This document shows, in pieces, positions 1 to 64,000 of a DNA stretch of 64,000 bases; positions within the stretch are counted from its first letter, which is position 1; each line of letters starts with the position of its first letter. This stretch comes from Cyanophora paradoxa CCMP329 (taxonomy: Eukaryota; Plantae; Glaucophyta), in NCBI GenBank assembly GCA_004431415.1, contig QPMI01000642.1:62001-126000 (forward strand). The letters are read 5' to 3'. The notes beneath the pieces were generated by a model. The model saw only the letters and a list, made by a program, of their open reading frames with translations, had not been told where the DNA came from and made no database searches. The position numbers were made by a program, and so were the translations under genes.

Positions 1-2856
1 CCTTGCGGCGGGCGACGTAGTCCGCGTCGTTGGCCCGGACCTTCTCCCGGTGCGCCTGCAGCGCCGCCATCGTCTTCTCCATCGCCTGCCGCAGCCGTCA
101 GGCGCGAAAGGCGGCGCCGGGAGGGCCGGGCGGGCTGGGCGCGCCTTGGCGTGCGCCTCGCGCTCCGCGTCGTCCATCTCCTCGAGGTCCGCCGCGGAGA
201 GCTGGGGCACCGGGGGCGCGTCCTCTTCCGGCGCCGGCTCCTCGGGCGCCGCGGCGGCGGCGGGCGGCGGCGGGGAGGCCTCGGGCCCGGCGTCGCCCTC
301 CTTGGCCTTCTTGTCGAAGTGCTCCTTGAAGCCGCTCATCTTCTTGGCCATGAAGTGGCTGAAGAGCTCCGTCTGCTGGAGCAGGAAGTTTAGCTTCCGG
401 TGCTGCCGCCGCGCCTCCCGCTGCTCCTCCTCCCGCTTCCGCTGCTCCGCCTGCTCCTTCTCTGCCCGCTTCGCCCGGTCCGCGATCTCCTTCTCGTGCT
501 TGCGCCAGAAGACCTGCGGCCGGCCGGTCAGGGAGGCGCCCGCATTCGAGAAGCGGGCGGGCGGGCGCACCTGCATCTCGCGGGCGCAGCGCTTGGCGCG
601 GTTGGTGGCCTCCTTCGTGCCCTTCTGCCAGCGGACGGCGCGGCGGCGGAACTCGCGCTGGGCCTGGAGGGCGATGGACTTGCAGAACTTGAGGTGCGAG
701 GCGTGGCCCTGCGCCACGAGGCGCTGGATCTTGGGGACCTCCTTCGCGACGCGCGTCGTCCAGTGCTTGCGCCGCCGCTCCACCGCCTCCTTCTCTGTCC
801 GCTTCCGCTTCTTCGCCTCGAGCTTGGCGCGCTTCGCCTCGTCCACCTCCGCCACCACGAGCTGCCGCAGCTCCGCCTCCTCCTCGGCGTCCGGCGCCAG
901 CGCCGGCACCGTCGAGAGCAGCGCCGCCGAGGCCCCGCCGGGCGTCACGCCGGGCGGCGCCGCCGGCAACGAGCCGCGCGTCGCGTGGCCCGAGGGCGAC
1001 GGGCCGGCGGAGAAGGGCGAGGGGCTCGCGAAGAGGCTGGGGAGGCCGTCCGGCGTGCCGGGCGTGGCGGGGTCGGTCAGGCGCGACTTGCGCTTGCCCA
1101 CCGTCTTGCGGGCCGCCGGCGTGCCCGTCTCCTCGCCGGTGCACTGCCGCGTGTGGATGATGAACCCGCGCGGATCGAACGCCCGGCTGCACTTCGGGCA
1201 CTGCACGCGCCCGTCCGCCGTCCGCGCCGTGTCGATCCCGTCGTACCTGCGCAGGGCGGCTCGGGCGGAGCGGCGGACGCGGGCGGAGCGGGGGCGGGCG
1301 GCGGGGCGCACGTGGTCCGCTGAAGGGCCTTGCGCTTCCGCTTCTCGTTCGGCTGCCCGTCCGCGCCCAGCGCCCTGTTCGACGCCGGCTCCTGCGGGGG
1401 CCCCTCAGGGGCCGGCGGCGGGGGCGCCCGGGGCACCACCGCGGCGCACGAAAGAGGGGTCCTTGTCGTCCTCGGGGTCGGCCCGGGGCGCCGGCTCCTC
1501 CCCCGCTTCCTCCGGCCCCACCGAGAGCTCCGCGGGCGGCCCGTCGCCGTCGGCCGGGAACCCGAGCGAGGGCTGGCGCCCCCGCTTCCCCACCGACTTG
1601 CGGGCGGCGCGGGGCGCGGCGGTGCTCCAGCGGCCGACGCTGTGCAGGTGCCGCCGGGTGCGCCGCAGCCGCCCGAGCTCCTCCTCGTACTCGGGGCCCA
1701 TCGACAGGACCTCGGAGACAGCCGCCGGGTCGTCCAGCTCCTCGTCCGGCGGCAGGAAGGACGGCGAGAACGGGTCCAGCACCATCGCCTCCCCCTCGTC
1801 CGCCGCCGGCTCCCGCTTCAGGTGCGCCGGGCCGCCCTTTGCCGGGCGCCGCCGCTCCTGGGGCAGCGCCTGCTCTAGCAGCACCTGCCGCCCGCCGTAC
1901 GCGGCCGGGTGCGTGTGGAGACCCTCTGCGAAGAAGCGCGGGTCCTTGGCCCGCAGCTTCGCCGCCTTGCGCTCCGTGGCGCGGCTGCGGCGCCGGCGTC
2001 AGCGCCGCGCGGCCGCGGGCGGGCGACGACCGGGGAGGCGCACATGCAGGCGAGGGCGTCCGCTTCCGGATCCTTGGAGTTCTGGAAGCGGAGCCGGAAG
2101 AACTCCTCCACCTCGAACCGCTCGCCGATGCGCGTCACGCCGTCCTGGCCCCCCGCGCGTCGGGAAAAGGAGGCCGGAGGGGGGAGCGGGGGGCGGGCGC
2201 GGCCCGACCTCGTACAGGTCGTCGAAGAGGGGAGGGATAAGGAAGCGGACGCCGGGAGCCACGTCGATCCAGCGGTTCGCGGAGAGCTCCTCCACCCACT
2301 GCCCCGCCTCTTCCTCCCCCGCCGGCGGCTCCTCCGCCTCCTCCGGGCGCTCTTCCTTCGGCGGTACGGCGGGCGAGGTGTCGGGCACCGGCGCGGGCTT
2401 ATCCCCCTCGTCGTCGTCTGGCCCCGGCGCCAACTCCTCTTCTGGGTCTTCCTTTTCCGCGGGGGACGCCTCGGGCGGCGGCGGGAGTTCGCGCATCGGC
2501 AGGTCGGGGCTGCGCGGCGGCGTGTCGAACTCCATCGCCAGCGCCGGGACGTTCGACGGGCCGTCCGACGGCCGGCGCCTGCAAGCGGCTCAGCGCGGGA
2601 AAGAAGAGCCGTGAAGTGGGGGCGCACTCGTCTTGAGCATCTCGTTCAGCCGAGTCCATCGGCTCCTCGCGTGCAGCAGCGTGCGCATCCGCCTCCGCGT
2701 AGTCCTCGTCGTCGTCAATCTCCAAGTTGACCTCGTCGTCGTCATAGTTGTCGTGTTCGTCGTTACCAACGCGCTCTGACATCTGACGACGAGCCGATCA
2801 ACCCCAGAGGCGCGCAAGCGAACGCCACAGCTAACCTGTCTCTCGTCCGTGTCCAT
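1..2856 (-). CDS. INO80: INO80 chromatin-remodelling ATPase, N-terminal part (multi-exon; continues beyond window start)
   Basis: Spliced minus-strand translation gives ...RAKRCAREMQ|VFWRKHEKEIADRAKRAEKEQAEQRKREEEQREAARQHRKLNFLLQQTELFSHFMAKK, the DBINO signature, after an acidic low-complexity N-terminus. The start is uncertain: ATGs at 2856 and 2782, with possible further exons up to ~3200. The ATPase domain is not in the window. Confidence 0.88.
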
Positions 2857-3611
2857 TGGCGAGGGCGGCCCGGAGGGCGTGCGGTCACCGCTCTTTCCCG
2901 CGTGTCCTGCAGCTGCGGAACCGCAGGAAGGCTCTGCAGGGCCGAAGCGAGCGCTCACGATGATGCGCATCCGAATGGCACGCTGGCGGGCCCGCACCGC
3001 TACTCGGTTTCAAATCGCTCTCCGGCGGCTGCATCTGTCGAGGAATGAGATGAGGAAGAGCCCACGCTCGTGCGGACAATCGCCCGAGCCTCATTTAGAC
3101 GATGCGCACGCAGGGACGCACGACTGTCACTGCCACACTTCGACCGCCGCGAACTTTGAGACTGCAAGCTCTACAAGAGTCAGCTACTGCAAGCTCATTT
3201 GGAGCTGCGCGTATAGGCGCAAGGCTTGAAGCGCAAGGCGGCTCACCCGTCGACTTGCCGTGGAACCGCCTTTCAAAACCGCCGCCCCAACCACCCACGC
3301 CCGCGACAGCCCGACCTCCGCTATGGATGGATTACACATGCGCAGAGATGTACAAGGGAAACGCACCACGTTGAACGCACCACACGAACGCGCGGAGACA
3401 CGAAGTTCGAACTACTCGACCGAGGTCGAAGCTGCGCTCCAAGCTGTAGCAAACGCCTCCTCTCGGCCCCCTCCGAGCATCCGGTGCGCAGCGGGGCGCG
3501 GGGCGTTCAATTTGCCGACTTTTGCGCCCTGCAAGACGCGACCCGACGACGGTACCCCCCCACAGACACTTACTACTACTGTCACTTAGTCACACAAATT
3601 CACGCTTGAAA

Positions 3612-5371
3612 ATGCCGGCGCGACTGAGCTCAATAACCGTCCTGGCTCGCGCGTGCTTGCTGGCCTGCTTCCTGGTGGTCCTGCCGCGGTGCGCCCGCCC
3701 TCCTTCTGTTGCGCCAGCTCTCTCCTGTTCTCGGCGGCTGATCGGCGCGCGCAGCGTTGGCGCAGTGGAATCTTTAGTGGAGAGTGTGTGGCCTGCAACG
3801 TACGGTCCCCGGCCCGCCGAACCGCCGGAACAGGGCGATCCGCGGTATAGTCTCTACGAAGCAAGTCAGCCGGCCGACCCCGACGATCTGTGCCAGACGT
3901 ACAGCTCGGTGAGACTCGCATAGGATCACGCCTTCTGCTCTTCATGTGGATCTGACGCGTACCGCGCGCTGCTGCCGGCGCCGCAGTGCCGCGACTGCGT
4001 TTCCCATTACTACGAGTCCGCTCTCGATTTGCGCATCGTTTTGCACGCGGCCGCGGCTGCGAGGCTGACGAATGAGCGGCGCGCGCGCTCGCGCGCTCTC
4101 AGCAACAAGACGTGGCAGGTCTGTCGCTGGTGCGACTCCATCGACGCGTCCCTGCCTCGATGCCGGTGCTTCGCAGGATCTGCGTCGCGCGCGCCCGGCA
4201 GCCTCGCCCAGCGGTTCGCTGAGCATCGAGTTCGATCCCACCGCAGGTCCGACAAGGTCCTCTGCAATGTGGCGGTGCGGCCTTTGCCCTCATTCGCGGC
4301 GCGCGTGCCCTCATTCAAGGCGGCAATGCTAACGGAAGGCGGTCCCGCAGGGGAAGAAGTGGGCGCCGCAGCAGGTCCCTCTCGCCGCGGCGCCCGCCCT
4401 TTAAGCGCCGTACGCCTGCTATTGCAGCGCGAGCAGTGTCTTGACTACGCGGGCGACCGATGCCATGACTCTTCTGACTGCTACAGTGCGCATCCCCGGA
4501 CACGTTGCTGTCGAATGGATCCCAGCTGCAGCGCCGAGTGCCCTGCATCTGACTGCTGTTGCCATTGCGCAGCATGCCAGAACATCATCGAAGAAGGTTC
4601 GTTGAATCTTCCGTCGACGCGCCAGCGGCTCCCTTATGATCATTAGCGCCCTGGCCCATCTGATGATCGCAGGCGTCCGTGTTTGCGCGTGGTTGGCCTC
4701 CGCGCCCTCCCCCCTCCTCTGCCTTGCCGGCCCTCTCGGAGCGTCATAGTCAGCGCTTCTGCAGGTGCCCGGCGCCTGCGCAGGCGTACTGTGCACGGAA
4801 GTCCAACGCCGCGGACGTGCGCTCTGCCCGCCGTCTCCAGCACATCGTTTACGTACAGTGAGCGGACCGGCATGCGCAGACGTGCCCTGTCGAGTTCTTC
4901 TGGGGTGGCGACCAGTGCTCGAGTGAGTGCCCCGGGCCCCCGATGGCTCGCCGAGTCGGCCGGGCCGCTTCTGACCCCTGCTGCTTCCAGACATCACAGG
5001 GCAGTGCGAGATCGCCCAGTCGTGTGCCTCCTGCTTGGCCGTGACGGGCTGCTAGTGCGCCCTTTCCCTGGACGCGCCGCCTCGCTCTGCTAGCTGTTAC
5101 GCACCCGGCCCGGCGGCGCATGCGCAGCTGGTGCCCCGCACTGGCTGCGACGGGCCGGGCCGCCTGCGCGGCTGACGCCGCCTGTGACCCGGGGGCCTGC
5201 CCCACGGGCTGGTACGACGCGTCCCTTTCTCCCAGCTGCCCCGACGCGGTCCGCACCGCGCGCGCCCCTCTCTGCCGCGTGTCGACCTCGGCTGACGCGC
5301 GCGCATGCCGCCGCGCATCCGGTGACCCGCAGGACCGCGTGCAGCCCGTGGAGGAGCCCAAGTGGCTCTGA
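3612..5371 (+). CDS. Secreted Cys-rich protein with ~3 PSI (plexin/semaphorin/integrin)-like repeats, multi-exon
   Basis: Signal-like N-terminus MPARLSSITVLARACLLACFLVVLP. Spliced segments read CQTYSSCRDCVSHYY..WQVCRWCD, CHCAACQNIIEEGVRVCAW and QCEIAQSCASCLAVTGCxWCP..C, fitting the C..SC..C....C.WC pattern. Exon boundaries and stop are approximate. Confidence 0.65.
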
Positions 5372-5621
5372 TCGAAGCCTGCGGCCTCCCGACGACGAGT
5401 ATTTGCAATTGCCGCCTCGGCATAGTCGTTCTCGAGCCCCTCCCCTACAACCCATGGCCATGTACTATAAGAAACCAGTCCCTGCATCCCTCCCCCAGAG
5501 CTTCGGAACCACAGGGCGAATGCCGAGGTGGGAACCACGCGGTTGTTTTCAAGGGTAATAAAACTGTTCAAGAATACAGGAACGGTGGGGGGGAAGGGGG
5601 AGCACGGGATACAGAAGAGGA

Positions 5622-7260
5622 CTAGTAGTCCGAGGACGGGACGTACACGTTGTTCTGGGGCGGGCGGTACTGGCCTGCGGGCCAGCGTCAACGGAGCGCG
5701 GCGGCTCGGCTCCGCGTGGCAGGGCAGGCCGCACCGTACACCATGTAGTACGTGTTGCGCTCCAGGCGCATCTCCGAGTCCCGGAGGCACCACTGCAGGA
5801 GGGACGGGTACATGCGCGGGAAGACCGCGATGCGGGGGGTGATGCCCTGCGGGGAAGGAGGAGGGGCCGTTCAGGGGCGCAGAAGGGTCAGCGTCCAGCA
5901 GGCACGTGCAGGGGCGCACCGCCGCGTTCATGATGCCGGAGACGACGGTGAAGAGCGCCTTCATCACCTCCACGTCGCGGCAGATGGTGTGCCCGTGGTA
6001 CGAGAAGCTCGTCGTGTAGCCTGCCCCGCTCGCGTCAGGCGCGGGGGCCGCCGCGCCGCCCCAACAGCTCTGCTTACCGACAAGCTCGCCGCGGAAGAGG
6101 GCGACGTACGGCCGCGCCGCGTAAATAGCGTCGAGGCACTTCATGATGTCATTTCGCCGGCTGCGTCGCACAGGGGTTAATCGCGAAGGCAGCTGCGGAA
6201 AGGAGAGGAACAGCGCGCCTGAAGCCGTGGGTCTCGATGAAAAGCTCGTCGCATGCGTCGACGTCGCCCATCGTCATAGGGCGCACCTGCAGAAAACGGA
6301 GCGTGATGCGACAGCAAAGTGCTACCACAAACCCGACGGCCACCCACGCACCTCCATGCGGCCGTCGAACGCGTTCTTAGGCACGCCGACGAGCCAGCTG
6401 ACAGTCTCTTGGGGCTTGAAACCGCATGTAGAGAGAATGCGGAAGAAAGAAAGGTTGATGACCTCCGCGAACGACATGCGGACGGAGCGGCAGCCCATCG
6501 TCTCAGCCTTCTCTGTGAACCCCGGGGCACGTCAGCCGAGCGGATGCGGGGCGCGCTGACCACTTGAGCGAACCGATAAGAACCTGAATGACCTTCTTCC
6601 CGATGCCTGAATAAAGGAGGAAGCTAAGCGCAGGCAGCCCGAACCAAAGCCGAAGGAACGAACCGCGGTTCCAGAACTTGGGATCGACGCACAGGCCGAC
6701 GATGGACTTGATCTCATCCTTCTCCATCAAGAAAGCGCTTCCAGCGATGCGGTTGTCGACTCCCGCGACGACCTGGCGAGGGAGAGCTTCAAGCCGAGTC
6801 CCAGCTCGAGTTCAAAAGACAGCGCTGACCCCGTACATCGTCGAGTCCTCAAGAATGAGCTGATAAAGAGCCTTTGTGTCCTCGACCGTGGGAAGAACGG
6901 GCGGCAGGCCATGCTGGCTGTGCATCTGGCGGCCCACACTGCCCAACGGATCAGCGAGGTCGGGAAAAGAGCGAGGCGTGCCGCCGGGCGGAACAGGAAC
7001 GCACTTGTAGGCAATCTTCGACAACGGCTGCGACGCACGAAAGGAAACGAGACGAAGCGTGAGGGCTCGTCAGCAGCCGCGTCGAAACGTGACGAGGGGG
7101 CGCGGCACACATCGATGTCGCTCGGAACCGTGAGCCGAATGGTCAGGTTCAGCGGCGGCGGCGCCTTGACCTTCTTTGATGCCTGCGGAACGCAATCAGC
7201 TCCGTGCGAGGAAGACCACCAAGGCCCGCCCACGCCCGCGAGCAGCCTGGAAGCGCATCG
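5622..7260 (-). CDS. Two-domain GNAT-family N-acetyltransferase resembling bacterial tandem GNATs, multi-exon
   Basis: Exons translate to LTIRLTVPSDID..HGLPPVLPTVE..VVAGVDNRIAGSAFLMEKDEIKSIVGLCVDPKFWN.GIGKKVI (acetyl-CoA motif A), then VRPMTMGDVDACDELFIETHGF..GYTTSFSYHGH..YPSLLQWCL..GQYRPPQNNVYVPSSDY*. Stop at 5622-5624; start uncertain. Confidence 0.78.
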
Positions 7261-7372
7261 TATGACCTAGCGGAAGCTAGAACGGGCGGGCCGAACCATG
7301 GTTTCTGGCTTAGCCGCTTCGCTTCTTGGGGGGTACAGGCGCCGACCACAAACTAGCCAGCTTCGAGCAGCA

Positions 7373-10300
7373 ATGGGTGCGGAGGATCCGGCGGCAAGCC
7401 CGCCGCCCGCCCCGGCGTCGACGATTCCGAAGGGTCCGCCAGCCCCGCATCCGCCCCGCCCGGCTTCTCGTGCTCACTGCTCGTCCAGGCATCATCGTCC
7501 CGCCTCCCGATGTCAGGAGTATCCTTTATGCCGCGAGATGCAGCGCGCCGCCGCGCCGAATGTCGCCGAGGCCGACCTGCCTTCTTTGACCCCGCGACCT
7601 TCCTTCCTCGCGCCCAGACATCATCGACAAGACCGCGCAGTTCGTTGCGAAGAATGGAGAGGACTTCGAGCGCAGGATCATGATGAACGAACGCAACAAC
7701 GTGAAGTTTAACTTCCTGCAGTACGCCGATCCATACAACGCGTACTACAAATGGAAGATCATGGAGTTCCGCGAGGGCAAGAGTGCGAACGATCTGCCAT
7801 CGCCCTCCGCGTCGCGAGTGTCAGGCTGTCAGCTAAGCCCCGCCCGACAGGCGGCGCACCTGCGGCAGCGACGGGTGCCTCGCCGCCTCCCGCACCAGCG
7901 GACTCACAACCTGCGCCTGCGGTAAGAGCTAGCAACCCGGCAACGCCGCGCGCGCCGAACCCTCCCCGGCGCAGGCATCGGTTGCCGCAAAGTCGACCGT
8001 CGAGAAGAAGGCTCCGCCGAAGGAGCCGCCTCCGCCTGACCAGTTCATCTGCTCGCATCCGGATTCGCTTAGTGGTGTCGAAGTGTACGCCTGCTGCCTG
8101 CTTTTGTCTCTTGTCGCAGCGATGACTGATGGGCCATTCTCTGCGCGTTCTCCACAGGGACGTGATTAAGCTGTCGGCGCAATACGTAGCACGAAACGGA
8201 CGCACTTTCCTGCAGAATCTCATCACGCGCGAGCACAAGAACCCCATGTTTGACTTCCTCAAAACCGGCCATCCCCTTTTCTCTTACTTCACCGCCCTCG
8301 TGGACCAATACACGAAGGCGCGTTCCACAGCTCGCGGCGCTCGGGCCGCTTCTCAAACCCGAAGCAGGTTCTCATCCCCGAGAAGACGATGCTCGAGCGG
8401 CTGCGGAAGGACTTCGCGGACAAGGAGGAAATCCTGCAGCGCGCCGTCAAACGCGCGGAGTGGGACCAGGAGCAGGAAAAGAAGCGGAAAGAGCAGGAGC
8501 AGGAGGCCGACGCGGAAAGATGTCCGTCGCGCCCGTCTTCTTGCGCTCGTCGCCCCCCATGACTCCGCGCGCAGCCGCGATGTTCACAATTGATTGGCAC
8601 GACTTCGTCGTCGTCGAAAAGATCGAATTCGACGGCGGTGCGCCGCGCTCGTCGTCCCGTCCGCGCGCGTGCGCTTAGCGCGGGCGCAGACGAGGATCTG
8701 CCGGCGCCCATGTCTGAGATGACCCTGAAGGAGCGCGAGAGCGTGCCGCTGGGCGGCCCGCCAGCGCCGCCGCCGCCGCCGCCGCCCCCTCGGCCGGCGC
8801 CGGCGCCGAAGGCCGCGGACGACATGGACGTGGAGATGGAAGTCGACGACAAGCCGCCGCCGCCGCCGCCGCCGCCGCCGCGGCCGCCGCAGGGGCCGTC
8901 GGTCGCCGCGGAGGCGGAGATGAAGATCCGCACGGACTACAAGCCGGCCGCGGCCGGCGGCATGAGGAAGCTGGATCGCTCGCTCACGCACCAAGTCTGC
9001 CCACGGTCCGCTGGCCTCCCACCCGCGCCCCCCGCCCGCCCCGTGAGCCGCGCGGCAGCTGCGGGATGGAGATCCCCAACGCGGAGATGGCGGAGCACAT
9101 GCGTATCGAGCTGCTCGACCCGAAGTGGCGCGACCAGAAGCAGGTCCGCCCCGCCCCGCCCCGCGCGGCCCCTCCCCGCTCGGCCCCGCCCTGCTCGGCC
9201 GACGCCCCGTCCGACGCGCGGCCGCCCGCCCGCAGATGCTGATTCAGAGGAACCGCGAGACGAACATCGCGACGGACGAGGAAATCTCGAAGAACCTGAA
9301 CATGCTCGCCAAGACCCGCACGGACATCTTCGGCGACGAAGAGGACGAGGAGGCCCGCAAGAGGGCCGAGGAGGAGCGCCGCAAGCGCCTCGCAAGCAGG
9401 GTGCGCCCCGGCGGCTCGGGGCGCGTCGGGCCGGGCCGGGAGCCGGTCCTGGGGGCGGCAAGGATGTCCAAAAGGGATTTATGTGATCCGGGCCCTCCGG
9501 GGCCCGCTGATGCGAACTTTGTTCTTCGGAACACTGAGCCTTCTTTTCGAGCGCCGGGGCCCCTCCACCGCGCGCAGCCCGGCGGAGCGGCCTGACGCCC
9601 GCCCGCCCCGCCCCGCCCTGCGGCAGGTGCTGTGGGACGGCCACATCGGCTCGGCGGAGACGGCGCAGGCAATGGCGGACCGCATCGCCGGCAGCGCCGG
9701 GATGCAGGCCGAGGCGCGGCCCTCCCCCCTCCCCCCGGCCCGCGCGGCGCCCGCTGAGCCCCGCCCTGCAGATCGAGGAGCTTCGCAGGAAGGAGGAAGC
9801 TCGGATGCGGAACGCGCCCGGCCCGAGCCCTCCCCCGCCGCCCTCGGTCCGCCGCGAGCCTCGCCCCCTCCCCGCGCCCGCCCCGCGCCCACGCTAACGC
9901 CCGGGCGCGCAGTCGTCCCCTCCTCCCCCTCCCCCTCCGATGCGGCAGCCCATGCCTCCTCAGGGCGGCCCGCCGCCCTTCCCGCCCCCGCCCGGCATGT
10001 TCCCTCCGGGCATGATGCCCCCCGGGATGCCCCCCGGCATGTTCCCGCCCCCTCCCCCCGGCATGTTCCCTCCAGGTGCGCCGCCCCGCCGCGCCCCGTC
10101 CCGCCCGCCCGCCGACGCCCTCGCCAGGCATGCCGCCGCCCTTCCCGCCGGGGATGCCGCCCCGGGGTGCCCCCGCCGCCCCCGGCGCCGGCGCCGCGCG
10201 AGGCGGAGGAGCCAGACGCGAAGCGGCAGAAGACGGAGGAGGCCGGCGCCGAGCTCGTCCCCGAGTCCGAGTGGGCCGAGCAGCACCCCGTGCGCCCGCC

Positions 10301-10684
10301 CACTCCCCCCCCCCCCCCCCCCCCCCCCCCGGCACCCCGCCCCGCCCCGCCCTCCCGCCGCTCACGCCCCGGCCCCCAGGAGCCGATCCCGGTCTCGGTG
10401 GTGGGCCCGAACGGCCAGTCCGTCTCCCTCACCGTCGCCATCACGGACGCCATCAGCTCGATCAAGGAGAAGATCGCCGCGCAGGCACGCCGCCCCCCCC
10501 CCCGCCCCGATCGCCCCGGCTGACGGGCGGCCGGCCGGCGCAGGTCGACCTGGCGCCCAACAAGCAGAAGATCTCGGTGGCCGGGCGCGGCTTCGTGAAG
10601 GAGGAGCGCACCTTCGCCTACTACAACGTCCCCGCCGGCGTCGTCATCTCCGTGCAGCCCAAGACCCGCGGCGGCCGCAAGTAG
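7373..10684 (+). CDS. SF3A1: Splicing factor 3A subunit 1 (SAP114/Prp21), multi-exon
   Basis: SURP1 PPPDVRNIIDKTAQFVAKNG..FNFL..DPYNAYY; SURP2 DVIKLSAQYVARNGRTFL..FDFLK..HPLFSYFTALVDQY; IDWHDFVVVE; Pro-rich tract; C-terminal ubiquitin-like domain ending KTRGGRK*. Confidence 0.97.
7519..7617 (+). other. U12-type (minor) GT-AG intron in SF3A1
   Basis: 5' splice site GTATCCTTT, branch-like TTCTTTGAC at 7582-7590, 3' CCAG. Removal restores PPPDVRNIIDKTA. Confidence 0.85.
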
Positions 10685-11564
10685 CCGCGCAGGCCAGCTA
10701 GGTAGGGCCCGGAGTCCGCCGTCGAAATTCGAGTTGAAGGAGCTGTACCGATATACCGCGGTACTTGCCAAGCACAGCTTCAAGCGAATTTTGATTCGTC
10801 GAATTTCGCGCTCGGATCGGAGGACGATCCTGCTGGACCTGGTCATGATCATATGCATCATGATTATGAGGCGGCTGTAAATTTAAAGCCAGGCCTGAGG
10901 CCCTGGCCCCTGAATCGGGGCCCTGATCATGAGGCCGGAGGAATTCGAACTTCGGATTCATCAGTTCGGCAAGCTTAAGGCCGCTGCCAGCCTGCCACCG
11001 GCCCGCGCGCTGCAGCTGGATCATCCTCAGGGCCTGAGTTCAACGGTTATGCGCATGCTGGATCATGATCAGCTGCTGCCAGGCTGGATGAACGGAAGCA
11101 TGCGCAGCCTGGCCGGGCCATGGCGGCCGCGCGCGCGCCGGCCCGAGTTCGAATATATGCGCATGCTTTAATTTTAAAGGCTGCTTCCGAGTTCGAATTC
11201 AGTCCGCGGAATCGATCATGATCATTCGATGATCATCGGATGCAGGCGCCGGCTGAGGGGCCAGCACTAGCGAGGGCAGGCTCATCTGAGGACCGCGGCC
11301 GAGCTCGCCGGGCTCGAGCTCGAGCCTCGAGGGCCCGGCGAGGGGCCCGGGCCGTCCCGGGCCCGGCCCGCCCGCGCGCCGTCCGCCGGGCCGGCCCGGC
11401 GGGGCTCGGGGCCGGGGCCCGGGCCGGGGCGCCGCGGCGCCCGCGATCGCGACATGTACAGCCGCGGAGGGCCCGGAAAATCGGCGGAAATTCGGGCCGG
11501 AATCCCCGGATTCCCGGAAGGACGTCACGACGTGAACACGGAGCCTCTGAGCTGAACTACTAGG

Positions 11565-11711
11565 AGACCTTGGGTTATCGCCCGTGTACCAGGAACTCCG
11601 GCCGGCCAATCGCTGTTTGCCGTGTGGCAAAACTCCGGAAGTCCGCGATCCGCGGATCGCGATCGATTGGCCGGCCGGAGTTCCTGGTACACGGGCGATA
11701 ACCCAAGGTCT
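11565..11711. repeat. Perfect 48-bp inverted repeat (arms 11565-11612 and 11664-11711)
   Basis: AGACCTTGGGTTATCGCCCGTGTACCAGGAACTCCGGCCGGCCAATCG and its exact reverse complement, with a 51-nt spacer. Confidence 0.9.
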
Positions 11712-11830
11712 TAAGGCCCGTGTGGCAAAACTCCGACCCAAATTGGCAAAAACTCCGACCAAGGTCTTAAGGCCCGTGTGGCAAAACTCCGATAACCCCG
11801 ATTTGCCGTGTGGCAAAACTCCGACCCAAA
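11622..11830 (+). repeat. Dispersed direct repeats of GTGTGGCAAAACTCCG (4 copies plus a partial)
   Basis: Copies near 11622, 11720, 11775 and 11808; partial TGGCAAAAACTCCG near 11744. Confidence 0.85.
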
Positions 11831-12045
11831 TTACGGGGATTAATTAAAAATTCGAAAAGGCCCATATATATAGTAAACATAATATATATGTGGCAATATA
11901 CAGGCATAAATTGGCTACATGTACATATATATATAATTTAAAGACTATACGACGCTAATTTTCCGATTTTCATGCACGTTCAGTGTAACGGCTGGAAAAA
12001 AGCCTGAAATGGCGCTGGTATCGCTGCCTGCAATGGCCCTGCATG

Positions 12046-12569
12046 CAGTGATGAGTCTCTAATTTATAATACAAAATAATACTCATTTATATAATTATTA
12101 TAATAAACATTACTGTAATAGTCCCAGGACGGCAGTTATCGATAACAATAAAATAACCGGGGGGGGATACAGGCTACAAACACTCTAAACGCCGCGTAAT
12201 TCATGCTTAGCAACGCCTACGTCAAAAAGAAACGATGCGCAGCAAGCTATAAGAGTCGTACAGCATCTTTGGCGTTCCGGCAGGTCGCCCGCCCGCCCGT
12301 CCAGCCACGGGGGTACAGTGGGTACGGCGCCTCCCTCTGGTGAAACCACGGGAATTTAGATGTCTGCATTCTGAAATCCACAGTATAATAGCTAAGCCGA
12401 TGTTCTTATCCCTTTTCTAACGTTTTCGAGTTGTACTGAGAGCTGCGGGGGTGCCCTCTCTATGGAGCGTTATTTATAATACGCTAATCGTTATAATAAT
12501 ATTATATAACGTTAGTGTAATATTATAATAAAAGAGCGGATTTTGGTCTAATCTGTAATCCCATCACTG
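12046..12569. mobile_element. Non-autonomous hAT-type MITE (524 bp)
   Basis: Termini CAGTGATGAG / CCCATCACTG form a TIR. Perfect 8-bp TSD CCTGCATG at 12038-12045 and 12570-12577. Interior is AT-rich with no ORF. Confidence 0.88.
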
Positions 12570-12968
12570 CCTGCATGCGCTTGTGGGGTCGCCGGGGGGT
12601 ACGCAACGACCTGCAAAGCTGCGGGAGCGCGGATCGCAGCATCATCCACGGCAGCAGCGACCCCGCAACGCGCGGGATCGCTTAGCCGCGTTCGGGTAGC
12701 CTAGCCGCGCAGAGGTCGTCCTCAGCGGCCGTGTGGGGCGACCGCTTGGATTGGATCGGACGTCGACTGTACGGCCACCACCTGCTGACGGCCTTGTACC
12801 TGTAGAGCATTGGTGTCAATTGCATCAGGCATCTGCGTCGTGTGTTTGGAGCCCGTCCACTCGCGCCGGTGCCCGCCGTCCAAATCCTCCGCAACTGCGT
12901 TTCTGGCGGGAGGCTGACCAAAGCGCCCAGCCGCTTCGGCACAGCACTTGCCGGCGGTTGTGGAGCAG

Positions 12969-15900
12969 ATGGAGCACAGGAGAGGCCCGCGAGCCGCGGT
13001 GCGGAGGGCCGCGGTCGCACTCGGAGTCTTGGTGATGGTCGCTCTTGCCTCGTCGACGGCGATATCTGTGGACGAGTCGACTAGGGCAACTGATCTCGCG
13101 TATGTCGACCTTGATACGGCATCGAACCAGGCAGATCTCAAGGAGGCTGCGAACTTCTGCCCGATCCTGAAGGGTGCGCATATGACCTCCAGGGATGACA
13201 CGCCACGCTCGCTGAGGCCATCGCCGCGCGCAGTGAACGCGTTTCCGGCCATCGGTAGCTTCGCGAACGGCACCGTGAGCGGCCTGGTCACCATCGAGGG
13301 ATCTAGCGCGAACCTGCCGGACTTCGCCGTCGGTCCGCACGCCTGGTCCGGCGCAGTTTGCGCGGGACCTCTCTAATCTGGAGCAACGCAGCGACTTTGA
13401 GCTACGTGCTCACGCCGGGCGCCCAGGAGACGTACTCGACGTGAGCGAGTGCATATGACACCCGAGTGTTCGCTATGCTGACTCGTTCTCGCAGGTACTG
13501 GGGCAGGTGAGATTCTATGATCCCGTGCGGGCTGCTAATGTTCGCGCACGCTGTGTGCTGAACTGGTCGCTATTTCTTGCCATCCGTCTGCAGCTGGATC
13601 AATCTGTGCGCTTCTTGCTTCCTGCAACTTGAGCCGCACAGAAGCTGATTTCTGGCGCAGCCCGTCGGAGTCGAACCCGGTTGTGCCCGTCAGCAGCGGC
13701 GCGTGGTCGGTCCCGATCCCTTCATGTGCGTCTCCAATCGTATTCCTGTCCGCCCGTGGCTCCTCTGACGCATTCGCAGCCGATATCGTGAAGCTGCTCC
13801 TGGTCCCCGCGGGCGCGTCGGTTCCCCCGACGCGTAGCAACCGGTGCGCTGCAGAGGTGGGCGCGGTGCCGTGCCTTCCGCTGAGGCGGGTGCGATGCAG
13901 GTACCTGTCGGACGCCTACGAATCGCTAGCGCTCTCGCGGGCTATGCTTGCTATCGGTGGCGAGTCCCGCAGCCAGCTGCAGTGGTCTGTGCTTTTCTGC
14001 TGAAGCCTGAATTCCGAGCGTCATGAGGGCGGTCAGGTCGGGCAAGGTCTGGGCCAAGAAGACCGCGATCACGACCCGCCTGGACCCCGGTAACAACTAC
14101 TGGTCGGACAGCCCGTCGGACGTCTTCGTCGACGCCCAGGGCCAGCTGCACCTGACCCTCAAGAAGACGAACAACGAGTGGTACAGCACGGAGGTGATTC
14201 CCCAACCCTCCCTTTATGCCACGTGTAGTGTCTAGTATCAGATTTTCTGAGACGCTGTTCGCTTGCAGGTCGTCCTCCAGGACATCTTCTCGTACGGTAA
14301 GCCTCGCGCGAGCGCCGGAGACTCAGCCTCGGTCCGAACGCGCGCAACGCAGGCACCTTCATCTGGTACGTGGACGTCTCGCCGAACAGCGCCGTCCCCT
14401 GGTCCGACCCCTACGTGGATCTCGGTCTCTTCATGTGGGTGCGTGCCGCCCCGGCTGATCCCCCCCCCCCCCCCCCCCCCCCCCTCGCCTTGTGAAGAAT
14501 TTGAAAACGCGGCACTGACGCTGGTCGATTTTTCAAATTCGCATCACAGGAGGAAGAGGGGGTGAGTAGCCTCGAAAAGCCCGTGGCCTGTTTCCTTCGG
14601 TCACTTACCCCGCCGCCAGACCGGCACGGAGAACTGGAAGCACCGCGAGCTCGCGATCGAGTTCAGCCAGCACGGCCTGAAGAAGCCGGGCAACCTCCAG
14701 TTCGGCACGGCCTGGGATCCGGTGCGCTCCCCGCGCCAGTCCTCGCGAGCCCGCATGCGCTGAGTCGTCCCTCCGTGAGCGCAGGAGAAGGATTTCCGCC
14801 CGGACGACGCGGAGAAGCGGTTCAACCTGGACGAAGTCCGCACCAACGCCGGCGTCGCCGTCTCGAACAACCGCTTCACAGTCCAGCGTGAGTCCCGGCG
14901 AGTCAGCCGCTGTGCTCTTTTGGCGCTCATTGTCCACCGCAGTCACCTGGACGGCCGGCAGCGCCACCCTCCGGCTCTACTCCGACTGGTTCGCCCGCCA
15001 GTCCCCGACTGAGAGCGCGCGTGGCCGCCCGCTGATCTCCTCGCCAGGCACTGCAAGAACAAGCTGATGAGCGCAACGGAGCGCGCAACGCTCCCGAAGC
15101 TCGTCGAAGAAACCATTCGCGCCCCGGTGCGCTTGTCTGCGGCGTTAAAGCGTTTCCCTTCGCTGACTCGCAAGCCATTCAGTGGGTCCCCACGCCCGGA
15201 CGCCAGCGTGTCAGAATGAATCTGTGGAAGTATCGTGCGCTCTCCCCGCCCTGGCCTCCTCTTCCCTGCCCTTGACACCCTCGCAGCCGACGTCATCAAC
15301 TCGGTGAAGCTTGACCCGAAGGATAACTTCTACGAGGGTACGGGATACGTGCTCCACTCTAATTGAGATTTGCGCTCACAGTTTCGCAGCCATTCTTGGC
15401 GGTTTCGAGTACATCCCCGGCGGCCCCGTGCCGATCAGCGCCCAGATGCCCGACTGCGGCACCCTCAAGATCAACTTTGACCAGCGCATCGCCCTGCCCC
15501 GGAAGTCGTCGATGGTCTCGTTCCACCCCTCGTACCTCGGATCCAAGGCGACCCCTGAGGATCTCGCGAGCACCGACTGCTCCATGTTCAACCTGCCGAC
15601 CCTCGAGGTCCTCGGCGGTGACGCCAAGTGCACCATCACTGGCCCGACGCAGATCTCCGTTCAGCTCGGCGCCAACGCGACGATCGGCCCCGGCTCGCGA
15701 GTCCGCATCGAGGCCAACAAGGTTGCCGCCGCCGCCGTCTCCTGCGGTGACAACGAGCTGCTGGTCACGTGGCCGGCCGTTCGCCCGGAAGCTCTGCGCT
15801 CGTGCACGCCGATGGCCGCCGATGCGCTCTCTGCCGCGTGGAACCCCGGCGCAACCATCGGCGTGATGCAGGAGCCCGGCACTGCAGTCGATACGACGCT

Positions 15901-18900
15901 GGTGGCTGTTGTGAACGCGCCCCAGGCCATTCATGCGTGCTCGGACCTCGCCCTCGACGCCTCCAAGACCACTGGCACCTGCGGCCGCGCCGTGGACTTC
16001 ACGTGGACGGTCGAGTCCGCTTCCGCGAACGCCACCCGCCTCCAGGGCATCCGCGACCTCCTCGCCTCATCCACTGGCGCCGTGGTTGTCGTCCCCTCTG
16101 CGCTGCTGGATTCTTCGACGTCGTACACCTTCACCGTCGTCGTCCGCAACCGCAAGGGCGAGACCTCCACCAAGACCTTCACTGTCGCCGTCGTCCCCAA
16201 CAACATGCCCGTCGTCAAGATCTACGGCGCTCGCGACTTCTACCCTCGCAAGGACATCTTGACCCTGGACACGGAGCTCCAGCAGGCGTACTGCAACGGC
16301 GTCAGTGTTGGCGAGATCCCGCCCCTTGAGTTCATCGTGCGTCGCCTTATTTTTCTGGCCTCGAATGCGCCTGCTGACCGCGCGTTTGCAGTGGTCTGTT
16401 CGTCCGATCAGCCCTGCGGGCCCGGAGCTTGGGATTTCGCCTGACGCGATCAAGGACATGGGGCGGAAGCTTGTGATCCCCGTGGGCTCCCTCACCGCCG
16501 GTGTCACGTGCGCCCTCTCCTCGTTTTCAGTACTGTTGCAATTCTGTTCCTGATTGGCCGGCGCGCGCGCGCAGCTATGCCTTCCGCTTCACTGCGGTCG
16601 ACTCGACCAAGCCGACCGTCAGCAGCGCCGCCATCGCGACTGCCTCGGCGCTCTACTCGCCGCTGTCTGTTGACATTCCGGAGAACGACCGGACCGTCAC
16701 GCAGCAGACCGCTTTCTCCATCTCGTGCCAGGCGACGGACCCCGACGCCGGAACGGTCGGCTCGTGGTACTCGCCTGCCACACAGACTCAGCGCCGCCGC
16801 CTCAACTCCCTCATCGACGCGTACACAACGCGCCGGAACTCGCGCCGCTCCCTCCGTGACACCTCCGTGCCCGTCACCGTCGATGTGACCGACATCTCCT
16901 GCGTCAGCGGTGGCAACAACGGCTCTGGCATCTGCGAGATCTTCTTCGGCTACAACAACCCGTCGAGCACCCCTGTCACCCAGGACGTGACGACCAGCGG
17001 CGCGACGCTCTTCAACTTCGTGACGCTGCCAGCCGGCATGCCCCAGCCGAACATCCCGACGACCTTCGAGCCGGGCACCAAGGCGAAGGCCTTCTCGATC
17101 CTCGTGCCGTGCTCGGACTGCACTCAGACGTACAGCTGGTCCCTGCGCACGAGCGCGTCCGACCCATCGAGCATCGCGACGGCCAGCACGTGCTTCCCGC
17201 CGTCGTCGACCGCCCTCGTGTACGACAAGGCCACCGACAGCTGCGCGACCCCGCTGGAGACCATCGCTGGTGCACCGACCACGACCGCTACTCTCTCCTA
17301 CAAGTGGAAGTGCGAGGATATGTCGGCGCCCGGCGCTTCCTGCGACAACTTTGTCAACGGGTTCATCGGCGAGGTCACCACCAAGCAGCTGCAGCTCAGC
17401 TTCGCCAGGGGCGCGTCGAATCCGTTCCGCTTCACGTGCCAGGCGACCAGCACGATGTCCAACGGCGTTGTCAAGAGCGGCCAGGACACGATCAAGCTCG
17501 ACTCCATCCCGACCAATTCACCGACCGTCAAGGTCTGGGGGCCGTACGACGAGAACTGGGTTCCGTACCCCGCGGGCAGCAGGGTGCCCTGGGACAAGAA
17601 GCTCAACTTCCGCACGGAGGTCCAGTCGAACAACAGCGTCGGCGATCAGCTGGTGCCTTACTCGTGGAGCATGCCGGACAGCAGCATCGTGCTCGCACCC
17701 GGCGTCACGACCATCCCGGACACGTCCCTCAACAACTGGCCCCAGATGACTCTCCTCCCGAACGTCGTCCAGCAGGACGCTACGTACACCGTCCAGGTGA
17801 ACGCGAGGGACTCGTTCGGAAACCTCGGCTCCGCCTCTGTCACCTTCACTGTCGGCTTCCCTCCGCGCCCGACCAAGTACATCGATGGCAAGCTCTCCGG
17901 CCTGCAGATCACACCTCCGAACGGCACTGCGATGGGGGCGCCGGAGCGCACGCTCTTCACCTTCTGGGCCGACGGCTGGGACTCGCCCTTCGGCCCCCTC
18001 GAGTACCGTTTCTACTTCATCGAGCCGCTTAAGAATCAGACGGATTCCTTCCTTGAGTCGCTCCGCGAGCTTAATGAGACTGAGGGCACTGAACGTCTGA
18101 TCAGCTCGTGGTCCCCCATGTACTTCCAGAGCAACGTCCTGCTCCCTGTTGGCATCCTGCCGTACTACTACGTGGCTGGCAAGGTCTACGTTCGCGACAT
18201 TTTCGGCAACGAGGGCTCGGCCTACGCGCGCACGATTGTCCTGCCGCCCAAGTTGTCGGTGCGTTATTTGCATTAATCGCAGTTTTTTTCTTTTGAAGTG
18301 AAAGTGCTGACATGTTGTTGCAGATCGTGTCGCTCACCAACAGTTCCATCGGCTGGGCACGCGACATGATCAACGTCGGCGACCTCGGTCGTGGCCTGAA
18401 CTCCCTTCTTGCCGGAGCCAGCATCGTCAACGACGGCGCCGACGGCAAGTCTGCGGCATGCTCCATCTCTCTGCCATCCCAGCGGGACGTTTGGACCGAT
18501 GGCGCGGATGAGGACACGGATAACAACCTGGTGGCCGATCGCATGTACATTCGCGGCGAGTACACCATTCGTAACGACGGGCGCACTGCGATCGGCGCGC
18601 CCCTTAAGGCTGTTGATTGCAAGCATGTCACCTCGGCGGTGAGCATTGCGGTGAACACGGCTGAAGAATTCTTCGACGGGCGAGTTCCTTACTCCGACCC
18701 CTACGTGAATGATGGCGGCCTCAACCAGCGGCTCGACAACTCGAGCGGCGTGTCGGATATGTACTTTACTCTGACCGAAGTCGGCCAGCCCATGGCGGTC
18801 GGCAGGACGTCGACCTTCGAGCTGGTTGTGAGCTGCCCGGCTGGAGACGCGCGCCAGTGCCGCCTCCCCGTGTGCTCGTGCCCAGTGGTGGACAACGACC

Positions 18901-21900
18901 TGCTGTCTCGTCCCGAGGCTCTGGATAAGCTGATGGAGCTCGTGCGTGCCTCAAAGCGCTTGTGCTGGCTCCTTTTCTTCATTCGAGCTCACGCTTGTCG
19001 CGCTGGCAGGCCGCGAATATCACTTACCAGCTCAGCCGTGGCTCAATCACCGATCCGGCGGAGGTCATCTACTCCATCGAGCTGATCAACGAGATCTTCA
19101 GCAGCAAGGACACGCTCATGCATGGCACGACCACCAAGGCCATCGACATTCTTGGGGAGCTCCTGCGCTCCTAGTCCGTCTTTGCTGATTTTCGAGAACG
19201 ATAGGCAACAGAACTGACCTGCTTGCACGCAGCGAGGCGGGCCAGCTCCCGTACCAGACCACGTATGACGCCATCTTGGTGCTCGACCGCGCCATCACGG
19301 AGCGGAGCATCTACAGGCGCACGGACGTCGAGTCGTTCTCGGACAAGCCCGTCGTCGGACTCTCCGAAATCTCGACCTCCACCATCTTCGTCACCGTGGC
19401 CTTCCCCGCCAACCTGACGACCGACGACGTCATCCTCACGTGCGCAGCCTCGCTGTTCTGTTCCTCGGCTTAGCTTTACCTGACCACGCCCTCGCAGGCT
19501 GATCTACCGCACCGGCCCCGACGGCAAGCAGGAGCTCGTCGCGAGCCTGCCGAACGGCGCGAACACCTTCGAGGATACCGGCCTCAAGTACGGGACCACG
19601 TACACGTACACGGCCACCATGACGACGGAGTCCGGGTTCACGACGGACTACGCCGACCCGGTGTCCGGCACGACCCTCATTCCGGACGTTCTCCCGCCGA
19701 TCATTGACGACTGGCTCAGCGTCACAACTGAGAGTTCGTTCCTCGTCCCCTGGCCTCGCTCGCGTTCGAATCTGACCCTTGTTTGCAGGCGTGGAGCTGG
19801 TAGTGAGCGACGAATTCGACTGGACGGCCGGAAACCCTGAGGTGGCCGAGTTCGACTGGTCGATCGACTACTTGGAGGCGCAGCGCATCCAGAAGCCGCG
19901 CCCGGGTGAGGATTGGACGGCGGGGGGCGCCGTGAACGGAACCCGCATCACGGTCCCCAACACGTTCGTGTTCAACGACACGGGTCTCCAGGCCGGCTCC
20001 GTCTACGACTACTACGTGCGCGCAGTCGCGACGACCGGCAAGCGCTCGCCTTTCGATGCCACGGCCAAGTACACCGTGTACACCTGCCCGACGCACCCGA
20101 CGATCAGCACCACGGCGAACAGCAACACGTCCATCACTTTTGTGATTGACTCGCCCGTGGGTGGCTCTGCACGTGTGGCCTCCCAGGTCAAGGTCTATCG
20201 CATCTACGGCGACGACCCCGAGGTGGAGCTCTCCAGCTCCTCTTTCTCCGGGGAGCCTCCGGCCCTCAACGATGACATCTCGCACACTGATGTCGGCCTT
20301 CTGGCTGGCCGTGCCTACGTCTACAGCACCGAGTACGTCATCAGCGTCAGCGACCACACGTTCACGTGCTCGCGCTCCGACGGCACCACCCTCTACACGG
20401 ACCCGAGCCCCCCCAAGGTGTCCATCAACGGCACGACGACGGAGGGCGCGACGATCAGGATCGACTGCCCCGAGGACGCCCTGGACCAGTTCATCCAGAC
20501 GGTCACCATCTACCGCATCGACAACGGCGTGCGCACGACCGTCACCACCATTAGCGCCTGCGACGGCAACACGGACTCCGTCTACTTCACCGACAACGGC
20601 GCGCCCGACGGCACCACGCCGGAGTACGTCGCCGAGTTCAACGGCGAGCACGGCACGACCTCGCCCGAGTCGGGCAGCCCCGTCCCTGCCAGCCTGCCGC
20701 CGCCGCCTCCCACCCTGACGGAGATCGACACGAACCAGAACAGCTCGACCTTCAAGATCGCGCTGCCCGACGACGCCCACGACATCAAGGAGGTCTGCCT
20801 CTACCGCAAGCTCGTGGACGCGAAGGTCTTTCTCGGCTGCGTGGCCTGGCCTGGCGAGAGCGAGAGGGAGATGTCCTACAAGGACGACGGGCTCCTCCCC
20901 GGCCGCACGTACGAGTACACCGCGTACCTCGTGAAGGACGACGACAAGAACTCCACGTCCGCCCTGTCGAACGTTCTGACCGTCTACACGGATCCCAGCA
21001 CGCCGGTCATTGGCGAGAAGAAGGAGCTGCGGACGAACGACGGCCCGACCCTCGAGATCGCGTGCCCGTTCGACGCCACCCTGCAGTTCATCCAGTCGGT
21101 CTCCATATGGCGTAACGGTGTGCTCATCGCCGAGGACATCCCTGCCTGCAACGACGCCGACGGATACGGCCCCGTCGTCTACACCGACCTTGGCGCCTCC
21201 AACGGCACCAGCCCGACTTACAAGGCAGTGTTCAACGGTGAGCACGACACGAAGTCTCCGGAATCGGCCCCCAAGACCATCAGCCTTCCGCCGTCGCCGC
21301 CGATCCTCTCGGAGGTGAGTGGCACGAACGGGACCAAGGCCGACATCAAGATCGACCTGCCGGCGGACGCCGAGGACATCAAGGAGGTGTGCCTGTTCCG
21401 CTACCTGGCTGGCTCTTCCGTGGCGGAGTCAAAGACCTGCTACCCGTGGCCCGAAAACGGAGAGACCTCGATCACCGTGACCGACACAGGCCTGATCCCC
21501 GGTAAGGAGTACGAGTACCGCGGCGAGCTTGAGAAGGACGACAGTGAGGGCATCAAATCGGGAGAATCCGACCCGATCAGCGTTTGGAGCTCGCCCAACG
21601 CCCCGAGTCTGGACATTCTCGGGTCCAACACGACGTGCGTCCATGTTCAAATCACGGTCACGGCCCCCGTTGCGGGCGTTAAGGAGGTCGTTATCAAGCG
21701 CGACGGCGTCGAGGTCAAGCGCATCACCGTCACCGCTCCCCAGGCCGTCTACTCGTTCTGGGACTGCAACCTCGACTCGAGCGCCGAGTACGACTACACC
21801 GCCCAGTCTATCGGCCAGGGCGACAAGAACACGCCCTCTCCCGTTTCCGAAACCGAGAGCGGGCACACAGCCCCGCCGCCGCCAGTCCTCTCTGCCGTCG

Positions 21901-24900
21901 GAGTGCCCGATTCGGATTCCTTCACGGTCAAGGTCACGCTGCCGTCCACCGTCTCGGCCAGCGAGGTCAACACGATCGACATCTACCGCAACGGCGGCGA
22001 CTCTCCGTACAAGACCGTCACCATCGAGTCGGGCACGGAGGTCACCTTCACCGAGGAGGGCATGACTGCGGGCACCAACCACACGTGAGCCAGCTTTATA
22101 TGTTCCCTTTGAACTGAACACAAATCTCACGCTCGGCATTCTTTGGCAGGTTCACTGCTGTCATTAGGTCTATCTGGGGTCCAGAGTCCAATCCTCTGTC
22201 GTCCGGGGCGTCTGGTGCTCTTCTCATGACCACCGCGCCGCTCCCGCCCGTGATCACGCGCAATGTGGCGAACATCACCGACGACGGGTTCACGTTCACC
22301 GTCGCCTATCCGGCTGACGGCGATGGCGAGGACGCCGTCACCAGCCTGCACGTCCGCGTGGTCGTGGACGGCGGCAACACTGCGGTCGGCACCCTCACCC
22401 CGGCGAGCCCCGTCTCCTCCTCGGGCGGTACGTTCACGATCACGGGCCTCACGGCGGGCACCATGTACACCGTCGAGGCGTACTACAAGGGCTACGGCAA
22501 GGACCACGCGAGCACGACCAGCACTACGACCGAGAAGGACATCCCGACCGCCCCGAGCCCGCCGACGATCTCGGTCGCTGCGGGCACACCCGCGTATTGG
22601 GCCATCGATGTCACCGTCGGCTGGCCCACTGACTGGCCCACCATCGATGTTTTCGACAACAAGGGCATCGACATCGTGCGCGGCGACGATTTCCGGCCCT
22701 TCAGCTCGGACAAGCAGCCTGGCACGTTCGAGGACGAGCCGCCGCTCTCGCCCGACACAGAGTACGAGTACAAGGCGCGCGTCGTCGTCGACCTCGGCGA
22801 CGGCGAGAAGCTCTACTCGGACTTCTCGGACGGCCAAACGCTGAAAACTGATAAGCTTCCTGCCCGTCCCTCGCTGGAGAAGGCGAACATCACCGCCAGC
22901 GGGCAGCCGAAGTACAACGAGGTCAACCTCGCCATCTCGTACCCTGTAATTCCTGAACACTACGTGCTCACCAGCGTTGTCGTCAAGCGCGTCGTTTCAG
23001 GCGGCACCGACATCACAGTCCGCACTTGGACCAACAGTACACAGAATCTGGGTAGCGGACGCCCTGATACCGTCAAGGATGAGAATGTGCGCCCAGACAC
23101 TGATTACCAGTACTACGTGGAGATTGTTGCGACGAATGTGTCGAGCACGAACCCGACTCCGACGCCCACGCTCTCCACGACGTCCGACAACGCGGATGCC
23201 GAGACGATCCAGGCGCCGAAGCCCAGCGTGACCGTCAAGAGCAAGACGGACACCACCATCACCGTGACCATCACCCTGCCGGGCGCCGCTTCCGACATCT
23301 TCGCCGAGGCCGTCAAACTGTACATCAACGGCAGTGTCCGCACCGGTGAAACCGATGATTTGCCCACGACCTCGCCGCAAGACTTCGAGGTTACGGGCTT
23401 AAACCCCTCGACCGTGTACGAATTCAAGGTTGAGTACACGACGGAGGCGGACGGCTCAATAGTGTCCTTCCCATCGGACGTCGCGATTGGCCGCACGCTC
23501 CCTCCGAAGCCCGCCTTGACGAAGGACGGTGTGAACGAGTACCAGATCAACGTCACTGTCTCGGAGTCCGGCACTGTGAAAGATGAGCGCATCGTCAAGA
23601 CGATTATTTACCGGAACGACACGGATGGGCAGTTCCAGGTCGTGTCCGGCTTGCCCCCGGCGTTCTCGTCGCGCGGCGCCCAGGCCGGCGTCGCGTACGA
23701 GTACACCGCGATCTTCGTTGTCAACGACAACGGCGTCGATCTGGACACCGCCACATCCGATCCTCTCGTCGTGTTGGTGCCCGTGGCAGCCCCGGTCCTC
23801 AAGAACGAGACGACGGCCTCTCCGTGGGACTCGCTCAAGATCAAGATCGAGAACCCCGTGCCGCAGACTGTCACCGGCGTCGTCGTCACTCGCAGCGACG
23901 GCACCAACTCCGTGACCACAACGTACACCAAGGCAGAGCTCGAAACGCTTGGGTGGGTCCTTGCAAATTCCGAGAAGGATCTCGAGCCCGACACGACGTA
24001 CACGTACACCGCCTACTTCCTGACGAACGGTGTCAACTCCGGCGTGTCAAACTCGCTCGAGTTGCGCACGACCCAGGCCCCGAAGCCTGCCATCTCAATC
24101 AAGAGCAAGAACGGCACGGCGATCCAGGTCACCGTGTCTGAGATCAACACCGACCTCGCGGAGGCTGTGCGGATCTACATCAACGGCTCTGCCACCGGGA
24201 ACGCGAACGGCGACACGGACAGCCTGCCCGTTGCGGCGACATTCGATCACTGGTTCACCGGCCTCACTGAGTCCACTGTGTACGAGTTCACGGTCGAGTA
24301 CCTGACGAACCTCAGCCCCGACGAGAAGACCTCGCTGATGTCCGACCCGGCGAGCGCGCGCACCCTGCCGCCCGCACCGGTCGTCACAATCGGTGCCAAT
24401 CACGTGAACGAGTACCAGATCAACGTGACGGCAAGCATGCCCGTCGGCAAGACCGACGAGCGCGTCTTCAAGACAATCTTCTATCGCAACGCGTCGCTTC
24501 CACGCTCCGTGACCGCGGCGCCGCCGTCCCTTCTTGTCGACGGGGAGGTGAAGGCCGGCGTGACCTACGAGTACTGGGCCGTGTTCGTGATCGACGAAAA
24601 CGGCGAGAAGCTCACCGCCGAGTCAAACCACGTCTTCGCGACGGCCAGCGTTGCCGCGCCGGTCCTCAGCAAGGTCTCGAGCACTCCGGTCTCCATCGAC
24701 CTCAAGGTCGTCAACCCGGTCCCGGAGCAGGTCCTCGTCGGCGTCGTCATCACGCGCACCGAGGGCTCGAACGCGCCGGTCACGGTCACCCCGAATGCCC
24801 CTCTGAACATGGCGCTCGACGAGTGGACTGTCACGGACGACGACGGGCTGAAGCCCAGCACGAACTACACGTACACCGCTTACTTCACGACGCACGGCAA

Positions 24901-27900
24901 CCCGTCGGGCTACTCGACGGAGGTTGTCATGCGCACGTCCGACGTCCCCGCGCCGGAGCTCGACGGAGACATGACGCGCTCGTGGACCAAGATCACGGTG
25001 CCGTTCGCGTACCCGGCCACCGAAGACGGCGGCGACTTCGTCGCTGGCATCGTGATCACGTTCAACGGCACCGACTACGAGGTCAGCAAGCCGACCGCCT
25101 CCAAGCTGTTCGAGAATCTCGAGCCGGACACGGAGTACTCGTTCGAGCTGGCGTTCAAGATGCAGGACACCGGCTACGTGTCGACCAACACCAAGACCGT
25201 GTCCGCGACGACCCTCGACATCCCCGTGATCGCCGTCGTCTCTGAGGGCATCACGCCTGTCAAGATCCCCGTCGAGAACACTTTCAACTCGAACTTCGCG
25301 AACTTCAAGCTCGAGCGCAACGGGACCGTCGTCACGGCGTCGGCAGCCGTGACGAGCGCCGTCGACAACACGGGCCTCGTTCCTGAGACCCTGTACTCGT
25401 TCGTCGGGTACACGGTCGGCGGCCCGGACCAGGAGCCCGTCAGCCCGCCCTCGCTGGCGGTCACCGGGACCACCGGGCGCCTCCCGAAGCCGGAGCTCAA
25501 TGCGACCGTCGTCAACCCCGGCGAGGTGGAGTCGCAGGACGACATCCTGGTCACCATCAAGTACCCGGCCGAGGATATCCGCGCGGCGATCAAGGAGACC
25601 AAGGTCTACCGCGACACCTGCGCCCCGGAGGTCTGCGCGGGTGCCACCCTCGAGGGCGCGGACTACCCCGCTTGCGCCACCAACTGCAACTCGGTGCTCG
25701 TCGGCACGATCGCGATGATCTCCACCAACAGCACCGGCGAGTTCACGGACTCGAACGTCGACCGCGACACGACGGACAAGACGTACACGTACCGGTGCGC
25801 CCGCGCCCGATTGCCCGTCGTGCTCTTTCTTTTGTCCGGCTGGTTCTAATCCCCCTCTGCAGCGCGTACTTCGTGGCCACGAACGACGTGGACTCGTACA
25901 TCTCGGCGGGCGCCCAGGTCAGCGTCGTGCCGCCGCCGACGCCGACCCCGTCGCCGTCCCCGAGCCCGAGCGCCACGCCGAGCCCGAGCCCGTCCCCGAG
26001 CCCGTCGCCGAGCCCGTCGGCGACCCCGTCCCCGACGCCGCTCGTCGACTACGACGACGACGGCGAGGCCGACAACGACTGCGACCCGATCTACAGTGCC
26101 GTCAAGTCTCTGCTCCAGGTTCGTCTATATCTCCATTCGTGTCTTCTCCGTGTTCTTGCTGACGCGACCGCTACAGACCGAGTGCAACGCGAACGTGCAG
26201 GCGCTCGACGTGCAGGGCGGCACCTCGTGGATCACGGAGAACATCGTCGCGAACGTCAAGTACATGACCCCGAAGGAGCTCCAGCTCTACGGCCTCAACC
26301 GCACGGGCGGCCTCGAGTGCAGGATCCGTGCGTCGAAGCGCCCGGTTACAGAACAAATGCTCCTCTCTGACTTCTTCGCTCAGCGTCGGACTACAACTTC
26401 GCGGCGAACGGCATCGATGAGAACTACAGGCTCTGCCAGGTCGAGCTCCAGCTCTACGGCTGCAACGGCGCCGGCAGCGCTGGCGAGCAGCCCCTGGGTG
26501 ACCTCGGCTTCTACGTCGACGGTGCGCTGCGCATTTTCTTTGTGCTTGGTTGCCCGCTCTCGCTGAAATGCCGCCCTCAGGCTCCGCCGTCAACTTCCCG
26601 AACATCACAATGACGTGCACCGGCATCCCCGCCCAGACCGGGATGTTCTTCAACTACATCAACCCCTACCCGGTCCTCGGCTTCAACGCGTCCGCCTCGT
26701 CGTACGAGCAGAAGCGGATCGTGGTTGACATCGCTCAAGACAGCTGGGACCCGGTTGCAGTCGATTATGCCATCCTGCAGACGTACGTGTGGCGCACAGT
26801 CTGCGGCCAGGCCTACCCGACGGATCCTACCTACACGTACTCCACCGGCGAGCTCAAGACGTTCGTGGACACGGTTTCCGACCCCGATTTGACTTACTGC
26901 TACAAGTGCGTGTCTTCTTGCATGTCTCTTTTATCTCCGTGCTTACGTCTTGGGCAGGACGCAGTACAACGTGAGGTACACCAACAGCACGGACTCGTTC
27001 GTCAGGAACACGACGGTGTCCGGGGAAGTGCAGGCCAAGCTGACGAAGCCGACGCCCTTCACGTGCGACCTGGACATGGTGTACCTCGAGCTCAACGCCA
27101 CCCACCGCCGCGTCAAGTTCGAGGTCAAGTACTCGTACCCGCCGGGCGAGCTGAGCAGGATCAAGGGCATCGTGGTCAAGCGGACGCGCTGCGAGTTCCC
27201 GTCCGCTGGTGACGGCATCCTTCCTGTTGCAGATGAGTCTTGCAACGTGAACGGCCAGAACATCGAGGGCTGCGGCGTCGGCGAGTGCCGGGCGGAGGGC
27301 ACGCGCAAGACCTGCTTCGCCAACACGACCCGCGTGTACCAGCTCACTGAGACGGAGACCATCCCCGTCAACTGCAGGCCGTACACGTCGACATCCGAGC
27401 CCTCGGCGGACTACAAGCTTCCAAAGACGGCCGGCGCTGCACTTCCCGCGTTTGTAGAGTACTTCGGCACCGACGCCGAGCTGCCCACGGACGACGTCCT
27501 CCACTGGCGGTAAATCATATTTAGTAGCATCTGCCATGCATTCTTCTGACCTGCGCTGCAGTTCGGTCTGCGTTATCGACGACTACAATACCGGCGAGCA
27601 GAGCGCTCAGTACGACAACGCGGCCATTGATACGGGCTGCCGCCTTGGAGGCACGAGCGACCCCTTCCGGCCATGCGGCAACGCCTACAAGCTGGACTAC
27701 ATCACCCCCATCCGCCCCATCATGAAGATGCGCAAGGTGACCAGCTACAAACGCCACGAGGCCCGCATCGTGCTGCACGACAACTACAAGCCCCACATCA
27801 AGGGCGTCCAACTTTGGCGCCGGGATTGCAGTAGTTCCGCAGACGCTTGCGCTGACACGACCTTGTTCTGCTCCCCGGGATCGACAAAGCCGCTCTGCAC

Positions 27901-30683
27901 TTCTCTTCCAAGGCTCTCCTCGTCGTACTCGTGCTGTGTCCAGAACCTGGATACCTGCCTGGCCTTGGCAGGTAACGATTGCGAGATGGAGGTGTACGAC
28001 AACCAGATTGTCAAAGCCAGTGGCAGCAGCAAGGTTCTCTGGAAGATCCCGCGTCTGCCTACTGAGGCTGGAGTCTTCCTCCCGCACGTTGTGGACGCAA
28101 CCAACAACCTCAATACTCTCGTCCCCGAACCCTACCCCATTGAGAGCCTCGACCCTGTGATCGTCACGCCGATGCGCGAGGCCGTGAACTACGTCGGAAG
28201 TTACAACGACGTCCCGTGGGGCTTGGACGCTGACAAGACCTACTTCTACAGGTCCGTGATGCCCAGATGATATTCATTTCGTTTCTTTTCCTGGGCACAT
28301 CTGTTAATTTCATTTCAGGGCTGCCTACCAGTTCAAGACTAACAACGCCCTGGGCGCAAGCGACTACGTGGTGTGTGACGTGAACGGACAGGGTTCTTCT
28401 TTTGGTCCTTGTGCGAGAAGCGCGAGCCGCTATTACACGGTGAAGGGCTCGAACGTACTGTGCAACGTCTCCCAAACTCCAACCACGAGTGTTAGCGGCG
28501 ACACCGTCACTGCGACGTACACAATCAAGAACTGGGGCTCCTACTCTGTCCGGAACTTCGCCTACGTCCAGTGTGACTACGACGGCATCGTGATGGACGG
28601 CAATACTAGATTGAATCTCTTGAATAACTCGGACATCGACCCCTCCGCTGCTGCTTCCCTGTACCGCCGCTACGAGGGCACGGGCGACTTCCTCAACGCC
28701 CGCCTCGACCGCTCATTCAACAGCGCGAACGGCCTCGACCGTACTATCAACGGCCGTCGCGTGATTGGGCTCTGGGACGTCGGGTATTCCGCCGCAAGCA
28801 ACAAGCTGGTCATGGATCCGACCGACACCGGGAGATTCAAGCTCCGCTTCAAGTGCAACAGCGGAACGTGCGGCGCTCTCTCCGCGCCCAAATGCTACTG
28901 CCTGAACGGTCCGCCTCAGTCCCGGCTGCCCTCCTCCCCCCTTTTCGTTGACTCATTAGTGCATTCTGCAGGCTATCCACGCGACACTGGCCTGCGCGAC
29001 AAGGAGACAGCTTGGAGCAACGCAGAAGCGAATACATACGACGGCTACGACAACGCGAACCGCCGCCGCCTCGCCGAGTCGAGCGCGTCCTCCTCCGCGC
29101 CCGAGCAGGCCAGCGCCCGCCCGGCTGCGCGCAACATGAAGGCCAAGACGGCCGCGCCGCCGGCGCCGGCCGCCAAGGCCGCGCTGTCGACCCCGGCGCA
29201 CCCCGGCGTGCAGCCCGTCGCCGCGCTCTTCGCCCCGGCGCAGCAGCGGCGCCTGCTGGCCTCGGGCGAGCCGGTGCGGGTCAAGTCGCTCATCTGGACG
29301 GGCTCGGCCCTCACGGCGGCCGTCGTGGACGGCGGCGCCGTCCAGTCGACCTCGCCCGTCGACCAGAAGACGGGCCGCTTCACGCGGACCATCGTGTACA
29401 CGATCACGGGCACGGAGCGCAAGGAGGTGGCGGCCGGCGCGGCCGTCGGCCTCGTCTGCTGGCAGGCGGACTCGAGCGTGCAGATCGACAAGACGGCCAA
29501 CGAGCTCGCGACGAGCTACGAGCTCCCCGCCGGCTACTCCATCACCAGCTCCGTCTTCCGCCTCAACTCCGTGCGCCCTTTGCGGTTCCGCGTGCTCGCG
29601 TCGGTCCAACGCGCCCGCGCCCTCGCCGCAGATCGGGCGGCGGATGTTCGCGGGCAACTCGTTCACGCGCAGCATGGCCCTGACCGTCAGCTGCCCGCGC
29701 GGCTCCAAGTGCCCGAGCCCCGTCTGCGTCGCCCCGAGCAGTGAGCGCCCCGCCCCGCCCCGCCCCGCCCGCCCCCTCGCCGACGCCGGCGGCAGCGCTC
29801 GCGTGCGCGACGTACGACGAGTCGCTCAAGGGCTTCTCGACGGCCGGCTGCAAGTCGGAGTACGAGTGCACGGGCGGGACGTGCCAGACGGTGGACGGCC
29901 CGGAGGGCTACAACACCGTCGGCGTCATCGACGAGGCCTTCGTGAACATGCAGCAGAGCTTCGCCACGGGCGCCCTCGACTGGCAGACCCTCAACTGGAA
30001 GCCCGTCTCCTGCTCCTGCAGCTCCATGGACGTGCGCCCGCCCGCCCCGAGCCGCCCCGCCCCGCCCCGCGCGCCGGCCGCTGTGTCGTGACCGCGCCCC
30101 CGCAGCCGGTGGTCCTGCTCAAGAGCGTGCCGACGACCATGCCGCGGGCGCTCCTGCCGGGCTCGACGACCGTGACGCCCCCGGTGGCGGCGGCGGCCAA
30201 GGCGCCCGCCTCGAGCGGGATGTCGGCCGGCGCGATCGCCGGCATCGTCATCGCCTGCGTCGCCTTCGCGGCGCTCACCGTCGGCGTCGTCTACGGCGCC
30301 CGCGTCCTCAAGAACCGCAACGGTCCGCCCGCCCGCCCGCCCACGCCCTCCGCTCTCGTTTGGGCCTCGCTGACAGAGGGGCGGGCGCAGCGGCGGTCAA
30401 GTCGGTGACGGGCAGCCGGGAGGGCCTGCCGCGCAGCCGCCGCGCCTCGAACGAGGTGATCGTCGACGAGAACGAGGTCGCCGTCTCCGTCCGCGCCTCG
30501 AGGCGCGCCTCCCTCGAGGCGCCCAACGCCCCCGCCGACGCCCTCGAGTTCGCCGCCGCCCCCGTCGTGCCGGCCCCCACGCAGGCCGTCACGCCCCCGC
30601 CGCCCCCGGTGGTCCCCGCGGAGGTTAGCGTCTCGGTCCCGTCTGGGGAGGGCGTCGAGCGCGTGCCCGCGATCACCCTGTAG
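12969..30683 (+). CDS. Giant single-pass cell-surface protein: signal peptide, GH16-like domain, REJ/PKD1-like module, long FN3 array, PS linker, Cys-rich region, GPS-like motif, TM helix, short tail
   Basis: N-terminus MEHRR..AAVALGVLVMVALASS. GH16-like PGNNYWSDSPSDVFVDAQGQLHLTLKK..YGTF..LGLFMW..RELAIEFS..RVRMNLW (~14040-15320). REJ-like CSDLALDAS..FTWTV..YTFTV and LQITPPNGTA..FTFWADGWDS..PLEYRF (~15900-18260). Many FN3 repeats (DTGL.PG..YEY, ~19400-25900). (PS)n at ~25930-26040. CATYD..FSTAGC..CSCSSM. TM AGAIAGIVIACVAFAALTVGVVY. Continuity as a single gene is inferred from consistent strand and short spliceable gaps. Confidence 0.8.
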
Positions 30684-31760
30684 GATCCCTAGTTAGAATT
30701 ACGCGCAACCCAGCCTTTTTCAACGATTAGTTCGTCTCACAATTAGTTCTCGCCTGCGCCGCGGTATTCATTATCTGTATAACTAGTGCGCTTCCTCCTG
30801 TCGTTCGTATTTAGTAATTATTCGCCTGCGCCGCGTCACTTAGCGCTAGCCCTTTTGTCTCCTATCTCTCAACCTCTCTGCGCCGCGCCCGCCCTTGTGT
30901 GAAGTCGCCATGCATCGGTGTTCAGAATGCGCGTAGCTCACGGCCGGACTTCCGTGTACAGGGATACCGCAGCTGCTCCGCCGTGTTGTTTGGTGTGGAA
31001 TCTTTTAGTTTGTGATCAATACAGTTGCGCATGTCCGATCCCATGGCCAGTTCGAGTTCTAGATCTGCGCATAAGCACTTCGAATTCGCGCCCCCGGGCC
31101 CGTCCCCAGGAGCATGCGCAGCTACTAAGCAGAGCCGGAGCTCGAGTGTTTTCGGATATCGATGCGGCCCCGCCCCGCCCAATTTTTATGATCTTTAAAT
31201 TTGCCGGGCGCCTACATAAACTTCGGAATTCGAAGAAAGTAGTATTCGATCATCGGATGATCTAGATCTTCATCATGCGATGATCATCTTCGAATTCTAA
31301 TCGTAGTGAAGGGAGCTAGATAGTTGCGCTACTGCATGTGACAATTCACTCAAGTAAAATGTTCAATAGCAATGATTGGCATCATGGCATCATGGAGCAA
31401 CCGTATACGTAGCACGCTGCGTTATAGAGAATTAAAGAGCTACGCAACGGCTGTTATATGCTTTTCTATGTGAAATTGGATTCCGAATCGAAGCTGGCCT
31501 GAAGCTGGCCAAGCATTTCCTGCACTGTGACACTGACATTCAAGCCTGAATTCCAAAAAGCACGTCAGGCTGCGATTGAAAGCAATGGCTCCTACATAGC
31601 CTGGATGTATTCCGCATGCTCGCGCAGCGACGCCCTGATGAGGGTATACATATGGACATCTCGACAGGATATAAATGAGGATATAAACGACTTGACACGT
31701 TGAAGTTGGCAAGTTGAATGCTGCCAAAAGAATAAGTTGGCAACGCTCACATGAATCTTC

Positions 31761-31813
31761 AAAAGCACACGAAAGCACACGAGAGCACACGAAAGCACAC
31801 GAAAGCAGACGAA
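31761..31813 (+). repeat. Tandem 10-mer (GAAAGCACAC) x~5
   Basis: aaaagcacac gaaagcacac gagagcacac gaaagcacac gaaagcagac. Confidence 0.85.
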
Positions 31814-31958
31814 GGCGCTACAGCTAACGCTATATGAAACTACGCGACGTCGAAGCACCGAAGAAAGCGAGAGGCGGCTGGTAGCTATACAGGTACACGC
31901 CCCGGCGTGGAGCAGAGGGCGGATGGGAGGCGGAGGGGGAAGCAGGGCCCCGGGCCCC

Positions 31959-34900
31959 TCAGTGGGAGGTGGGGCGGGGCCGGAGCGGGGCGGCGAGGGC
32001 GGCGGCGAGCAGCTCGGCCTCCTTGGCGGCGGGGCTCCCCGGGTCAACCACCAGCATCGGGGCCCGCAGCGCCGCCGCCGCCAGCGCCGCCTGCTCCGCG
32101 GGGCCCGCGCCCTCGCCCCGACCGGCGGCGGCGGGGGCCGGCTGGGCGGCGCCGGTACGGCGGAGGAGACCCTCGGCGAGGCGGCGGGCCTTGCCGCGCT
32201 CGGCGCCGTCGGGCGCGAGCTCGCCGAGGCGCCACAGCGCGAGGGCCTCCACGTGGCGCGCCCCGAGCGCCGCCGCCCCCTGCGCCGCCCGCCGCCAGAG
32301 CGGCAGCGCCTGCGCGGGGCGGCCGGCGGCGGCGAGGAGGCGGGCGCGGGCGTGGAGGGCGAAGGGCCGGAGGAGGGAGGCGGCGCCGGCGCGCCCCGCC
32401 GCCTCCTCGAGGGCCTCACGCACTCGCGGAGGGCGGAGAGGGGGAGAGGGGCGGGCGCCCCGCGGGGCCCCCGCCGGGCTCCCGGACGAGGTCCATCGAG
32501 GCCTGCCGGTCCAGCGGGTTGCTGCGGGAGGGCACCGAGGTGGCCCGCGAGCGCGGCCGCGAGGGCGCCGCCGACGCCGACGCCGTCGGCGAGGAGCGGT
32601 CCTCGGGCCCCGCGGCGGCCTCCTTGGCGCCGGCCTCGGGGGCGGGGGCGGCGGGGTCGTCGCCGGCGAGGGCGGCGAGGATCTCGGCGCGCAGCGCGAC
32701 GAAGGAGGAGGCGAGGCGCCGCGAGGTGCGCGAGGCGAGGCCCGCGCGCCCTCCGACGGCCCCAGCGACACCGCGAGAGCGTCGAGGGCCGGTGCTCCAG
32801 CACCCCGGGGGCACCGCCTCCCCGAGGGCGGCGCCCAGGCCGGGAGGGGCTGCGGGGGCCGGGGCCGGGGCCGGGGCCGGGGCGGGGGCGGGGGCGGGCG
32901 GCGGCGATGTCGGCGAGGAGCTCGGAGAGGAGGAAGACGGGCTGCAGCAGCGCCGGCGTCGCCATCGCCTGCGCCCAAAGCTGATCTGAGGGAGACCTGA
33001 GGGGGGGCGGGGGGCGCGCGCACCCGCCCGAAGGCCCACTTGGCGCGGTGGCGGTGCAGCGCCCGCACGGCCCGCGCCGCCGCGCGCTCCGCCGCCTGCA
33101 CAGGGCGACGGCGTGAGCCGGAGAAGAAGGCAGAAGCGCGAAGGAAAGAGGTGAAGCGCGCCAGGCGGTCGCCAGCGGTCCAGGCGGCGTGCGCGCGGAC
33201 GGTGTGCACGTAGAGCTCCGCCGTCTGCGCGGGCGGGCGGGCCGGGCGGTCAGCCAGGGTGGAGAAGCGGGGCGTCCAGGCGGACCGGGAGCTGCTCGAG
33301 GCTGTCGGGGAGGGCGCGCCCCGCCTCCGCCACGTGCCCCGCCGCCTCTCCCGAGCGCTCCCCGCGCGCCGCCAGCGCCGCCGCCCGCCCCAGCAGCCTG
33401 CGCCGGGTCGCGTCGGGTCGGGGCGCACGCCAGCAGCCGGGGCGGGCGGGGCGGGCGGGGCGGACGCCCAGACGAGGTGCGTGCGGTTGGAGGTCTTGCG
33501 CGCGAGGTCCACCACCGTCCTGCCCCGCGCCGGCCCCCAGGGTCAGCCTGGCAGTCGCCCTTTCGAGGGGGGCGCAGCGGCCCATCGCTTTCTTGCTCAA
33601 GGGCGCTCTCTAGATTTACGAGGAGGTCTCCGAATCCGGTCTGCAGCCCCGGGGCGGGGCGGGGCGGGGCGGGGCGGGGCGGGGCGGGGCGCACGCGTAG
33701 GCGGCGTCGGCCTCGGCGAAGGCGCCGCGCGCGTGGGCGACGAGCGGCAGCAGCGCCAGCAGATCGAACGCCGGCCGGAACTGCTGCTTCGCCCGCAGCT
33801 GCGCGCGTGCCCAGACGAGGCGGCGTCAGCCGGCGCCCCCGTGCAGGCTTCGGCTGCGGCTCGGTCGCCGCACCTCTTCGGCGGAGACGCGGCAGAGGCA
33901 CTCGGCCTCGGCGAGCTCGCCTGCCGGCGGGGATCAGATTTCCAGATTTCCGGATTTCCGGCGGGGGAGGGGCGGCGCGGGCGCACCGGCTTCGATGAGC
34001 TGGCGGGCCTGGACGACGAGGAGGAAGCCCAGCGCCCCCCGCCCCGCCGCCGTGTCCGAGATCTGAGGGGGAGACGATGAATTAACGCGGGGAGAGGTTC
34101 GAGGAGGGGGGGGAGGGGGGGGGGGGGGGGGTGGGGCGGACCTCGGCGGCGCGGGCGAGCCAGGGGTCGGAGAGGCGGCGGGAGGAGAGGAAGGGGAGGG
34201 CCGAGATGGCGGTCGCGACGAGCGTGCACCCCTCCGCGAACTCCAGCGACCTGCCGCGAGCTCGCTTGGACGAAAGAGAGCGGAGGGGGAGGGGGAGGGG
34301 GGCGGACCGGGGGTCGCCGGCGGTGAAGTGGGCGGTGAGGGCCGCGCAGTGGAGCGCCCGCAGGCTGTCCCCGCTGTGCTGCGCCAGGTTGCTGTACCTG
34401 GGGAGGGGGGGGGGGGGAGGAGTGGGCGAGGAGTGGGCGGGGGTAGGCGGGGCGGGGCGGGGCGGGGCAGGGGGCGGACTGCATGAGGGCCTGGGCGGTG
34501 AGTGCGGAGAGGGCGCGCCGGAGGCGCCGCTGGGGCGGCTCGGGACGGCGGGGGCGGCGGCGGCGGGGCGGCGGCGGCGTCCGGGGCGACGCGGGCGCGC
34601 GGGGCGCGGGGCGGGCCGCGGAGGGCGAGGGCGGCGAGGCGGGCGGCGAGGGCGGCGCTGGAGACGTCGCGCTCGGGGACGGGGGCGCCGAGCAGGCGCA
34701 GGCACTCGTGCAGCGTCGTCCGCAGGTCCGAGAGGTGCCCGAGCGCCCACTGCGCGAGGGCCCACGCTCAGGGGGGGGGGGGGGGGAAGAGAAGGGAAGG
34801 GGCGGGGCGGGCCTGGGCGTGGGCCATGACGACGAGGCGGCGCGCGCGCTCGGCGACGGCCTCCGCGTGCTCGTCGGCCTCCGGCGCCCCCCGCCGCAGG

Positions 34901-37900
34901 CAGCGCCCCAGCAGCGAGCCCCGCCCGATCTCCGCGGGGCCCCGCAGCGGCGCCGGCGGCGGGATCAGCGCCAGGCTCTGCGCCCAGCGCATCAGAGGAC
35001 AGCAAGAAGGCGAAGGCGAGGAGGGGAGGCGAGGAGGGGAAAGGGACCTGGCGGGTGATCTCTACCGCCTCCGCGTAGGCCCCCGACTCGAGCGCCTCCG
35101 ACGCTGCCGCCGCGTGAGGCGGCGGGCGGGCGGGAAAGGCGGGGCGGGGCGGGGGGAGGGGGCACCGGCGAGGTCGAGGTAGGCGACGGCGCGGTCGCGC
35201 TCTCCGCACTGCAGCAGGTGGTACGAGAGCAGCTGCCACGCAGGTCAGCCCCCTCGGCGTCCGATCCACCGCGGGCGGGGCGGGGCGGACGTCGGCGACG
35301 GGGGCGCGGTGGGCGGGGGCGACGTGCTGCTCGAGCCACGAGGCGGCGCGCCCGTGCAGCCGCCGCCGGTCCTCCGCCGCCAGCAGCCGGTACAGCACCG
35401 ACTGCACCGCCCCCTGCCCCCGCAGCCGCCCCCCGCCGCCGATTAGCGCCGACTAAGCGCGAGCGCCCTCCGGCGATCTCTGCTCGGACCTGGGTGAAGG
35501 AGTAGCCGGGGCGCTCCGCCTCGTCCGTGGCCGCCCGCAGCAGCCCCGCCGCCTGCGCGCGCGCGCGCACACAAAATCCTCAGACGGCGGTCCGAGGCTG
35601 GGTCGGGCCGGGGCCGGGGGGGCGCGCCTCGAGCTCGTCGAGGGCGGCGGCGACGGAGGCCGCTTCCACGTCCTCCTCCAGCACGTACCTGGGGGGGGGG
35701 AGCAGGCCGCTCAGACGGCTCAGAAACGGCTGGGAAGGCTCGGAAAGGCGCACGCGGCCATGGCGAGGGAGAAGCGGGCCCCGAAGACGGCGCAGAGCTG
35801 CGGGGGCGGGGGCGGGCCGGCTGTGAGGCCCCGCCCCGGGGTCGCAGTTGGGGGCGGGGGGGCGCGCCTTGCAGACGAGGGCGGAGCGCTGGGAGAGGCC
35901 CTCGAGGCGGCTCGTCACCAGCCGCTCCACCGTGTCCGGCAGCGGCAGCCTGGCCGCGCGCGCCGCTCAGTGGTGGCGGGGCCGGGGCCGGGGCCGGGAC
36001 GCACGAGGAGGCGGCGTCGGGGCGGACGGAGGGGTGCAGCCCCACGCGGTCGATGGCGGGGTACGCCGTGATCAGCGACCGCCGCTCCATGTACCGCACC
36101 AGCTCCTGCGCAGGACGGGGCGTCAAGGGGCGCAGCGGCGCCGAGCCGGCGGGGAGCGCGGACCTGCACCGAGTAGGCGTTGCCCCGCGCCCGCGTCGCG
36201 ATTGCCGCGCAGAGCCTGCGGGGGGCTCGGGGCGGGCGCGGGAGGATAAGGAGGGGGGTACGCGGGGCGGACCAGCTGGGGAGGGACTCCGGGGAGACGT
36301 TGAGGAGGTAGCCGATGAGCGCCGCCACGTCTGGGGGCGCGGTACCCCAGTAAGACAGGACAGGGGGGGGGGGAGGGGGGGGGGGGGAGGCACCATGCTC
36401 GTCGAGGGGGGCGAGGGGGAGGGAGCGGGCGCGGGCGCAGCGGGCGACGCTGGCGACGTCGGGGGGCGCGAGCGAGCGCGTCGTGGCCAGCAGCGAGGTG
36501 CCCCCCGCGTACGCCAGGTTCTGCGCCGCGTGAGGGGGCCGATTCAAAGCGTGGGGGGCGGGGGCGGGGGCGGCGGGCCTGGACGAGGCGGAGGGAGGCG
36601 GAGTCGAGGGCGTGCAGGTCCTCCACCACCAGCACCGCCCGCGACGTCCGCAGCAGCGTCTGCCGGGCGCGTTGGGGGGCGGAGCGGGCGTGGCGCGAGT
36701 TCGAGAACAGCGTGGCGGGCCTTGAAGAGGGAGGAGAGGAGGATGTGGGCGGCGTCGCAGTTGGAGAGGCGGCTCGACGACGTCGACGTCGCGTTCGTCA
36801 CCGTCCCCTGCGGGGGCGGGCGGGTCAGAGGGGAGGGCGAGGGGGCGGGGGCGGGGGCACCGGGGTGCTGGGGGTGCCGAGGGCCGAGGCCTCCGGGTCG
36901 GGATTGATGGCGGAGAGCTTCAGCAGCTTCTCCAGAAGCTGCCGGGGGGGAGGCGTCAGGGGCGGCCCAGGCGGCCGAGACCGAGACCTTAGACGTAGGC
37001 GGATGGAAATGGGTGGAAGGACGGGAATGGATGGAAATGTGGGGGGGAGTAGAAGCGGAGGGGAAGTAGCGCCCGTGCAGGGGCGGGCGGCGGGGCGGGC
37101 GGCGGGGCGGGGCGGGGCGGGCGGCGGGGCAGGGCGGGGCGGGCGGCGGGGCGGGGCGGGGCGGGCGGCGGGGCGGGCGGGGCGGGCGGCGGGGCGGGGC
37201 GGGGCGGGCGGCGGGGCGGGGCGGGGCGGGCGGCGGGGCGGGGCGGGGCGGGGCGCACGACGGCGTTGCCGACGTTGGCGAGGCCGACGTCGACGGAGCG
37301 GAGGAACCGCACGACGCGCTCCAGCGGACCGATCTCCCGCTCGTCCCCGCCCGCGCCTTGCCCGCCCGACGTCGACGGCTGGTGCGCCGAGCGCGAGCGC
37401 GGGAGGGGCGACTTGTCGCGGGCGGCGCCGGGCCCGGCGCCGGCGCCGGGCGCGTTGCTGGAGGAGCGGCGGGGCGGGAGGTGGAGGGGCGCGGGGCCCG
37501 GGCCCGGGGCGGAGTGGCCCAGGGAGACGCCGTTGGGGGAGAGGCTGAGCCCGTGCACGCCCGACGTGCGGCGCGGGGCGGAGAGCGTCGAGCGCGCCGC
37601 CGCGTCGGCGGCCGACGAGTCGCGGCGGGAGCGCGTGGAGCTGCGGCGGCGGGGCTGGGGCGTGGGAGGCCCCAGCGAGTCCCGCCGCCCCGAGAGGGGC
37701 GACAGGTCCAGCGCCTCGATCGCGTCCGAGCCGCGCCGCCGCGCCGAGAGCGGCTCCGCGGCGCCCAGCGCGGCGGGCGCCGCCATCGCCCCCGACGAGC
37801 GCCGCGCCGCCGCCGTGAGGGCCTCCCGCGCGATCGAGACCCGCCGGGCACGCCGGCGGCCGCGCCCGAGGCCCGCCGCTCGGCCCGCCGGCGGCGGCGA

Positions 37901-40900
37901 CGCGGCGCCAGGGCGGGGCGGCGGGCCGGGGCGGGGGGCCCGGGGCGGGCCGGGGCCGGCCCCGGGCTCATGGGGGGCGAGAGGGCCGTCGCCATGTCCC
38001 CGAGGTCCTGCTCCTCCTCCGGGAAGAAGCCCTGCACGGCCCTCAGGAAGAAGGCTCCCAAGGAAGAAAGGGAGGGGACCGCACGCCGGAGGCCCCCCCC
38101 GCGCTGAGGCTGCGCGCCGCGAGGCGGAGCGTGCGGTGCACCCCCGCCTCCTGCGACGCCTTCCTCTCCATCGCCACCTGGTCGCGGGGGGTACAGGTGA
38201 GGCGGGCCTGGCGGGGGCGGGGCATGGGGCGGCGGAGGGGCACCGATCCGGAGCGCTCGCGGCGGACGAGGCCCGAGCCGCGCCGCGAGTCGGCCGCCGC
38301 CGGGGCCGGGGCCTCCGCCTCCCCGCCCTTCGCCTCCTCTGCGCCGCGGAGTCAGCTTCGCGGGGGGGCGGGGCGATCGGGGGCCGGCGGCGCGCCGACG
38401 ACGGTCCACGTCAAGCCGCCGCCGTCGCCGCCGTCGCCGCCGTCGCCGCCGTCGCCGCCGTCGCCGCCGCCGCGCGGCGAGTCGACCTGCGGGGCGGGGG
38501 AGGGCGTCTCGCGCCGGGCGGCTCCGCGCGGGGGGAAGAGAAGGGAAGGGGGCGGGCCTGGAGGGCGAGGCCGGCGGCGCTGGTCAGGCTCATCGAGCGG
38601 GCGCCGCCGAGGGCGCCTGGCGGCGGCTCCGAGGCGACGCTGCCCCGCTTCTGCAGCGCCGCCTCCGGGTTCCTGCGGGGGCGGTGAGGGCGCGGGGGCG
38701 GGCCGCCGAGGGGCCGGGAGGGGGCTCCCGCGCCTGAGGAGGAGGCGCAGCTCGTAGGGCGTCTTGAACGTCTGGCTCATCTTCCGGAGCCTGCGGGGCG
38801 CCGCCGGGATCAGGGGCGGACGAAGGCAGAGGCGAGGGCGAGGGCGAGGGCGCGCCTCAGGTCGCCGAAGGAGAGGCGGCGGTAGTCGTCTGCCTCGGGG
38901 GGCTCCCCCCCGGGGCCCGAGGAGGCCGCGCCGCCGCTGGCGATGGAGGCGCGCGCCGAGCGGGAGGCCTCGGTGGGGGCCCCCGACATCGCGATGAGCG
39001 TGCGCAGCAGGTGCAGGAAGACGTAGTACGGCCTGCGCGGGCGGGCGGGCGGGCGGGGCGGGCGGGGCGTCAGAGCGCAACGGGACCGGAGCGGAAGTGA
39101 GGAGGAGGAAGAAGGGACCGGCGGGAGGAGAAGGGGTCGGGGGAGACGGAGAGGACGGGAACGCCGCCGGCCTCCGCCAGCCGAATCGCCTCCGAGACCT
39201 GGCCCCGCCGCCTCAGCCCCGGCCTGGCAGAGCTGGGGCTGGCAGAGCTGACCAGGACGGACTTGCCGCAGCCGGCCTCGCCGTGCAGCAGCAGCGCCCC
39301 CGCCCCGCCCGGCTTCCACACCGCCTGCGCCCCGCCCGCCCGGCCGCTCAGTCGAAAGAGGCGGGCGGGGCGGGGCGGGGCGGGCCTGGACGAGGAAGTT
39401 GCAGAGTGTGGCGACGGCGTCGTCGCGCCCGCGCACGAGGGCGTCCACCGAGAGCGCCTCCTGCCTGAGGCGCGCCGCCAGCGAGAGCGCCGTCCGCGGC
39501 GGGCCGTACTCCACCGTCACTGAGGGGGGCGAGGCTCAGGGGGAGGGAGGAGGGGGCGGGCCGGCGGGCTCCGGACCGGTGGAGCCGTCCCCCGAGTAGG
39601 CGGAGCCGCGGCGGTCGCTCCCGCCGGGGGCCCCGGCGCCGGCCTCGCTGGGGGCCAGCAGGTCGTCCGAGGAGCCCCCCGCCGGCAGCGGCCGGGGCGC
39701 GCTCGTCGAGCGCCTCCGCACCAGCTGGCTCACCGCGATCGGCCGGGCCTTGCCCTGCCCTGCCTTCAGCCAGAGCGCGGGGGAGCGTGGGGCGGGAGGG
39801 GGCGCGCCTTGACGGGGATGGGGGCGAGGCGGGAGAGCTCGAAGTGCGCCCCGACCGCCTCCCGCGTCCGCTGCGCCCGCCCCCGCCTCAGACGCGAGGA
39901 AAGGAAGGAAAGAAGGGGCGAGGAGGGGCGGGCGGGCCTCGTCGAGGAGGATGGTGCCGCTGGGCGCCGCCGCGGCCATCAGCCGCGCCGCCATGTTCAC
40001 GCTGCCCCGGGCCCCGCTCAGCTTCGGGCCGGCGGGTAGGCGGCGGAGTCGGCGGGGGCGGGGGCACCTGTCGCCGATGACGTTGAGCTCGCAGCGGAGG
40101 TCGGTGCCGAGGAGGCCGCAGAAGACGCGGCCCGTCGCGATCCCGACGGCGATGCGCCCCAGCGCGTCCCGCTCGAACGCCGCCTTCATCCGCAGCGCCG
40201 CCAGGCACGCCCGCTGCGCAGCCGCCCGCTCAGAGGGCGCCCCGCCGGCGTGCGGGCGGGCGGAGGAGGGAAAACAGGGGCGCCTGGGGGTCGTCCTCGT
40301 GGGCGGATGAGACGAGGCCCCAGGTCAGCAGCGCCACGAGGCCCTGCGCCGGCGTCAGCTTTCCGAGCTTCCCCGCGCCCCGCGCCGCCCCGGCGGGCCT
40401 TGTCGTCTTTGAATAGGGAGCGGACGACGCCGCCCATGCGGTCCGCCCCCGCCTGCACCGCCTCCGCGCACCGCTGCACCCGCTCCAGCTGCCGCTGCGG
40501 GCGAGGGTGAGGCCGGCCGGGGGCGGGGCGGGGCGGGCGGAGGGGGCGGGCCTGAGGCAGGGGCCCCGTGGCGGGGACGTCCAGGGCCGGCAGCTGCACG
40601 AAGAGCGCCGTGATCACCCGCAGCTGCGCAGGCCGCGTCAGCGGGGGAGCGAAGCCGGCGGGGGGGCGGGGGCGGGGGCGGGCCTCGGTGAGGAGGTTGG
40701 CGCTGCCGGCGACGGCCGCCTGCACGTCCGAGGGCAGCAGGGGGTACAGCCGGGTCCGCAGCGCCTGCGCGGCCTCCTCGTCGGGGTCGCCGGCGGTCGC
40801 CGGCTCGGTGCCCGGCGGTGTCGCCATCGCCGATGTCCGCCGCCGCAGCTGCGTCACCTCGTCCCCATCCGCGCCCCCCGCCGGCCCCGCCGGCACCTCC

Positions 40901-42314
40901 GTCAGAAGCAGCCCGAAGCTGCGGGGAGATCAGGATTTGTTTTTGAGAGGGGGGGGGGGGGGGGGGAAGGAAGGGGGGGAAGCAGTCACCGGGCGTCCAT
41001 CTCGGTACCCCCGTAGACGAGGAAGCCGTCCTTGTCGCCGGCTCCGAGGAGCCCGGCCAGCTCGCGGCTCGACCGCAGCAGCGCCGCCGCCTGGCCGAGA
41101 GTTCAGAGGGGGGGGGGGAGGAGCTCGGGGGTACGGGCGGACGTGGGGGGCGACGGCGAGCTTGCCCGGGGGCGCGATGGCGAGGGCGCCGGCGAGGGCG
41201 TCCAGCGGCTCGCCTACGAGGGGCACCTCCCAGCGGCCCCGGTGGCCCCCGACCTGGGCGCGCCCCGTCCCCGTCGGCCCGGGCCCCGGGCGCCCCTCGG
41301 CGCCCCCCGGGGCCCCGGCGGACCTTGAGGAGGCTCACGTGGCCGGCGGTGAGGGCGCAGTGGAGCCGCAGCCCGTCCGCCTCCACGTCCAGCAGCTCCC
41401 TGCCCGCCCGGATTCGAACCCGGGCCGCGCGGGGCGGGGCGGGGCGGGGCGGGGCGGGGCGGGGGCACCGGGCGAGACGGAAGGCGCGGAGGGCGGCGGC
41501 GGGAAGGGACGCGGCGTCGGCGGCCGGCAGCAGCACCAGCACCGCGTCGCCCTGCGGCGCCGTGGGCGCCGGCGGCGGCGCGCGGCCGGCGCGGGGCGCA
41601 CCAGGAAGCGCATGACGTCGGCCCCGAAGCGCCGACACGTCCGCAGGACCTCCCTGGCCCCGCTGCCGCCTCAGCGCGGCGCGGCGAGGCGCGGCGACGC
41701 GCGGGGCGCACCGGAACATGCCGTTGAGCCTCCGAGAGAACTCGTCTGCGGGGCGGTGAGCGGCGCGCGCCGGCGCCTCGCCTGCGGGCAGGGCGGGGGC
41801 GAGTACCTGTCCCGCGCAGTGCGGCCTCGGTGGGGTCCGCGTCGGCGAGGGGCTCGGCCCCGAGGCCCCGCCCCTCCAGCAGCGCCCCGGCGAGCTTCAC
41901 CGAGCCCCTGCGCGCCCCGGCCGCGTTGAGCTGCGCGGCTTGCGGCGAGCGTCGGGGCAGCGCCGCGCACGCAATGTCTGCGAGGAGCACGGCGCCGAAG
42001 ACCGGGAACTGCTGCGGCCCGTCGTCCTCCCCTTCGGTGCGGAGCTCGCCGCTAAGTACGCGCGAGATGACGGAGTCTGGGAGGAACAGCTCCGGTCTGT
42101 CGCGCAGCTGCCTGGAAAGCGCTGCGGTCGATAGCTTCCTCAAGGACATGCTCCTGATGCTCTTCCGCGCGGCGCCGAACTGGAAAATTTGCGGCGCGGG
42201 CGAACCGCCCTCGGCAGCGGCCGCGGGCGGGGCGCCGCGCACGGCGGAGTCCATCTCCAGACTCGGCCGCCCGCTCTCTCCCGCTATTGCGAGCGGCGGC
42301 GCGAGTGACGCCAT
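31959..42314 (-). CDS. Soluble adenylate cyclase type 10-like protein (two class III cyclase domains + STAND/AAA NTPase + helical C-terminus), many exons
   Basis: C1: GAVLLADIA|GSVKL..FGADVMRFL|GDAVLVL..LRLHCALTAG..WEVPLVGEPL. C2: LRVITALFVQL..LFKDDK..VGIATGRVFCGLLGTDLRCELNVIGD|SVNMAARLM..PIPVK|GK. P-loop LLHGEAGCGKS; Walker B LVVEDLHALDSAS; GNAYSVQEL. The 3' end is approximate. Confidence 0.88.
37080..37255. repeat. Pure G/C low-complexity tract (GGGGC/GGGCGGC units) inside an enlarged cyclase intron
   Basis: About 175 bp composed almost only of ggggc/gggc/ggc units. Confidence 0.85.
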
Positions 42315-43027
42315 GGCCGCCGGTGGTGCGAGTTACGGGCGGCTGAGCTTAGCTGCCTCCTGCGCATGCATGGGGTGAGTTGGGTGTCGTCGCGCCTTGC
42401 GACTGCCAAGTTGAGCTCGAGGCGGCGCGGTAGCACGACGCCGCGAGCTGCAGCTGCAGCTGGTTGTAGTTGCACTTGAAGGAGGGGGGGCCCCGGGCCC
42501 CGGGGGGGTGGACGTGATGAAATTTAACAATTAAAGCTATTATAATGTATATATATAATTTGCATTAATTGCATGTCTGCATGCATGCAATATATATGAT
42601 CGACTCTTCAAGCATGCAATCATATATATATGTCTCGTCTGCAACGCCGGCTCAGAGCGATCGACCTGCGCGCAGTTCGATATATATATATATCGATCGC
42701 GATCGATTCGATATAATTTTAATGTTAAAATGCGAGAATTATGTCTTAATCCTCTTACCCCTTTCTTATCTAACGTCTACCCCTTTATCTGACGTCTACC
42801 CCCCGCTAATCCCGGCTCCCCTGACTCCAGCCTACCCCACATCCGAGTCTCCTCCCCACCAGGGAAAGAGCCATGGCCACCATCCCCACCAAGAAAGAGC
42901 CATCGATATCGATCCCGCAAGTAGTATACGACGACATGCAAGCGCTACTACCTGCCGGGCGGCCCCACAAGCTCGGAGCTCGTGGGCGGCCAGGCAGACC
43001 GCGCCCGGCGGCCCCCGGCGTGCTCAT

Positions 43028-43533
43028 TAGAGCTGTGCTCGCTGGGGGGGGCCGGGCCCAGCGGCCGCTGAAGCCCGGCGAGCGGCGCCTGTCGCTGGCC
43101 CGTCGCTGAGCTGGGGGTACCGCCAAAACCTGAAGAAAAACTGCTGGAAACCGACCGAAAACCTATCTGTTCCGTTTAGTTTATTTCGTACAAGCTTCTA
43201 AGACGCAAATGCAGATTTAATGCTTGGTTCCGCGAGCCATGCGTCAATTTCTGCGGGATAGAGGCCAGCTGCAGGCTGCTTTTAGGCGAAGCGGACTCCC
43301 CGGGAGCGCCTGAATGCTCGAAAACAGTCGAAATTTAGCAAGATTGCTCGGCCACGCCGAGTCGTCGCCGACCTACGTCGACCATCAGATGAGAAAAAAG
43401 CGGGATGGAGCTTTTTTTGGCGCCTGTCAGCCATAAAAAACGATGTGCGAGGAGGCGTCGCTGGCGGAAAACGCCAAGCGTAGCGGCCGCTGGAACCTCG
43501 CGAGCGAAGCGACAACCAGCGACCACAGCCCTA
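43028..43533 (+). mobile_element. hAT-type MITE, left copy (506 bp)
   Basis: 18-bp imperfect TIR TAGAGCTGTGCTCGCTGG / CCAGCGACCACAGCCCTA. Near-identical to 53066-53561. Its own flanks differ (GTGCTCAT left, GTCCGAAC right). Confidence 0.92.
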
Positions 43534-43813
43534 GTCCGAACACGGTCTGCTGCACATGTACAGCGGCACTACAGCCACTGAGCCTGCATGGCAGAGCGTT
43601 TGGCCCAGACTCCCGGAGTCCGCCGCCCAGTGGCCCGGCGGCGGCGGGGCGCCGGCCCGGCGGCCGGCGCCGGCGCCTCTAATATGGCCCGCTATAGCGC
43701 TAGGCTAAATAATACTGTAGAACTAGAAATATTAAGTGGGCTGCATATTTATAGTACTTAAAAAGTTTTGGGCAATTTCCTAAATATTACACGCCCCCAG
43801 TGCTGGAGTAGAC

Positions 43814-44464
43814 TAGAGGCTGTGGCCGGTAATTCACCAAAACAAAACATTTCGTAAATATTTCTCGCCTGCTAAAGCCGAGATTTCTCAGGGGTACTCC
43901 TTTCTTCGCCATACAAAAGCCCTGCGAAGACCGACCTACCAATAGCTAAAAAAAAGCTTAGGGCCGCGGGGATGAACCGGCATAAGCGAAGACCGACCTA
44001 CCAATGCTACCATTGCTACCAATAGCTAAAAAAAAGCTTAGGGCCGCGGCCCGCGGGGCTGAACCGGTATACATGCTAGTACTGCCACTGTACTGGCCGC
44101 CGGACCGCGGGCCGCGGCCCGGCGGGCCCGCTAGCGCGCGGCCCGGCTGAACCGGTGAAAAGCGGCCGGGCCGCCGGGCCGCGGCAAGTTCACTAGCCTA
44201 GTACCGTAGCTGGCCCTGCTAGCCTGGCAGTGGCAACTAGTATAAACCAATAGGCTAGCTATATAATATATTAATTTGCGATCGCGAGGACGTCGACGTT
44301 CCGGGCAACTTCCGGCCCCATTACACCGAAATCTGACGGACGACTCCGAAAGCTAGCGCCCGATAGGCCAGCTTGACGTCATTGAACGGTTAGAAAAAAG
44401 CGAATTCGACAAGGCAATTTCGAAAGCATTTTTTTTTTTGGTGAATTACCGGCCACAGTCTCTA
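43814..44464. mobile_element. Nested TIR element (~650 bp, non-coding)
   Basis: TAGAGGCTGTGGCCGGTAATTCACCAAAA ... TTTTGGTGAATTACCGGCCACAGTCTCTA (29-bp TIR, 1 mismatch). The IR extends imperfectly outward (CAGTGCTGG). Internal duplication at 43925-44048. TSD ambiguous (TA or GAC). Confidence 0.75.
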
Positions 44465-45305
44465 GACACCAGCACTGCGGGGGCTGCCCAGGGGGCATAG
44501 AGACAAAATAGCAAAATAACTAAGACAAGAGCACGAAGAAAGATAAGACAAAGAGCCAAAATCGACAATAAAAAAGGAAAGACACAGAGCTCGAGACAGA
44601 TCGATTGCGAGAAGAGACGATAAATCGAGCAGATCTAGGGACAGAGGATAACTGACACGAAGAAGAGCCAGAGCTAGAGGATAACTGACACGAAGAAGAG
44701 CCAGAGCTAGAGATACCATCAATATCAGAAGGAATTACATCACTAAGAAGCGGGGGACAAAATTGAGAAAGATAAATAACAGGAAGAAGACAAGTAAGAG
44801 GAACAACAAGACGACATGGAGGCGGAGGCGAAGCAGGACGATGCGAAAGGGCAGAGCTACGGCACGAGGTCGAGGAGGACACAGGAGGCGGAGCAGGCGG
44901 ATCAAGAGCAGGCAAAAGAACAGTCAAAGGAATCACTAAAGCCGGCCGGGGTCGAGGCGGGCAATCGAACTGCAAACGACGGCGAACAACAGGTCGAGCA
45001 CGAGGACTATAGCTAGTATTGAAACTAACTCTAGCATCAACACTACGATCAGAATCCGAACCAGACCGAACTAAACTAGAAGACGAAGAAGTACGCCGGC
45101 GCCGGCGGGATACGATCGCGACCAGCGAAGCAGAAGACAAGGACAAAGGCGGTAGTCCGGTATCAAGAACAAAGGCCGGAGGGTCCGGCCCGGCAAACCG
45201 CCGGGGGGAAGTAGAAGGAGCCGCAGGCTCCTTCTACTTCCGAAAGCAACTTCGTCATGATCAGAGATGGACTCAGATGGTTAATTAGGCCAGCTCCGCG
45301 AGGCT

Positions 45306-45680
45306 CGTCACCTGTTTCTTACCGGCAAAGTCCCCCGGCGACTAGTGTAAAACAAATTACAAAGTGGTCCGGTTAGACTCCGGTAAGTATATACGTATAT
45401 ATATATACCGCCCAACGCGCGTCGGAATTAAGCATGCGAAAACTATTAAAAAAGTACATTTTCCTTCAGTGAAGTTGACGTGTGTCGTCGACAACTGGCA
45501 TGAATATATATTCCTTCAGTGAAGTTGACGTGTGTCGTCGACAACTGGCATGAATATATATTCCGTCACCTGTTTCTTACCGGCAAAGTCCCCCGGCGAC
45601 TAGTGTAAAACAAATTACAAAGTGGTCCGGTTAGACTCCGGTAAGTTTATACGTATATATATATACCGGCCAACGCGCGT
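45306..45680 (+). repeat. 117-bp direct repeat pair enclosing a 50-bp tandem duplication
   Basis: 45306-45422 is nearly identical to 45564-45680; 45461-45510 equals 45511-45560. Confidence 0.88.
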
Positions 45681-46237
45681 TCAAGAATTATTGGATGACA
45701 CGAGCTGTCAGCTTGAGTGATCCGATCGCTAAACACATTAAATTGGGGCAGTTGTACGATCCACAGGATGCACCAACAGACGTGGCATTCGTAACGTCAA
45801 CCAATGCGGATCACAGATCTTTCATAACGTCATTGCAACACAGTGGCCAGAGATCCTTATCATCAATGCCGGAGATCGAACAATGCCAAATCGTCTTAAA
45901 CAACTTCCTCTTCATGTGCAGGTGTGCTCATTTGATTGCCGCAAACATGCTAGACCTTTGACATTTGTTTTGCAATAAATAGATACCAGGTTTGTTTTGC
46001 AATAAATAGATACCGCTAGCGGCGATCGCTCTTGTCCCACTTGGACATTTCAATGCATTCGTGATGATGCAGTGCGGCACCAATGCTCCTTTTGTGTACC
46101 GCTATGACGATATGCGTGATTCCGGAACGGACGGATGCCTCTACCCAGTTGTTCCAACCTTCGCAGCGCTGAATGATTCCTTGTCGCCTAGCGAATTCAG
46201 CAATGTACATTTCCTTTTCTTTGTGCGCCAAGCTTAA
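45679..46237 (+). pseudogene. 3' fragment of a USP/peptidase C19-like gene (His box), probably disrupted
   Basis: Reads ..CGSQIFHNVIATQWPEILIIN..LPLHVQ | ..LAAIALVPLGHFNAFVMMQ..VYRYDDM..VHFLFFVRQA*. A 24-bp duplication at 45964-46014 disturbs the acceptor or frame. No Cys box found. Confidence 0.5.
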
Positions 46238-46914
46238 CGACAGCAAGCTCGATTCGTACGATTTTTTAACTTACTCTATGCTCGACTTTCAAAGCTTTCT
46301 TAGGCTTACTGTCTGTTGCTCGATCGCTCAAGCAGTGTCACATGCCAGTGTGTCCTGATTTCGGCTCCATTTTAAATTTAGTCTGATCCTCCACTTCCAA
46401 AGCTTATCTCGAATTTTCGCTGTATGCCATCTTATAAAATAAGTGACTTGCACATTCACTTCTGCCTGCTCTTTTAATAATGCCGTCAATAGGTGGGGGG
46501 GTGCGGGGGGGCTTGCCCCCCTGCTTGTGCATATACTATTGATCCGCGCATGCGCCGCGGCGTCGGCGCGCGGAAAGTTGTCCGGGACTGTGCAGGATCG
46601 AATTTTTGACATCGGGCACCTTCCTGCACTGTTCCGGCTCCGAAAACCGGATATCTGGAGTGCGCAGGCCCTGCTATGTCTATGCGCGCCAGTACGCATC
46701 GAATGCGCGCGTCGGGGGACCGGCCGGAAACGGCAGGATCAAACTTTCGGCCGACTCTTCGGACTGGAGCGTCGGCGGCGGCCAAAATCGAGGTTGCCGG
46801 AGTGCGCGCGCCCTCCGCTCTCATTCTGCATTGCTCTGGGGCGTCTGTGGCGGGCTTTCGTCGCGGGACCGGGCGGGACCGGGTCCCACTTTTTGGAGTT
46901 TCGCGATCGAGGCG

Positions 46915-47224
46915 GGGTATAAATACCAGAATTGATCCTGGAGGGAAATTCGATTTTCGCGCGACGCCCAGGGGGGAGCGATCGAAAATTTGAAAAATTT
47001 GATTGGTGATTTGGACGTGACTGATTCGTGACCATAACGTTACACGGACGTTACATTGATGTCACGTCAGGGTATAAATACCAGAATTGATCCTGGAGGG
47101 AAATTCGATTTTCGCGCGACGCCCAGGGGGGAGCGATCGAAAATTTGAAAAATTTGATTGGTGATTTGGACGTGACTGATTCGTGACCATAACGTTACAC
47201 GGACGTTACATTGATGTCACGTCA
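46915..47224 (+). repeat. Exact 155-bp tandem duplication
   Basis: GGGTATAAATACCAGAATTGATCC...GATGTCACGTCA at 46915-47069 and 47070-47224. Confidence 0.92.
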
Positions 47225-50200
47225 TTACGGAGGTTCGTGGAGGTTCAGCGAAAAAAACGCCTGTTCAAATCCGACAATAATTTCGGGAGTTGGCCATCGA
47301 CCTACGGAAGAGGCTTCGCCCGACCTCGAAAACGGCCTCATAGAAAAATTTTGGCTGAAGCGAGGGAACGGGAAGCAAGGGGGGGAAGACCTTCGGTCTT
47401 CTTTTCCCCCCTTGCAATTATACCGTTGCTGTACATGTTCCGGGCCATTTTGTTGCCCTTGGAATTCGCGCCCGGCCCGGCCTTAAGCTTGACTCCCTTG
47501 AGATCTACCGCTGGTCCGCTGCCCCGGCCTGCCCTTAAGCTTCTCCGAGCTCGAGGGCTGCCCAGGCCTGCCCTTGGTTACCGTAATACAGAATAGTAAG
47601 GTACGCACTTTATCATGTCGACCCCAAATTATGTTGCCGAAAAGTGACAGAACGACATAATTTGTGGGCGTCATATTTCGCACAGAGAAGGGCTGGATTT
47701 TATAACGACATAAATTTGCCTGTCATAATATTGTGTGTTACGGTAGAATAGCAAGCAATGGGCTCTTAAGCTTGAATGGATGGCCTTGGAGGCTCGTTTA
47801 AAAACAAAGGTCGAAAAACCTTTTTTCGTAAGATGCATATTAGCCGATTCGTTTTTGACTTTTTTAGTCCGCGCCGGCGGCGCCGGCAAACTTCACATTC
47901 AAAAGTAACTTAGCAAAGGCCCCATCGCCCAATACTGGAAAGCTGGACGTACTAGTATCTGGTGTGCGAACTTCGGACCCGGGAATTCGAAGTTGTCGGT
48001 TACCGGTACCGTCGGTACGACTCCCGACAGTCTCCCATACGAGACCGTACGACTTGTCCATGCTGTCATGATCATCCAATGATCATCGGGTCGACTCGCC
48101 GGCGAGTCGGCGGCGACGACTTGAGTTTGCATGCACTACCCGGTGACCACATGAATGCAGTGCCAATTGCAATATGCATGTGCCCGGCGGCCATCACTGC
48201 TATGCAGCCCGGAGCCTATGCACACTGCACAGCGATATCGATATCAATAGATTCGATGCACTCCGCAGACAGGACCGCAGTTACTGAGTCGGACCGCAGA
48301 GTCCGCACTGACTCCGCAGTGCCCCGGTGTGCCCGCAGAGTCGGCGCAGACTGGGGGCCGCAGTCTGGCCCGCAGACAGCTGCAGTCACCACAGTGCATT
48401 GTGCACGTGCGCAAATCGAATCATTGCAGATTGGGGCCCCGAGCGGCCGAGCCCAGTCGCCGGCCCGACTCGGCGACGCCGGGCCGTCGACGTCGGGGCG
48501 CCGGCGCCGGCGGGGCCGGCCGGCCCGGGCCGGGCCCGGCCCTGCGGCCACGCCGGCCAGGCTGCGGGGCTAGCTGGCTGCGGCCCCTGCCCGCGGCCGG
48601 GGCTCATATGCATGATCAACGATCGGATTTTAATTTTAAAGCCTTTGAAGTTCAACGGTTTATATTAAGCGCTAGCCGGCGGCGCCGGCGCCGGCCGTCA
48701 GTTTGATTGGTGAGGTACCGTACCGGTAGTTACCAGTAGGTCCAGTACAGGCTTACAGCACTGAGTCGTGCCACTGACAGACACTGGCACTGTAAAGTCA
48801 GTGACACTCAGTGTAGACTGCTAATCATGTCTTCTTAACTTGCCAATCAGATTGAATCAGTGGCAATCAGTGTACGTACTGGTGCCGAATCACTGCCGAT
48901 CCGATGATCATGACTCAGTGACTCGTGCGGCGTGCCACGGTGATTCGATTTACGAAGTTCACTGAGTCATGATCATCCGCCGCGGGCGGCGGACCGGATG
49001 ATCGCACTCGATGATTCGCGATCGCGAATTGTCAGTTTTCCCACCCATGATCCGCCGAGTCAGAGACTCGAATCGTCAGAAAGTAACTAGCTCGGGACCG
49101 GAGCCTCGGGACTCGGGAGTCAAAAGACCGTCGGACTCGGAACTCTTCGGGAACTTGTGACTCAGTGACGTGCACGAGGGTCGACGTCGGCCGCGGTCGC
49201 GGCCGATTCGACGCATGCCGGACCATAGCTAGAGCCGGTCGCGATTGCGACCGGCAATGGCCCGGCATGCATGGCAAATTATAATTATTAGCAATGATAG
49301 CATTGCACTCTGTAAACGTAGGAATTTTCGTTGAGACTTAATGTCGACAAATCCTGAAAATCAGGCCGACGACAGCATCATATTTTCGTTAGCCCCGCGA
49401 CTTTGCCATCGACGGGTCAGCCCCTCCGCCGCTGCAGTACTAGTCTGCTGCAGCCTGCATGCTGTAGCTGGTACGTATACGACTACCAATATCATGATCC
49501 AAAAACAGCCTGAATGCGCATGCGCAGCCGCGAATCGATCTTCGTTGGCGTAACCGATGATCAACAACACGTGATCTCGAAGCTTCGAGACGACGTCGAC
49601 GTCGACAGGCTAGCGCTCGAGTCACCGTGGCTCTGCGATTGCCAAAGTTGCATATGCATACGGCGATTGTACGCGTACGCACATATAGAGCACTTTATAT
49701 AATCAATTGCAACGTTGGCCTTGGGTGCTGCTGCAGCTGCTGCTATAAGCTTAAGACTCTGGGAGGCCCTGGGTGCTGCAGCAGTTACTAATTATATAAG
49801 TTCGCTGCTGCAGCCCGCTGCAGCAGCTCCGAATCCTGAATGCATCCGAATTAATCGAAATCGTCTCAGCTGTGCCGCGACGGCAATCGCGAGGCCGACC
49901 CCCTTGAGCTCGTTACAGTTCCGTCATCGACCACGATCGCGACTCTGGTCTCGATGACAACGTCGGCAGATCTAGAGGACCGCGGAATTGCCGCATTCCT
50001 TCAGCAGCAGCTGCAGGAAGCCGTCGCGTCCTCAGCCGCTCTGGATCTCGCGCCGCCCCAGGCCACTGACACCGGTCGCGAGCCTCACAACGGCGCTGCC
50101 GGCACGCGCCTCGATTTCAGCGCCGGCGCCAGCCTACGCGGCGCTAGCTTGATCCCCTTCGGCATGGGCTTCCGGTACGGGCTCATGGCTGCCCTTTCAG

Positions 50201-53065
50201 ACCGCGCCTCCACTTCTTCGGCCTCGACTGCCGTCTTGCCTCCGACGGATCCGGATCGGGAACGAGCTGCAGCCCCTCACCTCCCAGTCTGCAGCTGCCT
50301 CTCGGCTTGCGCATGCGGATTTGCGAGTCCCGATCGGGAATCGGACGACGAAGGAGATCGAGACCTTGACGGTCGACTTTCCGACGAACCGCGGCAACGT
50401 TAACGCGCCTGCGAGAAGCAGCTTCCACTGAGCCTCGCCGGGGCAGCTCGAGCTCGAGCTCGACGTTACACTGCAGCTGGTACATGCCACAGTGCGATCG
50501 GCGCTCCGCATCCGGATTCGAGCTCTTCCGCGGCTTCCAGGACCGTCGGGCTTCATCGAAGATCTAGGTGCGTTCACTGGAAGCGCGATCGCGAGATACA
50601 CATTTTCGAATGTTATTGTTCACGCACGCACGCTGATAGCACGTCTTGTGATGTCCCTTGCATTAATTGCACGGCCCGGCGGCAGGCTTGCAGACAATCC
50701 ACAAGTTCACGTCTTCTAATCGATCCCCGTTCGGAAGATATCATCGATCGGTACAAGGATTCAGTCCGGCGAAAGAACGTCCTGCAGCTGTGCGACCACG
50801 AGACACAGACACGGGGCAATCGGTGTCACACATTAAGCTGCCAGCCTGGCAGGCTGTGACAGCTTCGTCGGTCCAGGACTCATGATCAGCCGTCGTTGAT
50901 CATGAGCCCTCGACGGCTCCAAAGACCCTTCGCACGATTGCTCCGCGTCGACGTCGGCATGTGCATCCGCTCAGCAGCTCTGGCATGAATTATAGTGCGG
51001 AACTTTGCTTAAGCCTGTTCTAATCATAATCACGCCGTGACGCTGCCTTCACCGCACCACAACCATTAACATATTTGGTCAGGAAACTCGATGACTATAG
51101 CTACATTTCATTTCCGGGATCCCCTTCCGACGAAGCGATCGTGCCTCCGATTATATTCACCGATGCTTGCCATTGAAGACTGGTAAATATATGCTTGCCA
51201 TGCATGCTAGCTTGTAAGGCAGCCGCAATCTGACAGTTATATGTGCACGTAGACGATGCGATCGATTCGACACGCGACCCGCGGTCTCCAGTGCCCCATA
51301 GACATGCATATGCATCGCAGTTTGAAGCTTGCCACTTCAAGGCTTGAGAATAGAAAGGCCAGGAGGCTCGCCGGCATACCCTTCGAGTTCGTCTACGTAC
51401 GTAGATCTACAAATACATTGTTGGCTGATTAAGCGCAAACACATGGATGCATATGGCTGATTAAGCACTATTCTTCTCTCGCCGGGACGTCGACGTCAAC
51501 AGGCCGATAGGGCGGGAGCTTAGCTTCGGGCCGCCGGGCTCCAGCGCAGTATACGTAAAGTCCGGCAGCGCCTCCCGCGCCCGCCCCTCTGCACGCGCCT
51601 GTGTGCCGGCGCCGGCGCCGGCGCGCCCAAGTCAAGACGAGGTTAGACCCCAGAGCGCTGAATCCTAGCGGCGGCGCCGCGGCGCCGGCAGGCTCAGGGA
51701 GAGTTAAATCAGGAGATCTAGACTTTCTATGGTTTACTTTTAATTTAATGCTTATGAATGCTAACGACCAGCATCGCCACCGTAGTACTAGCTATAGGCT
51801 AGTAGGCCTAGTTAAGCGCTAGCTAGCAGGGCGCCACACTTCGCAGTGATTCGAATTCGCGAACTCCAGCGCCAGGGTGGGAGCCCTAGCGCCAGCGCCA
51901 GCTGCAGCATGCGCACCCGGAGGGCAGCGAGGGCGGCCGCCCTGCCCTCGGGCCCCCGCGCCTCGTCCAGCGCCGCCTGCGCATGCGCATGGGCAGCGGG
52001 CTTTAACGTTCGTGGCCATGGCCAGACCTGCAGGTTTGAGGCTCAGGGCAGACCTCGAGGTAGGCGCCGAGGTGCGCGAACTGCATGGCGACGACCCGCG
52101 CCGCGGCCGCCGCGTGGTCGATCGAGCTCGGGCCGGGGCCGGGGCCGGCCACCCCCAGCAGAGCCTGCGGGGCCGGTTGCAATCACGATATCGATGAAGC
52201 GATCAGAGTTTTATCCGGATCCAGAGGCACGTTATATTATTGCAAGGGGGGACGAAGACCGTCGGACCGAAGGGCTTCTCCCAGCTTGCAAGTTGCCTCC
52301 CGTTCCCTCGCTTCAGCCAAAATTTTCTATGAGGCCGTTTGCGAGGTCCAGTATGCAACAAAAATGAGGCTTATTCGCGTTCCGATTGGCTCGGTGGACC
52401 GGTCAGCCTTCGACTTTCGAGCGTCAAACTCGAGCTCGCGAGAGCTTTCTCGAACTCGCGAAAAGTGGTTTTCGAGGGGAAAACCAACTTTTCTCTCATA
52501 CTAAGTTATAACTTATTACTTATGACGCATGCGGACACCCGTAAAAAAACTCAGTTCTCACGGAACGGCCGAGCCAAAAATCTTCGGTAACTTGATTGAG
52601 GTCAGAAAACTTACCTAAGGGTTGTGTCAACGCATATGAGAACACAGTGTGGTATACGGTATATAATTATATATAACACCAGATTAAGGAACTGAAATTT
52701 TTACTTTCCGCGTTAATATTAGGTACCGCGCTTATTCTCGAAATCCACTGCGAGAACGCCAGATACATTACCCCCAAGTGAAACTAAATTCAAAATGTCA
52801 GCGCGTTAATTTAATAAAAAAACGGCAATTTTGATTTTGCCCCCCCCCGCGGATCGATATCGATCGATCGAAGATCAGTTTAGGTTTTAAAGAAATTTTC
52901 ATGCATGAAGTTCGCAGTCGCAGTGCCTACGCGCGTTCCACGCGCGTGCCGCGCGCGCGCGTCACGGCGTACGTACCGGTACGGACCGGGTCGGACCCGG
53001 GACCCGTACGGTTACTACGGTACGTGCCACGGTGCGCCGCCACGGACCACGGTGCGCGTCGTGAC

Positions 53066-53561
53066 TAGAGCTGTGCTCCCTGGGGGGGGCCGGGCCCAGC
53101 GGCCGCTGAAGCCCGGCGAGCGGCGCCTGTCGCTGGCCCGTCGCTGAGCTGGGGGTACCGCCAAAACCTGAAGAAAAACTGCTGAAAACCGACCGAAAAC
53201 CTATCTGTTCCGTTTAGTTCATTTCGTACAAGCTTTTAAGACGCAAATGCAGATTTAATGCTTGGTTCCGCGAGCCATGCGTCAATTTCTGCGGGATAGA
53301 GGCCAGCTGCAGGCTGCTTTTGGGCGAAGCGGAGCGCCTGGATGCTCGAAAACAGTCGAAATTTAGCAAGATTGCTCGGCCACGCCGAGTCGTCGCCGAC
53401 CTACGTCGACCATCAGATGAGAAAAAAGCGGGATGGAGCTTTTTTTGGCGCCTGTCAGCCATAAAAAACGCTGAGCGAGGAGGCGTCGCTGGCGGAAAAC
53501 GCCAAGCGTAGCGGCCGCTGGAACCTCGCGAGCGAAGCGACAACCAGCGACCACAGCCCTA
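53066..53561 (+). mobile_element. hAT-type MITE, right copy (496 bp)
   Basis: Same TIRs. Differs from the left copy by about 8 substitutions and a 10-bp indel (by eye). Flanks are GTCGTGAC (left) and GTGCTCAT (right). Confidence 0.92.
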
Positions 53562-53720
53562 GTGCTCATACGTCGCGCACGTCAGCTATAGTCAAGGCAC
53601 TGGCCCGGCCCGATCATTTCGAATTCTGCAATTCGATTTCCTACGGATAGACGCTCGTGACTTGCAGCGCGTTGATATCGATATCGATCGACAAATAGCA
53701 GTACTAGTGCACCGGTCGAT

Positions 53721-56103
53721 ATGGGCGGCACATCGTCGAAGATCTCATCGTGGAGGGACGAGGCTTCTTGCGTGGCGAAGGAAACCCCGTTGTACTCTTT
53801 AAAGGTAGCGCGGTACGCAGTGGAGAGCGACTTGCTGAATGCTTGCTTGGCAAAGGGCGCAACGTTCGCAAGCGCCAGCGGCGACACCACCTTGCCTTGC
53901 ACACAGTGGTCCGCAACCGGCCGCCGCCTCGTGACGCCCGCGGCCTCCTCACGCGCACGCCGCCTCCCGCGTAGCCCGGCGGTGACGAAAGTGGAGACTT
54001 TCAGCGCACCGGACTGCAGCGGCACGTCCCTCTTCACCGCAACGTACAAGGGGGAAGCGCTCTCGGACCAGGACCTCTTCACCTCGTGCGGCCGCGGGGC
54101 CGCCCTCGGCAAAGTGGGCACCGCGTACTACAAGGCGGCAGCGGGCGACATGGGCGGCACTGAGGCCGCCTGCACCAAGTGGTGCGCCCGCCGCCGCGCC
54201 CCGGCCCGGCACCGGCGGCCGGCGCCCTGGGGGGCCGCGCGCGGCGCGCGCGAGGCCGACGCGCGGCAGCCCGCCGGTGACGGGCGTCTTTACGTACACC
54301 GACGGCGGCTGCACGAACAAAGGGCCCGCCTCGTACTACTACGGGGCCCTCGCGAAGGGCGCCCCCGCGCTCTCCGCCGACGAGGCCTGCGACGCGAAGG
54401 GCGCCCTCGCCTTCTCCGCCAAGGCCTTCGCCGGCGAGAGCGCCACCCCGATCGTCGGCTGTACCCCCTGGTTCCCGGACCCCGGTCCCCCCGGTCGACG
54501 TCGCGGGGCGTCCCCCCTTACCGCGGCGCGCGCAGCCCGGCGCGGAGCATCGTGCGGGCGTACCCGAGCGGAAACTGCACGGCGGGGGCGCGGGACGCGG
54601 TGCAGGCCGCGAAGGATGCGCGGCTGTCGGCGCTCCTGGAGAAGAGCCTCGGGATGAGGGGGCTGGAGGAGGTGCGGGTCGCGCAGGACGCGGCCCTCCA
54701 AATGGCGCGCATCGTCGCGGCGTACGGGGGCGTGGAGGCGCTGCAGCAGGCGAGGGGCGCCGCCGTGTCCAAGCCCGAGGGCAGGACCGCCGCAGACGAG
54801 GCCGCGATCAAGGCCTACGACGACTTCACAGCCGCGGTGCGCCCGGGCCGGCGGGGCGGCCCTTGGGCGGGGGCGGCCCGCCGCGGCGCTGACTCGCGCG
54901 GCGCGGCGCGGCGGGGCGGGCGGGGGCAGTCCGTGCGGCACGAGGGCTTGACGGGCGGCCTGACGGAGGCGGAGGTGGACGAGGCTTTCCGGCTGGCGCT
55001 GGACGTGGTGGACGACCCGTACTACGTGAGCGCGACGGAGCGGGTCGTGGACGGGAAGCCGGCCGCCGTCCTCGCCGCCGTGAAGGAGCTCTGCGAGGGC
55101 GGCTTCAAGTACTTCCTCGGCTGGCGCGACGGCGACTCCTCTGCCCTCTCCAACGCCCTCTACGACACCGACACCCCCTTCGACGCCACTTTCTCCGTCG
55201 CCAAAGGCACCGACCTCGGCCAGGAGATGGAGTGCAGCCCGTGGTGCGTGCCGCCCGCGCCCCGCGCCCGCGCCCGCGCCCGCGCTGAGCCGCGCCGGTC
55301 GCTGCAGCCGCACGCACAAGAAGACGGTGGAATGCATCCGCAACGGCACGAAGGTGTTCGATGCGCAATCGGCAGACGAGTGCGCACTCCCGCCCCCCCC
55401 CCCCCCCCCCCCACCCCACCCCACCCCCCCCACCCCCCCCCTCCCCTCCCCCCTTACATCCCCCTCCCCCTCTCCTCCTCCTCCCTCGCCTCCCCTCGTA
55501 TCCCCCCGCGCCCTGGCCGGGTCCGACTCGCGGCGCGCAGGTGCAGGAGCCTGTACGATGGCGTGGATGAGAACGAAGCGTATTTCTCGGGTTTGGAGGT
55601 CGAATCCCTTACCGTGCGTGCACGCGCCTCGCGCGCCCAGTTATAGGACCGGACCGAGCCGCGGCGGCGGCGGCGTCCGACCGGCGGCTGGGGTGGGGGC
55701 AGATCGAAACCGTCTGCACGCCCTGGGGCGGCTGCGAGGAGTTTAGGGAGCAGTTGTGGGTTTTGCCGCCCTGGCTCGGCCAGATCTCGCGCGTGGACGA
55801 AGCGAGGCAGGTGCGCACGCGCGGCCGGCGCGATCGCGAGCTGGCGCCGCGCCGTGCGCCCCGGCCCGACGCGGCGCGCGGGCCCCGCAGGAGGCGGAGG
55901 GGGGGAGGAGCTGGAGGCCGGCCTCGAGCTGGAGGAGGCCGTCCTCGCCGCCGACCTCCAGCTCGCCGCCTGCTGCGCCCCGGTGCGCCCCCGCCCCCGC
56001 CCCCGCCCCCGCCCCCGAGTCGCCCCCGCTGTGCGGGCGAGCCGCGTCCCCTCCCCCCGGCGCCCAGGACGCGGAGCTGGCGGAGGGGTTGCTCCCGCAG
56101 TGA
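53721..56103 (+). CDS. Uncharacterised protein with ~5 Cys-containing ~60-aa repeats and a possible N-myristoylation motif, multi-exon
   Basis: Starts MGGTSS. Repeats end LPCTQW, AACTKx, VGCTPW, MECSPx, TVCTPW. The last exons need a 1-nt shift in a G7 run near 55899-55905, probably a homopolymer error. Confidence 0.6.
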
Positions 56104-56501
56104 GCCGCCCGCAGCGGAGGGGCCGCGGACCTCGGGGAGCGGAGGGGGGCTGGAGGCAGCCACGCATCCTGCGCCGTTTCACGCGAGCTAGGCTGCCAGG
56201 ATTGCCTTCTGATCGGTTGCGAGTCACGCGGGTCCTGGTTGTAAATGCGCTGAATTGTTCAATTATCCGGCGCCCAGCTATCCTTTAAACTCCTAAGATC
56301 TAGATGTAGCCCCTCGGGACCTTCAGCTGTCCACCTCCTCCCAGCCCCGATGGCCGGCGCCACGCCCCCGGCTCCGGATCCTCCAGCTAAACATTGATCA
56401 AACTGCACATATCCTAGCACTAGCTACAAAGCGCTCTGCCGTATTATACACCAGACATTCGCATCCGGGGCTGGGGCTGCATACGCAGCCCAGCACTCCG
56501 C

Positions 56502-57796
56502 CTAGCTCGTCGAGAGATTCGGGGGCGCCTCGCCCGGGGGGTACCGAAGCCGCTTGTACAGTCCCTCTATCCGCAGGAGGCGAGTCCACCATGGCCGCCT
56601 GGAATCGTCCACATACCCCAGCTTCGCGTACACCGCCTTCGCCGTCGCGTTGCTCGACTCCACTGCGGCCCGACGGAAGGGAAGGATCGACGGGGCGGAG
56701 GGGTACGCGGTCGCGGAGGAGGGTGGGGCCTGGCACCGTGGAGGTACAGCGAATCGATGTCGGGGTCCCGCAGGCCCACCTCCTCGCAGAAGCGCATCAG
56801 CCTGCCGGCCGCCGCTCGGCCCCGGGTGGGAGGGGCCGCGCGGGTGCGAGCTCGAGGGGGGACGGGTACCGCGTGCCGACGCCGCGGCGGCGGACGTCGC
56901 CGCGGACGGCGAGGCAGGAGATGTACAGCGAGTTTCCGCAGACGTGCGCGGCCGGCGGCACCTGCGGGCCACGAACGGCCGGCCCCGTCGGCCCCGCGCG
57001 CGCCGGTGCGGTTCGGGGGCGGCGGGGCGGACCCAGGAGGAGCGCTCTGTGATGTCGACGCAGCCGAGGACGTCGCCCGTCCGCTCGTCCTCCGCCACGA
57101 ACACGTGCTCGATCGTCGAGTCGAACCTGCGTGCGCGGGCGCGCTTCAGCGGGGCGGCCGGGCGCGCCCCGAGAGCGAGCGCGCGCGCCTGTCGATGACG
57201 TCGAGGCTGGTGAAGAAGCCGACGTAGCCGCTCCTCCACGAGCCCGGCGGGGCGGAGAAGAAGCACTCGGCGTGGAGCGCCGATAGTGCGGCCAGGTCCC
57301 AGATCGTCGCCAGGCGGACGCGGATGCCGCCCTCCACGCTCGAGCACTGTTCGATGGGCTTTGGCGGCGGCGGCCGCAGCATCGAGCGGTCTATGCGCTC
57401 CAGCCGGGTGAGCCGCGGGCTGATCTTGAACGCTTCGTCCGAGCGAGCAGGCCGCAGGTCGTTCGGCGCCGACGCCTGCTCGCAGGAGACCTCGAAGTCG
57501 TTCCCAGGACGGGAGGAGCGCATCCTCTGCCCAGCTGGAGCCGCCGACTCGCCGCGCCGCCAGCGGCCGAACGTCCTTGGCTCGGAAGCCCAGCCCCAGC
57601 CGTGCGTGCCGCTAGATGGCACGGCATCATCTGCTCGCGGCCTCAATGGCTGCCGAGGGCCGACAGCCGCGCCGCGCGCAGACGTCGGTGCGCCGGCGGC
57701 CGCTTGGCATGTTCTCGCTCTCGCATCCCCGTCATGCTGCGGCGCTCGCGAGCAACTGGGCGTAGGCGGCAGGGAACCTACGAAGGCGCAGCTCAT
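56502..57796 (-). CDS. RimI-like GNAT acetyltransferase with a putative plastid transit peptide
   Basis: IRVRLATIWDLAALSALHAECF..VFVAEDE..VLGCVDI..LYISCLAVRGDVRRRGVGT|RLM..LYLH|VESSNATAKAVYAKLGY. N-terminus MSCAFVGSLPP is S/R/P-rich. Confidence 0.85.
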
Positions 57797-57957
57797 TGTT
57801 CCCGGTCGCCTCTACCCCCCCACCAGGCAGGTTTCTGTAGCGACGGCAGTTCATCACGAGCTCCACTTGCTCAGAACGTAGCCGAGGAGGTCGAGTCGTC
57901 TAGACAGCGACAGAAGCTACCCAATCAGTCCGCACGTGGACCGCAATCGACGCAAAC

Positions 57958-58619
57958 ATGCCATTCTTCGCTTTCTCTGATTCCGCCGTCGGCCTCGGCC
58001 TTATCAGCGTCTCGTGCGTGCCAGCGTTCCTCCGTTGGCGCGGCGCGCGGCGCTTGTTATTGGCGCCGCTTACCTCGCTTGGCGACAGCGCCGGTCTTCT
58101 CGGCATGCTTGCGATGGGCGGCAAGAAGGTTGGCGGCGAGATCAACAACGTGCGCGCCGCCGCGTCCCCGGCCCGCTCAACCTTATCCCATCCCTCCCCT
58201 CACGTGCATCGCGCAACGTCGGCGCAGAAATCCCGCGTCTGCCTGCAGTGCAAGGCAAGCTCTTAGACTCTATTGCGCGTTGCTTGTTATAGAACGCAGA
58301 GCGGCGCAGGGCAAGAAATTCGTTCTCATGCCTTGCAAGTGCTGCCAGGCCACGTGCGTTCTGTCGCGCGCGCGGCTCGACTGCTCTCTCACGTCGACCC
58401 GTGCAGTGGCTACGTCACGCGCGTCGTCGCGGGCCAGGAGACGAAGCGTCGGTGCATACAGCGCACCGCGCCCCACCCCCAGCTCCCGTAACGAGTTCTC
58501 TGCCCACCAGGTGCCCCGAGTGCGACGGAGAGAAGGGCTTCGCGCAGCCGTGCCCGATCTGCTCGAATGCCTCGCTGAAGAGCGGGGCGCCGGAGAAGGT
58601 CGGCGCTGGCGCCCGCTGA
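57958..58619 (+). CDS. Small DnaJ-type cysteine-rich zinc-finger protein without a J domain, with a hydrophobic N-terminus
   Basis: Spliced: CLQCK|GKK..CKCCQATG..R|CPECDGEKG..CPICSNA, i.e. four CxxC(xGxG-like) repeats. Confidence 0.72.
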
Positions 58620-59207
58620 GTTCGGCGCGGCGCGCCACTCTCCCTTTCTCCACGACTTTCTTGTGCCATCTTATTTTCGTTTGCGCTTTGTGGACTTTGC
58701 ATCAATAGGCAGACCTGTTGGCTGCCCGCAACGTAGGGCAGCCTGAACGGCTGCCCTGCTTAAGCTTTGGCAGTAGTCGCCCTCCAGGCTTTCTATCGCT
58801 GCAGCTGCGAGTTTTTCGGACAGTAGGAGCTCAGTCTGCTCCTTATGCTATGTTATCTTCTCCTCGATAATTGGTAGGTGTTAGGCGCCAGCGGTTGTGG
58901 GTAGCTCGGCAGCTCTGCGTGTAATCTAATAGAGAATACTTGCATCGGGATCGACAGACTGCGTGTGCAGCGTGGCAGGACTGCCTGGCAGTGCCTCATG
59001 ATCAGGGTCCAGGCCCTAGGACTCGCTGCGCCCCCAAGCACGCACGGTGCTTAGCTGGCGATGCGGCGGACGGCATAGACAGGGGCCGGCCTCAGAATTA
59101 ATATTGAAGGTGCGGGTCTCGAATTCGAATTCAAAATTAAAAACGACAGCAGCAAGGGCGTTCATGCAAGGCGGGGCCCGAGGGCGGATGCATACGATGG
59201 AAGCCGC

Positions 59208-60941
59208 CTACGCGGTGGGGGCGCCGTCGCGGACGCCCATCTTGGCGAGCTCCCTCTGGATCGCCCGGTACAGCGTCTGCGCCTGCGCCGGCCCGACCCC
59301 GCGCTCAACCCCCGCAAAGCCCCTCTCCCGCGGCTCCCTCACGCACCTGCTTGGGGTCGAGCTCGCTCTGGCGCGCGTTCTCCATGTTGATCGTCTCCCA
59401 GATGGGGAGGCCCTCGTACTTGGGGAGCACGTGGAAGTGCACCTGCGCGGATTCGACCCCGCGGCGCGGGGCGCGGGGCGCGTGGCGGGGCGCGGGGCGG
59501 GGCGCGGGGCGGACGTGGGGGATGGCGGCGTCGACCATGTTCTGGCCCTCGAGGTCGAGGACCTCGCAGGGGTAATCGGGGTGCACCTGCGTCTGCACCA
59601 GCACCTGGCACGTGTCCGAGTCCACCACCTTCGCCATCGCCGCCCCGATCTGCCCCCGCCCGCCCCCGATCGCACCGCGCGGGACGGAGCGGGGGGGCGG
59701 GGCGGGGCGGGGGGCGGGCCTGGGAGGCGACGTAGAAGACGGGCCCGGCGACGTCGTGCGAGAAGTTCTCCAGGCTCGTGCAGTGGTCCGTCGGGATCAC
59801 CAGCAGGTGCCTGCCCCCGCCCCCCGCGTCGGCCTCAGCCTCGGCCTCGGCGGCGGCGGCGGCGCGGGCGCTGGCCGCACCCCTTGCAGATCGGGCGCGG
59901 GTCAAGGAACACGGAGACGTCGGCGTTGCCGTAGATCTGGGGCGGGCGGGGAGGGTCGACCGCCGGGGGGTACGAGGCGCGAGGGCGGGCGGGGGCACCG
60001 CCATGCTGCCCTGGATGGAGAGAAGGTCCCCGGCGCGGGAGGCGAGACTGGCGGGGCGTCGGGACGGCTGCGGGAGCGGAGCGGGAGGGGGGTACGGCGC
60101 ACTTGACGGGGATCTCCTCGAGGACGCTCTTGCAGACGCGGCTCATCGCCAGGTTCTCCGCGTCGTCCAGGCCCACGCCTGTACCCCGGGCCGTCAGCCC
60201 CCGGGGTGCGGCGTTACGCGGGAGGGGTACCGCGGGAGAGGAGGTAGAAGATCATCTCCTCGGCGGCGGGCGTCAGGTAGTACCCCTCCTCCCAGGCCTG
60301 GGCCTTGCCCTGGAACGGGTTGCTCATCTGCGGCTGTGTGAGAGGGGCAAGGCCGATCGGGGCGCGGCGCGGCGCGGCGCGGCGGGCTGGGAGAGGCTGC
60401 GCGCCTTCTCCTTGGGGACGCGGTCGGCGGACTGGCAGAAGCAGCACTTGGCCATCGCCTCGCCGGTCATCTCGTCCTCGCCGACCTCGCGCTCGTTCTG
60501 CAGGTTCTTGAAGTACCACTTCGCCGCCCCGGCGAGCACCTCCACGTCGCCCGGCAGCCCTGCGCCGGCCCCGGGCCCCCTGATCAGCCGCCCGCGCCCC
60601 GCCGGCCCGCCGCCCGGCGCCAGCGGCGCACCGATGTCCTCGGGCTTGAGCGGCGGGAGGTGAGAGTTCGGCGATTCGTCCGTGGGCAGGCTGCACGACG
60701 CCTGCTGCCGCGCGAGGCGGAACTCGGCCGAAGGTGCGCGCGGCTCGAAGCGACGACCCAGGAACTTGCTCTCCAGCTGCACGCTGCGTTTGCCCCGCCC
60801 TTCCGAAGCACTGCCGGTGCGCTGTGCGCCGGCGGCGTGCGCGGGGCAGGTTCCGGCCGCTGGTGCACGAAGATCGGCGCTGGACGTCCGCGCGATGGTG
60901 AGGGTGCTTGGCTTCACGGCGATACCGATGAAGCCCGTCAT
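59208..60941 (-). CDS. HIT (histidine triad) family protein with a putative transit peptide
   Basis: IYGNADVSVFLDPRPICK|GGRHLLVIPTDH..AAIPH|VHFHVLPKY (HxHxHxx motif). N-terminus MTGFIGIAVKPSTL. Confidence 0.88.
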
Positions 60942-61160
60942 TGCTGCCCGGTGGAACGATCGATGCAATGCAGGCTGGATCGGCCGGGTAGCGATCTGTC
61001 ACTCGGGACGCGTGCGCTCAAGCGGCGCTGCTAGATCTCCTGATGCTCCTGGCGCCGACGAACGCAGTGAACGGGGCGCGGCGCCCGCCGAGAACTTCTA
61101 GACTGGCTGGAGACGGGTACACACACAAACTCGGTGGCGCTAGGCAAGCAGCGCCCTGCG

Positions 61161-61886
61161 ATGAACTCGGAGCTGATCAACCCGTCGCCGATCATCTACG
61201 AGCCGCAGCACGCGCGCCGGGAGCACGGGAGCGTCAGCCACGGCGACGACGAGGACCGCGATGAGATCGACGCGTGGGACATTTTCGATATCCTGCACTG
61301 CCGCTCACGCCATAGTCGCATGTCTTCCTCTCCCCGCGAACCGCCTTGACCCGCGCACATCTGATCCGCGACATCAACGACCCCGAGCACCCCCTGACGC
61401 TGGAACAGCTGAACGTCGTGGGGCCCGACCGCATCGACGTGAGCGATGCGAACAGCTACATCATGGTGCGCGGCGGCCGCGCGCCGATCTTGTGCCGCCC
61501 GCCTCCCGCTCACCCGCCGCAGGTGAAGTTCACGCCGACGGTGCCGCACTGCAGCATGGCGACGCTCATTGGCCTCTCCATGCGCGTCAAGCTCTTGCGC
61601 TGCCTTCCCTCGCGCTTCAAGGTCCGGCACATTCCGCCGCTCAGTCGTCGCGGCCGCGCGACGCGGCCTCCCCGCAGGTGGACATCAAGGTGTCCCCTGG
61701 CTCGCATGCGTCCGAGGCGGCCGGTGCGCCCTCCACCGCGCCGCCGCTCGCGCCTGCGCTCGCCGACGGCGCCGCGCGACAGTCAACAAGCAGCTGAACG
61801 ACAAGGAGCGGGTCGCCGCGGCGCTCGAGAACAGCCACCTCCTCGACGTCGTCAACCGCTGCTTGAAGAATCGCATGGAGCTGTAG
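61161..61886 (+). CDS. CIA2: Cytosolic Fe-S assembly component CIA2/MIP18/FAM96 (AE7-like)
   Basis: [85 protein letters not shown]. Confidence 0.96.
61288..61358 (+). other. U12-type AT-AC intron in CIA2
   Basis: Starts ATATCCTG, branch CCTTGAC at 61344-61350, ends GCAC. Removal restores DIFDLIRDIND. Confidence 0.92.
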
Positions 61887-62639
61887 CGCCGATACCAAAG
61901 CACGCGGCCCGGCGGCTTCGAATTCGAATCTCCTGCGGACATCCTTTCGTTCTTAGAACACATCCGTCGATATCGCAGAACGCGCGCAAAACAGCCTCAG
62001 ACAGTCCTAGCCTAGTACTGTAGCTATAGTAGACTTTGAGAGCAGCATGTACAGTTAGGACACTTTCGTGCAGTTTTAGAAGTTAGCGTTTATAAGAAAG
62101 CTATTCTTTACGTGCATCTAATAGTCATGCAGACTCGCAATGCCTTGCAGCTTGCATTTGCATTATCATGATCGGCCGCTTTCGGTCGGCGGCCCGGCCC
62201 TGCGGGATGCGGCCTACGATTTCCTCCGGACATCTTTCTCCTATCATGATCATCTGCCTAAACTCGCCCGAATCGTCCTGTATGGCCTCGTTGGCCTGGC
62301 TTTAGGCTATCGCTAGCGCTGCGGACCTTTCGCCAGCCTTGCAGGCCCTCGCCCCACGTGCACTGCGCCGGTTCTGAAAGCTAATATAAGCTTAAGGGAG
62401 TACAGCGTCGGTTCGAGATCGGTGGCGTGATCAGCGGAGAGACGATGGGCGGTCGATCGAAGCTAAAGAGACGAAGAAGATGAGGAGACGATATCGATAT
62501 TGTAGCTATAGATCGGGAACCACGTTCCGAGCTCGAGCTCGACGCGATCGCGACTCCGAGGCTCAGAGCTAAAGATGATGATGCTAATTTATAGTGGGAA
62601 TGTCGACTCGGCCGGGCGAGTCGAATTCGAAGAATGGCC

Positions 62640-62905
62640 AGTACTAGTGCGCATGCGATCGCGCGGGCATGCGGGTGTCCGGGGGAGAGGCGTCAACAAG
62701 GGGAGGCCCTGAGGACCGGGGAGAGGGGCGGGAACGCGGGCCGGGCCGGGGAGGGAGGGGGTGGAGAAGGGGGAAGAGGGGTGGCCGGGGCCGGAGGCCC
62801 GGACATGCTGGGGGACGAGGCGGTGGGACCCGAAGGTTCGGGGGGTGGGGGGGAGGGGGGGAGGGGAAAGGGGGGGGAGGGAGACGGTGGCAGGTGAATT
62901 GTGCG

Positions 62906-62939
<34 letters not shown>

Positions 62940-64000
62940 CGGGCAAACTGCAACTTGGCAAATTGTCAGAATTCGAAGGAGGAGCCTCGGAGGCCTAGGC
63001 CTAGGGTGGGACTTCGTGACCCGGGGAAGGGGGGGGGGGGAGGGCGGGCGGGGGAAGGAGGCGGGGCGATGAGGGGAGAACACACCATAAGAACACACCC
63101 CTGATTCACTAGTATAGCTCGGGCGGGCCAAAGTGCCTCGATGGCCATGCCATGATGGACAAGGCGAAGGGGGGGGGGGGGGGGGGACCCGGTCCGATGT
63201 CTGAAAGGCTTGTTCCCGTAGGCTCATCTCTCGACTCGACACAGATGGACACATCAGCTCTATCCTTAGCCATTTGTCTTGGTGTGTGCGAATTCAGAAG
63301 CTCTACGGGGGGGGGAGAGAGAAAGGGGGGAAGGGAGGGGTGCAGGCCTAGGGACGGGCGGACCACGGCGCGCGATCGCGAGGGTACTGGAAACTTAAAG
63401 CCCCCGTCGCACCGTAAACCCGGCGGCCGGCCGGCGCCCCGGCCCGCCGGCCCGGCACGGCGGCCGCGGCCGCGGGGGACTCCGGGCCGGGAATGCCCGG
63501 GGCGGGAATATTAATCCCGCGACTCACTAGCTTCTTTTTTTTCACAAAGCCCATATCAAGGGCGGTGGCGAGTGTATTTGTCCAGTGACATCATCGTACG
63601 CACTACCGGTTCGGACTGGGCCGAACTCTGGGTCAGAGCATAACCTGAGGCCGGAACACAGGGATAGGCGCTTCGACGCTACGGCTGAGCGTTTCTCTTG
63701 TAGGGGAAGCGTGGGAGGGGGTCGTAGGTGTGAGTGTAAGTGTGGGAGTCGTGGCGCCGTGGGGGCCAGGCTTATCAGTCACGGAAGAACGGGGCGGGGA
63801 GGGAGGGGGGGAGGGGGGCGGCGCGGGCTAGGGTAGCGGGCGCGCCCCCCGATTTTTATTGCGTGCGGGGCCTGCGCCCCCGCCACGCCCCTCTGTCCCC
63901 CGACCCTACTAGGGCGCCCACCCCGCCCGCCACCGCCCGTCCCCGCGGCACACCCGATAAAGCCCCTACCCGGCCCACACTCACCCCGCGACTCACTAGC
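62640..64000. repeat. G-rich repetitive non-coding region with a recurring CCCGCGACTCACTAGC motif
   Basis: Long poly-G runs. The 16-mer occurs at 63516-63531 and 63985-64000. Confidence 0.5.

Follow-up and report, generated by a model that had tools for sequence, protein, structure and literature searches.

Between two divergent ORF starts of Cyanophora paradoxa, in a window of 64,000 nucleotides (the whole stretch of DNA analysed), we found a 10,534-bp unit in which two ~500-bp MITEs bracket a long stretch of non-coding DNA under one 8-bp duplication. We regard the chances as about even that this unit is a hAT-type macrotransposon, moved by a transposase supplied in trans. Given that the two outer octamers are identical, that neither MITE has a duplication of its own and that such a match has a low probability by chance, our findings suggest that the 10,534 bp reached this site in one piece. 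The proposal of the first-pass annotation that the 10.5 kb represent one insertion is thus upheld by the exact outer duplication, for which the chance probability is ~7e-5, or 4e-3 under the strictest null.

Structure of the locus and of the MITE pair

The interval between the two ORF starts (42315..53720) is 11,406 bp long, and a G+C step was recorded around it in the window. Removal of the unit together with one TSD copy leaves 864 bp between the ORFs, close to the mean intergenic distance of 770 bp in the C. paradoxa genome (PMC6704402). The target site lies ~150 bp upstream of the plus-strand ORF, inside this short divergent intergenic region. For both flanking ORFs, no Pfam family was found and exact database look-ups gave no match; the first exon-like portion of the right-hand ORF, used as query in a protein search, gave none either. 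The features of the locus are:

42314, minus strand, and 53721, plus strand: ATG codons of the two divergent ORFs (ORF-based only)
43020..43027, plus strand: left TSD copy, GTGCTCAT, exactly adjoining the left end of MITE1
43028..43533, plus strand: MITE1, 506 bp; TIRs of 18 bp (16/18), GTCGCTG heptamers in subterminal position; putative non-autonomous hAT-type element
43293..43302, plus strand: 10-bp near-palindromic insertion in MITE1 only, from the MITE1/MITE2 alignment
43534..43541, plus strand: GTCCGAAC, putative orphan half of the original TSD of MITE1; fits GTnnnnAC
43534..53065, no strand: cargo, 9,532 bp, non-coding, repeat-rich, 47-61% G+C
53058..53065, plus strand: GTCGTGAC, putative orphan half of the original TSD of MITE2; fits GTnnnnAC
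53066..53561, plus strand: MITE2, 496 bp, a direct copy of MITE1
53562..53569, plus strand: right TSD copy, GTGCTCAT, adjoining the outer end of MITE2

Alignment of MITE1 with MITE2 showed 488 of 496 bases matching (98.4%) and one 10-bp indel besides; with gaps counted, BLAST gave 96.5% identity. The homology ends at the TIR ends, apart from a GT common to the flank octamers. The 18-bp TIRs (TAGAGCTGTGCTCGCTGG versus TAGGGCTGTGGTCGCTGG) match at 16 of 18 positions in MITE1, at 15 of 18 in MITE2 and at 16 of 18 between the outer ends of the unit, which comprise one left and one right end owing to the direct orientation of the pair. All ORFs within the MITEs are short, and a protein search with the only one queried, of 109 aa, yielded no database match.

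A single target-site duplication at the outer ends

The flanks read, from left to right, GTGCTCAT/MITE1/GTCCGAAC and, beyond the cargo, GTCGTGAC/MITE2/GTGCTCAT. The outer flanks of the unit are identical at all eight positions and differ at the ninth, while the two flanks of each individual MITE agree at only 4 of 8 positions, so neither MITE has its own TSD. Coordinates and alignment therefore bear out the earlier description of paired, ~98% identical MITEs with 18-bp TIRs, no TSDs of their own and an exactly matching outer octamer.

The probability that two octamers of the window are identical by chance is 7.5e-5 (empirical), rising to 5.8e-4 if both are required to fit nTnnnnAn and to 4.1e-3 if both are required to fit GTnnnnAY, the strictest target-preference null. 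Both patterns are found in each of the three distinct flank octamers, against backgrounds in the window of 3.2% of octamers for nTnnnnAn and 0.40% for GTnnnnAY. The former corresponds to the Hermes/hAT target consensus, and the GTnnnnAC/AT form is common among Hermes sites (PMC2803484). Because the two inner octamers fit the GTnnnnAC form, they look like real orphan halves of earlier TSDs. GTGCTCAT occurs four times in the window (1.2 expected). When all 64 kb were scanned for an 8-bp direct repeat combined with TIRs, the unit was the sole match outside G+C-rich simple sequence.

Assignment of the elements to the hAT superfamily

The TIRs of hAT elements start with the consensus (C/T)A(A/G)NG, with which the termini of the present elements, TAGAG and TAGGG, agree. 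The 8-bp duplication characteristic of hAT is seen here around the whole unit only, a single case for this MITE family. The heptamer GTCGCTG, a putative transposase-binding motif, is present in four copies near the ends (0.17 expected). Judged by their sequence, the termini, 18-bp TIRs, 8-bp duplication and heptamers repeated near the ends agree with a non-autonomous hAT element, and the earlier hAT-like classification stands on the termini, the duplication and the fit of 3/3 flank octamers to GTnnnnAY.

The family comprises multiple dispersed copies, as indicated by a summed contig depth of ~10-35 times that of the flank (a rough measure) and by the presence of variant contigs. At positions 43090, 43111, 43133 and 43134, MITE1 and MITE2 share minority letters that set them apart from most family copies listed, a pattern that fits neighbours arising from local hopping. 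TIR pattern scans of metagenome, viral and prokaryote collections returned 131 loci, all single chance matches and none with extended similarity.

Junctions in contigs from public sequencing runs

The 24 public runs are all of one organism and have similar word shares. We compared contigs of public runs with the left 6 kb of the locus (6,000 letters), a comparison that covered the left one of the four MITE junctions. This junction, comprising the flank and the 28 leftmost nt of MITE1, was recovered with zero differences in contigs from four public runs dated 2012, 2019 and 2024, and the flank contigs of all four stop 28 nt inside MITE1.

The other side of MITE1 could be compared with paralogs of the cargo, which begins with the following repeat:

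43534..43748, no strand: repeat R, the first 215 bp of the cargo, with ~6-7 close paralogs lacking the MITE among the matches listed

Two paralog contigs (497 nt) align to the locus, read leftwards, from 43748 to 43533 with no substitution and 8 gap letters, and beyond 43533 they continue for 289 nt that are neither MITE nor left flank. Since these paralogs lack the MITE and their likeness to the locus ends exactly at 43533/43534, the last base of MITE1 marks a genuine insertion boundary, and its other side is not found at the present locus. Hence the two sides of a bordering element are non-contiguous elsewhere, an exchange of flanks found for the right side of MITE1 only.

The cargo is a patchwork of repeats

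Dispersed repeats and high-copy retroposons make up the patchwork of the cargo, in which no gene or RNA was detected. A Pfam search with its 20 ORFs of at least 80 aa gave no match, so that no transposase or other protein domain was found inside, in line with the earlier remark on the lack of a transposase or gag/pol, and exact look-ups of 10 cargo ORFs gave no match; no tRNA and no Rfam family were found. Contig pile-ups over the cargo, within the left 6 kb compared, showed dispersed repeats and retroposons, including a nested insertion:

44429..45240, minus strand: retroposon-like nested insertion, 812 bp, with poly(A) on the minus strand and a 15-bp hairpin at the opposite end

This insertion is flanked by an 8-bp duplication, CGAAAGCA. 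A contig joint from 44420 to 45241 with 8 shared letters was found at ~7-9 times the flank depth, and the bins from 44300 to 45299 reached hundreds to thousands of times the flank depth. In the least repeated pieces of the cargo, contig depth was ~1-2.5 times that of the flank, and the runs disagree, so that no copy number was drawn from it.

Two inverted repeats in the cargo were considered as further elements and rejected. The pair at 43794-43859 and 44417-44482 was a candidate second hAT MITE, but 44429-45240 is missing from paralogous contigs; this segment is a retroposon-like insertion of its own, with poly(A), and the arms are therefore the 3' ends of two retroposon copies facing in opposite directions. 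The ~105-bp inverted copies at 47322-47426 and 52229-52348, candidate TIRs of a 5-kb element, have no flanking duplication; the arms are themselves small, high-copy repeats with a hairpin.

Origin of the unit

If the unit is a macrotransposon, two ~500-bp non-autonomous hAT copies would have inserted separately, in the same orientation and ~9.5 kb apart, into repeat-rich non-coding DNA at a donor locus, with GTCCGAAC and GTCGTGAC as their target duplications. A hAT transposase acting in trans would then have brought together a left and a right end belonging to different copies, and the 10,534-bp block, cut out or copied whole, would have inserted at GTGCTCAT and duplicated the 8-bp target. The transposase action, the donor and the order of events are reconstructed from what the locus contains: two MITEs around a non-coding cargo, an exact duplication outside them and none at either MITE by itself, and flank octamers that all fit the hAT target consensus. 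Maize macrotransposons require one left and one right end (10.1101/082677), which the direct orientation supplies here, and excision and reinsertion are documented for Ac macrotransposons of 10.3 and 28 kb (PMC9910405), which places the size of the present unit within the documented range. The criteria applied to the maize Wc locus (10.1101/082677), a single duplication at the outer junctions and none at the individual elements, describe the present unit as well.

The observed flanks would be predicted just as exactly if a solo MITE with its own GTGCTCAT duplication had been resident at the site and had acquired the rest by homology, either through single-crossover integration of a circle formed from two direct MITEs or through repair of a break by copying a MITE-cargo-MITE template, with no transposase acting on the large unit. 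We consider this alternative, which the first-pass annotation had rightly named, possible though doubtful. About 500 bp at 98% identity were available for recombination, other copies of the MITE family could have served as partners, and the cargo paralogs show that cargo DNA exists elsewhere in several copies. However, this route needs all the preconditions of macrotransposition as well, namely a donor with two direct MITEs, and further needs a resident MITE plus either the integration of a circle, which is rare, or ectopic conversion along 9.5 kb; nor does it require the subfamily letters that the two local MITEs share. The same flanks would also follow if adjacent donor MITEs had used their facing ends to insert into an unreplicated target, leading to re-replication of DNA outside the pair and to a repair event that joined two stretches under one 8-bp duplication. 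The first-pass annotation did not name this third route. Reversed-ends transposition of this kind is documented for maize Ac/fAc, with insertions of up to ~19 kb, competent ends and an 8-bp duplication (PMC4270019), and a patchwork cargo could hide the internal junction. It is nonetheless an unlikely origin here: no internal repair junction was identified in the cargo, the route takes more steps than simple macrotransposition, and it has been shown in maize only.

A solo MITE with the GTGCTCAT duplication gives the same outer junctions too, so a segment flanked by MITEs elsewhere could have been threaded through it during assembly; independent data confirm the left junction alone, and a repeat of 500 bp is too long for short-word contigs to bridge. 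Such an artefact is very improbable: two false joins would have had to offset each other and lead back into one and the same locus, and long reads far exceed 0.5 kb, the length of the repeat, provided that the sequence is the published, PacBio-built C. paradoxa assembly (PMC6704402). Moreover, the MITE copies differ at 8 sites and by one indel and therefore are not one collapsed sequence. We deem it hardly credible that the MITEs are unrelated insertions whose own duplications were lost or scrambled and whose outer octamers match by accident through the GTnnnnAY preference. A strong target preference does lift the match probability to ~4e-3, and GTGCTCAT is more frequent in the window than expected (4 versus 1.2), but even the inflated probability is small, and TSDs would have to have been lost independently at both MITEs, yet 4/4 flanks fit the consensus perfectly. 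We likewise disfavour a model in which transposase nicks a solo MITE at both ends and filler DNA is then captured, so that the MITE is duplicated: it predicts random inner flanks, whereas the two observed fit GTnnnnAC.

Comparison with known systems

Transposition of a hAT macrotransposon, the origin favoured above, is a rare event already documented in maize, where Ac/Ds pairs were described by Huang and Dooner (2008), as cited in PMC4270019 and PMC9910405, and where a pair of Tam3L elements, also hAT, created the White Cap locus (10.1101/082677). In these maize cases, as here, a pair of the same family lies in direct orientation, the outer junctions share one 8-bp duplication and the bordering element has no duplication of its own; in maize, as proposed for the present unit, transposition engages the outermost left and right ends and moves the DNA between them as well. 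Maize sizes range up to tens of kb. Whereas the maize borders are Ac, fAc or the 4.5-kb Tam3L, those of the present unit are ~500-bp non-autonomous MITE-like copies, and they enclose gene-less cargo in a glaucophyte alga, known from the sequence of one locus. The Ac/fAc composite insertions (PMC4270019) resemble it in their transposon ends, single 8-bp duplication and enclosed ordinary genomic DNA; features of their own are a cargo from outside the donor pair and a repair junction.

Bacterial MITE-bounded composites, such as MITEs flanking class 1 integrons and a MITE-297 pair around 76 kb (PMC6382973), have the same architecture, a cargo between two short inverted-repeat copies with a single duplication around the whole; in these bacterial cases the transposase works in trans. 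They differ in that transposase families and hosts are unrelated, and classical composites are bordered by insertion sequences encoding their own transposase, whereas the borders here are ~500-bp elements with short ORFs only. The likeness to bacterial composite transposons is thus one of analogy, not of membership. The first-pass label of a bacterial-style composite overstates a single event for which the maize hAT macrotransposon provides a eukaryotic precedent (10.1101/082677, PMC9910405, PMC4270019). Pack-MULEs and Pack-MITEs (PMC2817404) also hold foreign DNA between transposon ends, but they are single elements with fragments inside one TIR pair, whereas here two complete elements each have both TIRs.

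Given that hAT macrotransposition is already documented in maize, the unit would be a clean new example, not a new type of system. To speak of a MITE-driven cargo-shuttling system, as had been done, goes too far for one event with non-coding repeat DNA as cargo, and since this cargo is without genes, we see no evidence of adaptive cargo transfer. It is also unlikely that pairs of hAT ends repeatedly move large blocks (repeats, genes, even integrated viruses) in the glaucophyte genome as an active habit of alternative transposition. If correct, the macrotransposon interpretation would provide a natural case outside land plants, bounded by MITE-sized elements, and would make alternative transposition of hAT elements an old, general property of the superfamily and not a peculiarity of maize. 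In a genome with genes ~770 bp apart, this one event would have widened the shared upstream region thirteen-fold, and the regulation of the two genes may therefore have changed.

Bordering elements

A 10,534-bp unit in the window consists of two closely similar, non-autonomous hAT-type copies in direct orientation (MITE1 and MITE2) and the 9,532 bp of cargo between them. Both elements lie where the first-pass annotation had placed them.

Bordering elements of the unit
43028-43533, plus strand: MITE1, 506 bp
53066-53561, plus strand: MITE2, 496 bp

Global alignment showed 488 identical columns among the 496 aligned (98.4%), with eight substitutions and one 10-bp indel (43293-43302) separating the copies, and their likeness ends where the terminal inverted repeats (TIRs) end. 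The 10 bp present in MITE1 form a near-palindromic insertion, ACTCCCCGGG. Each MITE carries an 18-bp inverted repeat at its ends, TAGAGCTGTGCTCGCTGG on the left and, read inward, TAGGGCTGTGGTCGCTGG on the right, with 16 of 18 positions matching in MITE1, 15 of 18 in MITE2, and 16 of 18 between the outer ends of the unit. Membership of the hAT superfamily would account for the TAGAG/TAGGG termini, the 8-bp length of the duplication and the consensus of the target sites. Near the MITE ends there are four copies of the heptamer GTCGCTG (0.17 expected); they resemble the subterminal repeats to which hAT transposases bind and are putative binding sites. Only short ORFs are present in the MITEs, the longest having no relative in the protein collection, and no hAT transposase was found inside the unit.

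Contigs from public runs (24 runs, all of one organism and with similar word shares) were mapped to 42300-48299 of the window, over the left part of the unit. In contigs of four runs the left flank and the first 28 nt of MITE1 are free of differences, and the contigs stop there, as they should where a dispersed repeat begins. Over MITE1, contig depth sums to ~10-35x that of the flank, a rough guide since contigs rather than reads are counted. At 43090, 43111, 43133 and 43134 both local MITEs have letters found in only a minority of family contigs, which argues that they belong to one subfamily. Protein searches and exact look-ups with the MITE, the cargo and the flanking ORFs found no further genomic copy, and TIR pattern scans of metagenome, viral and prokaryote collections gave chance matches only.

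Flank octamers

From left to right, the order is GTGCTCAT, MITE1, GTCCGAAC, the cargo, GTCGTGAC, MITE2 and again GTGCTCAT. The two flanks of each MITE agree at only four of eight positions, whereas those of the whole unit match at all eight and part at the ninth; the earlier observation that neither MITE has a target-site duplication (TSD) of its own and that GTGCTCAT stands exactly at both outer ends is thus borne out. The first-pass annotation had also noted that the flank octamers share a pattern, and all three distinct ones indeed fit both GTnnnnAY and nTnnnnAn, which are fitted by 0.40% and 3.2% of window octamers, respectively. Hermes, like other hAT elements, has the latter as its target consensus, and the form GTnnnnAC or GTnnnnAT is common among Hermes sites (PMC2803484). 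Because they fit this rare consensus, the inner octamers GTCCGAAC and GTCGTGAC look like real half-sites of earlier hAT TSDs, orphaned by the absence of their partners from the locus.

A paralogous empty site at the right junction of MITE1

Judged from the mapped contigs, the cargo is a patchwork of repeats.

Repeats in the left part of the cargo (mapped contigs)
43534-43748: repeat R, about 6-7 close paralogs
44020-45422: repeat S, about 7-9 paralogs
45832-46523: repeat segment, about 4-6 paralogs
44300-45300 and 46500-47500: high-depth segments, hundreds to thousands times flank depth
44429-45240, minus strand: nested retroposon-like element of 812 bp with A11 tail, hairpin and 8-bp duplication CGAAAGCA

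The 497-nt contigs from runs X1 and X19, oriented by the strand convention that contig records 1 and 10 set, match the locus from 43748 down to 43533 with no substitutions and eight gap letters, and then go on for 289 nt past 43533, off MITE1. Other R copies without the MITE are therefore present among the contigs listed. Since the likeness of the R paralogs to the locus stops precisely at the last base of MITE1, the right junction of this element is a true insertion junction within an R copy. To judge from these contigs, the left part of R is absent at the locus, where the unique left flank stands instead. Over 43533-46523, paralogs differ from the local cargo by 8, 32, 10 and 24 gap letters and only 0-7 substitutions; divergence between cargo and paralogs consists mostly of small indels.

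Classification and origin of the unit

By the structural criteria used in maize, the unit may be termed, as a working label, a macrotransposon: its elements are in direct orientation, a single 8-bp duplication is common to both, and neither has a TSD of its own. Exchange of flanks, the recognition mark of the Tam3L macrotransposon at the maize Wc locus (10.1101/082677), is likewise seen here at one junction, the right end of MITE1. Bacterial composite transposons, including MITE-bounded ones (PMC6382973), have the same architecture; the unit nevertheless falls outside that class, contrary to its first description as a bacterial-style composite, because its borders encode no transposase and the superfamily is unrelated. 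Nor is it a Pack-type capturing element, since two complete elements bracket the cargo. The kind is thus already known, and the novelty lies in the lineage of the host and in borders the size of MITEs. That block mobilisation by paired ends is recurrent in the C. paradoxa genome seems improbable.

Should the matching outer octamers represent a true TSD, the cargo and one MITE-equivalent must have entered a single target, between its two halves. Exactly this structure would result from any of three routes: macrotransposition, reversed-ends composite insertion, and homologous integration or repair. We give macrotransposition about an even chance of being the origin, and rank it first because it has the fewest preconditions and fits the subfamily letters common to MITE1 and MITE2. 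A hAT transposase would pair the left end of one MITE with the right end of the other, in direct orientation, and all DNA between the paired ends would move as a block. Such movement has been shown experimentally for maize Ac/Ds, in which 10.3- and 28-kb units excise and reinsert (PMC9910405), and accounts for the natural Wc locus (10.1101/082677). Of the two origins proposed at first pass, the composite-like move keeps the lead; integration of a MITE-bearing circle by homologous recombination, grouped here with ectopic repair of a break in a resident MITE, is a possible but distinctly less probable second.

Reversed-ends transposition with re-replication, giving a composite insertion whose cargo would derive from DNA outside the donor pair (PMC4270019), is unlikely. 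An assembly error is very improbable, as two compensating false joins would be required across a repeat far below long-read length. Least probable is a chance match of the outer octamers: two window octamers are identical with an empirical probability of 7.5e-5, which rises to 5.8e-4 when both fit nTnnnnAn and to 4.1e-3 when both fit GTnnnnAY. The window contains GTGCTCAT four times (1.2 expected); apart from the pair that flanks the unit, the copies adjoin no element end. When the whole 64 kb were scanned blindly for TIRs enclosed by an 8-bp direct repeat, the 10,534-bp unit was the sole match outside G+C-rich simple sequence.

Cargo content

The cargo has 47-61% G+C, and the flanking stretches at 40-42 kb and 54-55 kb have 77-81%. 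Pfam searches of 20 cargo ORFs of at least 80 aa found no family, with one sub-threshold chance match, and the cargo yielded no tRNA or Rfam family. The 812-bp retroposon-like element has its A11 tail on the minus strand and, exactly at its far end, a hairpin (45208-45240) whose 15-bp stem is perfect and whose loop has 3 nt. The ~7-9x paralogous contigs do not contain this element, and contig depth over its family is hundreds or thousands of times that of the flank. A 66-bp inverted repeat (43794-43859 and 44417-44482) was considered as the TIRs of a 690-bp MITE and rejected: its arms are the 3' ends of two oppositely oriented copies of this retroposon family. It includes TAGAGRCTGTGG, a chance likeness to the hAT MITE terminus.

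At 45306-45680, two 117-bp direct repeats (98%) surround two 50-bp tandem units; 254 nt of this stretch are absent from paralogous contigs (joint 45410->45665), so the repeats are a local duplication. A 155-bp unit is tandemly duplicated at 100% identity at 46915-47224. A ~105-bp repeat, with an internal G/C hairpin in each copy, occurs as two inverted copies 4.9 kb apart (47322-47426 and 52229-52348); no flanking duplication was seen around these copies, and the family piles up to ~370x flank depth.

Genomic surroundings

Flanking genes, based on ORFs only
42314 (start), minus strand: left ORF
53721 (start), plus strand: right ORF

G+C steps up at both ORF starts. They lie 11,406 bp apart, a distance that would shrink to 864 bp if the unit and one copy of the duplication were removed; for C. 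paradoxa, a mean intergenic distance of 770 bp has been published (PMC6704402). The very G+C-rich coding DNA and the run years 2012 and 2019 agree with this species. Pfam gave nothing for either ORF, and the right one (53721-54200) also had no match in the protein collection. Its product begins MGGTSSK and contains two modules of ~50 aa that have several spaced cysteines apiece and end in C-x2-W. On the margin of the region upstream of the left gene (42470-42510) lies a run of nested G/C palindromes, GGGGGGGCCCCGGGCCCCGGGGGGG, which resembles the CCCCGGGG-type loose ends of mapped contigs at 46652-46911.
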